In this document: positions 1 to 64,000 of the stretch, in pieces
Numbering within the stretch: the first letter of the stretch is position 1
Layout of the letters: each line of letters starts with the position of its first letter
NCBI RefSeq assembly: GCF_006345805.1
Contig: NC_043009.1
Location: 6,510,001 to 6,574,000, forward strand
Source of the DNA: Octopus sinensis
Taxonomy: Eukaryota
Reading direction: 5' to 3'
DNA: 64,000 nucleotides
Position numbers and translations under genes: made by a program
The notes under the pieces: generated by a model
Databases searched by the model: none
Seen by the model: the letters and a program-made list of their open reading frames with translations, nothing else
What the model was told of the DNA's origin: nothing

Positions 1-371
1 ACATATACGTTCTTACAGTCATACAGAAGGACTAAGTTGCGGCAAGTTTAGATATGTTTCAAATTACTGAAAAGAAATTTGTGTAAATTATTAATGATTA
101 ATTGCCCATGCATCAATACAATTAATTACAGTCGTTGTCATGAGAGAGATAAGGTTTTCGCCAACATTCGGAATTATATCAAATCTAACAATAGGATTTT
201 TTCCTGTATAAAATATTTATCCAATGCTTTGGAATTAGGAAAATTTAATTAATACTGTGTATCATTAATGCGAAAAATATTTAGTCATTTTTCGATATAA
301 TTCGGTATTAAAGTATAAACGTCCTCCTCCATTACATACATGTATGCATACATACATACAAACATACGTAC

Positions 372-420
<49 letters not shown>

Positions 421-597
421 TATAAAGTTGAATTGTATTTCAATTAGAGTTCAATTAGAGGTTATAAAAACCGTCTAAGGGATGTTTATATCCAATGAAA
501 GTAAGAACGGATGTAAGAGAAGAGAGTAACATTTCGACTGATTCAAATGAGGTTAGTACAGACAGACAGAGAGACGAACAGACTCACAGACAGACGA

Positions 598-631
598 ACA
601 GATAGATATACAGACAGACAGTAGATTGATC

Positions 632-686
<55 letters not shown>

Positions 687-692
687 GGATGG

Positions 693-726
<34 letters not shown>

Positions 727-782
727 ATAGATAGATATATATATAGAGAGAGATAGAGATAGATAGATAGATAGATAGATAT

Positions 783-828
<46 letters not shown>

Positions 829-829
829 G

Positions 830-867
<38 letters not shown>

Positions 868-872
868 GAGAG

Positions 873-915
<43 letters not shown>

Positions 916-936
916 GATGGATAGATAGATAGATAT
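598..936. repeat. (AGAT)n/(GATA)n microsatellite abutting the 3' end of Tx1 LINE copy 1
   Basis: Direct reading: long AGAT array with AG/GGAT variants. Confidence 0.95.
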
Positions 937-1341
937 GTTTCTTTATTAGCCACACAGGGCTGCACACAGATAGAACAAATTACAAGGTAGAGCTTTTCTT
1001 TTGAAGGTATAAAAAAAAAAAAAAAAAAAAAAAAAAGGAAGGGGGAGGTTCGATCAAAAGGGATCGTAAAAGGAGAGAAAAGGACAAAAATAAGGGGGTT
1101 TAAAAAAAAAAAAAAAAAAAAAAAAAAGGGGGGAGAGGAAAAAAAATGATCAATAGGGATCGTTATCACAGAAATGTCAATATGAAGTGTAAAGGGGAGG
1201 ACAGGTGAGGTTTACCCGTGGAAAGAAAAGCCTGCGGAAAAGACCACGGTAACCTCGGTCAATGAAGTCACATTTTATATTCTTTTTTTTTTTTTTTTTT
1301 TTTTTTGCAAATAAGCAACTCTCTGTTTTCGATTTCTGGGT

Positions 1342-4300
1342 TCATAGGACTATGCTCAAGGTGGCTTCGTCATTCATACGTGCCATTCTTGCTACATTCA
1401 CCCATCTTTTTTTAAAACATTCGCTAGACAAAACTTGCCTCTCTACTCTCACTTTCCTTTTCAAGTGGTACTTGAAGAAGTTGATGAGAGATTGACCAGA
1501 GAGGAAAGTGTTGTCTCCAATCCTTTCAGACGCGTCCACCAGATACATTCTTTCGCCATAGCCACAAGGATGATGAAAATAGCTCTTCCTTCCCGTTTGA
1601 AGGAAGGAGGCGTGACAATATTGACGATAGACTCAGCTGATAAACCGACTCGTCCCACACGTGACAGCAGTTGTTCGACATAAGCCCACAGGTCGGAAAT
1701 TGTTGGACACTGAACGAGTGCGTGCAGAACGGTTTCGTCGCTCTGACCGCATCTCGGGCAGGTCGGCCCCGTGTTTCTCGAGCCGTGTCTGTAGAGCTTA
1801 TCCCGAACGGGTAGCGCTTCTCGGTAGCACTGCCAGGCCAGGGATCTCTGGAAGTTGTCCATGGGCCCTGGCCCGAAAGTCGTCCCGAACAGGCGGGTCA
1901 GGTACTCCTCGTCGACGTCCAGGTTCGCCCCGAGCTCGTCGTCGTACCTCCCCTCCACTAAACCCCTATAGAATGCTTTGGTTGTGTTGAAGTCACTTAA
2001 GGTCGACCCAGGACGGCAGAGTTGCTTGAGAGCAACGCGACACTCGCGGTGCCATTCGCCTTCCTCGGCCTCTTTTTGATCCACGACTGCAGTTCGGTCA
2101 TGGAGACGAGCTGCGGGAAAGCGTGCCTCACAAACGGCGACCACACCTGTTCACCGTCGTCTACATAGAGCCAGAGATGTCGCAGTCTCAGCGCGTGTCT
2201 GCGCATCATCAACCACGGCATGCCCAGCCCTCCTTTTAACGGGTGTTGACAGCAAATGGATCGCCTGACCATCGGGACGCATCCTTTCCACAAGAAGCGA
2301 AAGAGGATGCGTTGTAGTTTGGTGATGGTAGGGTCGGGACAAGGTACGACGGTCAGGCGGTAGTAGATGACGGACGCGATGTACGTGTTCGCCACCTCCG
2401 CTCGACCTTTTAGGCACAGTTTCCTGTCGGCCCATTGCCGGGCGAGAGAGACCACCCTACTCGTTATCTCGTTCCAGTTCTTCTCCACTTGGAGGTCCGG
2501 ACCAAACCAGACCCCGAGCAACTCAACCGGGCCGTCGGTCCAGCGTCCCACGACGGAGGCGCTGGTGGACGGCATGGGCTTGCTTCTCCAGGTGCCTAGT
2601 CGCAAGCCCACTGACTTTTCCCGGTTGATTTTCGCTCCTGTCACCGCTTCGTAGTTTTTCAGTGTCTCGCCGACCAGCTCGATGTGCTCGTGGCTAGACA
2701 CTATGACGGTGACGTCGTCCGCGTATGCAGACACGCTCGTCCCGCATCCCAATTCTCGCGGGATGCCCCTTAGAGTCGCCAGCTTCCGCAGTAGTGGCTC
2801 AAGAGTCAATACGTATAGAAGCGCCGAGAGGGGGCATTCCTGACGGACCGAACGTGCAATGTCGAAAGGTCTCGATAGATGTCCATTTACGCGAATTACC
2901 GAACGGATGCCTCTGTACAAGGCAGCTATCCAGCCGCGGAAGACGGGACCGAAACCAGCCGCTCTCAGGACTGCCTCCAAGTATCGATGGTCTACCCTAT
3001 CAAAGGCTTTTGATTGATCCAAGTTGATCAGGGCCCCACCCATGCCAGGTTCGTTAACTACCCTGTCTATGATGTAGCACATCAGATGGAGGTTGTCATG
3101 GATGGTCCGGCCTGGCACGGCGCATGTTTGCGCCTTGTCGACCAGTTTCTCGATGACAAGCGCCAACCTCTTGGCTAGCACCTTGGCCAAAATTTTCAAG
3201 TCTGCATTAAGCAGAGTGATGGGCCTAAAGTTATCTATTACATTTCCCTTGTTTAGATCTTTCTTCAGCAGTGTTACGGCTCCTCGGCTCACAAAACCAG
3301 GAATGCTCCCGTTTTGCTGCCAGTTGCAGTACACCGCCGCCAAGAGATCTCCAAACAAGTCTGGCATACAATTGTAAAGCTCGTAGGTAGACCATCCAAA
3401 CCCGGTGATTTGTCCCTCGAGCATTCTGCCATCGCTTCCCGCACTTCCGCCGCCGCCGTGATGGCACCTTCGCAGCACCCTGCCTTTCTTGTCGAGAGTC
3501 GTGGTAGGCTATGTAGGTAGGCACTGAAGTCCACCCTACGTTCTTGCCCTCCACTCGTCGTTCCGAACAGTCGGGCAAAATGCTGCTGAAGGCCTCACAC
3601 ATTTTACTTGGCTCGAGCAATTCGCGCCCCTGTTCATCTACCAGTGACCGAATGGTGGCTTTGTTGCCCTGTTTGCGCTCTGCCACCCGGGCCTCTCTCG
3701 CGGCTCCAACACCTTCGTTCCTTAGAGCACGCATCCTAGCTCTGACAGCACATCCTTCGTGTTTGGCGTTGAAGTGTTGGTCGAGGGCCAACCTCGCCGC
3801 CAAAACGTCGGATGCGATGCCGCTTCTAATTGCCTCTTCTTCTAGCTTCTTAACTAGCTCACCCTCTACTCTATTTCTATCTATGGCTAGTGCTTTGCTG
3901 TACCTAATAGCTTCTTCTGCTTTTACTGCTCTCTTGAGGGCAAACCACCATTTGTTGTTGATGATGGCTCCCGTCAAAGCCCTCTTTACTAGTGTGCTAA
4001 TCCGGTCTCTGAAAACTTGTCTCGATGGGAAAGACGCGTTTAGTTTCCAGTATCCGGACCCTGCCTAAGTGTTTACCTAAGTCTAGCGTACATGTCACAA
4101 GTTTGTGATCCGTGTAGCTGACTATGTGGAATTGTGGACATCCTATGCTATCTCTATCTACTGTCCTACACAGTATCCTATCTAGATACGATCTCGACGA
4201 CCCGATGCGGTTGCTCCATGTCCACGTTGGCGCATTCGGGTGGTCTAGTCGAAACCTGTCAGACAGTTGAAAGCGTCTGAGCAGGTCTCTGAGGCATTTG

Positions 4301-4782
4301 CATCCCCGTCTATTCCTATCTCTACCCACGTAGTCTACATGCGTGTCCAAGGTAGCATTCCAATCCCCCACTAAGAGTAAGGACGAGACGTTCCCAAGAA
4401 AACTTCTAGACGTTGAAAGAAATCCGCCCGACCTGTTAAGGGCGGTGCGTAAACTGATACGAGCCGAAAAGCGCACCCATTGCTGCCGTCGACATCCAGG
4501 ACGACCAGTCTACCCTCCGGGTCTACGAATATTGTCCTTACATTGAGATCCAGACTCTTGTGAAAAAGTACCGCGGTGCCACTACCGCCCATTCTCGCAG
4601 ACAGGGGGAAAAATAAATGTTGAACTGTCCGCCAAACATGGTCTTTAGGGCCCGCGGATTGTGAAGTCTGGTCTCGCTTATGGCTATGATTTCTAACTTA
4701 TGTGACTTTATGTCATTTAAGAGGTACCCTTGTTTCCAAGGGACCCCAAGCCACGCGCATTTACACAACCAATCTTGATCAT
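1342..4782 (-). pseudogene. Tx1 ORF2 (APE endonuclease + reverse transcriptase + C-terminal zinc finger), broken by several frameshifts
   Basis: ATG at 4782 reads MIKIGCVNARGL, then IIAISETR, LLVGDWNATL, SYLDRIL, SYTDHKLV (APE motifs). RT motifs: [43 protein letters not shown](E/G)[12 protein letters not shown]. Then CPRCGQSDETVLHALVQC. Pieces lie in ORF-track frames 4538-4768, 4371-4592, 3997-4476, 3231-3977, 3289-3534, 1997-3478, 1461-2144, 1342-1548. Confidence 0.92.
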
Positions 4783-4809
4783 AGTTCTAATGAATTAGAA
4801 TACAGAGGG

Positions 4810-6815
4810 TTACTTACTGCTCGAAAGTTTTTGCTTTCTCCTCCGTTGGTTTGTCCTCGAGAAGATCCCAGTACAGTTTCTTTGTGAGATATTTTTGGCA
4901 TTTACCAACCGCACTGGGAAAAATGCCTTTGAGTGTGTGGGGTGCAGACTTTTGGAGATGTGTATTATTTTGATGTGGTCTGGTGGTGTTGTGTATGGGT
5001 GGTTGTTTGTTTTTATGTCATCTTCTGTTATGTTTGTTTTTGATTGGATGTATTCCATCAAATTTGTGTTTTTGGTGTCTATGGCTGTGAGCATGTTTGC
5101 TGTATATGTTTTTGTGGTGTTGGTGTGGCTGTTGTTTGCGTTGGGTTTTGAAATGTCTTCGGGAGATGTATTTCCCCCTGCTTTGTTCGTGTTTGCATTT
5201 GGTTTGGTTGTGTTTCTGCTCTTTATTTTCCTTCTTTTTGTAGCTATTTGCCATTCCTCACTGGTTTCGTCTTCCGACGAAATTTCTGAGGAATCAGAAG
5301 GGGGTAGGGGTATGTTGTGGGCTTCTATGTATGTCTGTGTAAGTGGTTGTGTTGTTGTTTTCGTTGTTGTTGGTTGTTGAGTGTTTGTGTGTGTTGAGTG
5401 CGGTATAAGGGATGGGGGATCAGTTTGTGTGTGTTTTCTTTGATTTTCTGTTCCTTTGGGTTTTGCTGTTGATGGTAGTGTTGGTATTTTTCCAGGTGTC
5501 GAGTGGTTTTTGGTTGATGACGGATTAGCTTGGTGTGCTTCTCTTGTCGTCTTCTGTGTTGATGGTGGTGTGGGTAGTAGAGCTTTTTTTCCGGAGTGCT
5601 TTGGTTGTGGTAGTGGTTGTTGTTGTTGCTCTTGGTGTGCAGTGGTTGGGCACGTCTTTTTCAAGTGTGTTTCGCTTCCACACAAATAGCAGCGTGGTCG
5701 CCTGCCCTCTACCACTATATAGAGTTTGTAGCCTCCTGGCAGTTCTATAGCGGTGGGTATCTTCTCTCTTGCTGCTTCATCCAATTGAAGCAGGAATTCG
5801 ATTGATTTGCCCACATAGTCTTTCTCTCCTAGAACCGCGATTTCCAGGATGTTTGTCTCTGACATTGTCTCTGACATTTCAAAGCAGATGGCAGAGACCA
5901 CCCATTGTGTGTCGACATCAAATGGTATGTTTTTTATTTGGACTTTCGTGACCCTTTTGTTTAAATAGACTGGTATCATTACCAAGTCGTCCGAATGTAG
6001 CTCCAATGTGGAAAACGTTTTGCTAAACTTTCGTTGAGGAAACGTACTTGGACTGTACCAATTTGTTTCCCCAACTGATATATTCCTTGGAGTCCCATAC
6101 AGGACGAAGGCATTTATCGATTTTTTCCTGCGGTGCATTTTCTGTTCTTCTTGTTTTTTTGTTTATTACTTTATAAATTATTGTTTTTTTTTTGCGTGTT
6201 TTCCACGATGTGTTGTGGAATATGAAGGTGCATTTGTCTCCTTCTTTGGAGAAGAGTGCCTTTGTGCGGTTTATCTCTTGTGTGGTGAATGTTACAATTG
6301 TTCTTTTTTGTTTTGTTACGTCCGCAAATTCGTTTGAATTTGGCAGTAGAAGTGTTAATTGTGGCAGTGTTAATTGAAGTCATGGTAGTGGTGTTGGTGT
6401 TGGCGGTATTAGCAGCAGAAGGCTTGGATGTAGCATTTGACGTCGTAGTAGTGGTGTTGGTGTCGGCGGTGTTGTCTTTGGTAGGCGGCTTTGTGCCAAT
6501 TTCGTTGTTGTTGTTGTTGGTGGTGATGGTGGTGGTGCTGGCATTCATGTTTTCGTTTGTATTCATTTTTGAAATCCCTTTCTCTGTCCCTTTATCATCA
6601 ACAAGTGGTGTGGGGAGTGAGGGGAAATCTAAGTTAATGTCTTTGGTCGCGGCGATGGTGAATGCGACGTTAGATTTGTTGTTGTTGTTGTTGGTGGTGG
6701 TGATGGTGGTGACAGCGGTGTTCACGCTGCGATGTTTAGCAGCTAGTGGTAGCAATAGTGTTTTGCTACCGTTCTGCATGACTGGCGGGCTAGCCACGTG
6801 GTTTCTAGTTGCCAT
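4810..6815 (-). pseudogene. Tx1 ORF1 (gag-like nucleic-acid-binding protein with CCHC zinc knuckle), frameshifted
   Basis: VEGRRPRCYLCGSETHLKKTCP knuckle in the 4810-6138 frame. Thr/Asn-rich N-terminus from ATG 6815 (MATRNHV..). An intermediate third frame (~6300-6040) reads KKTIIYKVINK..KIDKCL..EYISWGNK and aligns with the ORF1-only protein. Confidence 0.85.
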
Positions 6816-7035
6816 TTTCAAAATGAAAAATGGCTAAAAAACCCACGAAAGTTTTGAAAGTTTTTTTGTAATTTCGCCCATACAGGGGCGGAATTCTACG
6901 TGAATAATTCTCAGGTTTTTTAGTGAATGAATTTGCACAACGATTAAAACAAAATATTTGACAACAAGGAGTTTTAAACATGTAAAAGTGGCCAACTTAC
7001 TTGGAGCCGATATGACTAGCGTCCGTCCATTGTAG

Positions 7036-7063
7036 ACAGATAGATAGAGAGAGAGAGAGATAG

Positions 7064-7125
<62 letters not shown>

Positions 7126-7137
7126 ATAGATATATAT
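7036..7137. repeat. (AGAT)n spacer between the two tandem Tx1 copies
   Basis: Direct reading. Confidence 0.95.
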
Positions 7138-9314
7138 GTTTCTTTATTAGCCACACAGGGCTGCACACAGATAGAACAAATTACAAGGTAGAGCTTTTCT
7201 TTTGGAGGTTTAAAAAAAAAAAAGAAAGGAAGGGGGAGTTTCGATCAAAAGGGATCGTAAAAGGAGAGAAAGAGGACAAAAAAAAGGGGGGTTAAAAAAA
7301 GGGGGAGAGGAAAAAAAAATTGATCAATAGGGATCGTTATCACAGAAATGTCAATATGAAGTGTAAAGGGGAGGACAGGTGAGGTTTACCCGTGGAAAGA
7401 AAAGCCTACGGAAAAGACCACAGTAACCTCGGTCAATGGAGTCACATGTTATATTTCTTTTTTTTTTTTTTTGGCAAATAAGCAACTCTCTGTTTTCAAT
7501 TTCTGCGTTCATAGGATCATGCTCAAGGTGGCTTCGTCATTCATACGTGCCATTCTTGCTACATTCACCAATCTTTTTTTAAAACGTTCGCTAGACAAAA
7601 CTTGCCTCTCTACTCTCACTTTCCTTTTCAAGTGTTACTTGAAGAAGTTGATAAGAGATTGACCAGAGAGGAAAGTGTTTGTCTCCAATCCTTTCAGACG
7701 CGTCCACCAGATACATTCTTTCGCCATACCCACAAGGATGATGAAAATAGCTCTTCCTTCCCGTTTGAAGGAGGGAGGCGTGACAATATTAACGATAGAC
7801 TCAGCTGATAAACCGACTCGTCCCACACGTGACAGCAGTTGTTCGACACAAGCCCACAGGTCGGAAATTGTTGGACACTGAACGAGTGCGTGCAGAACGG
7901 TTTCGTCGCTCTGACCGCATCTCGGGCAGGTCGGCCCCGTGTTTCTCGAGCCGTGTCTGTAGAGCTTATCCCGAACGGGTAGCGCTTCTCAGTAGCACTG
8001 CCAGGCCAGGGATCTCTGGAAGTTGTCCATGGGCCCTGGCCCGAAAGTCGTCCTGAACAGGCGGGTCAGGTACTCCTCGTCGACGTCCAGGTTCGCCCCG
8101 AGCTCGTCGTCGTACCTCCCCTCCACTAAACCCCTATAGAATGCTTTGGTTGTGTTGAAGTCACTTAAGGTCGACCCAGGACGGCAGAGTTGCTTGAGAG
8201 CAACGCGACACTCGCGGTGCCATTCGCCCTTCCTCGGCCTCTTTTTGATCCACGACTGCAGTTCGGTCATGGAGACGAGCTGCGGGAAAGCGTGCCTCAC
8301 AAACGGCGACCACACCTGTTCACCGTCGTCTACATAGAGCCAGAGATGTCGCAGTCTCAGCGCGTGTCTGCGCATCATCAACCACGGCATGCCCAGCCCT
8401 CCTTTTAACGGGTGTTGACAGCAAATGGATCGCCTGACCATCGGGACGCATCCTTTCCACAAGAAGCGAAAGAGGATGCGTTGTAGTTTGGTGATGGTAG
8501 GGTCGGGACAAGGTACGACGGTCAGGCGGTAGTAGATGACGGACGCGATGTACGTGTTCGCCACCTCCGCCCGACCTTTTAGGGACAGTTTCCTCTCGGC
8601 CCATTGCCGGGCGAGAGTGACCACCCTACTCGTTATCTCGTTCCAGTTCTTCTCCACTTGGAGGTCCGGACCAAACCAGACCCCGAGCAACTCAACCGAG
8701 CCGTCGGTCCAGCGTCCCACGACGGAGGCGCTGGTGGACGGCATGGGCTTGCTTCTCCAGGTGCCTAGTCGCAAGCCCACTGACTTTTCCCGGTTGATTT
8801 TCGCTCCTGTCACCGCTTCATAGTTTTTCAGTGTCTCGCCGACCTGCTCGATGTGCTCGTGGCTAGACACTATGACGGTGACGTCGTCCGCGTATGCAGA
8901 CACGCTCGTCCCGCATCCCAGTTCTCGCGGGATGCCTCTCAAGGTTGCCAGCTTCCGCAATAATGGCTCGAGAGTCAATACGTATAGAAGCGACGAGGGG
9001 GGGCATCCCTGACGGACCGAACGTGCGATGTCGAAGGGTCTCGATAGATGTCCATTCACGCGAATTACCGAACGGATGCCTCTGTACAAAGCGGCTATCC
9101 AGCCGCGGAAGACGGGACCGAAGCCAGCCGCTCCGAGGACCGCCTCCAAGTATCGATGGTCCACCCTATCGAAAGCTTTCGATTGATCCAAATTGATCAG
9201 CGCCCCACCCATGCCAGGTTCGTTAACTACCCTGTCTATGATGTAGCGCATCAGGTGGAGGTTGTCATGGATGGTCCGGCCTGGCACGGCGCATGTTTGC
9301 GCCCTGTCGACCAG
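7138..9314 (-). mobile_element. 5'-truncated Tx1 LINE copy 2, head-to-tail with copy 1
   Basis: Highly similar to 937-3135. Truncated in the RT domain at 9314, where it abuts (AGAT)n. Same 3' end AATAAAGAAAC. Confidence 0.93.
7509..9314 (-). pseudogene. RT C-terminal half and zinc finger of Tx1 ORF2 (copy 2); premature TGA at ~7989
   Basis: Contains [17 protein letters not shown] and YADD. CGA(R) in copy 1 is TGA here, a CpG-type change. Confidence 0.9.
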
Positions 9315-9340
9315 AGATAGATAGATAGATGGATAGATAG

Positions 9341-9372
<32 letters not shown>

Positions 9373-9386
9373 ATAGATAGATAGAG

Positions 9387-9442
<56 letters not shown>

Positions 9443-9459
9443 GGATAGATAGATAGATG

Positions 9460-9491
<32 letters not shown>

Positions 9492-9507
9492 TATAGATAG
9501 ATGGATG

Positions 9508-9580
<73 letters not shown>
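9315..9580. repeat. (AGAT)n then (AG)n microsatellite at the 5' truncation junction of copy 2
   Basis: Direct reading. Confidence 0.95.
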
Positions 9581-9583
<3 letters not shown>

Positions 9584-9699
9584 CGTAGATAAATAGGAAG
9601 TAAACATTTTTAAATATCCACACATTTGCCAAAACCTTTTCTTCAATGCTCTCGTGCTAGAACGTGGTTAAGTGCCTTTGTGGTTGAGTAACAGGTTTT

Positions 9700-10540
9700 C
9701 GTTTTTGTGTCACAGAGATCAGTGATCCGATTTCCCTCATCTGAAAGTGTGTCACGGGCCGAAATTCTTCGCAGACTTTCAGTGTAATGCGAGCGATCTA
9801 CAACGTAGAAGTGCGTGAGAAGTTTTAAAATGGTCGTAGAAGCGTGAAACATGAAGAGGGAGCAGGACACCCACCAGCTTCCTCCAGAGATATTCATATT
9901 GAAGAAAATCTGGTAAACCAGTCGCATACTCTCTGCAAGTTATCCAAAAAATTACCCAAGATAAAAAGGGATTCCGTAAAGGATGTGCGAAATGAGTGCG
10001 AAAAAGATGTTACCGAAGCGTATAAGCGCTATTTAGTAGACATCCGTTAACGCCTTCTCTGCAACGATGAAGGTGGGTTTTTGCTCTGTTTTCTTTGTTT
10101 TTGTTTTGATTTTTTGGAGAGAAAACTCATTGGAATTGATGATTCAACAGTCTGCAGTAAAAAGTGATGCGAACCGTTTTGGGGGATGCAAAACGGCCTT
10201 TACTAAAACATTACATGGAAAATGAGTCTACATTCAGTAGTATAGGCTACAGTGAAATACAGGTAAGCTATTCACAACAAAGATTAAAGTCTAACATTGG
10301 ATTCTAAGTTGCTAGAACACTCCTTACAATCCTTAGAGTCGAGATCACGACCGACTATCTCTTCGTTTCGTCTGCTCAAACATCTTTTACCAGATCTCCC
10401 ATTGCTGCGGAAGACTCAGATCACGAGGTCATATATGAACGGCCGCACGATCAGGCGAAACCTTATTCTTTGATGGAATAAGCGAGCTTTTGCACCGTTG
10501 GATCAAGCAAGGAGACTATGCCGAAAAAAGGATCTAATTG
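9700..10540 (+). mobile_element. Highly decayed mariner-like transposase remnant
   Basis: Frameshifted peptides SVIRF..AEILRRL, KNGRRSVKHEEGAGHP (HTH / ERSGRP-like) and terminal QGDYAEK resemble a mariner transposase. No TIR found. Confidence 0.45.
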
Positions 10541-12278
10541 CTCAAGCCTTGCTTCTAATGAATTACAGAACTAAATGTGAGCCCAAAGGCCATAGCATTT
10601 TACCGGGGATGTAGGTGCATTAGATCATTTCTACACTCAGCTATTATCCTGGATGTAAATAGATTATTCGTAAGTCTTGATAATGTGGTGTCTGCGCGCC
10701 GTATATAGAAAAGGAACACAGAAATCATAGTCGCTATTTATGCTATATATAATGCGTTCGCCTTTCATAAGATTCGCATACATCAATTACGTGAGAATAA
10801 AACCCTGTTACGTAAACAAGTATCGATGTATGGAGCCAGTGGCATTGGTTTACGTTACTGGGTTACGCGATCACGAATTTCATATCTGCCAACTTCATGA
10901 AACACGTGTACACGATATAATGTATAATAAACCCACTACGTTTTCTGTTTCTTTTCTGTATACGTATAGATTTTACCTTTCTACCGACTACAACTGTATT
11001 AACTGTATTGGTGTATGTGATATTTATAAATAATAAACTACGCCAATTTCTTTTCGATAATTTGAAACATGATTTAAGGTATGCTGTTTCTGAACGCCTG
11101 ACTTTGCAACGTTTTAGGCCTTCTGCATGAAGATAAAATCGTAAGTACGAGAAGAGAGTGGTAGTTGTGAATGTGAATAATTTATTATATAACTCTATAA
11201 TGTCAGTATATTGACAGACCAGTGAGACAGCACAATCAGAGAACAAAATCTTAGTTAATATCTATTGTGGTGGTGATGATTTCAGATTTAAGCTAATTAC
11301 ATGAGAATATGTACATAAAGTGTAAAGTATTTCTGAAGGCGTTTTGAGAAGTCTCGATCACGCATGAATACGACAGAATGCAAAGATATATCACTAACAA
11401 CTGGCGTCTCCGGTTCTCCTTTACTTAAATGTATTTGATATCCATATCTATAATTAATGGTGTACAGATGGCAAGTCTGAATAATCCGAAACCAACATTT
11501 TAAAACCTACGTACAAATAAAACATTATAATTTTAACTCTTGACTGTGGATTAGATTATAACATTAAAGAATGTCCATTTTTTTTTTCTTTCTTTGTTGA
11601 CACAGAGATTTAAATCTTTGTGGAAAACATTAAATATTTACGAAATACGAGATTACAACTATCTGCTATTAATTCTTTAATTGGAGAATTAAATTTAATG
11701 TAGAGGTATACAGGCAATTTATCACTTACATTTATCACCAAAACCATTATATGGCAACGTTTTTTTTTTCTGCGTTCTTCAGTCTATGAATATGTAATGA
11801 AGCTTTTACATTAATCATGCCAAAATTATTATGCCGAACTCATATATTAATTATTTTCCTTTCATCTAAATCTACATTTGTTTAGAATAGTAAAAAAGTT
11901 TTCGAAACACCCAAGACATTAGAGCTAATATTTATTACCTTCCGTGGAATACCACAAGAAATCCGAATTCATTATTTCTGAAGATCATTTTAAAATATAT
12001 CATAAATGATTTAAAGCCATGGCAGAATTCCACATTAATTTATACGTCGTAGAAAATGCTTCAATAATAGACACATTACGTGGCTAATTATTCTGGTAGT
12101 ATTCGCTGCCACGTATTCCTGAAACCAAAATTTAGCTTCTAAAACATGACATAATAGAAAATGAATTACTGGATAGATTATTTCTGGAAACGAATGAGCA
12201 AATTATACAAATATATTTTTCAAATAAATTGTGATTTAGTGAAAAAGTTACACAAACATTCTTAATTATCTGAAATTT

Positions 12279-12514
12279 GCAGGCGTAGCTGTGTGGTAAA
12301 AGGCTTTCTTCCTGACCACATGGCTCCGGTTTCAGACTCACTGCGTGGTACATTCAGCAAGGAACTTCCACTAAATGTTCAGGGCAATCAAAGCCTTGAG
12401 AATGGATGTAGTAGACGGAAACTGAAAAAAACCCAATGTAAAAAATATGTATATGTGTGTAAATATATATATCTATATATATATATATATACAGGCATAA
12501 ACACACCCGCACGC

Positions 12515-12576
<62 letters not shown>

Positions 12577-12800
12577 GAGTGTGCGTGTGTGTGTGTGTGT
12601 TTATGCCTGTATTTGTCCCCGACCGGCACTTGACAACTGGTTTTGGTTAGTTTACGTCCCGGTAATATAGCGGCGGCTCGCCAAAATACCCTCGACAGAA
12701 TAACATCCTGACCTTACAAAACTAAAAAAAAAAAAGGTACCAGCTTCGATTCTTCCTACTTCAATTCCTTCAACGAGGTGTCCCAATATGACTGCAGACT
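12279..12800 (+). mobile_element. tRNA-derived SINE family A (GGCGCAGGAGTGGCTGTGTGG-type head), diverged, internal TA/GT microsatellite
   Basis: Alignable to the 17879-18283 copy (head, TAGACGGAAACTGAAA core, GACAAC..GTTTACGTCCC segment). Confidence 0.8.
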
Positions 12801-13200
12801 GATATAAGTGGGGGGAAAAAACAGAGAAAATAAGGGTGCATATGAGAAAAGAAAGAAATAAAATCCTTTCAGAAATTGATCGTGGTGATCAGAGTAAAAG
12901 GGAGATAATTTCATTAACTTAAGAACGATATTCACGGGAAACCGCATTTATCATATCGACGTGAAAATCCTTATATTGTGTCAGCTTGTGAGTGTTCATA
13001 ACCAGCATTCTATTTACATATTTCTTTCCGTAGAAAATTATTTTTATAGATAGTTGACCTAACAAAGTCGTCTTAACAGCAGTAACTTATTTGAAGGAAT
13101 ACTTATAAGAATAAGCAACTTATGCCTTCATTAGAAAGCCTTCGTTAGATGCTCACCGCTCTCTATCAGTGGCGAAATGCGTCGGCTAGTAATATACAAC

Positions 13201-13370
13201 GGCGAGCTGAGTGAATATTTAGCACCCCGGGCAAAATGCTTAGCGGCATTTTGTCCGTCTTTACTTTCTGCGTTCAGATTCCACCAAGGTCGACATTACC
13301 TTTCATCATTTCGGAGTCGATAAAATAAGTACCAGTACAGCACTGGATTCGGAGAGTAAATCGACTTTGT
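13201..13370 (+). mobile_element. tRNA-derived SINE family B (GAGCTGGCAGAA..GAGTTCAAAT..GAGGTCGACTTTGCCTTTCATCC type)
   Basis: Alignable to the copies at 63890-64000 and 52658-52881. Confidence 0.75.
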
Positions 13371-14019
13371 TTTTAATTTTTTGTCAAAAATTACTGCGGC
13401 GGAATCTAAAGGAAAGCAACCTCTGCAGCAAAGCGATAGGTTGTGATGGAAAGTTCGAGAACTTTGAAAATATTTGCAATATACGTAAAGGGTATCCTAA
13501 CGAAATTTCATTCTATCTCTATTAATTATTTCCTTAATCATTTAAAAGTCACTGTAGATATTCATAGGAAAACTAAAATAGCAAAACTCAAGTCACATAG
13601 ACTATCATTTATACAGAGTTATAAGAGCATCTTGGCCTGTTAGTAATATTGATGTTACATCAGCGTTATCTTGTGAGGGTTAACTTAATGAATAAATACG
13701 AAGTTAATCTAGTTAACTTCGTTAGGAAATCTTTAGAACCGAGATATACTTGCAAGCTAGAAGTATGTGCTAAAAAACGAAAATCCATTATTCACATTTT
13801 CAACACTTATCAGCAATAAATTAATTCATTTTCAGAAAATAATTTAATCTAGAATACATATTTTTTTTTAAATTATATAATATAGGAGCAAAAAAAAATA
13901 TTTGACAGTTCATATTTTGTTTAATATAGATCGACTGTGTCGAGTTTTGGAAGTGACTTAACTGGGATAAGTTCATAAATACTGGTTATTACAAGGCAGC
14001 CGAGAACCGTATAAATATA

Positions 14020-14198
14020 AGCGCATGCGTAACTATGTAGTAAATTTGCTTCCGAACCACTTCGATCTGGGTTCAGTCCCACTGTATGGCACCTTGGTTA
14101 GGTATCATCCACTAAAACCTCCGGTCGAACAAAGCTCTGTAGATGAATTTAGTTGACGGAACTGAAACAAATCTATCTTTATTTCTGTGTGTCTGTAT

Positions 14199-14240
<42 letters not shown>
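14020..14240 (+). mobile_element. Decayed SINE family A 5' half
   Basis: GGGTTCAGTCCCACTGTATGGCACCTTGG B-box region and GACGGAACTGAAA core. Confidence 0.65.
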
Positions 14241-14248
<8 letters not shown>

Positions 14249-14474
14249 AGCGCGCACTCGTTTGTGTGTATGTCTGTATGCCTATGTTATTCAGGGTTTT
14301 ACGTTATCGATCAGCAAAGAGGTGTGAGTATTTACTCACGAGGGGATCTAAGGTTACAGTTGGTGAAGGATTTCACCTTCAATAGAGTTAGAAATATATA
14401 TTGAATCCGAAAGTACACATATACATATATGCATGTAATAAAATGGCGGAAATAATTTGTTATCTCTTTTCATG

Positions 14475-14475
<1 letters not shown>

Positions 14476-14533
<58 letters not shown>
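14476..14533. repeat. (AAT)n microsatellite
   Basis: Direct reading. Confidence 0.95.
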
Positions 14534-15244
14534 GAGGACATATTTCCATGCTGACATTTAATAAGGTGCTAGTGAGATGGCATAAGCTTCCGCAAATAAA
14601 AAAAATGCATTCTGCATCTCATACGATATATGAATACTCTTGGTTTTCCGAAATTATTTCATTTAATAAATTATTTCAATATTTAATTTCATTTATGTTT
14701 TCATAATTTATTCATTATATAAAACACAATATCAGCTGCGTTGGCAGAGGTGTGTGTGCGAGCGCGCGCATGTGTGTGTGTGTGTGTGCGTGTGTGTGTG
14801 TGTGTGTGTGCGTGCGTGTGTGTATGTGTGTGCCCTGAATGCTTCCAAACAAGTATACCGTACTTATACAAATTTTGGAACGAAAATTATTAAAAAATGT
14901 ATCTGAAGTTTATGATATTAAACATAACAATATGGAACAAATAACGATATTTTAAAGTTATAAAATGCAAGACTCCATCGTGCATTCTTACGTTAATTAA
15001 TCCGCTTGGTCTTGTTGCTTATAACATTTAAATATTATTCTACTAATAACCATCTGTTAGGGATGCGTTATTTAAAACGCTCGCCATGTGCATCATTTTA
15101 CGTTCTAAGCAACACTCCCATTATGATATGTGTATGCCATAATGTAGTTTACAATTTCGGGAGTGGTAGCTACTTAATAACATCGACTGCCATTGCTCAA
15201 CTTGTATTTAATGTATCGATTCCGAAAGAGATAAAAGCCAAAGT

Positions 15245-15530
15245 GGACCCCTGCGGTCTTTGAATTCGGAACGTAAGGACAGACGAATTACCTATTTCTT
15301 TACTAGCCACAAGGGGCGAAGCACAGAGAGGACAAACAAGGACAGACAAACGGATTAAATAGAGTATATCAACCTCAGTGCGTAACTGGTATTTATTTAA
15401 TCGACCACGAAAGGATGAAAGGCAAAGTCGACCTCGGCGGAATTTGAACTCAGAACGTAGCGGCAGACGAAATACCGCGAAACATTTTGCTCGGCGTGCT
15501 GTCGATTCTGCCAGCTCGCTCACTGCCTTA
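15245..15530 (-). mobile_element. SINE B with Tx1-like 3' tail followed directly by the internal part of a second SINE B
   Basis: Minus strand: head, body, tail ..CCTTGTTTGTCCTCTCTGTGCTTCGCCCCTTGTGGCTAGTAAAGAAAT, then AGGTAATTCGTCTG..GAATTCAAA (SINE B resuming between the A and B boxes). Confidence 0.8.
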
Positions 15531-15751
15531 CACGAGCGCCATAACATTCCTCAACTATATCGCGTGTGAGGCAAATATCACGGTTTTTTTCTTCCTCCGC
15601 AACCCATCGGTGAATCTTTTTCTACCTAGTTTCGTAATAAAACTTAGATTTCTACACGAATGGAAGCGCACGCGCGCGTCTATTTATGTGTGCGAACAAG
15701 CAAGTTGTATAGGTTTATGAAGCAATGTGTACATGCTTCTTCGTCTGTTTA

Positions 15752-15783
<32 letters not shown>

Positions 15784-16264
15784 GTGTGTCTGCTGGTATG
15801 TGTGAACGTAGCTGCTATTTATTTCATTTTTTTTTTCTTTTAGCTAGATAAATAATTGTATGTTCATCGAAAATTCACTCCAGATATGTGATGAACAATC
15901 CCATGTTTTCTTTATAACCAAGATTTACCCATCATGTTTATTTAGATCACATAGACATATACAGATATACCCGACAACCTTTTGACTTGTTGTGCACTCT
16001 CAGATATTGCATATCTCGTTTTAGGTGAACCTAACTTGGTTCTGTTTAGGTTAATGTATGATTAATCATTATATTGCGCCTTGCACGTATTCATACATCT
16101 CAAATAATATTCCATCCTCAGAGCAAGCGAAAAGTATATTTATTATGACTTTATTCAGACAGTTTTTGGGGTTCCTTGTTTATATAATGTCACCTCCTCG
16201 TTACTTAAATTATGTGGCTACATGATTAAACTCAGCTCAATATTATTTGCGTAAAATGCGTTGA

Positions 16265-16470
16265 ATTGGCAGAAGCGTTACTACGCCGGGCAAAAGGCTT
16301 AATGGCATTTCGTCCGTCTGCATGTTCTGAGCTCAAATTCTGCCGAGGTCAACTTTGACTATCACCAGCTCGGGTTCGATAAAAATAACTACCACTAGAG
16401 CACTGGGTCGATTCAGTCGACTAAGCCGCCCCTTACCCATAAATACTGGCCTTGTGCGAAAATTTGAAAT
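16265..16470 (+). mobile_element. SINE family B
   Basis: TGGCAGAAGCGTTA..GAGCTCAAATTCTGCCGAGGTCAACTTTG; tail GGCCTTGTGCGAAAATTTGAAA. Confidence 0.75.
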
Positions 16471-16727
16471 AAATATCTGGTGAGTAGCTGAATAATCATC
16501 GCGATGTCTAGATATCCTATGAGCTGGTTTATGATAAATATTTCATTTATATCTTTATATGGAAAATGGGAAAATCTTTCGTTTTCGTGTAATTGTGATT
16601 AATCCTATTTCAAAGGTACCCACTAACTGTCGTGAAATTCTTAATTATCAGTGATATAATATCTTCTTCAGGTGGCACAGACTTTAACTGAGTAGGTTCA
16701 TGTGCGTTCATTTCAGCTATGTGTGAA

Positions 16728-16950
16728 GGCGGTGAACTGGCAGAATCGTTGACACGCCTCACAAACTGCTAATTAGCGTTTATTCCCGATACTTCACGTT
16801 CTGAGTTCAACTTTCACAGAGGTCGACTTTGTCGTTCATTCTTTCGGAGTCGATAAATTAAGTACCATTTTCAGCCCTGCGGACGATGTAATCAACTAGT
16901 TTTCTCCTCTAAAATTGCTTGCCGTGTATCAGAATTTGAAATCATTTTAA
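16728..16950 (+). mobile_element. SINE family B
   Basis: AAGGCGGTGAACTGGCAGAATCGTTG..CTGAGTTCAAC..GAGGTCGACTTTG. Confidence 0.75.
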
Positions 16951-16999
16951 GTATGCGTATGCGTCAGTCTAGATGTGTTTGTATGGACGTATTAATGTA

Positions 17000-17562
17000 T
17001 TGGGGTGTCCGGAAAGTTCGTGCTGATTTTTAAATGAAAGAAAAAAGGACAATAATTACTTGCCATTACATTTTTAATCAATCAAATATGAATTATTTTC
17101 TTGCACAATGCATCTCCATCTTTCCTTTAACTTGAAAATACCCACTTCTCAGAACTGAGGTGGTTTCATGGCAAAGAATTCATCAAGGTATCTTTTTACG
17201 TCATCCAAGGAATTGAATTTTTTACTATTAAGACTATTCTGCAGAGACCTGAATAAGTGGAAATCCGAAAGAGCAATATCTGGTGAATGTGGAGGATGAG
17301 GTAACACATCCCAGCCGAGCTGCAGCAGTTTTTGTCTGGTTCCCAAAACATCAAGTGCCGAAAACTTTCTTATCTTCCATTATAAAGGGTTACAGAATTA
17401 ACACAGGTTACAGGAACATAAATTTTCTTCCACGAAAAGATAGCTTAAACTGTGCTCTAAATGGAGGTGTAGTCAAATCCTATTTTATGGACTCAACCCT
17501 GTTCTAAAATAAGTCGAAAGGTAAGCTACTATAAATCGGCACGAACTTTCTGGACAACCCAA
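17000..17562 (-). mobile_element. Internally deleted mariner element with TIRs and TA target duplication
   Basis: TIRs TTGGGGTGTCCGGAAAGTTCGTGCTGATTT / AAATCGGCACGAACTTTCTGGACAACCCAA, flanked by TA. Internal LPHPPHSPDIALSDFHLFRSLQ matches the mariner YSPDLAPSDY motif. Confidence 0.9.
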
Positions 17563-17878
17563 TATATAGGAGTATGTGAAAATCAGTGAACTTCAATACA
17601 TTATCCAAAAAAAGATTAACAATTTTGCACGCAATGTATTGTGTATTGCGTTGTTTTTTCTTTTATTTCGAAATATCCCTTTGTTCTTTGTGGATCATAA
17701 AATGCTTTCTATACAATAGAATATTTCATAAAATATAATTAAAGAAATGTTAGCTGTTTTATTATACTTTATATTCCTACATCCTACAAATGTATCTTTG
17801 TGTGTGTGAATGTGTGTGTACGTCCCTGTTGGTCTACTGGTATTTATATAACTAAATATATACATACTTTGGTTTATA

Positions 17879-18283
17879 GGCGCAGGAGTGGCTGTGTGGT
17901 AAGTAGATTGTTTACCAACCACATGGTTCTGGGTTCAGTCCCACTGTGTGGCACCATGGGCAAGTGTTTTCTTCTATAGCCTCGGGCCGACCGAAGCCTT
18001 GTGAGTGGATTTGGTAGACGGAAACTGAAAGAAGCCCGTCGTATATATGTATGCGTGTGTGTGTTTGTGTGTCTGTGTTTGTCCCCCTAGCATTGCTTGA
18101 CAACCGATGCTTGTGTGTTTATGTCCCCGTTACTAAGCGGTTCGGCAAAAAAGACCGATAGAATAAGTACTGGCCTTACAAAAGAATTAGTTCCGGGGTC
18201 GAGTTGCTCGATTAAAGGCGGTGCTCCAGCATGGCCGCAGTCAAATGACTGAAACAAGTAAAAGAGTAAAAGAGTAAGAGTAA
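17879..18283 (+). mobile_element. Full-length SINE family A (uninterrupted reference, 'empty site' for the ORF1-only element)
   Basis: Head GGCGCAGGAGTGGCTGTGTGGTAAGTAGATTGTTTACCAACC with A box and B box (GGTTCAGTCCC). Tail GGCGGTGCTCCAGCATGGCCGCAGTCAAATGACTGAAACAAGTAAAAGAG. Confidence 0.9.
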
Positions 18284-19167
18284 GTGTATCGTTGAAAGCA
18301 TATCCGTTTTACTCGTATGCCTGCAGATGCTTACAGTAAAAGAGTATACTTATATATGTATGTGTATGTTGCATAAACACATACAGCTGCAAGTAAACTA
18401 GCAGATACGTACGCACACAGTTACACCCGCTCACACATACGCGCAGAGACAGACTCACATATGCATAGATATACACTTGGGTAGATTTACTACACGTATT
18501 AATATTCACTAGGTTATTTAATGCGTATGTATATAATAAAGTCGTTAAAAGATTATTTAAAGATAAGCGTATATACAGACATCTTTATTCCTATCACTCC
18601 TTGTATAGAGCAATACGCAATTGAATATAACCATTGATAGCGCAACAAAATAATATCTATAGAAAAATACTTCCGGTTTAATATATCCTGTATTTTCTTT
18701 CCTCTGTTACCCATTCGCCTACCGCAATAATCCTTACTTTATCTGCTCTGCATCTTCTTTTTCCGTTTCCTTTAGTAAAATAGTATATTCTTGTTCGTGT
18801 TATTATTATTATTTCTGGAATTACTATTATTACAATCATTTGTAATTCTCTTCATTTTATACTTTCTCTACTATTTTCTGTATCCATTTTCGTTTATATT
18901 CGTTCAGCGTTTCACCATGTTGCTTTTATTCCCTTTGAAAACGAGGTGATTTTTATATCAATATTTCCTCCAGTTTTTCTTAATCTGAAGTAATTTCGCC
19001 GCATAACCGAGAAAATGTTTCTTTTCTCAATTTACCCGTTTCATGTGTAATTCCCTCAAATGTTTTTAGAGGATGTCTTCAATATTCCGATATTAATATT
19101 CTCTCTTCACAAACATACATATACGTACAAAGATACATATACGTACAAAAGAGAGAGAGACAGGCAC

Positions 19168-19257
<90 letters not shown>

Positions 19258-19263
19258 GGATAA

Positions 19264-19480
19264 GTTTCTTTATTGGCCACACAGGGCTGCACAGAGATGG
19301 GACAAATTACAAGGTAGAGCTTTTCTTTTGGGGGATGAAAAAAAAAGTGGCGTAGGTTTTCGATCAAATGGGATCGTAAAAGGGAAAAAAGAAAAAAAGA
19401 AAAAAGAAGAAAAAAGAGGAAAAAAGGGGAAGAGGAAAAAAACGATCAACAGGGATCGTGTATCACAGTGTCATTATAAT
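19264..19480 (-). mobile_element. 3' UTR-only fragment of a related Tx1 subfamily inserted within (AGAT)n (19168-19263 and 19481-19589)
   Basis: Alignable to 937-1160; AGAT arrays on both sides. Confidence 0.88.
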
Positions 19481-19493
19481 AGATAGATAGATG

Positions 19494-19590
<97 letters not shown>

Positions 19591-19849
19591 AATTCTATAT
19601 GCAAAAATATGTGCGCTGTTGTGCGTGTATAATTTTCGGCACCTGGATACTAGCATGTTGCTATTTCTAGCCAAGAACATACGCATAGTAAGGACGAAGA
19701 TGAATTGTTAATCAATCAACATTTTAAGAATAAAAAAAATATCATTAATGAAATAAACAAAACAATTCAACAATTACTGAGTCTGTATTTTCATTGTCGT
19801 CTATATTTCATATTTAGATTATGAGAATGTTTGCCCAACTTGCAGGCAA

Positions 19850-20870
19850 TGGTCTATTTCTGAGGAGACGTCCCGCAGGAAACTATACTGGGATCACTAT
19901 TGTTTGTGGTAGCTTTCTATGACATGCTCTCAGCCAGTCAGTCAGTTAATTCCACCAGCTAAGCTGATGATACAAAAGTATCAAAACGGGTCAAGAATCC
20001 TGATAACATTCTAAAACAACAGAAAAAGATGAATGCAATATACATGTGGGCTCATGAAAATAACATGAATTTCAATGCTGAGAAATTGCAAGCACTCCAC
20101 CCTCGGATCACAGACTGCAACCGAAATAGAAAGGGCAAATAGGCAGTGCAATCCGGGTTTGTGATCTGGGAGTCCACATGCGTGATGATGAATCATTCCA
20201 GGCGCATTCCACTAATATAGCAACATTGTACAATCGAACAGTTGGAAGGATTCTGAGATTATTCAGAACCGAAAAAAGAATAGCATGGTACTCCTATAGA
20301 AAACTTGCATTCTTAGTCGTCCAGATTAGTGCTCCTAATTGTGCTCATGACAGAGTGTGAATCAGGTCGCGAAACATGGGGCAGTCCATCGCCACTACAC
20401 AATGAGACTACACTCGGTGCAATAGATGAGCTACTGTGAAAGGATAAATGAAGCTCTACTAGCTAGAGAGAAAACGCGAAGAGTATGCTGTCATACATTC
20501 CGAAAATCGTGGACCGGTATACCTCCCCACTTTGGAATTGAAAGCTATACCAAACACAGAAGCTATACCAACCACCGCCTTCTCTGTCTAGAATAATGAC
20601 CCTTACTATATCAGCTTAAGTATCGAGGGTCCACAACTATTTAACTTTTTGTGAACCAGTCTCAGATATTTGCGAGGTGTAAATATGAAGGTCTTCAAAG
20701 AACATCTGGATGTATTTATATCTGAGATATCAGATGAATCCACATGGCAACTGGAAGCACAGAGAAGAACAGCGCTGTTCAAGTCGTTTCTTCACCAGAA
20801 ACAAATTGTAGAAGAAACCAATCACAGAGAAAAGCGGTGCCCCAATAAAAGATAAAAGAAAAGAGATACT
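19850..20870 (+). mobile_element. Decayed CR1/L2-group LINE 3' portion
   Basis: Frameshifted DVPQETILGSLLF, (Y)ADDTK, WAHENNMNFNAEKL, GRILRLF and SYCERI..LERKRE.YAVI motifs typical of the CR1-like RT C-terminus. Confidence 0.75.
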
Positions 20871-21169
20871 TGAGGAATATAACATATGCAAACTGGGGAG
20901 ATCAGCATTTGAGTAAGACCTACTTTGTAGACTTCAAAATAGTTGTGTAGGGGATAAATGGTACCGACTGTGGGACACGTTTGTGAAGTGTTTTTTACTG
21001 TAGGTTCCATATCAACAGTAACTTGTGTGGGAATAATAAGTTGAGGGACGCATGTCTATTTTTGCGAAATTATATGTCATTAGAAGTGTGACTGCGTTCA
21101 TTTTTACTTGCATAAGATCCGGCATTTGTATCAAAATGCTTAGCTTTAGATTTCGCAATATACATACAG

Positions 21170-21396
<227 letters not shown>

Positions 21397-21439
21397 ATGT
21401 AAATTTAATGAGGAGAAGAAATATCCTGAAATTTGATGC

Positions 21440-21760
21440 CCACAACATTTCTCGAATATCCGAATTCTTTCTTAATGTTTTTGCAGAATAGATGTAATTT
21501 ATTACAGGTCAACAATTTTGTTTTGCACTTCCAACATCCTGTACTAACAAAGCAGCAGTTAGGTTGTTGCGAACTGCACCAAATGCCTTTACAAGAATCT
21601 CTATCTTTGTGTTCCAGAATGTTTTCATATCTCTGATCTCACTGCATAGGTACCGGTAATAACCTCTTTCTCAGTTCTATCCCTTGATATACAAGCTACT
21701 GTCGTATGGTACTACAACATCAGTTGTATGAACCCTCAGTAACATAGTGTGAAGTAATTT
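21440..21760 (-). mobile_element. Old R4/Dong-like (RLE endonuclease) LINE C-terminal remnant
   Basis: EIRDMKTFWNTKIEILVKAFGAVRNNL resembles the VIPIVVGALG-type RLE motif; followed by a SAKTLRK-like terminus. Confidence 0.45.
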
Positions 21761-21784
21761 TCGGCTTCAATGGAATAGAATAAA

Positions 21785-21836
<52 letters not shown>

Positions 21837-22024
21837 CATATGCATACATACATATATGCATATAATACATATATATATATATGTATATACATACATACAT
21901 ATATATATATATAGATAATGATATAGATAGATAAACAGATAGATCTATATATATACATATACATATATAAACATATATGTATAAATATATATGTATATAT
22001 ACTTACTCATATAGATATATACAT

Positions 22025-22140
<116 letters not shown>

Positions 22141-22163
22141 TGAATATATATATATATATATAT

Positions 22164-22367
22164 TACGGAGATGTACTCGCATAGCAAGTAATTTGATATG
22201 AGATCGTGTGCTGAAACGAAAACAATTGCAGCGTGGAAGGTGTTTATAAGCCATTTAAGAAACACACAAAAGCCGTTCGATTCACTTCAACATTTAAGTT
22301 TAATTTGTCAAAATATTTTCGTCGCTAAAATCCGCGACCTGTTCACTGACAAAGTCCGTGCTGCATC
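22164..22367 (-). mobile_element. ~200 bp non-coding repeat carrying a hammerhead-like motif (Penelope pLTR- or retrozyme-like)
   Basis: Reverse complement of 35855-36041; same termini (GATGCAGCAC.. and ..TACATCTCCGTA). Confidence 0.7.
22304..22353 (-). ncRNA. Minimal type I hammerhead ribozyme candidate with G3:C8 core variant
   Basis: TTTGTCA GTGAACA G GTCGC-GGATTTTA-GCGAC GAA AATATT T TGACAAA: 7-bp stem I, 5-bp stem II, palindromic stem III. Confidence 0.65.
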
Positions 22368-22394
22368 TAAGAAAGTAACAGTTAGTTCGTCATA

Positions 22395-22530
22395 TATACG
22401 TACGTATGTATGTGTGTATGTATGCATACATGTGTGTATGTATGTACGTATGCATGTACGCACATACGCCTGTGTATGTATGTATGTATGTATGTATGTA
22501 TGTATGTATGTATGTATGTATGTGTGTGTA
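22395..22530. repeat. (TATG)n microsatellite (also 22745-22870 and 43130-43390)
   Basis: Direct reading. Confidence 0.9.
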
Positions 22531-23342
22531 TATGCACGCACATACACTCTATAAAACATAAAGCTATAAACCTGTAGCGATGGATGGATGTAGAGTGACC
22601 ACTCATCACAAAGCTATCAAATTTCAACTTTCTACGGCCGAAGCTAGAAAGTGATTTATGACGCTTACTCTCAAAACTATACCCTAAAATTTATTATCAG
22701 ATTTTTATCTCTATATCACAGAACTATTGTTTTACTATTGTGCGTATGTATATATGTATGTGCGTATGTATGTATGTATGTATGTATGTATGTATGTATG
22801 TATGTATGTATGATGTATGTGTGTATGTATGTGTGTATGTACATACGTACGCATGTGCGTATGTATGTATACGCGCTCGTGTGCATGTGCCCATGTATAT
22901 ATATATATATATATATAATATTATATATATATATTATATTATATTATTTGTATATATATATGTACATACATATATGGATAGATGGATCTATATTTTCCTG
23001 TATAAATGCATTGTACTTAACATATTAAGGAAGAATAAAAATGTGTAGTATTTATAGGAATTCCTTTTGTATTTGAACACATAGTTTGAAAGAAATGAAT
23101 ATACAAAATATGATATTTAACTGCTAGAATATTTGTTATAAGTAAAAATTAGCCGAATTATCAATTTCATTCATTTTACTATTTCAAACAATAGAAATAA
23201 GTATGATACATTTACATTATTTTTGGTTAGTTCATAACATATCGACAACTCTATATGTAGCTGCCTATAACTATCTTTATGTATATATTTGTGTATATGT
23301 ATATACATACATACACACACATATATATATTTATATAAGCAT

Positions 23343-23375
<33 letters not shown>

Positions 23376-23379
23376 CATG

Positions 23380-23416
23380 GGCGCAGGAGTGGCTGTATGG
23401 TAAGTAGCTTGCTAAC
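23380..23416 (+). mobile_element. 5' head of a SINE A split by the ORF1-only element (rest at 25521-25910)
   Basis: GGCGCAGGAGTGGCTGTATGGTAAGTAGCTTGCTAAC; the last 13 nt are repeated at 25521-25533. Confidence 0.9.
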
Positions 23417-25520
23417 GGTTGCTTCTGCGCATGTGCGAGTCAGTGTTGTGTTCGGCACTGAAGCGGTGAAGACGTGCCATTGAAGCCGTCTTCAATTGAA
23501 AACTTTGGAAGCCCCATGTAAGGTAAGATTCTGTTTTCTGGGTCCAGTGGGAGTTTTTGTTGAGAATTGTTTTTTACAGGCAGGAAGTCCTACTGGATTC
23601 AGAATTCTGATTCTGCCGACATGTGGCAAATATATTTTTCTCGCTGAGAAAATTTTTGGGGGCGTATCCGTCTTCGATAAATTGAGTGAATATTTTTCTC
23701 ACGTAATTGTGAGAATTGTATTGTGCTGTGAAGAACTTTTATGAATTGTGAAAACTACTATATAGGGGAGTATTTTGCCTCCGAAGTTTGAACAATTTTT
23801 ACCAATTTTACACCAATTTTTGTGGAAGTTGTGCGTTCCTGGTTCAATTTAGGCCGGGAGTACCAAATGGCCAGAAGGTTTTTGCTGTGTTATTGCTTTC
23901 TTTTTAACTTTATTTGACTTTCTTTTTTTACTTTATTTGACTCTCTCCTTTTTTCACTGTGACTTTCTTCGGATTTCCTTTTCTTCTCGTTTTTTAGTTT
24001 TATTCTGAATACATTAAAAAAAAAAAAAAAAAAAAGAACATGGCAACGAAAGAAAAAACTTTTGGAATGGGAGATCATACCGCCTAAAAAGTGGTTAAAA
24101 GACCGTGAAGATAGGACGGTGGTGTTGAGAACCTACTCCAAGGCACTTGACACCATCGCCCTATTCGAAAAGACGGCAATTGAAAAGGAGTTGGAAGAGT
24201 ATTTGCCAACAATTAAATTCATTTCCAGGGGTGTCAAATATGCAACGGTGTGGTTGCTATTTGACACCCCTGAAGAGGCTTGCAAATTTGCTAGCAAACC
24301 CTTGGAGGGTAAGGAAATCTTATTCCTGCCCACGTACAAAAAAAAGAAATTGATGAAAGCTTGGATCTGCGGACTGACACCCGACATAGAACCCGAATGG
24401 ATAGAGGAGACTATCCGCCGGGGTCTGGGTGACAGCGAAACTAAGCTCCTCAATGTAAAAGTTCTTCCTGCGGCTGCTTGGGTTGGGTCAAAAGCAATTT
24501 TGACCCTGTGGTCCCAATCAGCCAATCTGGTTCTTCCAGATTTTTTGAAAATGGCCGGGTGCAGGTACCCGGTGATGCTTGAGGGTCGCCCCCCTAAGTG
24601 TCATCGGTGCTTGGAGTCCGGCCACATAAAGAAGAACTGTCCCCGGGAACAAAATAGGATCCCGGAACAGTTAAGTAAAACCCCTCTAGAAGAGGGAATG
24701 ATAACGGCCGGGAAAGCAGAGGACTCCTCAAACAGAGGCCGAAAGAGGAAGGTGAGCAACAATGGGTGCTCACCAAAAGATAATAGGGATGAGGAGAGGA
24801 AGGCGAATCTTCCAGCCACGGAGGAGACGCACCCTCCCTCAGTTGAAAAGGGAAAAAAAAGAAAAAGAGGAAGAAAAACGGGACATTACCGGCTGTCAGT
24901 GTAGCACCGGAATTACGTCGGTTGGGGTTGTGCCACCGACAAGAGAAGGAATACCGTTGGCGGGAACTGTGCCGCCAACGAAAGAACTGAACGTATTGGT
25001 CCTCTTCTATAGAGGAGGAGAAATTGAAAAAGTGATGGAAGAGCACTACAAGGGAGCTCCTTTAGCCTTCACACAGGGCCCCGAATGTCCTCCGCAGGTA
25101 GCTGTGGAGGCCGTGGCGTTCGACGTGACGCTTGGGCTAAAGGAGCTCAATGAAGATTATAACTTGGTCCCGGGCGACGCCAACTCGGAACTTGATTACG
25201 TTCTGAGGGAGGCGTGGTTGATGGTGGAGGGCGCGGGCACAAGCTATTTCGAGGACGATATGTAATTATTGAACTGTTATTATTCGTAATGGACTGCTAA
25301 GTCCAAAAATTGAAAAATTGTAAGAGGTTTAATACCTCGTTTTGTGTTTATCTTTAAAAAGAACAATGTTTTAGAGAAGCGAAAGTCGGCGGGCGCTTTT
25401 TGTCTTCTCCCATCCTTATCATCTTTCTTTCATTATCATTCACTTCATTAATGTCCTCGTCCAGCCCGCAAAGCTAACTTAATCTGTGTACTGCCTTTAT
25501 GGCAAATGTTTTGAAATAAA
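23417..25520 (+). mobile_element. ORF1-only (pol-less) Tx1-type non-autonomous retroelement, copy 1, 2104 bp
   Basis: Bounded by a 13-bp direct repeat GTAGCTTGCTAAC. About 620 nt 5' UTR, gag-like ORF, 3' UTR ending in AATAAA with no poly(A). Second copy at 57200-59364. Confidence 0.88.
24040..25265 (+). pseudogene. Tx1-like ORF1 protein (~400 aa consensus) with CCHC knuckle; frameshifts near the start and at ~24850-24910
   Basis: MLEGRPPKCHRCLESGHIKKNCP. Aligns with the LINE ORF1 (e.g. LTPDIEPEWIEETI vs IPFDVDTQWVVSAI; MLEGRPPKC vs VVEGRRPRC). ORF-track pieces 24062-24904 and 24762-25265. Confidence 0.85.
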
Positions 25521-25908
25521 GTAGCTTGCTAACCAACCACATGGTTCCGGGTTCAGTCCCACTGCGTGGCATCTTGGGCAAGTGTCTTCTGCTATAGCTC
25601 CGGGCCGACCAATGCCTTGTGAGTGGATTTGGTAGACGGAAACTGAAAGAAGCCTGTTGTATATATGTATATATATATGTATGTGTGTGTGTGTTTGTGT
25701 GTCTGTGTTTGTCCCCCTAGCATTGCCTGACAACCGATGCTGGTGTGTTTACGTCCCCGTCAATTTGCGGTTCGCCAAAAGAGACCGATAGAATAAGTAC
25801 TGGGCTTACAAAGAATAAGTCCCGGGGTCAATTTGCTCGACTAAAGGCGGTGCTCCAGCATGACCGCAGTCAAATGACTGAAACATGTAAAAGGGTAAAG
25901 AGTAAAGA

Positions 25909-25910
<2 letters not shown>
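25521..25910 (+). mobile_element. Remainder of the split SINE A
   Basis: GTAGCTTGCTAACCAACCACATGGTTCCGGGTTCAGTCCC... through GGCGGTGCTCCAGCATGACCGCAG..GTAAAGAG. Confidence 0.9.
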
Positions 25911-25980
<70 letters not shown>

Positions 25981-26599
25981 TATATATATATATGCTTGTA
26001 CATTGATATCATATAACTCATATGATTTTTTTGTACTTACAAACTCTGTTTTAGCACAGCTTGAGATAATTTCTAATGGAATTGTTACGTGGAGCATTAA
26101 TGTTCCCCTAAATACGTTACGTGCTTTCAAGCCAAGATCTTTAATATTAATTCTACCGATACCGGAAAAAAGGTTTAAACATTTATATGACTAATATAGA
26201 GAACAAAATTACACTTCGAAACTAAAAGTGATTTGCTTGCATCTTTGCAAGATGTATACCGTTTTAATATATTGTCGGAATATTTTAAGAAGTCTACGAA
26301 TATATATATGTATATACATATCATATGGTGCTTCTAAATTTCAGATCTGTACAATATGAATAATACATTCTTGTGTATGATTGATTTGAAATCGATATAT
26401 ATTTTTTCTGTGTCGGAATTTCTCTACATGTGCACGTGTCTCCAGTTGTGGGCGTTTATGTATTTGATATATTACGACACATTCGAAAATATATGTGATA
26501 TTACAGAAAAGACGTATATGCTATTTGCAATATGGAAGTAATTGAATGAAAGATATATGTATATGTATAACTAAGACAACATATTTACAGCTTGAGATA

Positions 26600-27845
26600 T
26601 CTTTACACGAATTCAAATGTACAACATTTTTGGAAAACCTGCACTTGTGAAACATTTCTTATTATATGACTCTGTATTAATGTATGCACAGAGAGTCGTA
26701 GTGCCGTCTACACTACAAAAGCGATTATTAAAGGAATTTCATATGGGTCACCCAGGGACTTCTAGAATGAAATCATTAATGAGAAGTTACGTATATTGGT
26801 CAACAATGGACCGTTGCATTGAAGAATCGGTAAAAGCATTCAGAATGTGACTTAGCAGCAATGTCACTTATCACTAAATTGCAAACAAGGCCACAAACAG
26901 ATGTTCCATGAGCCAGACTGCATATTGATCACGCCCGTCCATTTAAGATCTTATATTATTTTGTGGTGGTGGATATTTTTCAAAGTGACCGGAAGTGCAT
27001 AAATGTAAAAAGCCAACACCTGCGGTTACAATAAGTGTTTGAAACGAATTTTTACACCAGGTATGGTATTCTGAATAACATTGTGTCGAATAATGGAAGT
27101 TAATATACGACAGGTGAGTTCAGAAAATTTTGCAAAATGTTCGTCATCGAACATGTCACCACACTGCCCTATCACCCTTTTAACACAGTTTTCTTAGCAA
27201 TTCCATTTCATATCTTTTTAGCAGATTATTCAGTGGAGCCTCACCTTGCGCACATTTGGAATATAATTTCGGTAATGGACAAGTGGAGCTTTTTGTTGAC
27301 ACTTTGAAGAGGGCGTTGAAAAAGACAAACAATAAAGTGACATTGCACTTCAACAATTTCTAATATTGACACCTAATCCGAATACACTGTCAGGAATGTC
27401 ACCCGCAGAGTTGATGTTTGCTAGAAAGGTCAGATTCGTTTTTGATATGTTGATAGTGAAAATAAAAAAAGGCGAACAAAAATAATTGAAAATTCTTCAA
27501 GTTAGGTGACAGTTGTTTTAAAAACTTATAGATATGGTAAAGAAAGCTAGGAGGATGGTGTAATAATTAAACAAATTGGAATAATGATATTCCTAGTAAA
27601 AGGGCAAAAATGCGGTATAAAAAGACAATAACCAGCTTAAACAAAGACTCACGGACAAAAAAGTTACGAGAAATGATACCAACAACGAAACAATTTGAAA
27701 CTACATGTTCTAGCACCAGAAAAGGGAAAAGAACGGAAACACTGGACTTGAATCCTAACGTAAGAGATACTAAAACTCAGAGCGGAGTTTAATTCTCAAA
27801 ATTGGGAGACAATAGAGGAGTCTGATTCTAAAAATGGGAGATGAT
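26600..27845 (+). mobile_element. Ty3/Gypsy-like LTR retrotransposon integrase remnant with polypurine tract; ~110 bp insertion near 27180-27290
   Basis: RVVVPSTLQKRLLKEFHMGHPGTSRMKSLMRSYVYW (H2C2 zinc-binding domain), SRLHID, PYHP / NGQVELFVDTLKRALKK, SPAELMFARK. PPT-like CTAAAAATGGGAGA|TG at ~27828-27843. Confidence 0.8.
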
Positions 27846-28064
27846 GTGGAAAGATTCCAACCACCGCCAAGGGTTTAAATGTGAACTGACTCATTGTTAT
27901 AAAACAAAAGAACAATCAGCGTTTGGCAGTTCGTGTTGGTAAGCAGTCCACTGTGAGCTTTTAACAGAATGCGGTGAGCCTTGTGCAATAATAATAGTGG
28001 TGCATCTTGTATATACTTTCATTTGCCTGCTTCATTATTTTATATGTAAATCTAAAAACAATGA

Positions 28065-28077
28065 TAACATAATAATA

Positions 28078-28162
<85 letters not shown>

Positions 28163-28187
28163 TAATAATAATAATAATAATAATGAT
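28065..28187. repeat. (AAT)n array 5' of the Dong-like insertion; continues at 28407-28460
   Basis: Direct reading. Confidence 0.95.
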
Positions 28188-28405
28188 AAAAAAAATATTC
28201 AGACAAATACATAACAAAAACACCCGGACTTACAAACACATATAACATACAGAAAATTGCACTACTAGGCACTGCACACATCCTACGCAGAACACTTTCC
28301 ATACAATAACCATCAGGCATCACAACAAATCACAGCACATACCTAAGGCACACAGAGCTGCGCTCGGTAGTGAAGTGAAAGCACGCTATAAAAATAAAAC
28401 TACTG

Positions 28406-28406
<1 letters not shown>
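28188..28406 (+). mobile_element. 5'-truncated R4/Dong-like LINE 3' end inserted in (TAA)n
   Basis: KKYSDKYITKTPGLTNTYNIQKIALLGTAHILRRTLSIQ* (stop 28307-28309) matches the QKxxLLGTAxILR C-terminus of R4/Dong ORFs. TAA repeats on both sides. Confidence 0.8.
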
Positions 28407-28437
<31 letters not shown>

Positions 28438-28476
28438 TAATAATAATAATAATAATATATATATATATATATATAT

Positions 28477-28522
<46 letters not shown>

Positions 28523-29313
28523 CAGTGTCTATGTGTTTCCGAATTCATACATACACCGCATTTAACTTGATAGACTTTTTAATAAGCGTATTAATACAGT
28601 TTTTAATGAAAACACAGCGACCTGAATAAAACAATCACGATAAAAGATTTCTTATACTCATCTCTAAAGACAGTAAATTCTAATATCATTATCATAAATT
28701 GCGTTGTGTTTGCTGTTTGGGATTCACTTCATATCCATAGAGTAAATTAATTAACCAATGACGAGATGAAAAGAATTAACTGCTATTCAGCAATTAATTC
28801 TGATCCTCTGTACTTGGTAACTCGTTCTGGCAATTTGGAAGTTCGGAGTCGTTAAATATTTATCAATCGCGCAATTAAATGGATACATTTCCAAAATACT
28901 TTTCCCCACGAAATTTCAATTCAATATCAAACACAAAACGGTAAGGCAGGGATTATAGATATTAATTTCAGGTCATTCAGTGGATTCATATGCATACATA
29001 TTCACATTATATTATAATTACCTGTACAGTCGCGATCGATTTGCCATAGATTTTAATTGATGTAACAGATATTTAAAAAAAAGCAAAAAGGAAACCTAAA
29101 TTAATTGCTTGGTTTATTCTTTAATTAATTTTAAAGTAGATTTTAAAAGCATGGATACTAACTTGCCAGTGTTGGGAATAAAGTTCGCTTCTCAACCATG
29201 TAATTTCCTCCTCTGTACCTGCGGGCAGCTCAAGTCTGCTACTCTAAATCTGATTAACTAATACCATGTGAATAAATTCACGTAAACTATAGAAAAACCC
29301 GTTTCATAACACA

Positions 29314-29352
<39 letters not shown>

Positions 29353-29389
29353 CACACACACACACACATAAACACACAGTTATACTTAT

Positions 29390-30230
29390 ATATCAAATTG
29401 AGTACAAAATAAGCCACGTTTTGAACCATGAAATTCATCACAATATATTTCAACAATGCGGAAATTTTGTTAATCAAATTAAGTACCATTACAATCAACA
29501 CATACTTACCAACGATTTACAAGTTCCTTTATTCCGGTAACATAATAATCTGGAGTTCTGGAGCTGATGGATTCTTTGAACGCACTTTCAGCATCGGTTT
29601 CATTTTTGAACTCTTTCCTTCACAGGAAATCATTCATGTGCTTGAAAAAGTGGTAGTCGGCAGAGAAATATCTGGGGAATAAGCTGGGTGGGGAAGAAAT
29701 TTGTAGCCAAGTTCTCTCAACTTCTGGAGCGTATTTAGTGAAACGTGTGCATTGACACGAGAATAATTCACCATTTTCTGTTGACAAGTCAGGGACGGAG
29801 GAGTAGCAGTTTTTCGTTCATCTTGGCAACATAATGCCAATGTTTTTCTGCAGTAATAGATTGTCCGAGTTTTAAGAAGTTATAGTGGATGAGTCCAGCA
29901 GTACACCACAAAACATGGTGTATTTTAAGGAAGCATGTGTTGCTGGGTTTTCTGTGTATTCGGCGTGTTTGTCGTCTTGGTCGCTTAAGCTGATTTACAA
30001 GGAATAGAGTGTACCTGTTGGTTTTCAATATCTCCAGGAAACGTGTAGTGTGAGTCCCCTTGTCCTATGTCCTGCTGCACTTGGTATGGATGCGCGAAAA
30101 TTCATTTCTAGCGTATTCTATTTTCGCACCGTGAGGAAGGGTTGAACTGTACTGAACAAACACATCACTTACTGGCTCCTTTCCTGTAGAACTCGGTGTG
30201 AATCACTCCATCTTCCGTTACTTTCAGTAT
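29390..30230 (-). mobile_element. Decayed mariner transposase remnant
   Basis: LQKLRELGYKFLPHPAYSPDIS motif; WCTAGLIHYNFLKLGQSITAEK. Confidence 0.7.
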
Positions 30231-30397
30231 GTATATAAATTTGTATGTATGTATGTATGTATATATATATATAAAATGTAGGATAAAATCTTTATAAGAA
30301 TTCAGCAAGTAGTTAGCGTGAAAAGCCTCATAAGGGAAACATTTATTAATTATTCCCTATATATATATGTATATATACATATATATATATATAAATA

Positions 30398-30456
<59 letters not shown>

Positions 30457-31559
30457 CCCAAAAATTCCACTGGTCAATAGCTATTGTATAATGAGAATCT
30501 CCATGCTATATGTTAATGATTATTGAAGTAATACATATTAGTAATATTGACAGAAAGAAAACACCAAAAGATGGATGGATGAATAATTTACTTGTATGAT
30601 AGAAAGATGTTGATTTTTTTAAAAATAGCAATAGAAATAATTATAAGTTGTAAAGCTTAAAAATAAATGGAAGTTCCGAAACAAACTACATACATGAATT
30701 GGTTCTTGCTCCTAGTTGATATGTAATTCTAAGCATTTGGTTATAAGCTAAGAATGGTATCATTTTTAACTCTATGGGCAGAATTTCTTCGATGTTTCTA
30801 TGAGCTTATAGAACAAAGTTTAACATATTTCTTGAAAGGATACTTACAAATATTAATAAGATTAAGAAGTTTGATCCTATATATAATGTAATTGAAAACT
30901 ATATATCCGTTACTTTTATTACTTCCGTTGATTCATTCAACTGACTGCGATTAGGCTAGTCTACCCACTTGAATAATTTTAGTCAAATGAATCGATCCCT
31001 GAACTTATTTTTCAAGTCTAATACTTATGTCATCGGTTACTTTTGCCAAAGTGCTAAGTTACGGGTCATAAACACACCGACTCAGGAGCAAACACACACA
31101 CACACATACACTCACACCCACACACACACATGCACACGAGCATATATATATATATACATATATAGATAGATAGATATATAGATATAGACATATAGATACA
31201 TACATATATATATGTGTGTGTGTGTATAAGTTGTTTTGATTCTCTTTTCTAGCAATGCTGGTGCTTACGATCACCCTCCGTTAACTAATGATGACTATAC
31301 TACTTGTCTTTCTGTTATAAATTGCGAACAGCTACCCAAATAATAATAATAATAATAATAATAATATAATAATAATAATATAATAATAGTTCATTCTAGT
31401 ATTTCCAATACAATATTTTTCTTTTTTTTTCCGTTTCTGTGTTGAAGACACTCAAACACCCAAATTATTCAATTTGTTGAGTTATTTTTTTCGTTGTGAT
31501 TTGAGAGATATTCGGCTGTTGTTACTTTCAACTGAACAAACACGTTAATACTTGCCAAC

Positions 31560-31858
31560 TGAAGATGAGTTCAAAGGCGCCAGGTACATTAATAAACGAA
31601 TAGGGATCTACGTAATCGCTGTGACAAAGATTATGTGGTACGTATTGGTAGATAAGACCATTGCTGAAGAGCAAAAAATTATTCAAGGATTGACAAAGTT
31701 ATAGGAAGAATTTCCGCTATAGGATTTCCCAACATTTTGGAGACGACATTATAGGCGTAACATTTTAACTGATCAAGATCACTTTTACTGATTTCCTTTC
31801 AAATACAACAATTTTTCTCATGAGCTTTGCGTCTTTTCCTACAAAATCTGACGCACCC

Positions 31859-31860
<2 letters not shown>
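31560..31860 (+). mobile_element. Possible Tc1/mariner 3' remnant
   Basis: Ends ..TCTGACGCACCCTG(C)ATA, resembling a CAGGGTG-type TIR; upstream coding is very decayed. Confidence 0.3.
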
Positions 31861-31933
<73 letters not shown>

Positions 31934-32877
31934 AGATGGATAAATGAATTATCTTGTTACGGATTATTCAAAATTTAATCGATACCTGGGTAGCAAAAAT
32001 CACAACAGAAAAAACACGGTTGAGGTTACGACCATGGGGTGTCACAACCGTGCCTTAGCGCGGATAATTGAAGTTTTATATGTTGAAGTTTTCCATTTCT
32101 TCCCTTCACTAAATATATATATATATATATATACACATACATATGTACTCACATACGAAACGCACATTCATACGTGTGTACATTTGCTTAAATACGTAAG
32201 TATACACGCCCACACCCACCCATACCCACATATATATGTATGTATGTATTTATAGACATACGTTACTTTCCTATATCTTTTCTCAAGATATCTTACTTTA
32301 ATAAACCCACATTCCTCTGAGTGAAATCCTGTCGAAATTACAGGAAATCATGTTTCATTTTTACTACTAATAAATAATGTTGTTTCTGTTTTTTTCCCCC
32401 AAACAAAATTACCATTTGCTTCCGGTAAATTATCATTTACTTCTAACTCAACATTTTGTCAGACACAGAGACGCAGAGACACACCCTCGAAGACAAACAC
32501 ACATACACACCATTATATGGTTATATTATGGGTTATTGAATACATGCAATTTGTTACTTTGAGTGAGAATGTATATCGAATGTCCCCACTAAATTTTAAG
32601 TAAACTTCCTGACATGATACTTGCTTAGTTCAGTGTCAACATATCAATATCCGCTTTAAATACGGCGAATATTTATCAAACTTTACATATGGAAAGCAGA
32701 TAACATGCTTCCCCCAAAATTGTATATAAATATCTTATGACTGAGATGCTCAACATTTACATTTTAATATTAGTATCAATTCATTTTGATGCAGTCGGAT
32801 ATATTTTACGAAAGCAAGATCGTTGCAGACATAAAGTATCTGTATATATTTGTATATATATGGTCATATAAAAAGTA

Positions 32878-32912
<35 letters not shown>

Positions 32913-33015
32913 GTGTGTGTGTGTGTATATATTTATATATATACATATATGTATGTATATATATAGAGAGAGATAGATATAGGTATAGATATATTATATG
33001 TATATATATATACAC

Positions 33016-33051
<36 letters not shown>

Positions 33052-33120
33052 ATATATATATATACATATACTTGTATGTATATGTATATACATATATATG
33101 TATGTGTGTGTATATATATG

Positions 33121-33153
<33 letters not shown>

Positions 33154-33182
33154 CTTTATATATATATATATATATATCTTTA

Positions 33183-33216
<34 letters not shown>

Positions 33217-33217
<1 letters not shown>

Positions 33218-33340
33218 ACGGTTTTCTTTCTTTCCGTCTACCAACTCTACGCACAAGGCTTTGACCGGCTCTAGGTTGTATTAGAAGAGACTTGCCCAAC
33301 TTGCAACGTAGATGGACTAAATCCGTTACCACACAGCAAC
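33217..33340 (-). mobile_element. Decayed SINE A 5' part
   Basis: TTTCCGTCTACCAA..CACAAGGCTTTG..GACTTGCCCAA..ACCACACAGC on the plus strand. Confidence 0.65.
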
Positions 33341-33989
33341 GCGTATTTGTGTGTGTGTCTGTGCGTGTGTGCGCGTGCGTGCGTGCGTGCGTGTGTGTAT
33401 GAGTCTTTATCTTACATATACATCCAAACTCAAGATATTCAAATACAGCTGTATAGCCGCATTATAACCTACGTTTCTTATAGAAAGAATTCCATTTGCT
33501 ATATCTTGAAGCACATTGATTTATAATCTGTGCTAACAAAATGAGCAATTTTACCCAGATACAGATATGTAATTAATTCCTACAAAATCATGGACGTTCC
33601 TGTCCGAGTTCGTTGATAGGCGGAGTTGGGCTTATTGTATTTGCTAGAATTCTTCGATCGTCACCATCAATCTTGTTATATCTTTCTGAGATTATACTTT
33701 TATTTTCTGTTATATCTCAGAAACAATGTCTTCCGTTCCTATCAAACTCAAACCTTCTCCTAATATTAGATGAGAGTTTGGTCTGCACAACTGAAAACCA
33801 ATGAGATATATATAAAGTAGAGTTTAGTGTTGCCCAATCCACTTTTCGTTGGCAGTTTTATTTTATGTATACACTCATTGACTATAAAACAAGGTAGCAT
33901 ATTATCCTAACACAGCAAGAGAATTCGCAGAACAAATCGGTTTAAACATTTAAAAGTTTGAACAAGTTTTAACACTGATGTTACATATT

Positions 33990-35139
33990 TTGGCCATGAT
34001 GAATGAAGATAACCGCATAGGTTTATATGCTCGTGAGAGCTAACAGTGACCTCCATGGGGCAGTGTGCCGAGTGACATCACGGTGGTTACTTCGCAAGTT
34101 GTGAAACTTGTGATTTTGTGATCACGTGTACGCTGCGATCTGAGATTTTGCAATGGACAGGGAGCTGTGGCAAAGCACCAACGTGAAATTTCCTGTTAAA
34201 CTTAGGAAGTCGGCTCCAGAAACATTGTATATGGTTCGGCAGTCTTACGGCGACGAAGCAATGACTCGTTCGTAATGTTTCAAGTGGCCTGGGTGCTTTA
34301 AAAGCGGGAAGACAATGAGCGATCTCTTCCTGGAAGACCTGTCACGAGCTTCACCTCCGGAAATGTAGCAGAAAAAAATTCATCAATCGTCGGAGGATAA
34401 TCGACGACACTGCTGATGTTGTTCGTCTACCGTAAGGGACTGTACAGGAAATCGAAAAGTCTAAAATAAACGTGAAGTGTGTCTCAGCCAAGTCTATCTG
34501 TCGCATGCTGACTACTAAACATAAAGAACATTGCATCGAAGTCTATCATGATCTCAGCTAGCAAGAAGGCACGACAGAGATGCAGCTCAATCAAAAGTAT
34601 GCTCATAGATTTTTCGACATCCGCGTTATTGCGCATCGAGTATTCGTCCCCGAAGGCCAGATCGTCAATCGAGAGTTCTACTGTAACTTTCTGAAGTGTT
34701 CGAGGGAGGGCATTCGGCGAAAGCCACCGGATCTTTAGAGTGCGAAGAAGTAGATTCTTCTCGATGACAACGTACCGTTACCGAGCTATCCTCACTTTTG
34801 ATATTCTCACCCAAACATCATATCGCTTCTACTCCCGCCCTATCTGCCAGATTTGGGTTAGCTCCTGAGGACTTCGATCTCTCCCCCAATATGAAAATGC
34901 GGCTCAAGCGTCACCGTTTTAACACCGTTGTCGTAATCAAGAGCGAACCACAGAAAGTCCTCAAATCGCCTAAGTAAAACGACCATCAATGCCGATTCCA
35001 AAAGTGGCAGGGACGCTGGGACCGGTGTATTGCTGCGCATAATAACTATTTCGAAGGAGATGATGTTAAAACTTAGATAAATAAGTTGTTTTTTTTATTA
35101 AACATAACTAGTTCAGGAATCTTTTGATACCGCCACGTA
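33990..35139 (+). mobile_element. Decayed mariner element (transposase nearly end to end, 3' TIR)
   Basis: MDREL.QSTNVKF..KLRKSAPETL.MVRQSYGDEAM N-terminus. C-terminal FQKWQGRWDRCIAAHNNYFEGD. Terminal ..CTTTTGATACCGCCACG-TA. Confidence 0.8.
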
Positions 35140-35719
35140 TATTAAACATCAACGATAGATATGATACTGTCACCAAGTTCTGCGTAGCGATTCTTGTGAG
35201 AATATACTGCATAGATTGTTTCATATTTGGCTGTTACGTATTCATTGTGGTGGCATGCAGTTGGAGTTTAGGTAACGTAACTATGTTATAATTCTCGAGC
35301 CTAGCCATTATATTTCAAATGCTTTAGGAATATCTCTCTGACAGTAGTATGAAACTTGTTTTGGAAAATAACAATGTGAGAATATAGTGCTTTAACATTC
35401 AGACACCTCGAATAGAACATAACAATTGAGACTTCAAGGTGGAAAAAATAACTCCAGCGATATAACAATAGCAAATAAACATAATATTGCGTAGATGTAA
35501 ACTGAAATGTCAAGTTACAATGATTTGTCTATTGAACTAAAACATTATGGTATTAAACCAAAGCGTTTTTGTTATTCTGTTTGAAACTGGACCAGCAAGA
35601 ACTATGCTTAATATCTCCTTAAGAGCTCCACAAATTTCTTTAAGAATTTCACAATATACGTAGGGTTAGCGTATTATATTTTTGCTTCTGTTATTGGTTC
35701 AGACAATCTTTTGTAAGTT

Positions 35720-36213
35720 CAATAGCGTAGCGTGTAGATTACTCTGTTAAAATGTTAAATCCAATGCTTATTTATTTAGTTCAACATTTAAATTTAATTT
35801 GCCAAAATATTTCAGTCCATTGAGACCTCGACCTGTTCACTGACAAAATTCCGATGCAGCACGAAATTTTGTCAGTGAATAGGTCGCGGTCTCAAATCGA
35901 CGAAGATATCTTGGCAAATTAAATTTAAATGTTGAAGTGAATCTAACGGTTTTCGTATGTTTTTAAATGGCTTATAAACACCTTCCACGATACAATTGTT
36001 TTTGTTGCAGCACACGATCTCAGACCAAATACATCTCCGTAGTATTTAATTAATTTTAAAAAATTAAACAAGCATTATCTCGTAGCTTTGAGCTTTCAAT
36101 ATTTATATTGACAATGACGTTGTATGATAGGTGTAAAAGCCTGATTTGGCCGGTTTGAAGATAAAATAGGCAGGATATTTGGGTCTGACTGTTTGGTTTA
36201 AATGCTAAAGAGT
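35720..36213. mobile_element. Possible TTAA-type MITE interrupted by the hammerhead fold-back
   Basis: Right end ..TTTAAATGCTAAAGAGTTA resembles a TTAACCCTTTAGCA-type terminus; the left end is degenerate. Confidence 0.3.
35780..36041. mobile_element. Head-to-head pair of the hammerhead-bearing ~200 bp repeat forming a hairpin
   Basis: 35780-35850 is the reverse complement of 35865-35938; the right arm continues as the reverse complement of 22164-22367. Confidence 0.8.
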
Positions 36214-36817
36214 TATACCTATTTATGGTGCTAATTTGTCGGGCCGATATAATAGATATCTATAAGTTTATGCATAGTAGCTTGAATATATAAAAGCATT
36301 TTCCAGTTGATAACAGAACTACGAACTGTAAACGTCGTTACGGTAATTACAGACAAAATCTGATTACATTAAACGCATTGGTTAATGCTAATTATTACGA
36401 TAACATTCATAAACAAGAAAATTTCTATTCATTTTCTCCATCAAACTTCTTGGTTAATCTTGAATACGTTTCTTAACAATGGACATTTTCATTAACGTTG
36501 AATATCTTGGCGAAATATAAATTTGTTAAACAGTAAGACGTGCAAGCCAATTATTTAAGCTTTAACTAATTCTTGTTCCCTGACTGAAAACACTTGATGT
36601 ATGTTTCAAAACATGAAAAGCAAAAATGTTAATAATAATAATCCATTCTAATATACGCTCAAAGCCTGAAATTGGACTGGAACATATTTTCATCACATTT
36701 AGAAAGAACAAAATGTAAAGTCAACCTCTGCAGGATTCGATCCTATAACTTAAAGATAGACGAAGTGCAAGAAAGCTGCGTTCGTGCTAACGATTTGACC
36801 AGCTGACCACTTTGGTG

Positions 36818-36853
<36 letters not shown>

Positions 36854-36869
36854 GTAAGAATGATTATAA

Positions 36870-37080
36870 TTTTTTGGCACAAGACCAGCAATTTCTGTTG
36901 AGGTGAGTAAGTGGATTATACCGATTCCTGTGCTCAACTGGTACTGATTTTATGGACTTGCAAAGGATGAAGGGCAAAGTCGACCTCGGTGGAATTTGAA
37001 TTCAATAACGTAAATACGGACGAAATGCCACTAAGCTTCGTGTCCGGCATGCTAACGATTCAGCCAGCTCACCGCCTTGA
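36870..37080 (-). mobile_element. SINE family B (a more decayed copy lies at ~36700-36810)
   Basis: GGATGAAGGGCAAAGTCGACCTCGGTGGAATTTGAA..GCTAACGATTCAGCCAGCTCACCGCC on the plus strand. Confidence 0.8.
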
Positions 37081-37809
37081 TAATAATAATAATAATGATA
37101 ACAGTAATGATGCTTTGATATTTTCTTACACATGTACAAATACATGATCTAAATGCATCAACCACAGGAGTTAATTTATTTCTAACTGCAAATATATAAC
37201 AAAACAATTCTGCCAATGTTAGTATACACGGGAGACAATTGCGTATCTATTCATGGACAAGAATATAACTCTCAGAAGCCTAATTGCTCACGTACAAAAC
37301 CTCTTCTCTCTTTCTTTCTTTCCTTCTCTCTCTCTCTCTCTCTATTTCTCTATCTTTCTCTCTCAAACACAGATGTATATACACATACATGCCTCGGACA
37401 CAGATGTATATATTACACCACACACACATCCAAGCATATAAACGCACCGCATATGTATTCGAAAGTAGAGAAAAACATACAAACGCTCCCGCACACATAT
37501 AATATACTAAATTACCGTGAACGTGACTAAATATACGACACAATGAAGGAGAAGCGTTAGTGAAAACTAAAGGTAAGATGCAGAAATAAGAAACTTATTT
37601 AAGCACACTAGAAATTCGCTTGCCGATTTGAGTGAAACTATTTCTAATTTTTCGATGACATCAATAAATATTATGTTGCCACGTAAATCTAATTACCATT
37701 CCATTAATGTTATCAAACTGAAACCGTGTACGTACAACACACGTGTTTCCCGTTCGAACCCCCACCCGAGAGGCCAACGTTTCTTGACTCCACTTTGTGG
37801 AAACCTTAC

Positions 37810-37936
37810 AGATTCTGATGAAAATTGTTGTAGGATTTCCGAGGCAGTGTTCGGATTGCGAGTAACAATGAATGCGGAGAAAATTGCAGGCGACAATAGA
37901 ATAATGCATTTAAGTGGAGTGTGTATGGAATGGCAT
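37810..37936 (-). other. Candidate 127-nt spliceosomal exon of an unidentified host transcript
   Basis: Minus strand: pyrimidine tract TTACTTTTCCTTTCGTATCATGCTCCCTCCTTACCAG| ... AGAATCT|GTAAGG. Two frames are open; no recognisable protein motif. Confidence 0.3.
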
Positions 37937-38192
37937 CTGGTAAGGAGGGAGCATGATACGAAAGGAAAAGTAATGGATATAAAACTTACACACGCAGGCA
38001 TGTACATCCAACACTTAACTTCACGTTCGTGTAAGACTGTGTGTAAGTAATTACCCATTTAGCATGGAGTTTCTTTCTCTGTCTTCGCTTTATTTCTAAT
38101 CATAAACACACACACGTATATATGCATATATATATATATATATATAATATATATATATATATATTATATATATATATATAATATATATATAC

Positions 38193-38269
<77 letters not shown>

Positions 38270-38639
38270 GTATAGTTATATATATGTATGTATGTATCAT
38301 GTATGTATGTATGTACAGGCAGATAAACGCTGCCAGAGCAGAGGAAATAATATCAATTTTCTTGTGACATGCGTACGTATGGCCAATGCAATTAATATTT
38401 ACATCAGCATATTTTAACAGCGTATCCCATCATGCTTAGCAAAACCACGCACACAGATAGATATAAACGCAAAGAGAAATGTCGTGTCCTCTTGTTTCAA
38501 GCATGAACTACCAACATTCACACATATTTGAAATAAAAATATGTAATAGTGGTAATTATACATTATCAAACGTATATGTATAAATATGTATATATATATA
38601 TATAATATATATATATATGTGTGTGTGTGTATGTGTATG

Positions 38640-38675
<36 letters not shown>

Positions 38676-38718
38676 TATGTATGTATATGTATATATACAT
38701 ATATATATGTATATATAT

Positions 38719-38759
<41 letters not shown>

Positions 38760-38876
38760 TGTATATATATATATATACATATATACACACATATATATAA
38801 TAGGTATTCAAATAAATGACAGTTTACAAATACATGTCTACATGTGTGTGTGTCACCCTCTCACCCTCTCTCTCTC

Positions 38877-38910
<34 letters not shown>

Positions 38911-38921
38911 ATATATATGTA

Positions 38922-38981
<60 letters not shown>

Positions 38982-39379
38982 AGAGAGAGAAAGGGAAAGA
39001 GAAACAGAAAGAGAGATAGACAGACATACAGAGACAGAGTCAGAGAGAGAGAGACACGTACATATAATTCTGTGTCTACATGTCATAGAGAGTATATATT
39101 ATTGTGCTTTTATGCTTGAAATAATATAGTTAAGGTGATATGTTATATGTACTTGGAGTACCTCATGTATGAACACATGTGTTCTAATAATATTTTCAGA
39201 TTTGATTGCTGAAAATTTTTTATCTACGATACAAGCCTTCTTTTAAGGTGATACCCTTTTACTATTTCAGTCTCAGCTCGAGACCATTTATTTCATACCT
39301 TCTGTGAATGACTTTTTTGCATGATACTATGAAAACCACTACGTCAGAAATTCTTTCATCTAAAGCATGAAGTTTGATT

Positions 39380-39755
39380 GTCAACGACATGGTTCCAGGT
39401 TCCGTGCCACTTCGTAACACCTTCAACTTGAACAACAAAATCTCGGGCCAACCAAATGCCTTGTGAATGGACATTCTAGACGGAAACTGAAAGAAGCCAG
39501 GTATATATATATACATATGTACATGTCAATGTGTGTTTGTCTATGGTTCTGTTTTTGTCCCCCACCTCCGCTTGACAACCGGAGCTAGTGTGTTTAGATC
39601 CCTATATCTTCGTGATTTGGCAAAAGGAAACCCGATAAAATAAGTGCCAGGCTCTAAAAAATAAGTCCTGGGTTAGATTTCATCGACTTAAATCCTTCAA
39701 GGCGGTGCCCCTACATGGCGGAAGTTAAGTGATCAACACGAGTAAAAGATAAAGG
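39380..39755 (+). mobile_element. Diverged SINE family A
   Basis: CATGGTTCCAGGTTC..TAGACGGAAACTGAAAGAAGCC..GGCGGTGCCCC..GAGTAAAAGATAAAG. Confidence 0.8.
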
Positions 39756-39897
39756 CTGGCTAAATTCACGGACATTGAAATTCCTGGGGAGAGAAACCCG
39801 CAAATATCTTCCACTTGCAGTTTAATGACTTAGGGAAAATATAAAGATCCATGAGATATAAAGCAAATGAAAGGTAAACTAATATTTTATAACATGA

Positions 39898-40070
39898 CAG
39901 GGCGATGAGCTGGCAAAATCGTTAGCACATCGAGAAAAATGCTTTAAGGCATTTCGTCCGTGTTCACGTTGAGGTCGACTTCGCCTTTCACACCATCGGT
40001 GTCGATACAATAAGTACCAGATGACTACCGGGGTCGATGTCATAGACTTAACTCATTCGCCAAAATTAAG
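39898..40070 (+). mobile_element. SINE family B
   Basis: GGCGATGAGCTGGCAAAATCGTTAGCAC..GAGGTCGACTTCGCCTTTC. Confidence 0.75.
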
Positions 40071-40419
40071 AATTGAACATGATGAAAAAAACTGAATAGT
40101 TTTCTCTCATATTTGGATATATATCTTAAGAAATAAACTAAAGAAATTTGGTGAAAATGATAGTTTTCGTGAAACTTTCATAGTTTTCGATTTAACGTGT
40201 TCTCAGATATGTACAATAAGCTGCGGCAAATTTATATAGCAATCGCAGCAAACTATTTACACAATAGTGCGTTTGGAGTAGGGTATTCTGTACAAAATCT
40301 TCACTTGAAAATAAACATTTGAGCTGAAATATTTAATCTGTTATAAATGACGCTATATTTTATTTGATGCTTTTTCAACCATTTCATTCAAATCGATCCC
40401 AACATTTAGTATTTTCTAA

Positions 40420-40732
40420 GTGTGCTACTTATTCATCAGCCCCTTTTTGCCGAAGTGCTAAATTATGGTGCGGTTAAGAAACCAGCACCGATGGTAAAGG
40501 GCAAACACATCGGAAAATATACACACAAATATAAATACATACATAGATATATAAATATATATATGTATACGACAAGGATCTTTCTATTTCCGTCTACCAA
40601 ATCCACTCACAAGGCTTTGGTCGGCCCGAGACTATAGTAGAAGACACTTACCCAAGGTGCCACGCAGTGGGAATGAACCTGGAATCATGTGGTTGGTAAT
40701 CAAGCTACTTGCTACACACCCACTCCTGCGCC
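40420..40732 (-). mobile_element. SINE family A, uninterrupted head (empty site)
   Basis: Minus strand GGCGCAGGAGTGGGTGTGTAGCAAGTAGCTTGATTACCAACCACATG, with a single copy of the 13-mer. Confidence 0.85.
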
Positions 40733-41079
40733 CATAATACACACACACACACACACATGTGTATATATATATATATACGTGTTCACACGCGCATATTATG
40801 GGTGGGTGTGTCTATATACGTGTATGACAGCGTTCCACACAGTTTCTCTCAAGCTAATTCCCTCACCAAGCATTGGATGTTGTTCCGGGGCTGTGGAGGA
40901 AGATACTTGCTTAAAATGCTGCACAAAGGGACGACTGATCCAGAAATCATACGGTTACAATGCGGCGCTCCGAACCACACAGTCATGTCTTAGCCTCTAT
41001 ATTTACGTGTTTGTGTTTGTAAGAAACAATAGTTCTGACTCTTGATACTTTTGGCTAATGTTGTAGCCATTACAAGATA

Positions 41080-41665
41080 TAACATCCACGGCGTACTGTC
41101 GACATTCCAAAAGATTTGTAATACAAATGTAATAGAGACACTACTTCAAAGTAGTGGACGGTGGTGTGAGCACCTTACTGTTGAAAATCTTAGTATTAGC
41201 ATAAATTAGTTAAGTAATTTGCATTAAAGAATTGGAAACAACTATTTAAAAACTAGTATCTGTGACACTGTTGAGCATTGAACCTCACAGAGTAGTGTTG
41301 ATATTCCGGAAAATTCATATTTTATATATATATGTAGACTGTATTAAAATAGTGATGTCAGGATTCTACTTTTGAAATATGTGCTGTACATGTAAAGAAA
41401 TCAAATAATTTGCAATAGTAAAACAGAACGAATTATTCAGGAACTAGTGTCTGCTACAGTCTTGGGCATTAAACCCCACGGCGTAGTGTTAACTTCACGG
41501 AAAATTTATATTTTATGTATATAATATAGACGCTGTATCAAAATAGTAATGTGAAAATGCTTCTTTTGAAATTTCTGCTATACAGGTAAAGAAAGTAAAT
41601 AATTTGCAATAGAAAAATAGAAATGGTTATTCAAAAATTAGTGTCTCCTACACTCTTGAGCATTC
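41080..41665. repeat. Degenerate tandem repeat, ~3 units of ~191-197 bp
   Basis: TAATTTGCA at 41215/41406/41600; CAC(G/A)G(C/A)GTA(C/G)TGT at ~41086/41283/41476; CTAGT(A/G)TCT..ACA.T.TTG(A/G)GCATT in each unit. Confidence 0.75.
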
Positions 41666-42649
41666 TTCCATCGACTTGTGTTTAAACACTCAGTATTATA
41701 AGCAAATACATCGTTTCATAAGTAAAAGCCTCAGGCTCAAATAAATAAACAAAATGAAGTATTGTAAACAACGCAAATGAGATTAACTGAATGCGAGAGG
41801 AACTGCTGCTTTGAACAGATGACAAATCATTACTTTACTTTCTTCAATACTCAACTGTCTTTTCAAATAATATTTTGTTAATTCAAATGAATAAATCAGA
41901 GAAAGAGTTATAACAATTCAAAGATATTTTGATCTTTAAAACCTGAAGAAAATAAAAGCAAATATCAACAAGTGTCCAGAGGTATTTCTAGTTTAAATAT
42001 GTTTGAATAGTTAAATATTTTCTTTTAGATTTTCGCTTGCATTCTTTCGGGGTTTTTTTTTTCTTATCATAGAAATTATTCTTTTGATGTTCTTTGTTCA
42101 TAGCATTCTTTTGAAATGCATTATATTTTCTGTTTTGTATTATTTGACTTCCAGCAATCTTCTTTTTTTCTTTTTTCTTTTCTTTTTTTGCAGAAACCAA
42201 AGAACAAAACAAAAAACACAAAGCCATTGCTTAGAATCGAAACAATTAGTGAAAGAAAATATAAGTATAGTCAACACAAAACATAGTCTTGTACTATTCT
42301 TATAGTGAATTATTCAGTGGCATCAAGCGATTAAAACAAAAATAGAATCGTCACCAAAGTTATCTTATATCGATTTTGATACCAACGTTCCAATTTAAAA
42401 CAGAACAGCATTTGTAGTTAAGATATTTGCATTCCGGTACTTGAAATATTCCGGTACACAAATGGTTTGATTCTATTGAGTTGGAATAAAAATTACTATT
42501 AGGCAGACTACCAACTAGGTTAATTTTCTGACTAATATTTGAATTGAAAATGATAAAACTTGTCATTATTAAATATTCGATCTTCCCTTGTATACATAGA
42601 CACACGCACGCACATACATTTACATATATGTGTGTGTTTTTTGTTAGTT

Positions 42650-42880
42650 TCAGGCATTAGACTGCGGCCATGCTAGGACACCGCTTTGAAGAATTGTAGT
42701 CGAATAAATTTTCCCCTGTACTGGTTTCTATTTTTAAAAGTCTGATAGCTATTCTATCAATCACTATTGCCGAGCCGCTATGTTACGTGGACGTAAACAC
42801 ACCAACACCAGTTATCAAGCGGTAGGAGGAGACAAACACACACACACACATATACACATACACACATGGGTACACACACA
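42650..42880 (-). mobile_element. SINE family A 3' half
   Basis: GACTGCGGCCATGCTAGGACACCGC.. and GACGTAAACACACCAACACC..GACAAACAC on the plus strand. Confidence 0.7.
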
Positions 42881-43338
42881 CGCACACACACTCTCTCTCA
42901 CTATTATTTCTAACTTACAAGGGAAAATTCAATTTAGAAATACTAAATCAAATTTCACAAAATATAATATATATATATATAAAATTTAGGAAAAAAAACA
43001 CCTTTTATCAATTCAAAATGAACAATTGAATTACACCATCTAGAAAATTACATATAATAGAAATATTAAAATTAAGATAACAATAATATACCGATGAAAA
43101 GAATGAAAATATATATATAATACATAATATATATGTATGTATGTATGTATTACGTATGTATGTATGCATGCATGTATGTATGTATGTATATATGCATGTG
43201 TGTATGTATGTATGTATGTATGTATGTATGTATGTATGTATGTATGTATTATGTATGTATGTATGTAAGTATGTATGTGTGTATGTATGTATGTACGTAT
43301 GTATGTATGTATGTATGTATGTATGTATGTATATGTAT

Positions 43339-43372
<34 letters not shown>

Positions 43373-43444
43373 TGTATGTATGTATGTAGCTAGGTAGCTA
43401 GATAGGTATGCAGGCAGGTAGGTAGGTAGGTAGGTAGGCGGTAG

Positions 43445-43790
43445 GCCACGGATCAGGAATGCCACATGCTGACATCTTCCCCAGCGGCAGTTTGGTGTGT
43501 TCAGCTACCAGCTTAGGTCCCGCTGCTTTTCAGGCTGAGAAAAATAATCTGTTAAGGTATCGGTCGCTATCTGATTGGTTTATGATCGAGCTTGTGACAC
43601 AGGAGACCTCCAGCGTTCTCGGTCTCCGGACCATATTCCTGCTCACCGCTATTGGGGTGGAGATGATTATCCGCAAGTGCGAGACCCGAGAGTCAGTGTG
43701 GCTGTCCCAGCGCATCTTCCTTCGCCGTCCTCCGGGCTGAAGCCTTTTTTCGTTTTGTCTGCTGAGACCATGAATTGGTCTGAAGTATAG
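43445..43790 (+). mobile_element. Possible divergent Tx1 ORF2 C-terminal fragment following a (TAGG)n array
   Basis: LSDWFMIELVT..GLRTIFLL and RK..RESVWLSQRIFLRR resemble LSAESIVNIVT..GRAIFII and RK..ERQVLSSECFKKR of the LINE ORF2; GC-rich island. Confidence 0.35.
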
Positions 43791-44309
43791 GAAATCGAGA
43801 GAATGTAAGAATTTTCGCAGCTTAATTCTCTTGAAACATTCAGAGCAATTTAAAAGGCCAAAAATTTACACCTTATGAAAGGAAGACTACATACACAGAC
43901 ACATATTTAGGTTTTGATATCATGGTAGGTAGGTATATGTTTGCCTATGTATAATTCGGGCCTCCATGTGTGTGAGTTTATTTTCTCTGTTTCTGAATCA
44001 GGAGTCGGCAGCAAGCCTTTCTCTGTCAGATTGTCAGATTGACAACAGTTTTTAAGTATTTAAGAATCATCTGAATAATAGATTTATTTCCAAGTACATT
44101 CTGTTTTTACTTAAAATTCAGCATTATGGAAATGCAACCAGATGTTCTTGTATACTTTCATATAAAAATATACACAAACAACTTGGTTAATTTTCCCTTC
44201 TTGACGCGGTAACATTATAAGAAGGATTTCAAAATATAAAAATTACAATTAAACTACCTAAGTTCTTTTTTTTATTATTGCAGTACAAGAAGGCTTCGTG
44301 CTAATAGAA

Positions 44310-44450
44310 TCGTAAACATGGCAGACGAAATGCTTAGCGGCATTTCGTCCGTTCATTTTCCGCCTCTGACTTTCATTCATCGGGGTCGATAAAATATGTA
44401 GCAATTCAGCTGGCCCAGTGCAAAATTTGAAACCATTGTTACACAATAGG
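44310..44450 (+). mobile_element. Internally deleted SINE B
   Basis: GAAATGCTTAGCGGCATTTCGTCCG..GGGGTCGATAAAAT..GTGCAAAATTTGAAACC. Confidence 0.65.
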
Positions 44451-44648
44451 CATTCGAATAACACATTAACTATCACATGCTCCATCTTGTGGGAGTGAAT
44501 ATTCTTTTTCTCATAAAATTATTGGGGGAATAAAATCTTCAATAAAATTCTGTCTGAAGTTTCTGCACTTAATTTATTTGAGGTCACTTCTATACAAACG
44601 CTGTCGCCGCCTCTGCTGTTGCTGCTGCGGCTTCTGCTGCTGCTGCTT

Positions 44649-44704
<56 letters not shown>

Positions 44705-45415
44705 GCTATTAACTACTACCATTCAGTAACGAAAATTGAACTCACTGACATATCACACCTATCCTGGTATTTTGACCATTTGGCCCTTGTTGCTTATGGC
44801 TCGTTTGCATTACATATTTTTTGGCTGAGCAACAACATGCCTTAACAAACACGACAAGTATGTGGCTGCCTTTGATATTTGAAGAGGAGTATTGTGCGAT
44901 GTAGCATTTACAGCTTGACTTTAGTCAGTTCACAAACAGCAGCATACGTAGCAAACATTCTGCTCTTTAAGAACAGATTAAACGCATGAAGAGCGTTGCA
45001 TTTTGCTTGAAGACTGTACTAAAGAAATAACTAGCGCGGTATAATGTGTTCCTACAGAACATCCACGTTTAAGTGGGGATAAGGATTAACTATCTGTGTT
45101 AATGCCTCTGTTGCTAATGACTATTTTTTAACAAGCTCGATGGCTTTTCGCAACACCAGCGACTGCTCTGGTACTGTTATTCTATATATCCCTGGCGGGG
45201 ACGTGAATCGCTGCTGTCTCTAGCTGTCAAGCAACCGTCAATGACAAGACCAAGGAAGGTCGAAATCCAGTGACCTGGTGGAGATTTGTCTCCCCGCTAG
45301 CAATATAGTCAAGTACCGATTTGGCACCATAAGCTAATATGAGAGTTTCTCACATAACTGCTGCAGTATAGTTTGTTCCAACTGAACATCTACGTTTAGG
45401 CGGGGGATAAATATT

Positions 45416-45601
45416 GGTTTCAAATTTTGGTACAATGCCAGCAATTTCGGGGGAGGTAGTAGGTTTATTACATTGGCTCCAGCACTGAACTGGAAAGGCG
45501 AAATCGACCTCGACGTAAATTGGACGCACTACATAAAGACATACGAAATACTACCAAGTATTTCGTCCAGCGCGCTAGCGATTCTGCCAGTTCATCGCCT
45601 T
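45416..45601 (-). mobile_element. SINE B with 13-bp target duplication GGGGATAAATATT
   Basis: Direct repeat at 45403-45415 and 45602-45614. Confidence 0.8.
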
Positions 45602-46242
45602 GGGGATAAATATTACCTCTAAGAAGTAGAATAATGAATGAAATGAAAAATAAGGAAAGATTCTATCAATGCAAAATACATTTCTATTTCGAATGCAAAA
45701 CTCTACCTTCAGAAGGATACAGTAAAATGATGTATGTTTACATGTAGTTTACATGTGCCTTGCCATTTTGGATAAGCAAATGCGCAGCGACCCATTTTAA
45801 ACCGGTTTTTGTGTTGGTACCAGCAGCTTCCCAAATGTTGTTGCTGGTGCCGTAGACGTCATATTGGGGACGATGCTGTCGGGGACGGAGGTGAATGACA
45901 AGTTGTAGGTTGGCAGCAGTTGTGGTAAAGGTAAATTGGTGAATCGTGTAGGTGGTGAATGTTATGGTTGTAGCAGTATTAGTGAGAGATGGCGTTGGTG
46001 ATGTTTGTTCTTGTGGTAGAGGTTCGCAAGGTGGTTAGTGGCTTCCAACAGCAAACATTCCTCATCACGGCAGGCAATAGCGGTGGTGGTGATGAATAAG
46101 CTGTTGGTAGATAACGGCGCTAATCTTCTTCGTAGCGATGAAAATGTTAATCGTAGCCGCAACGACTGAGGGAGCTTTTGGTTTTATATTTATAGGAGAC
46201 TCTTGCCAAATCCCATAAGCTAATGATTTTCATATTAAGTAG

Positions 46243-46280
<38 letters not shown>

Positions 46281-46645
46281 TGTTGTGTGTGTGTGCGTGT
46301 CTTATGATAGTAGAATAGTATTTAACTGCTATTTCTAAATTTCGGTATGTGGTGAAGCAATTTTGCTAAGCCCTAATTATAATTTTGTTTATAATTATAA
46401 TAATTTTTGTGTAAGTTTACCAATAATGGTTCTTTTAACATACCAGACTAGTTGGTAAGATTATTAATTATAAATTGATTAATTAATTTTACCCTTAATC
46501 ATAAATATAAATGTTTTTCATTTCCAAATTTATTCCTGTCGAATTTTATCCCCAATTTTTGTGTTATAGAACCTAGCTGTTCTTTCTAGCGTGTAGAATC
46601 CCTATAAGTGGATTCCTTATGTGTTTAAATATACACTATAGCGTA

Positions 46646-46694
<49 letters not shown>

Positions 46695-46723
46695 TGTAAT
46701 ACAGATTATATATTATTATATCA

Positions 46724-47170
46724 GTGCTGAGGTCTCCTTTTGGAGACAACGGGTAACCATATACTCCCGCGCCTCTCAGTCACAGTTAAGTTGTCGACGA
46801 CTAGACTGCTCTCCTCTTGGCCCAGCTTGCTTGGAGGAAGGTGAGAGTATGCATCAGAACTAAAAACAAAATCTGTTCAAACAAGGGCACAGTAACCATA
46901 TCCTTGTCCCTCACCGCACCAGACTGAGTCCAAATTCAACGATTGATCTTAGGCGAAGAAGTCGATGTCAGACAGACGAGCTAAAAAGGCTCAATTCTAA
47001 TGATATTGTAGCTAGCTGCACTCCGTTGCAACCCATCGTCCGGTCCTCGCATGTTACTCTAGGTAGTGCCGCAGCAGGAGTTTGGGTGATAGTGAATGGA
47101 TACCTCCTTCACAAGGATCAATGATATTTGTACTCTAGTATGAACATGGAAGCGGATTGTGTCACCAGGT
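46724..47170 (+). mobile_element. Probable RTE-like LINE 5' UTR remnant with a degenerate HDV-like ribozyme fold
   Basis: GC-richer island starting right after an AT microsatellite; AGACT-GCT-CTCCTCTT-GGC-CCAGCT-TG-CTT..AAG-GTGAG-AGTAT arrangement. Confidence 0.35.
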
Positions 47171-47427
47171 TTTTTATATAATTCTTTTAACCAAAAAGAA
47201 TACTAATTATGGCTAATCAAATAAGTAAAGTAATAAAAAATAAATACCAATTACATATGACTGATTAAAAATTTAACAATTAATTTACTATTTGAATACG
47301 TAACAATGCTGGATTCACAATTAACTGAAATAAGCCCGTGTTAAGAGCATCAATCACCACAGAAATGGGGAATGGTTTGCAGCAGAAAAAATTCACTTGA
47401 AACTAAATAAAATAGTATTTTAGGATT

Positions 47428-47583
47428 CTGTATGGTAAGTAGCTTGCTTAGCAATCACATGCTTCCGGGTTCAGTCCCACTGCGTGACCCCTTGCGCTAG
47501 TGTCTTCTACTATAGCTTCCGGCCGACCAAAGCCTTGTGAGTAGATTTGGTAGGCGGAAACTGAAAGGAGCCAGTCGTATATT

Positions 47584-47636
<53 letters not shown>

Positions 47637-47857
47637 GTGTATGTGTGGGTATAAGTTTTTGTGTCTGTGTTTGTCCCCCAACATCGCCTGACAACCGATG
47701 CTGGTATGTTTACGTACCCGTAATTTAGCGGTTCGGCAAGAGATTGATACCATAAGTACTAGGCTTACTAAGAATAATTCATGGGTTCGCTTTCTTCGAC
47801 TAAATGTGGTGCTCCAGCATGGCCGCAGTCAAATGACTGAAACAAGTAAAAGAGCAA
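47428..47857 (+). mobile_element. SINE family A (slightly 5'-truncated, empty site)
   Basis: TGTATGGTAAGTAGCTTGCTTAGCAATCACATG..GGTGCTCCAGCATGGCCGCAGTCAAATGACTGAAACAAGTAAAAGAG. Confidence 0.88.
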
Positions 47858-48344
47858 AAGAGTAAGCAGATGTGTTACATAAGATTAATTTTGAGGATCT
47901 GAGCCAAAGACTTTACAATTATAAAAATTATGGGAAAAATTTTCAGATACAAACAAAGTAGAAGGATGCAAAAATAAACATTATTTCTATGTTACTGTTA
48001 GTTTTATTTCTCATTTTGAAAAATTCATTTTATGATTTAATATTGTTTATATTTTGAATTATATTTATATGGAGGCATCAAAATCCTTTAAGTGCCTAAG
48101 GCCTCAATTGCAACTTAAATCATTCAACAAAAACTTAATTGAAGATAATAGAAAAATACTAAGGAGAATCAGGGGTCGATCTATAAAGCTTTAATTTTCC
48201 CACGTTCGTAGTATAATTTATCAAGTATAAAACGTATCAGGAACTGAGAAAGTTTAACAAAGACAATAGTAACTCCAAACGGGCCGTATTCGTACGGAAT
48301 CTTCTTTAAAACTGTTTTCTCCTCTGTTCCGCTGTTTCTTTTAA

Positions 48345-48530
<186 letters not shown>

Positions 48531-49167
48531 GAGTGATTTATTGGTGGGTAGATATGCGTTTCTTTCTGTGAAAAAGACAAAGAGAGAAGAGAAGCATTTC
48601 GTTACATAGATGCTTCCCTGGTTATCTAAAGGAAATTATATAAAATATATTAGTTCTCAATAAATATTTCAACGCAAAGTACTCGCTTGCGAACACGAGT
48701 GCATAACAGGTAAACAGGCATGTGTGTATGTGTGTGTGTGTGTGTGTGTGTACATATAATTTATTTAAACTGAATTGACACCTTACTCGAGTTTCAGACC
48801 GCTGTGATTATCAATCTATATTTTCATAACTATGTTTATGTAGGAGGAGAAAGTGCATGGTTGTATGCTAATAATACTGTCGTAAGATCGTGTTTGGTTT
48901 CTGTTTGCAAAGCACTGGCTTTCTGCACTGTGGGAACCTACTTAAGAATCTATACGGTTATGGTGCACAGCCCGTACAATTAGCTACTATGACATGACAC
49001 TAACATGTTGCAAAGGATATTTAAAGATTCCAACATTTATAAACTGACAACATAGACTTAGCATGCTCTTTTTGTATGCGTTTATATTCAAATGACTATT
49101 TCAAGTGTTTAGTACGAATTTACCAATAGCATTTGTATTCGATTGGCATATGCACGTTAACATATAC

Positions 49168-49416
49168 TAAAGCCCCACTTCGGTCATGAATGACCATGCA
49201 TACCAGCCTCTCCTCTCCACGCCACCGATGTTATCCGAGGGAAAGGCAAAGGGGCCGATACAGCTTGGCGCCAGTGACGTCGCAACTCATTTCTACAGGT
49301 GAGTGAACTGTAGCAACGTGTAATAAAGCGTCTTGCTGAAGAACACGACACGCAGCCCGGTCCGGGAATCGAACTCGCAACCTCGCGATCGTAAGCTCGA
49401 CGCTCTAAACACTGAC
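49168..49416 (-). mobile_element. tRNA-derived SINE family C (V/Meta-like central domain)
   Basis: Minus strand: GTCAGTGTTTAGAGCGTC..GAGTTCGATTCCCGGACC (B box), then GTGTTCTTCAGCAAGACGCTTTATT..CTGTAGAAATGAGT. Confidence 0.75.
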
Positions 49417-49737
49417 ATATACGCCTTCACTATATATATATATATATATATATACATATATATATTTAAAGGGTTGAAAACTGTCTTGCCCACATATTCT
49501 TCTAGTGTCCGCTGAATTTTCCTCTAGAGAACATTCTTTTCTTTGTAGTTTGATCGTAGGTGATCTACTTCTAGCATACGGCTGACCACCTAGTGGGTTT
49601 TTAGCTCTTTAGATATACACATGTATTAGAATTTTTTCTGATTCTTCAGATTTTTGTACGCTAGGCTACTGGTTTTGAATTAATATTAATTAAATTAATA
49701 TTCAATTTATCTCCCTCATTATTTAAATGTTTATATA

Positions 49738-49806
<69 letters not shown>

Positions 49807-50224
49807 ATATTATATATATTATATTATATTATATTATATTATATTATATTATATTATATTATATTGTATTATGTTATATTATATATACGTATATAAATAT
49901 AGATGAATACACACGCATACACATGCACACGCCCTCACAGACTCACGTACGCAGACACACATACACACAGGTATATATATTCATAAATATGTAAATCTAC
50001 AACATATGTAGGAACTTCTGTCTGTAGGTACATTTGTTTGCGGAATTGTTAACTAAGTCCTCCAACATCGTTTTATCGATTTTGATGAACCTTGACACGG
50101 AAGCAGAACTCATGTCTGGAAACCCCAAGGCATACTCAGATTGTTGAAACAATTAATAATAGGGCCCCTGGAAGAGATCCTTATATATAACTAATATATT
50201 TTATTTTAACAGCCAGGGGAAATT

Positions 50225-50445
50225 ACCCATTCATTTTCCACAGCAATTATGTGCGGAGAGATGAGTCGATTACATCGATCCCCTCACCCACCCAGTGTTC
50301 AGCAGATATTTATTTTATCGACCGCGAAAGAATGAAAGGTAAAGTTGACCTCGGAGGAATTTGAACACAGAATATACCAACGGGCGAAATACCGCAAAGC
50401 ATTTCGTTCGGCGCGTTTAATGGTTCTGCCACTTCGCCGCCTTAA
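50225..50445 (-). mobile_element. SINE family B
   Basis: GAATGAAAGGTAAAGTTGACCTCGGAGGAATTTGAAC..GAAATACCGC..CTGCCACTTCGCCGCC on the plus strand. Confidence 0.78.
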
Positions 50446-50544
50446 AAAATGTCAATAAAGCTGTAATGGATAGCATTCCTACTCCTTAGACGAAGGAAGT
50501 AACCACACACGAGCATCAAAATGTGTCCAAGCAGCAGCAGCAGC

Positions 50545-50589
50545 AGTAGCAGTAGTAGTAGTAGTAGTAATAGTAGTAGTAGTAGTAGT

Positions 50590-50629
<40 letters not shown>

Positions 50630-50640
50630 AAGTAGTAGTT
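50545..50640. repeat. (TAG)n microsatellite (also (CTA)n at 44650-44720 and (TAG)n at 36825-36856)
   Basis: Direct reading. Confidence 0.9.
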
Positions 50641-52234
50641 TTGACGGTTGTGCCTCTTGTAGTGGTTGGGTGTCATCGTGGCCATCGTGAAGACGGTATC
50701 ACTGGCGACTTTACTGTATGTAGTGGTAAAACGTATAACACCGCTGTTAAATCGATACCTAGTTAGTCTGTAATTACAGGTGGAACAAATACAATCTTAG
50801 ATATCAAACCGACATTGAAATTCATCGCTCCCTATTTTATAGCATTTTAGAATATCTATACCAGTAATGCACTCTAATGGATTAAATTGTATGCAGTTTT
50901 CCTATATTGCAAAATATCTCCTTAAACGAAGGCTCGAAGAAATCAATATTTCAGATAACCATTCTAGCTTCGGTTGATTCTTCTCCATTTATCCAGTTCA
51001 CATATAGTTTACTTCTGGTGAGAATTCAATTATATTAACAGTATATATTATATTGTCATTTCGGTGGCCCTATATTTCGTATAGGTCACCAGACAAAGCG
51101 TTTCTATGCTTTCTGAAACATTATGCGTTTCGCTTACAAGAAATACACATAAAAAAATGTATTTACTACAAACTGAAAGAGGAGAAAAAAAAAATATTCG
51201 TAAAGTTTCTAGGAAACCATTGTTTCTTAGCGTTTTCTTTTTATATTTTTTACCACACACACACACACACACATACACACACATACATAAACGCACACAC
51301 ACGAACACGAAGACATGCAGACACGCACACACACACATATATATATGTATGTGTGTGTGTGTTTCTACGAATATTTTTTCCGCTTTTGACAATAAAATAT
51401 GCGAATATCTATTTTCACGAAGACGCATTCGATATAAATTTCCTATAATATAATGTCTGCTTACAATAGCACGAATGACACAAAAGAATTATCAGAGAGA
51501 AGAATGATGATGTCGAAGAATCAATCAATCGATGTATATTTTAATAAATATTTCCAGTATCTATGTATTTAACCGACATGAATTAATGTCATATTATTGT
51601 GTGTTTTCCTATTTTTATCATCATTACTCTTTTCTTTTACTCTTGTTCCAGCATAATAATCAATATATACACATATACGTACACATAATGATAAATGTCT
51701 ACATACATATATTAATGTATGAAGCATAGTTGATAGACAGACGAATTCAGTGATAATAAAATTATGTAACAAATCCTACTGGATAAAACTAACTATGGTT
51801 GTATTGTAGCATAATACTAATGACAGTACATTATACTAAAAGGCATATGAATGCAAACTTGTTTTATTTTACAAGATGCAACCTCCTGGCTGTGGGTTTA
51901 TGAAATATGAGACACTAACACAGATCTTGCTTAGAAATGCACTGTGATGGTGGAAATCGTACGTTTTAAAGCTTAATATAGCATTGTTGTTCTTGACTGC
52001 TCTGAGATATCTGTATTGAATTCGGTTGTATCTCTCAAAATTTTAGATTCATCAGTCAGCAGCAAGAAAAACTATGTACACACACACACACACACACGCT
52101 CGCGCGCGCGCACATAGACATCGCAGAAGTAAATAGAAACCACGTAATACATCGCTTTATGTTTATTCTGACTTGTAAAGTTTTATAATTCTTTTATTTG
52201 ACATTTTTATATTTCAGCTTCTTCTTTTGCACAT

Positions 52235-52430
52235 GATGTCATGTACAAAAGGACCCTTGGAAATGAATTTTAAAGGGGCTGTATTGTGGGTCCTTCTGAA
52301 GGCGGACATACCGTAAAATCACAGAAAACCCTGGGGTCATTCCTTCTACAGTTAAAAGAGTGATTGTGCAATTCACCAGAGAAGGGAAAGTGTGCACATC
52401 ACCTCACCCAGATCAACCAGATCCCTCTGA
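52235..52430 (+). mobile_element. Tc1-like transposase N-terminal remnant
   Basis: FKGAVLWV / LG..PSTVKRVIVQFTREGK..PHPDQP resembles the Tc1 HTH and GRP motif. Confidence 0.45.
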
Positions 52431-52657
52431 CATAGTTCAAAGACTTTTTAAACCATCTCATTTATATTAATTTTTATCTCTGAAGAATTTGCTTTGGAGA
52501 TAGTAAGCTAATAACATTGATTGTCTCTTGTAGGGCATGAAATTCAAAAATGCCGACGGTTTCCTTCCCTTTCGCAAAAAAGCGCCATCTATAAATGCAC
52601 AGACTGAATCATTCACATATATCATTACATATGAATATTAGCATATTATTTAACACA

Positions 52658-53085
52658 GAGCTGGCAGAAACGTTTGCATGCCGGGTGAAATGCTTTGCGG
52701 TATTTCGTCTGCCGTTACGTTGTGAGTTCAAATTAAGCCGAGGTCGACTTTGTCTTTCATCCTTTCGGGCTCGATTAAATTAGTACCAGTTATCCACTGA
52801 GATCGATCTAATCGACTTAATCCGTTTGTCTGTCCTTGTTTGTCCCCTCTGTGTTTAGCCCCTTGTGGGTAGTAAAGAAATAAGAATCGTTAGTACGCTA
52901 GGCAAGAAGCTTAGCAGAGTTTCATCTGTCTTGATGTTCTGAGTTCAAATACCGCTGTGGTTGAGTTTCCATTTCATCCTTTTGGAGTCGATAAAATAAA
53001 TACCAGTTGAACACTAGGGTAGATATAACTAACTTGTCCCTTCGCAAAAACTGCAGTGCTTCTGTCAAAATTTGAAACAATTGTT
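52658..53085 (+). mobile_element. SINE B with Tx1-like tail (52658-52881) followed directly by a second SINE B starting inside its A-box region
   Basis: Tail ..CCTTGTTTGTCCCCTCTGTGTTTAGCCCCTTGTGGGTAGTAAAGAAAT, then AAGAATCGTTAGTACGC; AGAA(A/T)CGTT occurs at 52666 and 52883. Confidence 0.82.
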
Positions 53086-53144
53086 TAACATGGAGACACA
53101 CAGTAGTTTAATATTTTACTCATCATAGGTAATTTCTTTCTTAG

Positions 53145-53435
53145 CCCTTTTCAAGCCTAGCCAGGCTCATGGGCCCAGTTTCCCGGTTTCTGTGACGTAT
53201 GAGTTTCCCCCAGCTGGACGGGACGCCAGTCCATCGCAGCGTTACTCAAGAAACAGGAAGAGAGAGTGAGAGAAAGATGTGGCGAAAGAGTACAACAGGG
53301 GTCGCACCCCCCCCCCTGCCGGAGTCTCGTGGAGCTTTCAGGTGTTTTCACTCAATAAACACACACTGGGAATCGAAACCGTGATCTTCCGACTGTGAGT
53401 CCTCTGCCCTAACCACTAGGCCATTGTGCCTTCAC
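53145..53435 (-). mobile_element. tRNA-derived SINE family D (V/CORE-like domain)
   Basis: Minus head GTGAAGGCACAATGGCCTAGTGGTTAGGGCAG..GGTTTCGATTCCCAG; internal TGCGATGGACTGGCGTCCCGTCCAG. Confidence 0.75.
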
Positions 53436-54229
53436 ATTATAGGTAATACAATACTGATTTCAAATTTCGACAGAAGGCCAGCAGTTTCGGTGGAGAAGGT
53501 AAGTAGATTACAGCGACCCCATTGCTATCCGCAGTTTTTTTATTTCTTTATCTAAACCGAAATGATGAAAAGCATATTAGACCTCGGCGTTCACTATATA
53601 TAATACTGTAACATAGTTACTTATTTAGTATACATCCTATGTCGACTAAATCACTTTTAACTAGTATTAGGAGACAAATACGCAGAATCCGTATAAATTC
53701 TCAAAGACATTAGTTATTTCATGCATGATTTTGCCATTTAGACAGATTTTAGAGCGTTAATGAATATTTATATTTCACATAGGATATTTCTTCTACGTTC
53801 CAAATCCACTCAAGTACTCTATTTGTTAATGTTTTTTCTACAGGTATTCTATAGAAATTATAACCAACATTGATTTTTGCTATTGCATTTCATATACGAG
53901 ACGTCAGATGTAAAGACACAATGAGATCGAAGATAAAAATATGGCGTATATGCCATATTTCTCGGGGCTTTGCCCCTATATCAGCATCCATCTGACCCAT
54001 TAATCATTCTCGAAGACATTGTTTACAGAGCCACTATATATATAGCGGTGTAAAGCTATTGGATGTACCAATTTACATATTAAACGCATTCCTGGAAGTA
54101 GGTACATAAATACTAATGATTTGTAGGTGCGTGGTATTTCTGTATGCAACTATACTATACAATAAAGTATAATATAATGTAAAAGAGCACTACTAACGGA
54201 GTAGAAACATTTAATGTAATGTATAGTAT

Positions 54230-54622
54230 ACTAGTAGTATAGCTCAGTGTTGCTCGAGCTTGTTTTCTTTTCGACCCTTTAGAATTGGAAATTTGAAAAG
54301 TAAAACTTTTGCATTATGTAGCTTGTTATTCTCTTTAAGAGAACATTTTTCTGGTTGAAATACACTGAAAAATGGCGACACAGCAGTCAAAAAATCGTTA
54401 AAAAATAGGGATTTTCATAGAAAAAAAGCACCTTTTTTATATAAATAATTTTTGGTGTTAACATGGTCCGATTTGAATTTTTTTTCTACGGAAGGAAGAG
54501 CAAGCCTTCTTCTATCATACTCTCAATTTTGGTCAACTTGTGCCGCAGAGTCTCGTAGGAGATAGTGTTAGTTGAAGGCTACCAAACCTGTCATACACAG
54601 ACAACTTCAGCTTTATATAGAT
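54230..54622 (+). mobile_element. Non-autonomous Helitron/Helentron-like element
   Basis: 5' ACTAGTAGTATAGCTCAGTGTTGCTCGAGC subterminal hairpin-like start and 3' ..ACACAGACAACTTCAGCTTTATATAGAT, as in DINE-1/Lep1-type elements. Confidence 0.5.
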
Positions 54623-54960
54623 GGAGAGAGAGATTATGATTGTATAACGAAATATCACGGAACTACAAATCCTAAGTATCGTTCAAGAACTACAGTGTCA
54701 ATCATTCCCCAAGTCCAAGACCACAACCTATAAGTGAAGAAACATGAGGTGTTTTATTCTGAACGTTGAAGTGAAATTAAATATCTGTTACCCCTCCCCC
54801 ATATTTTCATCAGGTGATTATACATGTTTTCATATTTCCTAGGAAACAAACAAACAACGTTATTAGAATACATAAGAAAAGTAACTGATCCAAATCAGAG
54901 GATCTACTAATGATTTAAACATTTCTAAATATTTTAAACAAATTTATGCAGTAGTGGTAC

Positions 54961-55374
54961 GATAAAGTAGTTTTATACTATCAACTTAATGTGACAGTCC
55001 AATGAAGGGAATCATACAGCTGCTATTTAGCCCTAAGAAGCAGCAACGCTTTCTGTCTGCCTTGACACATTTCCTGTGATCATATGTTTGCAAGGGGGAG
55101 ATAAGCACCTCCACCCAGCTAAACCTGCATCCAGATACCTAGTTTAGATAGGCATCTCCAACTAGCAAGCCATGCTACTCCAGACTGATGACGAGTAAAT
55201 ACTCAGAAACTAGTCTCTGAATGCAGGCTTAGCTGGGTGGAGGTGCTTATCCCCCTCTTGCAAACATAAGGACACGGGAAATGAGTCAAGGCCGACAGGA
55301 AGCGTTGCTGCGTCCTAGGGCTATATCTGTCATGGGATTGTCACATTAAGTTGACAGTATACAACTACTATATC
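54961..55374. mobile_element. Head-to-head inverted repeat (arms 54961-55145 / 55207-55374) of a hammerhead-bearing Penelope-like terminal repeat
   Basis: The arms are reverse complements (e.g. AAGCACCTCCACCCAGCTAA / TTAGCTGGGTGGAGGTGCTT); the 61-nt spacer holds the ribozyme core. Confidence 0.8.
55181..55219 (+). ncRNA. Minimal type I hammerhead ribozyme (canonical core)
   Basis: CAGA CTGATGA C-GAGTA-AA-TACTC-A GAA ACTAGT C TCTG: stem I CAGA/TCTG, stem II GAGTA/TACTC, palindromic stem III ACTAGT, GUC cleavage triplet. Confidence 0.75.
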
Positions 55375-56096
55375 TAATAGTTTTCCTGTTACTGGAGAAT
55401 GGAAGGAAAGAAATAAACATCATATTGTTTACGTAGCTACATATCGATTTTGTTACATACACAATATCGATGGTAGTGTTTATAACTTAGATACAAATTA
55501 TTTCACTTATAGTTTCAATATTTTGTCGACTATATATACATACATACGTACGTACGTATGTACGTACGTATGTATGTATTTATGCCTTTACGTATTTATG
55601 TATTCATGTATATGTCACCACGTGAGTTATTGGAGACTGGAATTATTAGACAATTTCGATTTCCCATTGATCCCAGTTGCACATCAATAGTTACACGTTA
55701 ATGGCGTTGTTGATAAACACTCGCATTATTGTCAGCATGATTAAAAAATGATATTCCTTCAGCATATCGGGTGAATGTCCTAGTGGAAACAATAAGCATC
55801 ACTGGCGGGTTTAGTATGCATTGGTATCTTGTAGGACATTTTCGTTAATTTTTAAAGGCATCCATATAATGGCGTACAATTATACACGCAGTTTTAATAC
55901 TCTCACGCATAATACAGCGGAACGTTTAATATATGACGTTTAGAATGCGAAACTAGTTTGCACTAGACCCAGGTGTACTCGTCTTCAAGTAAGTAGTCTG
56001 GAGCCAACTGAATTGCTTTGCGCAAGGACACAGAACAACTCTCGGTCCAGCAATAAAAAAAGCATGTTCATATTATGAGCCCGACTACGCTAGAGC

Positions 56097-56744
56097 GAAC
56101 TTTAGGTTAGATTAAATATGTTTCTAACACATTTCAACTGCTAAATGTAAATTCGTTGCTGTTACCATGAAGAATAATTTGTTTCTTATAGTAAAAATGC
56201 TCCAAAAACATCATTTCAGTCCAGTGCTGCCACCTGTCGGATTCCCAGACATCGATGTTTCCAGCTTTTTAGTCGTTATCAATGGGATATACCGAAGAGA
56301 GGCAACTCTGGACAGACCTAGTCAAGTTTTAGTGTTAACTAAAATACACTCAACAATATTGACTGATTTATGTCAGTGGTCGGTTAAGGTCGTGGAAATT
56401 ACAGGGATATCGACCCCAAGCAGGGTTTAGGCATATTTCAACTGCTAAACACAAATTCAATGCAGTTATCGTGCATTTTACGTAAAGTCTCGGCTTGATT
56501 GTGTCTCACCAGAGTTGTTTCTGCAGTATTTCTCATTGATGCGGCTAAGAATCTAGAAATATCGATGTCTGGGAATTCGACAGGTGGCAGCACTGGACAG
56601 ATATAGACTTTTTAGAACTTTTTGTTACCATAAGAGAGAATATTTTTCGCCACAGTAACTGAGGTTTATTTGCATTTAGCAGTTCAAATATATCACACAT
56701 ATTTGAAGCGACCTAAAGTTTCCTTATGCCTAAACGCTGCTTGG
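56097..56744. repeat. Fold-back element with ~215-bp inverted arms (56097-56311 / 56509-56722)
   Basis: TCCAGTGCTGCCACCTGTCGGATTCCCAGACATCGAT vs ATCGATGTCTGGGAATTCGACAGGTGGCAGCACTGGA; the spacer holds a further partial inverted copy. Confidence 0.75.
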
Positions 56745-56884
56745 TGCCGATGAGTGTGAGTGTGTGTGTGGTGTGTGTGTGTGGTGTGTGTGTGTATGTG
56801 TGTGTGTGTGTGTGTTTGTGTGTGTGCGCGTCTGTGTGTTTGTATGTATGTGTTGAGTGTATATAAGTACGCATTGAATATATG

Positions 56885-57199
56885 CTCTTTTACTCATTGC
56901 AAATCGACCCCAGGACTTATTTTTGGAAGCCTAGTATTTATTTTATCAGGTCCCTTTTGCCGAACCGCTAAGTTACGGGGACGTAAACACACCACCATCA
57001 GTTGTCAAGCGATGTTGGGGGCACAAACACAGACACACAAACATATGCACACACACATACATATATAAATATATGTATACATATATACGATGGGCTTCTT
57101 TCAGTTTCCGTCTACCAAATCCACTCAAAAGGATTTGGTCGGCCCTAGGCTATAGTAGTAGACACTTACCCGGAACCATGTGGTTGGTAAGCAAGCTAC
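56885..57199 (-). mobile_element. 3' remainder of a SINE A split by ORF1-only copy 2
   Basis: Minus strand starts GTAGCTTGCTTACCAACCACATGGTTCCGGG; head at 59365-59402. Confidence 0.88.
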
Positions 57200-59364
57200 T
57201 TTATTTCAAAACATTTGCCATAAAGGCAGTACACAGATTAAGTTAGCTTTGCGGGCTGGACGAGGGCATTAATGAGGTGAATGATAATGAAAGAAAGATG
57301 ATAAGGATGGGAGAAGACAGAAAGCGCCCGCCGACTTTTGCTTCTCTAAAACATTGTTCTTTTTAAAAAGATAAACACAAAACGAGGTATTAATCCTCTT
57401 ACAATTTTTCAATTTTGGGACTTAAGTCCATTACTAATAATACATATCGTCCTTGAAATAGCTTGTGCCCGCGCCCTCCACCATCAATCACGCCTCCCTC
57501 AGAACGTAGTCAAGTTCCGAGTTCGCGTCGCCCGGGACCAAGTTATAATCTTCATTGAGCTCCTTTAGCCCGAGCGTCACGTCGAACGCCACGGCCTCCA
57601 CAGCTACCTGCGGAGGCCATTCGGGGTCCTGTGTGAAGGCTAAAGGTGCTCCCTTGTAGTGCTCTTCCATCACTTTTTCAATTTCTCCTCCTCTATAGAA
57701 GAGGACCAATACATTCAGTTCTTTCGTTGGCGGCACAGTTTCCGCCAACGGTATTCCTTCTCTTGTCGATGGCACAACCCCAACCGACGTAGTTCCGCGA
57801 CATTCCGGTGCTACACTGACAGCCGGTAATGTCCCGTTTTTCTTCCTCTTTTTCTTTTTTTTTCCCTTTTCCCTTTTCCTCCGTGGCTGGAAGATTCGCC
57901 TTCCTCTCCTCATCCCTATTATCCTTTGGTGAGCACCCATTGTTGCTCACCTTCCTCTTTCGGCCTCTGTTTGAGGAGTCCTCTGCTTTCTCGGCCGTTA
58001 TCGTTCCCTCTTCTAGAGGGGTTTTACTTAACTGTTCCGGGATCCTATTTTGTTCCCGAGGACAGTTCTTCTTTATCTTTATGTGGCCGGATTCCAAGCA
58101 CCGATGACACTTAGGGGGGCGACCCTCAAGCATCACCGGGTACCTGCACCCGGCCATTTTCAAAAAATCTGGAAGAACCAGATTGGCTGATTGGGACCAC
58201 AGGGTCAAAATTGCTTTTGACCCAACCCAAGCAGCCGCAGGAAGAACTTTTACATTGAGGAGCTTAGTTTCGCTGTCACCCAGACCCCGGCGGATAGTCT
58301 CCTCTATCCATTCGGGTTCTATGTCGGGTGTCAGTCCGCAGATCCAAGCTTTCATCAATTTCTTTTTTTGTACGTGGGCAGGAATAAGATTTCCTTACCC
58401 TCCAAGGGTTTGCTAGCAAATTTGCAAGCCTCTTCAGGGGTGTCAAATAGCAACCACACCGTTGCATATTTGACACCCCTGGAAATGAATTTAATTGTTG
58501 GCAAATACTCTTCCAACTCCTTTTCAATTGCCGTCTTTTCGAATAGGGCGATGGTGTCAAGTGCCTTGGAGTAGGTTCTCAACACCACCGTCCTATCTTC
58601 ACGGTCTTTTAACCACTTTTTAGGTGGCATGATTTCCCATTCCAAAATTTTGTTATTTTTCATTGCCATGTTTTTTTAATATATATTCAAATTAAACTCA
58701 AAAGCAGGAAGAAAAAGTTCAAAAGTCCAAATAAAATTTGATAGATTTTTGAAAAAACAAAAAGGAGAAAGCACAACAGAAGGGAAGAAATTAACGGAAA
58801 GTCGCAATAAAGAAAAAAAACAAAAGGGGGGTTTAAATGAAGTTCAAAAGAAAGTTAATAAACAGAAAAAACACAGCAAAAATATTCTGGTCTTGCGGTA
58901 CTCCCGGCCTGGGTTGAACCTGGAACGCCGCAACTGCAACACAACCTCAACAAAATTGGGTCCGAAAGGTAATCCAATAGTGGCTTATTTTTATAATTTT
59001 CTTGCGAAGTACTCTGACAAGGGAATAAATTCAACAAACCCAAACACAGCACTGGCTACCGCCAACGGTAATTTTAACAGTAACTGTATTGAATTCTGAG
59101 GATACGCCCCTCCACTGTTTTTTCTTTTTTTTTCAATGAACACAGAAACGGCAGCCGCCGAGAGCAGGCGAAATTGTCTCAGAGTTGGACACAACCTACT
59201 GAAATAATAATTGGCACGCAATAAATTATGCCCAACTCACAATAAACAAAATCACTTACCTCGACAACTTTCCGTTTTTGGTCTTTTTTCTTTAATTGGA
59301 CAGAGCTGATTGACTCGCGTCCACTCTGGCTGAACAGGAAGCAGCTGACTAATTGCGCATGTGC
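57200..59364 (-). mobile_element. ORF1-only Tx1-type element, copy 2, 2165 bp
   Basis: ORF and 3' UTR near-identical to copy 1; ends in AATAAA at 57200; flanked by GTAGCTT(T)GCTAAC / GTAGCTTGCTTAC. Confidence 0.88.
57434..58669 (-). pseudogene. ORF1 of copy 2 (MAMKNNKILEWEI..CHRCLESGHI..), frameshifts at ~58360 and ~57800-57850, TGG>TGA at 57488
   Basis: ORF-track pieces 58355-58669, 57693-58358 and 57488-57940; the lesions differ from those of copy 1. Confidence 0.85.
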
Positions 59365-59402
59365 GTTAGCAAAGCTACTTACCACACAGCCACTCCTGCG
59401 CC
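59365..59402 (-). mobile_element. 5' head of the split SINE A
   Basis: Minus strand GGCGCAGGAGTGGCTGTGTGGTAAGTAGCTTTGCTAAC. Confidence 0.9.
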
Positions 59403-60464
59403 TATATAAAGTTTTTATTGCAGTTTAAGAAACTATTAGCCAAAATGGGTTGCTGTATATCACAGCTTCTCATGATTATGATACTGTCGTTCATATTTGC
59501 CAATCCGATGCTTGCGGATGAATTGAATAGTCATAACACTTTCACAGTAACACTGTAATCGCCATCTGCATTGCACAAATCTTAGTAATGCTATAATATT
59601 CCGGACCGGTATACAGTTTTACTTAGTTCAATTGTTTACATTACAAGAGCAATAGTACGACCAATAAATTGCTTATGTGAATTAAGACAACTGAACTAAG
59701 TGGTAAAATTCCGAATTTCTCAGAAAAATATGTATATGGGGTGCATAAGAATTAATCAATAGCAAATATTATGTTTCCGGAAATGTGCTTGTTAGGAGTA
59801 TTGAGACTCTTTGTTAGAGAATCTCTTCTCAAAGGACAGATTTACTGCAATTTGGTTTGCAGTCTTGAAAGTAGCATTTCTTACATTTCATGCAGAAAAG
59901 CAATGCCTACTTTACTCTTCGCTTTACCATTTACTAAAGAAGACACTGCTATCTCTGTGTGAGTTTCTTTAGATGTTTTTTTTCAGTATGCACAGACACA
60001 CAAGACTGATACGATTGGATCTCATTAAAGATTCGAAAAACACCATGTTTTTTTTCTTTTATTTTTGCTTCTTTTTTCCTTGTGTTGACTTGGAAAGCGT
60101 TCTTCCTACCAAATTTTGATACTTTGGTCAAAGAACAATAATTGCTGCCAGAGATACTTATCGTCAATTATAACATACTAACTTTACATGCAATCTTATA
60201 TTCGAACATTTGATAATTAAATTTCGCCACGACATAATACGAATCTGTCGGTCAGATTTTTTAAACTGAAGTGTGATGCGATAGGTCAACGAAAATTCAG
60301 AAGTTCTATCAAATGAATAACTACTACATAACGTAATAATGAAAAGAGATTTCTTATTGCTACCAAGTTCCAAGTTTTAGATTAAAGAAATTACAGATTT
60401 ATAATCTTTTTACTATTAATACATGGCCTAAAATATAAAGTCAGAAATGGGTTAGTGGATTACA

Positions 60465-60610
60465 TTCAACGCAGGGATTAACTGGTTCTTTATTTTATCG
60501 ACCCAGAAAAGCAAAATGCTATAGTCAACCTCGGCGGAATTTGAACCGATAACGTAAAGACAGACGATGAGCATTTTGTCAGGCGTGCTAACGATTCTTC
60601 CAACTCGCTG
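60465..60610 (-). mobile_element. SINE family B
   Basis: GTCAACCTCGGCGGAATTTGAAC..GGCGTGCTAACGATTC on the plus strand. Confidence 0.75.
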
Positions 60611-62771
60611 CAATAAATTATCAATTAATAATGCTATTAGCACAATGTTATATAAAAATGAAAGTGAAATATGAAAACCGATCTATTTGAAATACATCAT
60701 GCTATATACCAACCTTCAAATATGGCATATTAAATAAAAACTCAAACCCAGCTTAGGTTTTGTGTAAAGCGAGAATTAACATGTTTTAATACGCTTGGAT
60801 ATGTCATATTTAATAATTCATTAAGTATCACCATATTAACATATGCTTTATAAATATCGTGTTTGCGTTTCTTTACTATCTTCCCCATAAAAAAATCTAT
60901 ATTTATTTCGACCTTAGTTTGTGTAATTTTAACAAGGACTTGGAAAATATGATTAATATAATTTCTGCCTGGAGGAATTTCGATTGAATTAATTACACAC
61001 TCATAATGCGGTCTTGTACATGAACGAACATTTATCAAACTCAAACTTCTTGTGGCCATCACAAAATGAGCTAGGTACGGTTTATGGTAAATCTGATTCT
61101 TTTCAGTTACATGCACAATCCATCTGAAGGAGTTTTGTACTGTTTACCTCTGCCTAGTTTCATTCAAACTGTATGGGTTAACCAAGGGCTATAAAAAGTA
61201 ACAGTTGCCCAAAATCGAGAGCACGTAGTTAGGAATCGACATTCTTAAATCCGTGGCCATACTGTGCCACACAACTGCAGTGTACATAGGCAATAAATAA
61301 CGATGAAAATAAACATAGTTAATGGTGTATTGCAAATTTAGCGGTACATAATACGTCGAACAACCATTCTAAGGAAGTGTTACCGCATCTTATTACAACC
61401 ACTGCAATAATTTTATGGTCACTCAATATAACATAAATTTCTCATGTCCAAAAGTAATACAAAAACACAAACAAACACATTTTGAACACATCATCAAAAA
61501 TGTATAGAGTGACACACATGGGATCGGATATATTCATCTATGGTGAAGAATTAAGGAACCACACCTGTCAGAATAATTTCTTCGTGTTAGAGGAAATAAT
61601 TCTTTTCTCTTAGACAAAGAGTTAGTTCAAAAATGCTCTCTTCTCACTACGGCATACAAACTTATCCAAAGTCAAGCACTTCAGGAACTAATTTACGTGT
61701 GATTATTCCATTAATGAGCGCAGTTGCGTGACAAAAATAATTTGTGTATTTGGGTCATAATCATAAGTTTGTGTATTCAGTTCTGACGCAGGTGGTGCGT
61801 TATACATTTGAGCAAGGCATTTTATATGAAGTTATTTTTTGTTGGTCCGGTGGTCCGGTTCCTTTAACCGTATACTGATACACTCCCCTGTCTAGTTTCT
61901 TGGGTGGCATACCCGTGTCTATGCAGTAACAGGAAAGCAAAGTATGACTTGGTACATGCTATAAAACTATACTCGCCCGGGAATGACGACTATCTGTACT
62001 TTACTTCGCTAATATATGGGTTAACGCTTCCAAGACAATCAACGATATTTGCTAATTGCCACGTTCAATGAAATGCTGCCGTAGAGTAGTATTTTTTCTA
62101 GAGACAGTCTTAAAATATGCAAGTGCTTAAGAATTGCGCTTAAAATTGTAGCAGATTTCAGCAAACAGCAATTTCAACATCAACAGCAGCAGGTTCAGGA
62201 ATAGCAGTAACAGTTTAGTTATCTAGCTAACTGACCAGCACATATTAACCTGGAAACATTAAAATTACCGATCAAATTGCAGTTGACTGGAAAGACAACT
62301 ATGCAACGAAAGAGAAATTATTATTATCATATTACTGATGGGTGTTACACAAAATCTCGATTTAATTTCCACTTCAGCTTTCAATTTGTGCCAATTTTGA
62401 TGTAATGCAAACACAGAAAGAATGAAAAACACACAAATATTAAGGGGAAAAAAAAGCGGTACTTGAATTTTAAGCAACGCACTATACTTTTAAAATTTAA
62501 TGATTTTTTTTTCTCTCCTGTTCAGAAATATGGATTTTAATTTTATGCCTTAAGCAGCAGGCAATAATGATTTTAATATTTTACAGAGAGGCGAATTTGT
62601 TTAATTTTTCCTTTTTTCCATATATTTATTTATTTATTCGTTTATCTATTATTTTATTTGTTTGTTTGAGAAAGAGATTAATGTTAAATCTTAAGCCGAT
62701 TACAGAGTAAATGAACGAGAAAAATGAAGGTGTTAATAGGGAAAGACGATTAGATGATGAAATTATATATA

Positions 62772-62829
<58 letters not shown>

Positions 62830-63063
62830 AATACAGTTATGTATGCGTGTGTACAATCTTTTTCCTGTCTAATATGTGTATATATATATGCGGATATATA
62901 TATATATAATATTTATACATTCTATATATATATATTATATGTATATATTATATAATGTATATGTATATAATATATTTTATATATATATATAATATTTATA
63001 TATGTTACATATATATATATATATGTATATACTATATAATGTATATGTATATAATATATTACG

Positions 63064-63129
<66 letters not shown>

Positions 63130-63889
63130 CATTTATATATTCACACATATGTCGTATCTAACTTGAACGTTATCCACATATTTGTAACATCAATCTCCAT
63201 CTTTTGACACACTCTCCTTTAGGAGACACTTTCTAAATCATTTGAATTGTGAATTCTCTCTATGACCAGATGACATCCTAAGTTAAGGCATTCATGCCTT
63301 TTTTACTTTTTCTTTCAAACATATCATTGACATACAAATACTGGAATTGTGTTTGCCAGCAATCAATACGAGGCGGTGCATTTGCTTCGCCAAAAGCTTC
63401 ATGACAACTTTCTCCACATTCATCCGATCAAATTGATGCTTTATTTAAGCAGAGCTAACACGGGAATTCGGATTGACAAATGTTCATTCTTTCTCAAGGC
63501 CGCATCAAGAGTAATTAATTCAATCCTAATTCATTCAGGTAGAAATTCTATTAATTATTTTTCATAAATACTTAACGGAATTACACAAAATATGGTCAGA
63601 ATCAATATATAATTTTTTAAGGCGGGGAATAGTATAGAAAAGCAAATATGGTGTATGTAAAGCTTATGTCAACGTAGTGTTGCTAAGTAAATTATTAATT
63701 ATGACACGTCCATCAGATTTTCTTTTTAAATGCTAATTCTTGCTTAACCGATCATTAAAGCTGGTTTTGTCCGTTCGCTTATATAAGATTGTCTGTTGGT
63801 ATATAAGATTAACATATATAATTTAGGGGTGCGGTAATTCAAACATCTTGCTCTTCATATGTTTTATTTTCAATATATGTAACATGTAA

Positions 63890-64000
63890 GGAAGCTAGCT
63901 GGCAGAAACGTTAGGACGCCGAGCGAAGTGCTTAGCGGTATTTCGTCTGCCGTTACGTTCTGAGTTCAAATTCCGCCGAGGCTGACTTTGCCTTTCATCC
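63890..64000 (+). mobile_element. SINE family B, running off the window end
   Basis: AGCTGGCAGAAACGTTAGGACGCCGAGCGAAGTGCTTAGCGGTATTTCGTCTGCCGTTACGTTCTGAGTTCAAATTCCGCC. Confidence 0.88.

What the first reader, a model, noticed from the sequence alone, without database searches (positions are those of the whole stretch)
23380..25533. ORF1-only retroelement inserted twice at the identical nucleotide of a tRNA-derived SINE head
Seen: copy 1 (23417-25520, +) and copy 2 (57200-59364, -) both interrupt SINE A right after the A-box region (GGTAA|GTAGCTTGCTAAC). The 13-mer is duplicated (23404-23416/25521-25533; 59365-59378/57187-57199), while uninterrupted SINE A copies (17879, 40732, 47428) have it once. 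Outer flanks, host SINE variants and ORF lesions differ, arguing for independent insertions. The element encodes only a gag-like CCHC protein homologous to the Tx1 LINE ORF1, with no RT or endonuclease. Established: HAL1 elements are ORF1-only L1 derivatives, and Tx1 families target multicopy RNA genes or other transposons. Inference: a protein-coding, non-autonomous, site-specific parasite of a SINE (a hyperparasite), which splits the SINE's A and B boxes. In copy 2 the left repeat (..GCTAAC) differs from the right (..GCTTAC), so the left copy may partly come from the element RNA.
Basis: partly seen in the sequence, partly recalled or inferred. Interest (0 to 1): 0.9.

Follow-up and report, generated by a model that had tools for sequence, protein, structure and literature searches.

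The report
RT-less retroelement homing to an octopus SINE
A 2.1-kb octopus retroelement that encodes only an RNA-binding ORF1 protein, with no reverse transcriptase, has inserted independently at the same nucleotide of a common SINE, so it looks like a site-specific parasite of another parasite that must borrow its copying enzyme.

Summary
Two about 2.1-kb copies (23417-25520 +; 59364-57200 -) each interrupt a SINE at the same nucleotide. They are flanked by a 13-15-nt duplication that uninterrupted SINEs carry once.

The insertions are independent. The element's ORF and 3'UTR are 97.5% identical between copies. Their host SINE parts are only 89% identical (p=1e-8), no closer than to an uninterrupted SINE, and the outer flanks differ.

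Two diverged relatives in Octopus sinensis (63% amino-acid, 76.5% nucleotide identity) also start right after a SINE head at the same position.

The protein is a LINE ORF1p with tandem RRM folds and a CCHC knuckle. It is 28% identical to the ORF1 of an endonuclease/RT LINE in this window. No endonuclease or RT remnant exists in any copy. ORF1 dN/dS between subfamilies is 0.15-0.21, which points to a long-lived, protein-dependent, non-autonomous lineage.

Not shown: the autonomous partner, the Tx1 clade assignment (inferred only), and genome-wide copy counts.

Newly seen: a conserved 20-bp hairpin inside ORF1, an AATAAA spanning the 3' junction, and a relic of an earlier target at the 5' end of copy 1.

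Closest analogues are HAL1, HeT-A and other ORF1-only telomeric elements, and Tx1-Mar/SINEU. I rate it a new variant of a known kind, of moderate interest.

The parts
23380..23416 (+). Head of the host SINE of copy 1 (tRNA-like, with A-box-like TGGCTGTATGG). It ends with the left target-site duplication.
   Evidence: colinear with uninterrupted SINEs at 17879, 40732 and 47428.
23402..23416 (+). Left target-site duplication of copy 1, AAGTAGCTTGCTAAC
   Evidence: D6: exact 15-nt direct repeat, spacing 2117.
23417..25520 (+). ORF1-only retroelement, copy 1 (5'UTR, ORF1, ORF2', 3'UTR)
23417..23437 (+). 5' terminus of copy 1. GGTTGCTTC resembles the end of the SINE head seen in the O. sinensis copy L002 (GTTTGCTTCC) and is read as a relic of an earlier target. 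It is followed by the palindrome-like TGCGCATGTGCG, which is present at the start of all four copies.
   Evidence: The promoter role is inferred only.
23523..23579 (+). Intron-like segment in the 5'UTR (AAG|GTAAGA...TTTTTTACAG|G, 57 nt)
   Evidence: a donor at offset 99-107 and a length of 56-61 nt in copy 1, copy 2 and L002. No RNA evidence.
24040..24904 (+). ORF1, with two RRM-like domains and a CCHC knuckle. The ATG is at 24040, a frameshift lies near 24056, and the frame is open from 24062.
   Evidence: dN/dS 0.15-0.21.
24226..24272 (+). Conserved 20-bp hairpin inside ORF1
   Evidence: -34.7 kcal/mol, z=-7.3. It is kept in L001 and L002 with one compensatory and two wobble changes. It is absent from the ORF1s of autonomous relatives.
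24599..24640 (+). CCHC zinc knuckle, CHRCLESGHIKKNC
   Evidence: zf-CCHC, below the Pfam cut-off. The cysteines and histidine are conserved in the family alignment.
24762..25265 (+). ORF2', a second open frame of 167 codons. The part shared between copies is 24912-25262. Its significance is unknown.
   Evidence: no homologue; dN/dS 0.81.
25266..25520 (+). 3'UTR with no poly(A) or microsatellite tail. AATAAA at 25515-25520 spans the junction.
   Evidence: 97.1% identical to copy 2; no significant terminal structure.
25519..25533 (+). Right target-site duplication of copy 1
   Evidence: D6.
25534..25910 (+). Remainder of the host SINE of copy 1: B-box-like GGTTCAGTCCC, an internal TA/TG microsatellite, and the 3' end GTAAAGAGTAAAGAGT
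59365..59402 (-). Head of the host SINE of copy 2, including the left repeat GTAGCTTTGCTAAC (59378-59365)
57200..59364 (-). ORF1-only retroelement, copy 2. It has a different 5'UTR. ORF1 is split by a frameshift at about 58360. The hairpin is at 58481-58435.
56885..57199 (-). Right repeat GTAGCTTGCTTAC (57199-57187) and the tail of the host SINE of copy 2. The tail has a 27-nt internal deletion and a shortened 3' part.
4810..6138 (-). ORF1 of an autonomous-type LINE (about 7030 to 940, minus strand). It is homologous to the element's ORF1 but has a different 3' end and a different target.

Best explanation
The feature is a family of non-autonomous non-LTR retroelements of an octopus. The elements are about 2.1 kb long. 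They keep a 5'UTR, a LINE-type ORF1 (two RRM-like domains plus a CCHC knuckle), a short downstream open frame and a 3'UTR. They have no endonuclease or reverse transcriptase.

Shown:
- Each copy sits at one nucleotide position of an abundant tRNA-like SINE, after ...GTAGCTTGCTWMC in the anticodon-arm-like hairpin between the A and B boxes.
- The two copies whose 3' side can be read have a 13-15-nt target-site duplication.
- The two window copies arrived independently in different SINE copies.
- The same 5' junction occurs in two diverged subfamilies in O. sinensis.
- ORF1 evolved under purifying selection between subfamilies.

Inferred:
- The RNA is made from a promoter at the element's 5' end and starts a few bases upstream, inside the SINE.
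- It is cleaved downstream of the terminal AATAAA, so it carries SINE sequence at its 3' end.
- ORF1p coats this RNA, and the conserved hairpin inside ORF1 may be a recognition signal.
- An as yet unseen L1/Tx1-group LINE with an endonuclease specific for this SINE site supplies ORF2p in trans. It nicks the bottom strand at the left edge of the duplicated 13-15-mer. The SINE-derived RNA tail anneals there and target-primed reverse transcription follows.
- The insertion separates the SINE's A and B boxes and so inactivates that SINE copy.
For: - Junctions and duplication.
- An empty-site SINE is restored when the insert and one repeat copy are removed, and 7 or more uninterrupted SINEs carry the motif once.
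- Independence: the SINE parts are 250/280 identical against 1414/1450 for the element (p=1e-8). Excluding CpG sites, divergence is 9.5% vs 2.1% (p=1e-7). The host SINE of copy 1 is as close to an uninterrupted SINE (90.3%) as to the host of copy 2 (89.3%).
- The same 5' junction occurs in O. sinensis loci L001 and L002, on different chromosomes and with different flanks.
- ORF1p nature: blastp E=4e-15 to the ORF1 of a LINE whose ORF2 has Exo_endo_phos, RVT_1 and zf-RVT. The AlphaFold model has pLDDT about 90 over residues 1-190 and matches tandem-RRM proteins. The CCHC knuckle is seen.
- No endonuclease or RT remnant: with a positive control.
- Purifying selection on ORF1: dN/dS 0.21 overall and 0.15 in the folded part.
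- The 15-nt duplication, with no LTRs or terminal inverted repeats, fits target-primed reverse transcription.
- Literature: Tx1-clade LINEs are often target-specific, including for other transposons, and non-autonomous SINEU shares its partner's target (PMC4494074). ORF1-only derivatives exist as HAL1 (PMC5753468) and as ORF1-only telomeric elements that rely on the ORF2p of relatives (PMC13534243).
Against: - No autonomous partner with the same 3' end or target was found. The LINE in the window ends differently (...GGCTAATAAAGAAACATAT(CTAT)n) and sits in a (CTAT)n array.
- Only four copies could be examined. Two of them were retrieved through their ORF, so the sample is biased.
- In L001 and L002 the 3' side is truncated or shows no significant SINE tail. 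There, only the 5' junction supports the shared site.
- The promoter, the intron, the poly(A) site and the role of the hairpin have no RNA evidence.
- All copies seen carry lesions, so present-day activity is not shown.
- The second open frame shows no constraint (dN/dS 0.81) and has no homologue.
Confidence: 0.75

Rival explanations
1. The ORF1-only copies are not a self-propagating lineage. They are dead-on-arrival internal-deletion products made again and again from an unseen full-length LINE specific for this SINE site. The selection seen on ORF1 would then act on that master element.
For: All four copies carry frameshifts, stop codons or a damaged knuckle. No census was possible. Relatives of this ORF1 do sit in full-length LINEs.
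Against: The same architecture (ORF1, the same downstream frame, a short 3' end, about 2.0-2.2 kb) recurs in subfamilies as far apart as 76% nucleotide identity and in two genomes. No endonuclease or RT remnant is left at any deletion point. A hairpin specific to this family is conserved. An exhaustive protein search found no ORF1 closer than about 30% apart from these copies.
Confidence: 0.12
2. Site specificity does not come from a site-specific endonuclease. It comes from the element's own RNA. SINE sequence carried at the 3' end (read-through past the terminal AATAAA) and at the 5' end (upstream start) anneals to SINE DNA and steers integration by a LINE enzyme of ordinary specificity.
For: AATAAA spans the 3' junction in both copies. 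Copy 1 carries a relic of an earlier SINE target at its 5' end. Both left repeats share the variant GCTAAC, which is absent from all uninterrupted SINEs, while the right repeat of copy 2 has the SINE consensus. Co-transcribed target sequence is reported to strengthen specific integration in R-type elements (cited in PMC4494074).
Against: Nucleotide-exact junctions with a regular 13-15-nt duplication are what sequence-specific APE-type endonucleases of the Tx1 clade give (PMC4494074). Annealing alone does not create the nick. Only two 3' junctions are available.
Confidence: 0.12
3. A single composite (SINE head, element, SINE tail) arose once. It was then copied, either by segmental duplication or by retrotransposition of the whole composite.
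For: The short SINE heads of the two window copies are nearly identical (36/37) and share one derived base.
Against: The SINE tails are about 88% identical against 97.5% for the element (p=1e-8, and p=1e-7 without CpG sites). Homology stops at the SINE ends. The host SINE of copy 2 has its own 27-nt deletion. The O. sinensis copies sit behind a different SINE-head variant, GCTTCC. There are many T-runs, 13-19 in the 5'UTR alone, so Pol III read-through from the head is not possible.
Confidence: 0.02
4. The 'SINE' is a deletion derivative of the element, formed by recombination between the two 13-15-nt repeats. On this view the element is the full-length form, not an insertion.
For: Direct repeats flank the internal part. 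ARAGORN and Rfam do not recognise the SINE head as a tRNA.
Against: The SINE is far more diverse and older than the element: subfamilies are about 75% identical and host copies 89% identical, against 97.5% for the element. Head and tail together form an acceptor stem, an anticodon-like hairpin and a T-like arm with A and B boxes only when joined.
Confidence: 0.02

Closest known systems
HAL1 ('half-L1') of mammals
   Same: It is a non-autonomous LINE derivative that keeps ORF1 and has lost ORF2. Such elements arose repeatedly, propagate on the partner's ORF2p, and keep ORF1 functional (PMC5753468, citing Bao and Jurka 2010).
   Different: HAL1 derives from L1 proper, with a Type II ORF1p (Transposase_22), and inserts without site specificity. 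This element has a Type I ORF1p (RRMs plus CCHC) and one fixed target nucleotide.
HeT-A and other ORF1-only telomere-specialised Jockey-clade elements of Drosophila
   Same: These are Gag/ORF1-only non-LTR elements with a single genomic niche that depend on the ORF2p of related elements. About 40% of telomeric families are ORF1-only, and ORF1-only lineages give rise to new ones (PMC13534243, PMC2173066).
   Different: They belong to a different clade (Jockey). Their target is a chromosome end rather than an internal DNA sequence, they make no target-site duplication, and they are beneficial to the host.
Tx1L in Tx1D (Xenopus); Tx1-Mar LINEs and SINEU-3 in Mariner-N4_AMi (crocodilians)
   Same: These are L1/Tx1-group elements that insert at a specific position of another transposon. 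Non-autonomous passengers share the partner's target (PMC4494074).
   Different: Their targets are DNA transposons (or LTR elements), not a SINE. The passengers (SINEU) are non-coding, whereas this one encodes ORF1p. Membership of the Tx1 clade could not be tested here because the element has no RT.
Keno, Mutsu and Dewa (Tx1 clade), and Dada DNA transposons
   Same: They insert at fixed sites in multicopy Pol III/snRNA-type sequences: U2, 5S, the tRNA-Leu spacer and tRNA genes (PMC3706591, PMC4494074).
   Different: Those target genuine RNA genes and are autonomous. Here the target is a tRNA-like SINE head, and no tRNA gene could be examined (one search found none in the window).

Membership tests
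Non-LTR (target-primed) retroelement | Target-site duplication of variable or longer length (about 7-20 bp), with no LTRs and no terminal inverted repeats | tested here: met
   A 15-nt exact duplication in copy 1 and 13/14 nt in copy 2. Apart from microsatellite matches, the only terminal repeat pair is the duplication itself.
Non-LTR (target-primed) retroelement | A 3' end with poly(A) or a simple-repeat tail, and frequent 5' truncation | tested here: not met
   The element ends ...TTTGAAATAA directly at the duplication, with no tail. All four copies start at the same 5' junction. This is common in site-specific LINEs, so it is not disqualifying.
LINE ORF1p, Type I (RRM plus CCHC) | At least one RRM fold followed by a CX2CX4HX4C knuckle | tested here: met
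   The model has pLDDT about 90 over residues 1-190. Foldseek's best hits are tandem-RRM proteins (probability 1.0, E about 4e-4). The knuckle is CHRCLESGHIKKNC..
LINE ORF1p, Type I (RRM plus CCHC) | Sequence homology to the ORF1 of a LINE that also carries an endonuclease/RT ORF2 | tested here: met
   28% identity and E=4e-15 to window ORF 4810-6138(-). Its ORF2, and those in L004 and L006, have Exo_endo_phos, RVT_1 and zf-RVT. In L003 the ORF1 is followed by an endonuclease N-terminus..
Tx1 clade | Placement of the RT domain within the Tx1 clade | not testable with these tools
   The element has no RT. The RT hits for the window LINE are unnamed and no reference Tx1 sequences were on hand. 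Indirect support: the O. vulgaris annotation lists L1-Tx1 as the L1-group class (PMC13282606), and Type I ORF1p variants are consistent with Tx1 (PMC5203782).
Tx1 clade | Insertion at a specific sequence (RNA gene, microsatellite or another transposon) | tested here: met
   4 of 4 5' junctions lie at the same SINE position, and 2 of 2 readable 3' junctions do too. The sample is small.
HAL1-like ORF1-only non-autonomous LINE derivative | ORF1 present and ORF2 (endonuclease/RT) absent | tested here: met
   No RT or endonuclease in Pfam. tblastn with two LINE ORF2 queries gave no hit at E<0.05, and the control was positive.
HAL1-like ORF1-only non-autonomous LINE derivative | ORF1 kept under purifying selection while the lineage diversified | tested here: met
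   dN/dS 0.21 (267 codons) and 0.15 (194 codons) for copy 1 vs L001, and 0.22 for L001 vs L002.
HAL1-like ORF1-only non-autonomous LINE derivative | Derived from L1 proper (Transposase_22 ORF1p) | tested here: not met
   No Transposase_22 match; the protein is RRM/CCHC type. The element works like HAL1 but is not a HAL1.
HAL1-like ORF1-only non-autonomous LINE derivative | An autonomous partner with a shared 3' end supplies ORF2p | tested here: inconclusive
   The window LINE has a different 3' end and target. No partner was found in about 180 kb of octopus DNA or in the protein databases.
tRNA-derived SINE (the host) | Head recognisable as a tRNA, with A and B boxes | tested here: inconclusive
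   A-box-like and B-box-like motifs are present, and the fold shows an acceptor stem, an anticodon-like hairpin and a T-like arm. ARAGORN found no tRNA and Rfam gave no tRNA hit.

The most novel reading that the evidence does not exclude
Octopus genomes may hold an old, self-sustaining lineage of RT-less retroelements. These would use their own ORF1p, a conserved 20-bp hairpin inside the ORF, and target sequence carried on their RNA to capture the enzyme of a site-specific LINE and home to one nucleotide of a SINE. There is also a second, unrelated ORF1-only unit in a (TA)n array in O. vulgaris, and Drosophila has its ORF1-only telomeric elements. Taken together, these would point to a general rule: LINEs that specialise on one target repeatedly spawn ORF1-only parasites.
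Probability: 0.35. Interest if true: 0.7.

Novelty: new variant of a known kind. Interest (0 to 1): 0.55.

Why it matters
Each ingredient is known separately: ORF1-only derivatives, Tx1-type site specificity, and passengers that share a partner's target. I found no described case that combines a protein-coding, RT-less element with nucleotide-exact homing into a SINE.

If a census confirms it, the case gives a second system, independent of the Drosophila telomere, for asking why target-specialised LINEs lose ORF2. It would also give a tractable pair (element RNA with hairpin, and partner ORF2p) for studying trans-mobilisation and target recognition. Finally, it would provide a set of datable, site-defined insertions useful as markers in octopus genomes, where SINEs and LINEs make up about a quarter of the DNA (PMC13282606).

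Tried and rejected
- Segmental duplication or a single composite ancestor: rejected by the divergence contrast.
- The SINE as a deletion product of the element: rejected for the same reason and by the cloverleaf continuity.
- Search for homologues of the second frame (24912-25262): none in 5.8 billion proteins, in the PDB or in LINE ORF2s by tblastn. Its dN/dS is 0.81, so it is not shown to be a constrained gene.
- PDB sequence search with ORF1p: nothing. The fold search did work.
- tRNA identity of the SINE head: ARAGORN and Rfam were negative.
- SINE tail 3' of the O. sinensis copy L002: not significant against shuffles. L001 is truncated inside the second frame.
- The window LINE as partner: rejected, because its 3' end and its target, (CTAT)n, are different.
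- Naming the LINE clade from database names: the hits are unnamed.
- More copies from public collections: viral and metagenome scans with the ORF1 profile, and a conserved 32-mer, found nothing. O. bimaculoides protein P0004 has no contig on record.
- A 3'-terminal RNA structure: none above shuffles.
Full report
**Source and material**

The window is cephalopod DNA. The only close protein relatives of the element come from Octopus sinensis, and the more distant named ones all come from O. bimaculoides, O. sinensis and O. vulgaris. Besides the window, I could read six O. sinensis, O. vulgaris and Logan loci, about 180 kb of octopus DNA in all.

**1.

Copy 1 lies at 23417-25520 (+). It is preceded by 37 nt of SINE head (23380-23416) and followed by the rest of the SINE (25534 to about 25910). 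The 15-mer AAGTAGCTTGCTAAC is present at both junctions, exactly, 2117 nt apart.

Copy 2 lies at 59364-57200 (-) in the same arrangement. Its left repeat is GTAGCTTTGCTAAC and its right repeat is GTAGCTTGCTTAC.

Removing the insert and one repeat restores a sequence colinear with uninterrupted SINEs at 17879, 40732 and 47428, and with further uninterrupted copies in L002, L004 and L005. All of these have the motif once.

The full SINE is about 400-470 bp. It has a tRNA-like head, an internal TA/TG microsatellite, and a 3' end GTAAAAGAGTAAAAGAG.

**2. The insertions are independent**

- The ORF and 3'UTR of the two copies are 97.5% identical (1414/1450 aligned bases).
- The host SINE parts are 89.3% identical (250/280; Fisher p=1e-8).
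- With CpG sites removed, divergence is 9.5% for the SINE parts against 2.1% for the element (p=1e-7).
- The host of copy 1 is as close to the uninterrupted SINE at 17879 (90.3%) as to the host of copy 2.
- The only derived base the two hosts share lies in the left repeat.
- Homology between the two loci ends at the SINE ends.
- The host of copy 2 has its own 27-nt deletion and a shortened 3' part.

This excludes a segmental duplication or a single composite ancestor. It also excludes the idea that the SINE is a deletion product of the element.

The first about 620 nt of the two copies are unalignable (54%). Yet the 5'UTR of copy 1 is 72% identical over its whole length to that of the O. sinensis copy L002. 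Copy 2 is therefore a mosaic: a 5'UTR from a distant subfamily joined to a near-identical body. This resembles the 5'UTR replacement known in L1 (PMC5753468).

**3. The same site is used in other subfamilies and another genome**

The O. sinensis protein P0001 is 63% identical to ORF1. It lies at L001 6001-6846. Its element begins right after a complete SINE head (...GGCTGTGTGGTAAGTAGCTTGCTTCC|TGTGCATGCG).

A second O. sinensis copy (L002 15704-17662) is 76.5% identical to copy 1 from the SINE head onward. It begins after ...GTGGTAAGAAGTTTGCTTCC|ACTGCGCATGTGCGAG.

Both lie on different chromosomes, with unrelated outer flanks. The SINE-head variant they follow ends in GCTTCC, as in the second SINE subfamily seen in the window.

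Their 3' sides cannot be used. L001 is truncated inside the second frame, and the L002 flank shows no significant SINE tail.

In total, 4 of 4 5' junctions and 2 of 2 readable 3' junctions are at the same position. A rough estimate shows how unlikely this is by chance. If a SINE of about 450 bp makes up at most about a tenth of the genome, a random insertion has about a 2e-4 chance of hitting one given SINE position. Three further coincidences are then negligible. This is inference, and two of the four copies were retrieved through their ORF, not at random.

**4. What it encodes**

ORF1 runs from 24040 to 24904. Copy 1 has a frameshift near codon 6, and copy 2 has one at an A-run near 58360.

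ORF1 aligns with the ORF1 of the LINE on the minus strand of the window (4810-6138) at 28% identity over 123 residues, E=4e-15. That LINE's ORF2 carries Exo_endo_phos, RVT_1 and zf-RVT. So do the ORF2s that follow ORF1 homologues in L004 and L006. In the Logan contig L003 the homologue is followed by an endonuclease-like N-terminus.

An exhaustive profile search of 1.84 billion representatives found only 66 relatives at E<0.001, so the family is narrow.

An AlphaFold model built on 15 family members has pLDDT about 90 over residues 1-190. Its best PDB matches are tandem-RRM proteins (hnRNP A1 UP1, SFPQ/NONO, Hrp1; probability about 1.0, E about 4e-4). The model shows two beta-alpha-beta domains followed by the knuckle CHRCLESGHIKKNC. 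This is the Type I ORF1p architecture, which is reported to be consistent with the Tx1 clade in non-mammalian animals (PMC5203782).

No endonuclease or RT remnant exists in any of the four copies. tblastn with two LINE ORF2 queries gave nothing better than E=0.06, while the control on the window LINE gave E=0.

Between subfamilies, ORF1 has dN/dS 0.21, and 0.15 over the folded 194 codons, with dS about 1. The protein therefore mattered while the family diversified.

**5. The downstream frame**

After ORF1 a second frame is open for 167 codons in copy 1 (24762-25265). It is recognisable at the protein level in copy 2, in L002 and at the start of L001.

It has no homologue anywhere. It shows no constraint (dN/dS 0.81, against 0.38 for ORF1 in the same pair).

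Its frame relative to ORF1 differs between copies. I read this by eye from the sequences. It may be a former C-terminal extension of ORF1p that is joined or broken at the A-rich run near 24850, or it may be non-functional. I leave this open.

**6. Features that bear on the mechanism**

- The element has no poly(A) or repeat tail. AATAAA (25515-25520) spans the 3' junction in both copies. Cleavage and polyadenylation would then fall some 10-30 nt further on, inside the SINE, giving the RNA a 3' tag complementary to the nicked target. This is inferred.
- Directly after its left repeat, copy 1 has GGTTGCTTC followed by TGCGCATGTGCGAG. L002 has GTTTGCTTCC, the end of its SINE head, in front of the same TGCGCATGTGCGAG. 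I read this as a relic of an earlier target that was carried on the RNA. That implies transcription starts a few bases upstream of the element.
- This reading also explains why both left repeats share GCTAAC, which none of the uninterrupted SINEs have. The right repeat of copy 2 keeps the SINE consensus GCTTAC.
- All four copies begin with a GCGCATGYGC-like palindrome. Three of them have a GTAAG...YAG segment of 56-61 nt at the same offset. I have no RNA evidence for a promoter or an intron.
- A 20-bp hairpin lies inside ORF1 at 24226-24272 (-34.7 kcal/mol, z=-7.3). It is kept in L001 (z=-6.4) and in the decayed L002 (z=-4.9), with one compensatory and two wobble changes.
- This 47-nt stretch differs at 2 positions between copy 1 and L001, whereas the ORF overall is 74% identical. 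ORF1s of the autonomous relatives have nothing comparable. It is a candidate cis signal.
- The last 100 nt of the element show no structure above shuffles.
- The target lies in the 3' half of the hairpin GGTAAGTAGCTTGCTTACC, between the A-box-like and B-box-like motifs. It is not a D-arm.

**7. Most likely mechanism**

Shown are the site-specific, independent, target-duplicating insertion of an ORF1-only element, and selection on its ORF1.

The rest is inferred. The element makes its own Pol II transcript. ORF1p binds that transcript. An L1/Tx1-group LINE whose endonuclease recognises this SINE site supplies ORF2p in trans. The bottom strand is nicked at the left edge of the duplicated 13-15-mer, the SINE-derived 3' tag anneals, and reverse transcription starts exactly at the element's end. 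The second nick falls 13-15 nt downstream.

The main alternatives are recurrent deletion from an unseen master, and RNA-guided rather than endonuclease-guided specificity. They are listed as rivals with the tests that would separate them.

**8. The partner**

The partner was not found. The window LINE (about 7030 to 940, minus strand) ends ...GGCTAATAAAGAAACATAT followed by (CTAT)n. It has (CTAT)n on both sides and a second copy in tandem upstream. Its 3' end and target are therefore different.

No other candidate appeared in the loci or the protein databases. Scans of the viral and metagenome collections found nothing. The assemblies themselves could not be searched with these tools.

**9. 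Comparison with known systems**

- The element works like HAL1, an ORF1-only derivative that arose several times (PMC5753468). It is not a HAL1, because its ORF1p is not of the L1 Transposase_22 type.
- It resembles HeT-A and the ORF1-only telomeric elements of Drosophila. These rely on the ORF2p of relatives, and ORF2 loss there is tied to target specialisation (PMC13534243, PMC2173066). They belong to another clade and have another kind of target.
- Its targeting resembles Tx1-clade elements that insert into other transposons, and their passengers: Tx1L/Tx1D and Tx1-Mar with SINEU-3 (PMC4494074). It also resembles Keno, Mutsu and Dewa, which insert in small-RNA loci (PMC3706591).
- The Tx1 assignment is indirect. 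The published O. vulgaris annotation lists L1-Tx1 as the L1-group class among active LINEs (PMC13282606).

My searches of the held literature found no report of a protein-coding, RT-less element homing into a SINE. Repbase could not be consulted.

**10. Verdict**

I classify it as a new variant of a known kind and rate its interest as moderate (0.55). It is neat and testable, and it may be general: a second ORF1-only unit sits in a (TA)n array in L005. But every component has precedent, and the decisive census and the partner are still missing.

Noticed in passing
window 24226-24272 (copy 2: 58481-58435; L001 6189-6235; L002 16626-16672): A 20-bp hairpin lies inside ORF1 (-34.7 kcal/mol, z=-7.3). 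It is almost invariant between subfamilies whose ORFs are only 74% identical, with one compensatory and two wobble changes. It is absent from the ORF1s of autonomous relatives.
   Followed up: partly
window 24762-25265 (+) and 57940-57443 (-): A second open frame of 167 codons lies downstream of and overlapping ORF1. It is shared by the copies. It has no homologue in any database and shows no evidence of constraint (dN/dS 0.81).
   Followed up: partly
window 23523-23579; copy 2 about 59259-59199 (-); L002 about 15840-15895: An intron-like segment (GTAAG...polypyrimidine...CAG, 56-61 nt) sits at the same offset in the 5'UTRs, including the otherwise unalignable 5'UTR of copy 2. A retained intron would be unusual for a retroelement. 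No RNA data are available.
   Followed up: partly
window 23417-23437: Copy 1 carries GGTTGCTTC right after its left repeat. It matches the end of the SINE head in front of the O. sinensis copy L002 and looks like a relic of an earlier target carried on the RNA. It is followed by a GCGCATGYGC-like palindrome found at the start of all four copies.
   Followed up: partly
window about 590-9632 (-): Two LINEs lie in tandem, each with endonuclease, RT and zf-RVT ORF2 pieces. Each ends ...GGCTAATAAAGAAACATAT followed by a (CTAT)n array. The downstream copy (about 7030 to 940) has (CTAT)n on both sides, which suggests a microsatellite-specific LINE.
   Followed up: partly
L005 about 7626-9719 (O. vulgaris OX597833.1): A different unit of about 2.1 kb holds only an ORF1 homologue (P0007, 379 aa, CCHC). 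It has no endonuclease or RT remnant and is flanked on both sides by (TA)n. Its 3' end resembles that of the window LINE. It may be a second ORF1-only family with another target.
   Followed up: partly
L006 2623-14283 (O. vulgaris OX597840.1): Full-length LINEs of the same group lie head to tail with a period of 5278 bp, each followed directly by the next copy.
   Followed up: no
L002 10001-36638 (O. sinensis CM016865.1): The annotated gene model 'K02A2.6-like' (P0002) uses the first about 46 codons of the element's ORF1 as an exon, fused to an integrase-like part. This is probably an annotation chimera of two transposable elements.
   Followed up: no
window 24017-24035; L006 7937-7971: An A-run lies immediately upstream of the ORF1 start codon: A17 in copy 1, shorter in copy 2 and L002, and A35 in the autonomous relative in L006. 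It is a shared feature of unknown role.
   Followed up: no
window 23352-23379 and 25911-25960: The host SINE of copy 1 is itself flanked on both sides by (TA)n, so this SINE copy sits inside a TA microsatellite.
   Followed up: no
L007-L012 (Logan runs SRR11869384-94): Near-identical contigs of about 1.7 kb from several runs of one project carry a 294-aa ORF1 homologue (P0006) and no visible ORF2. They look like transcripts. The organism was not identified.
   Followed up: no
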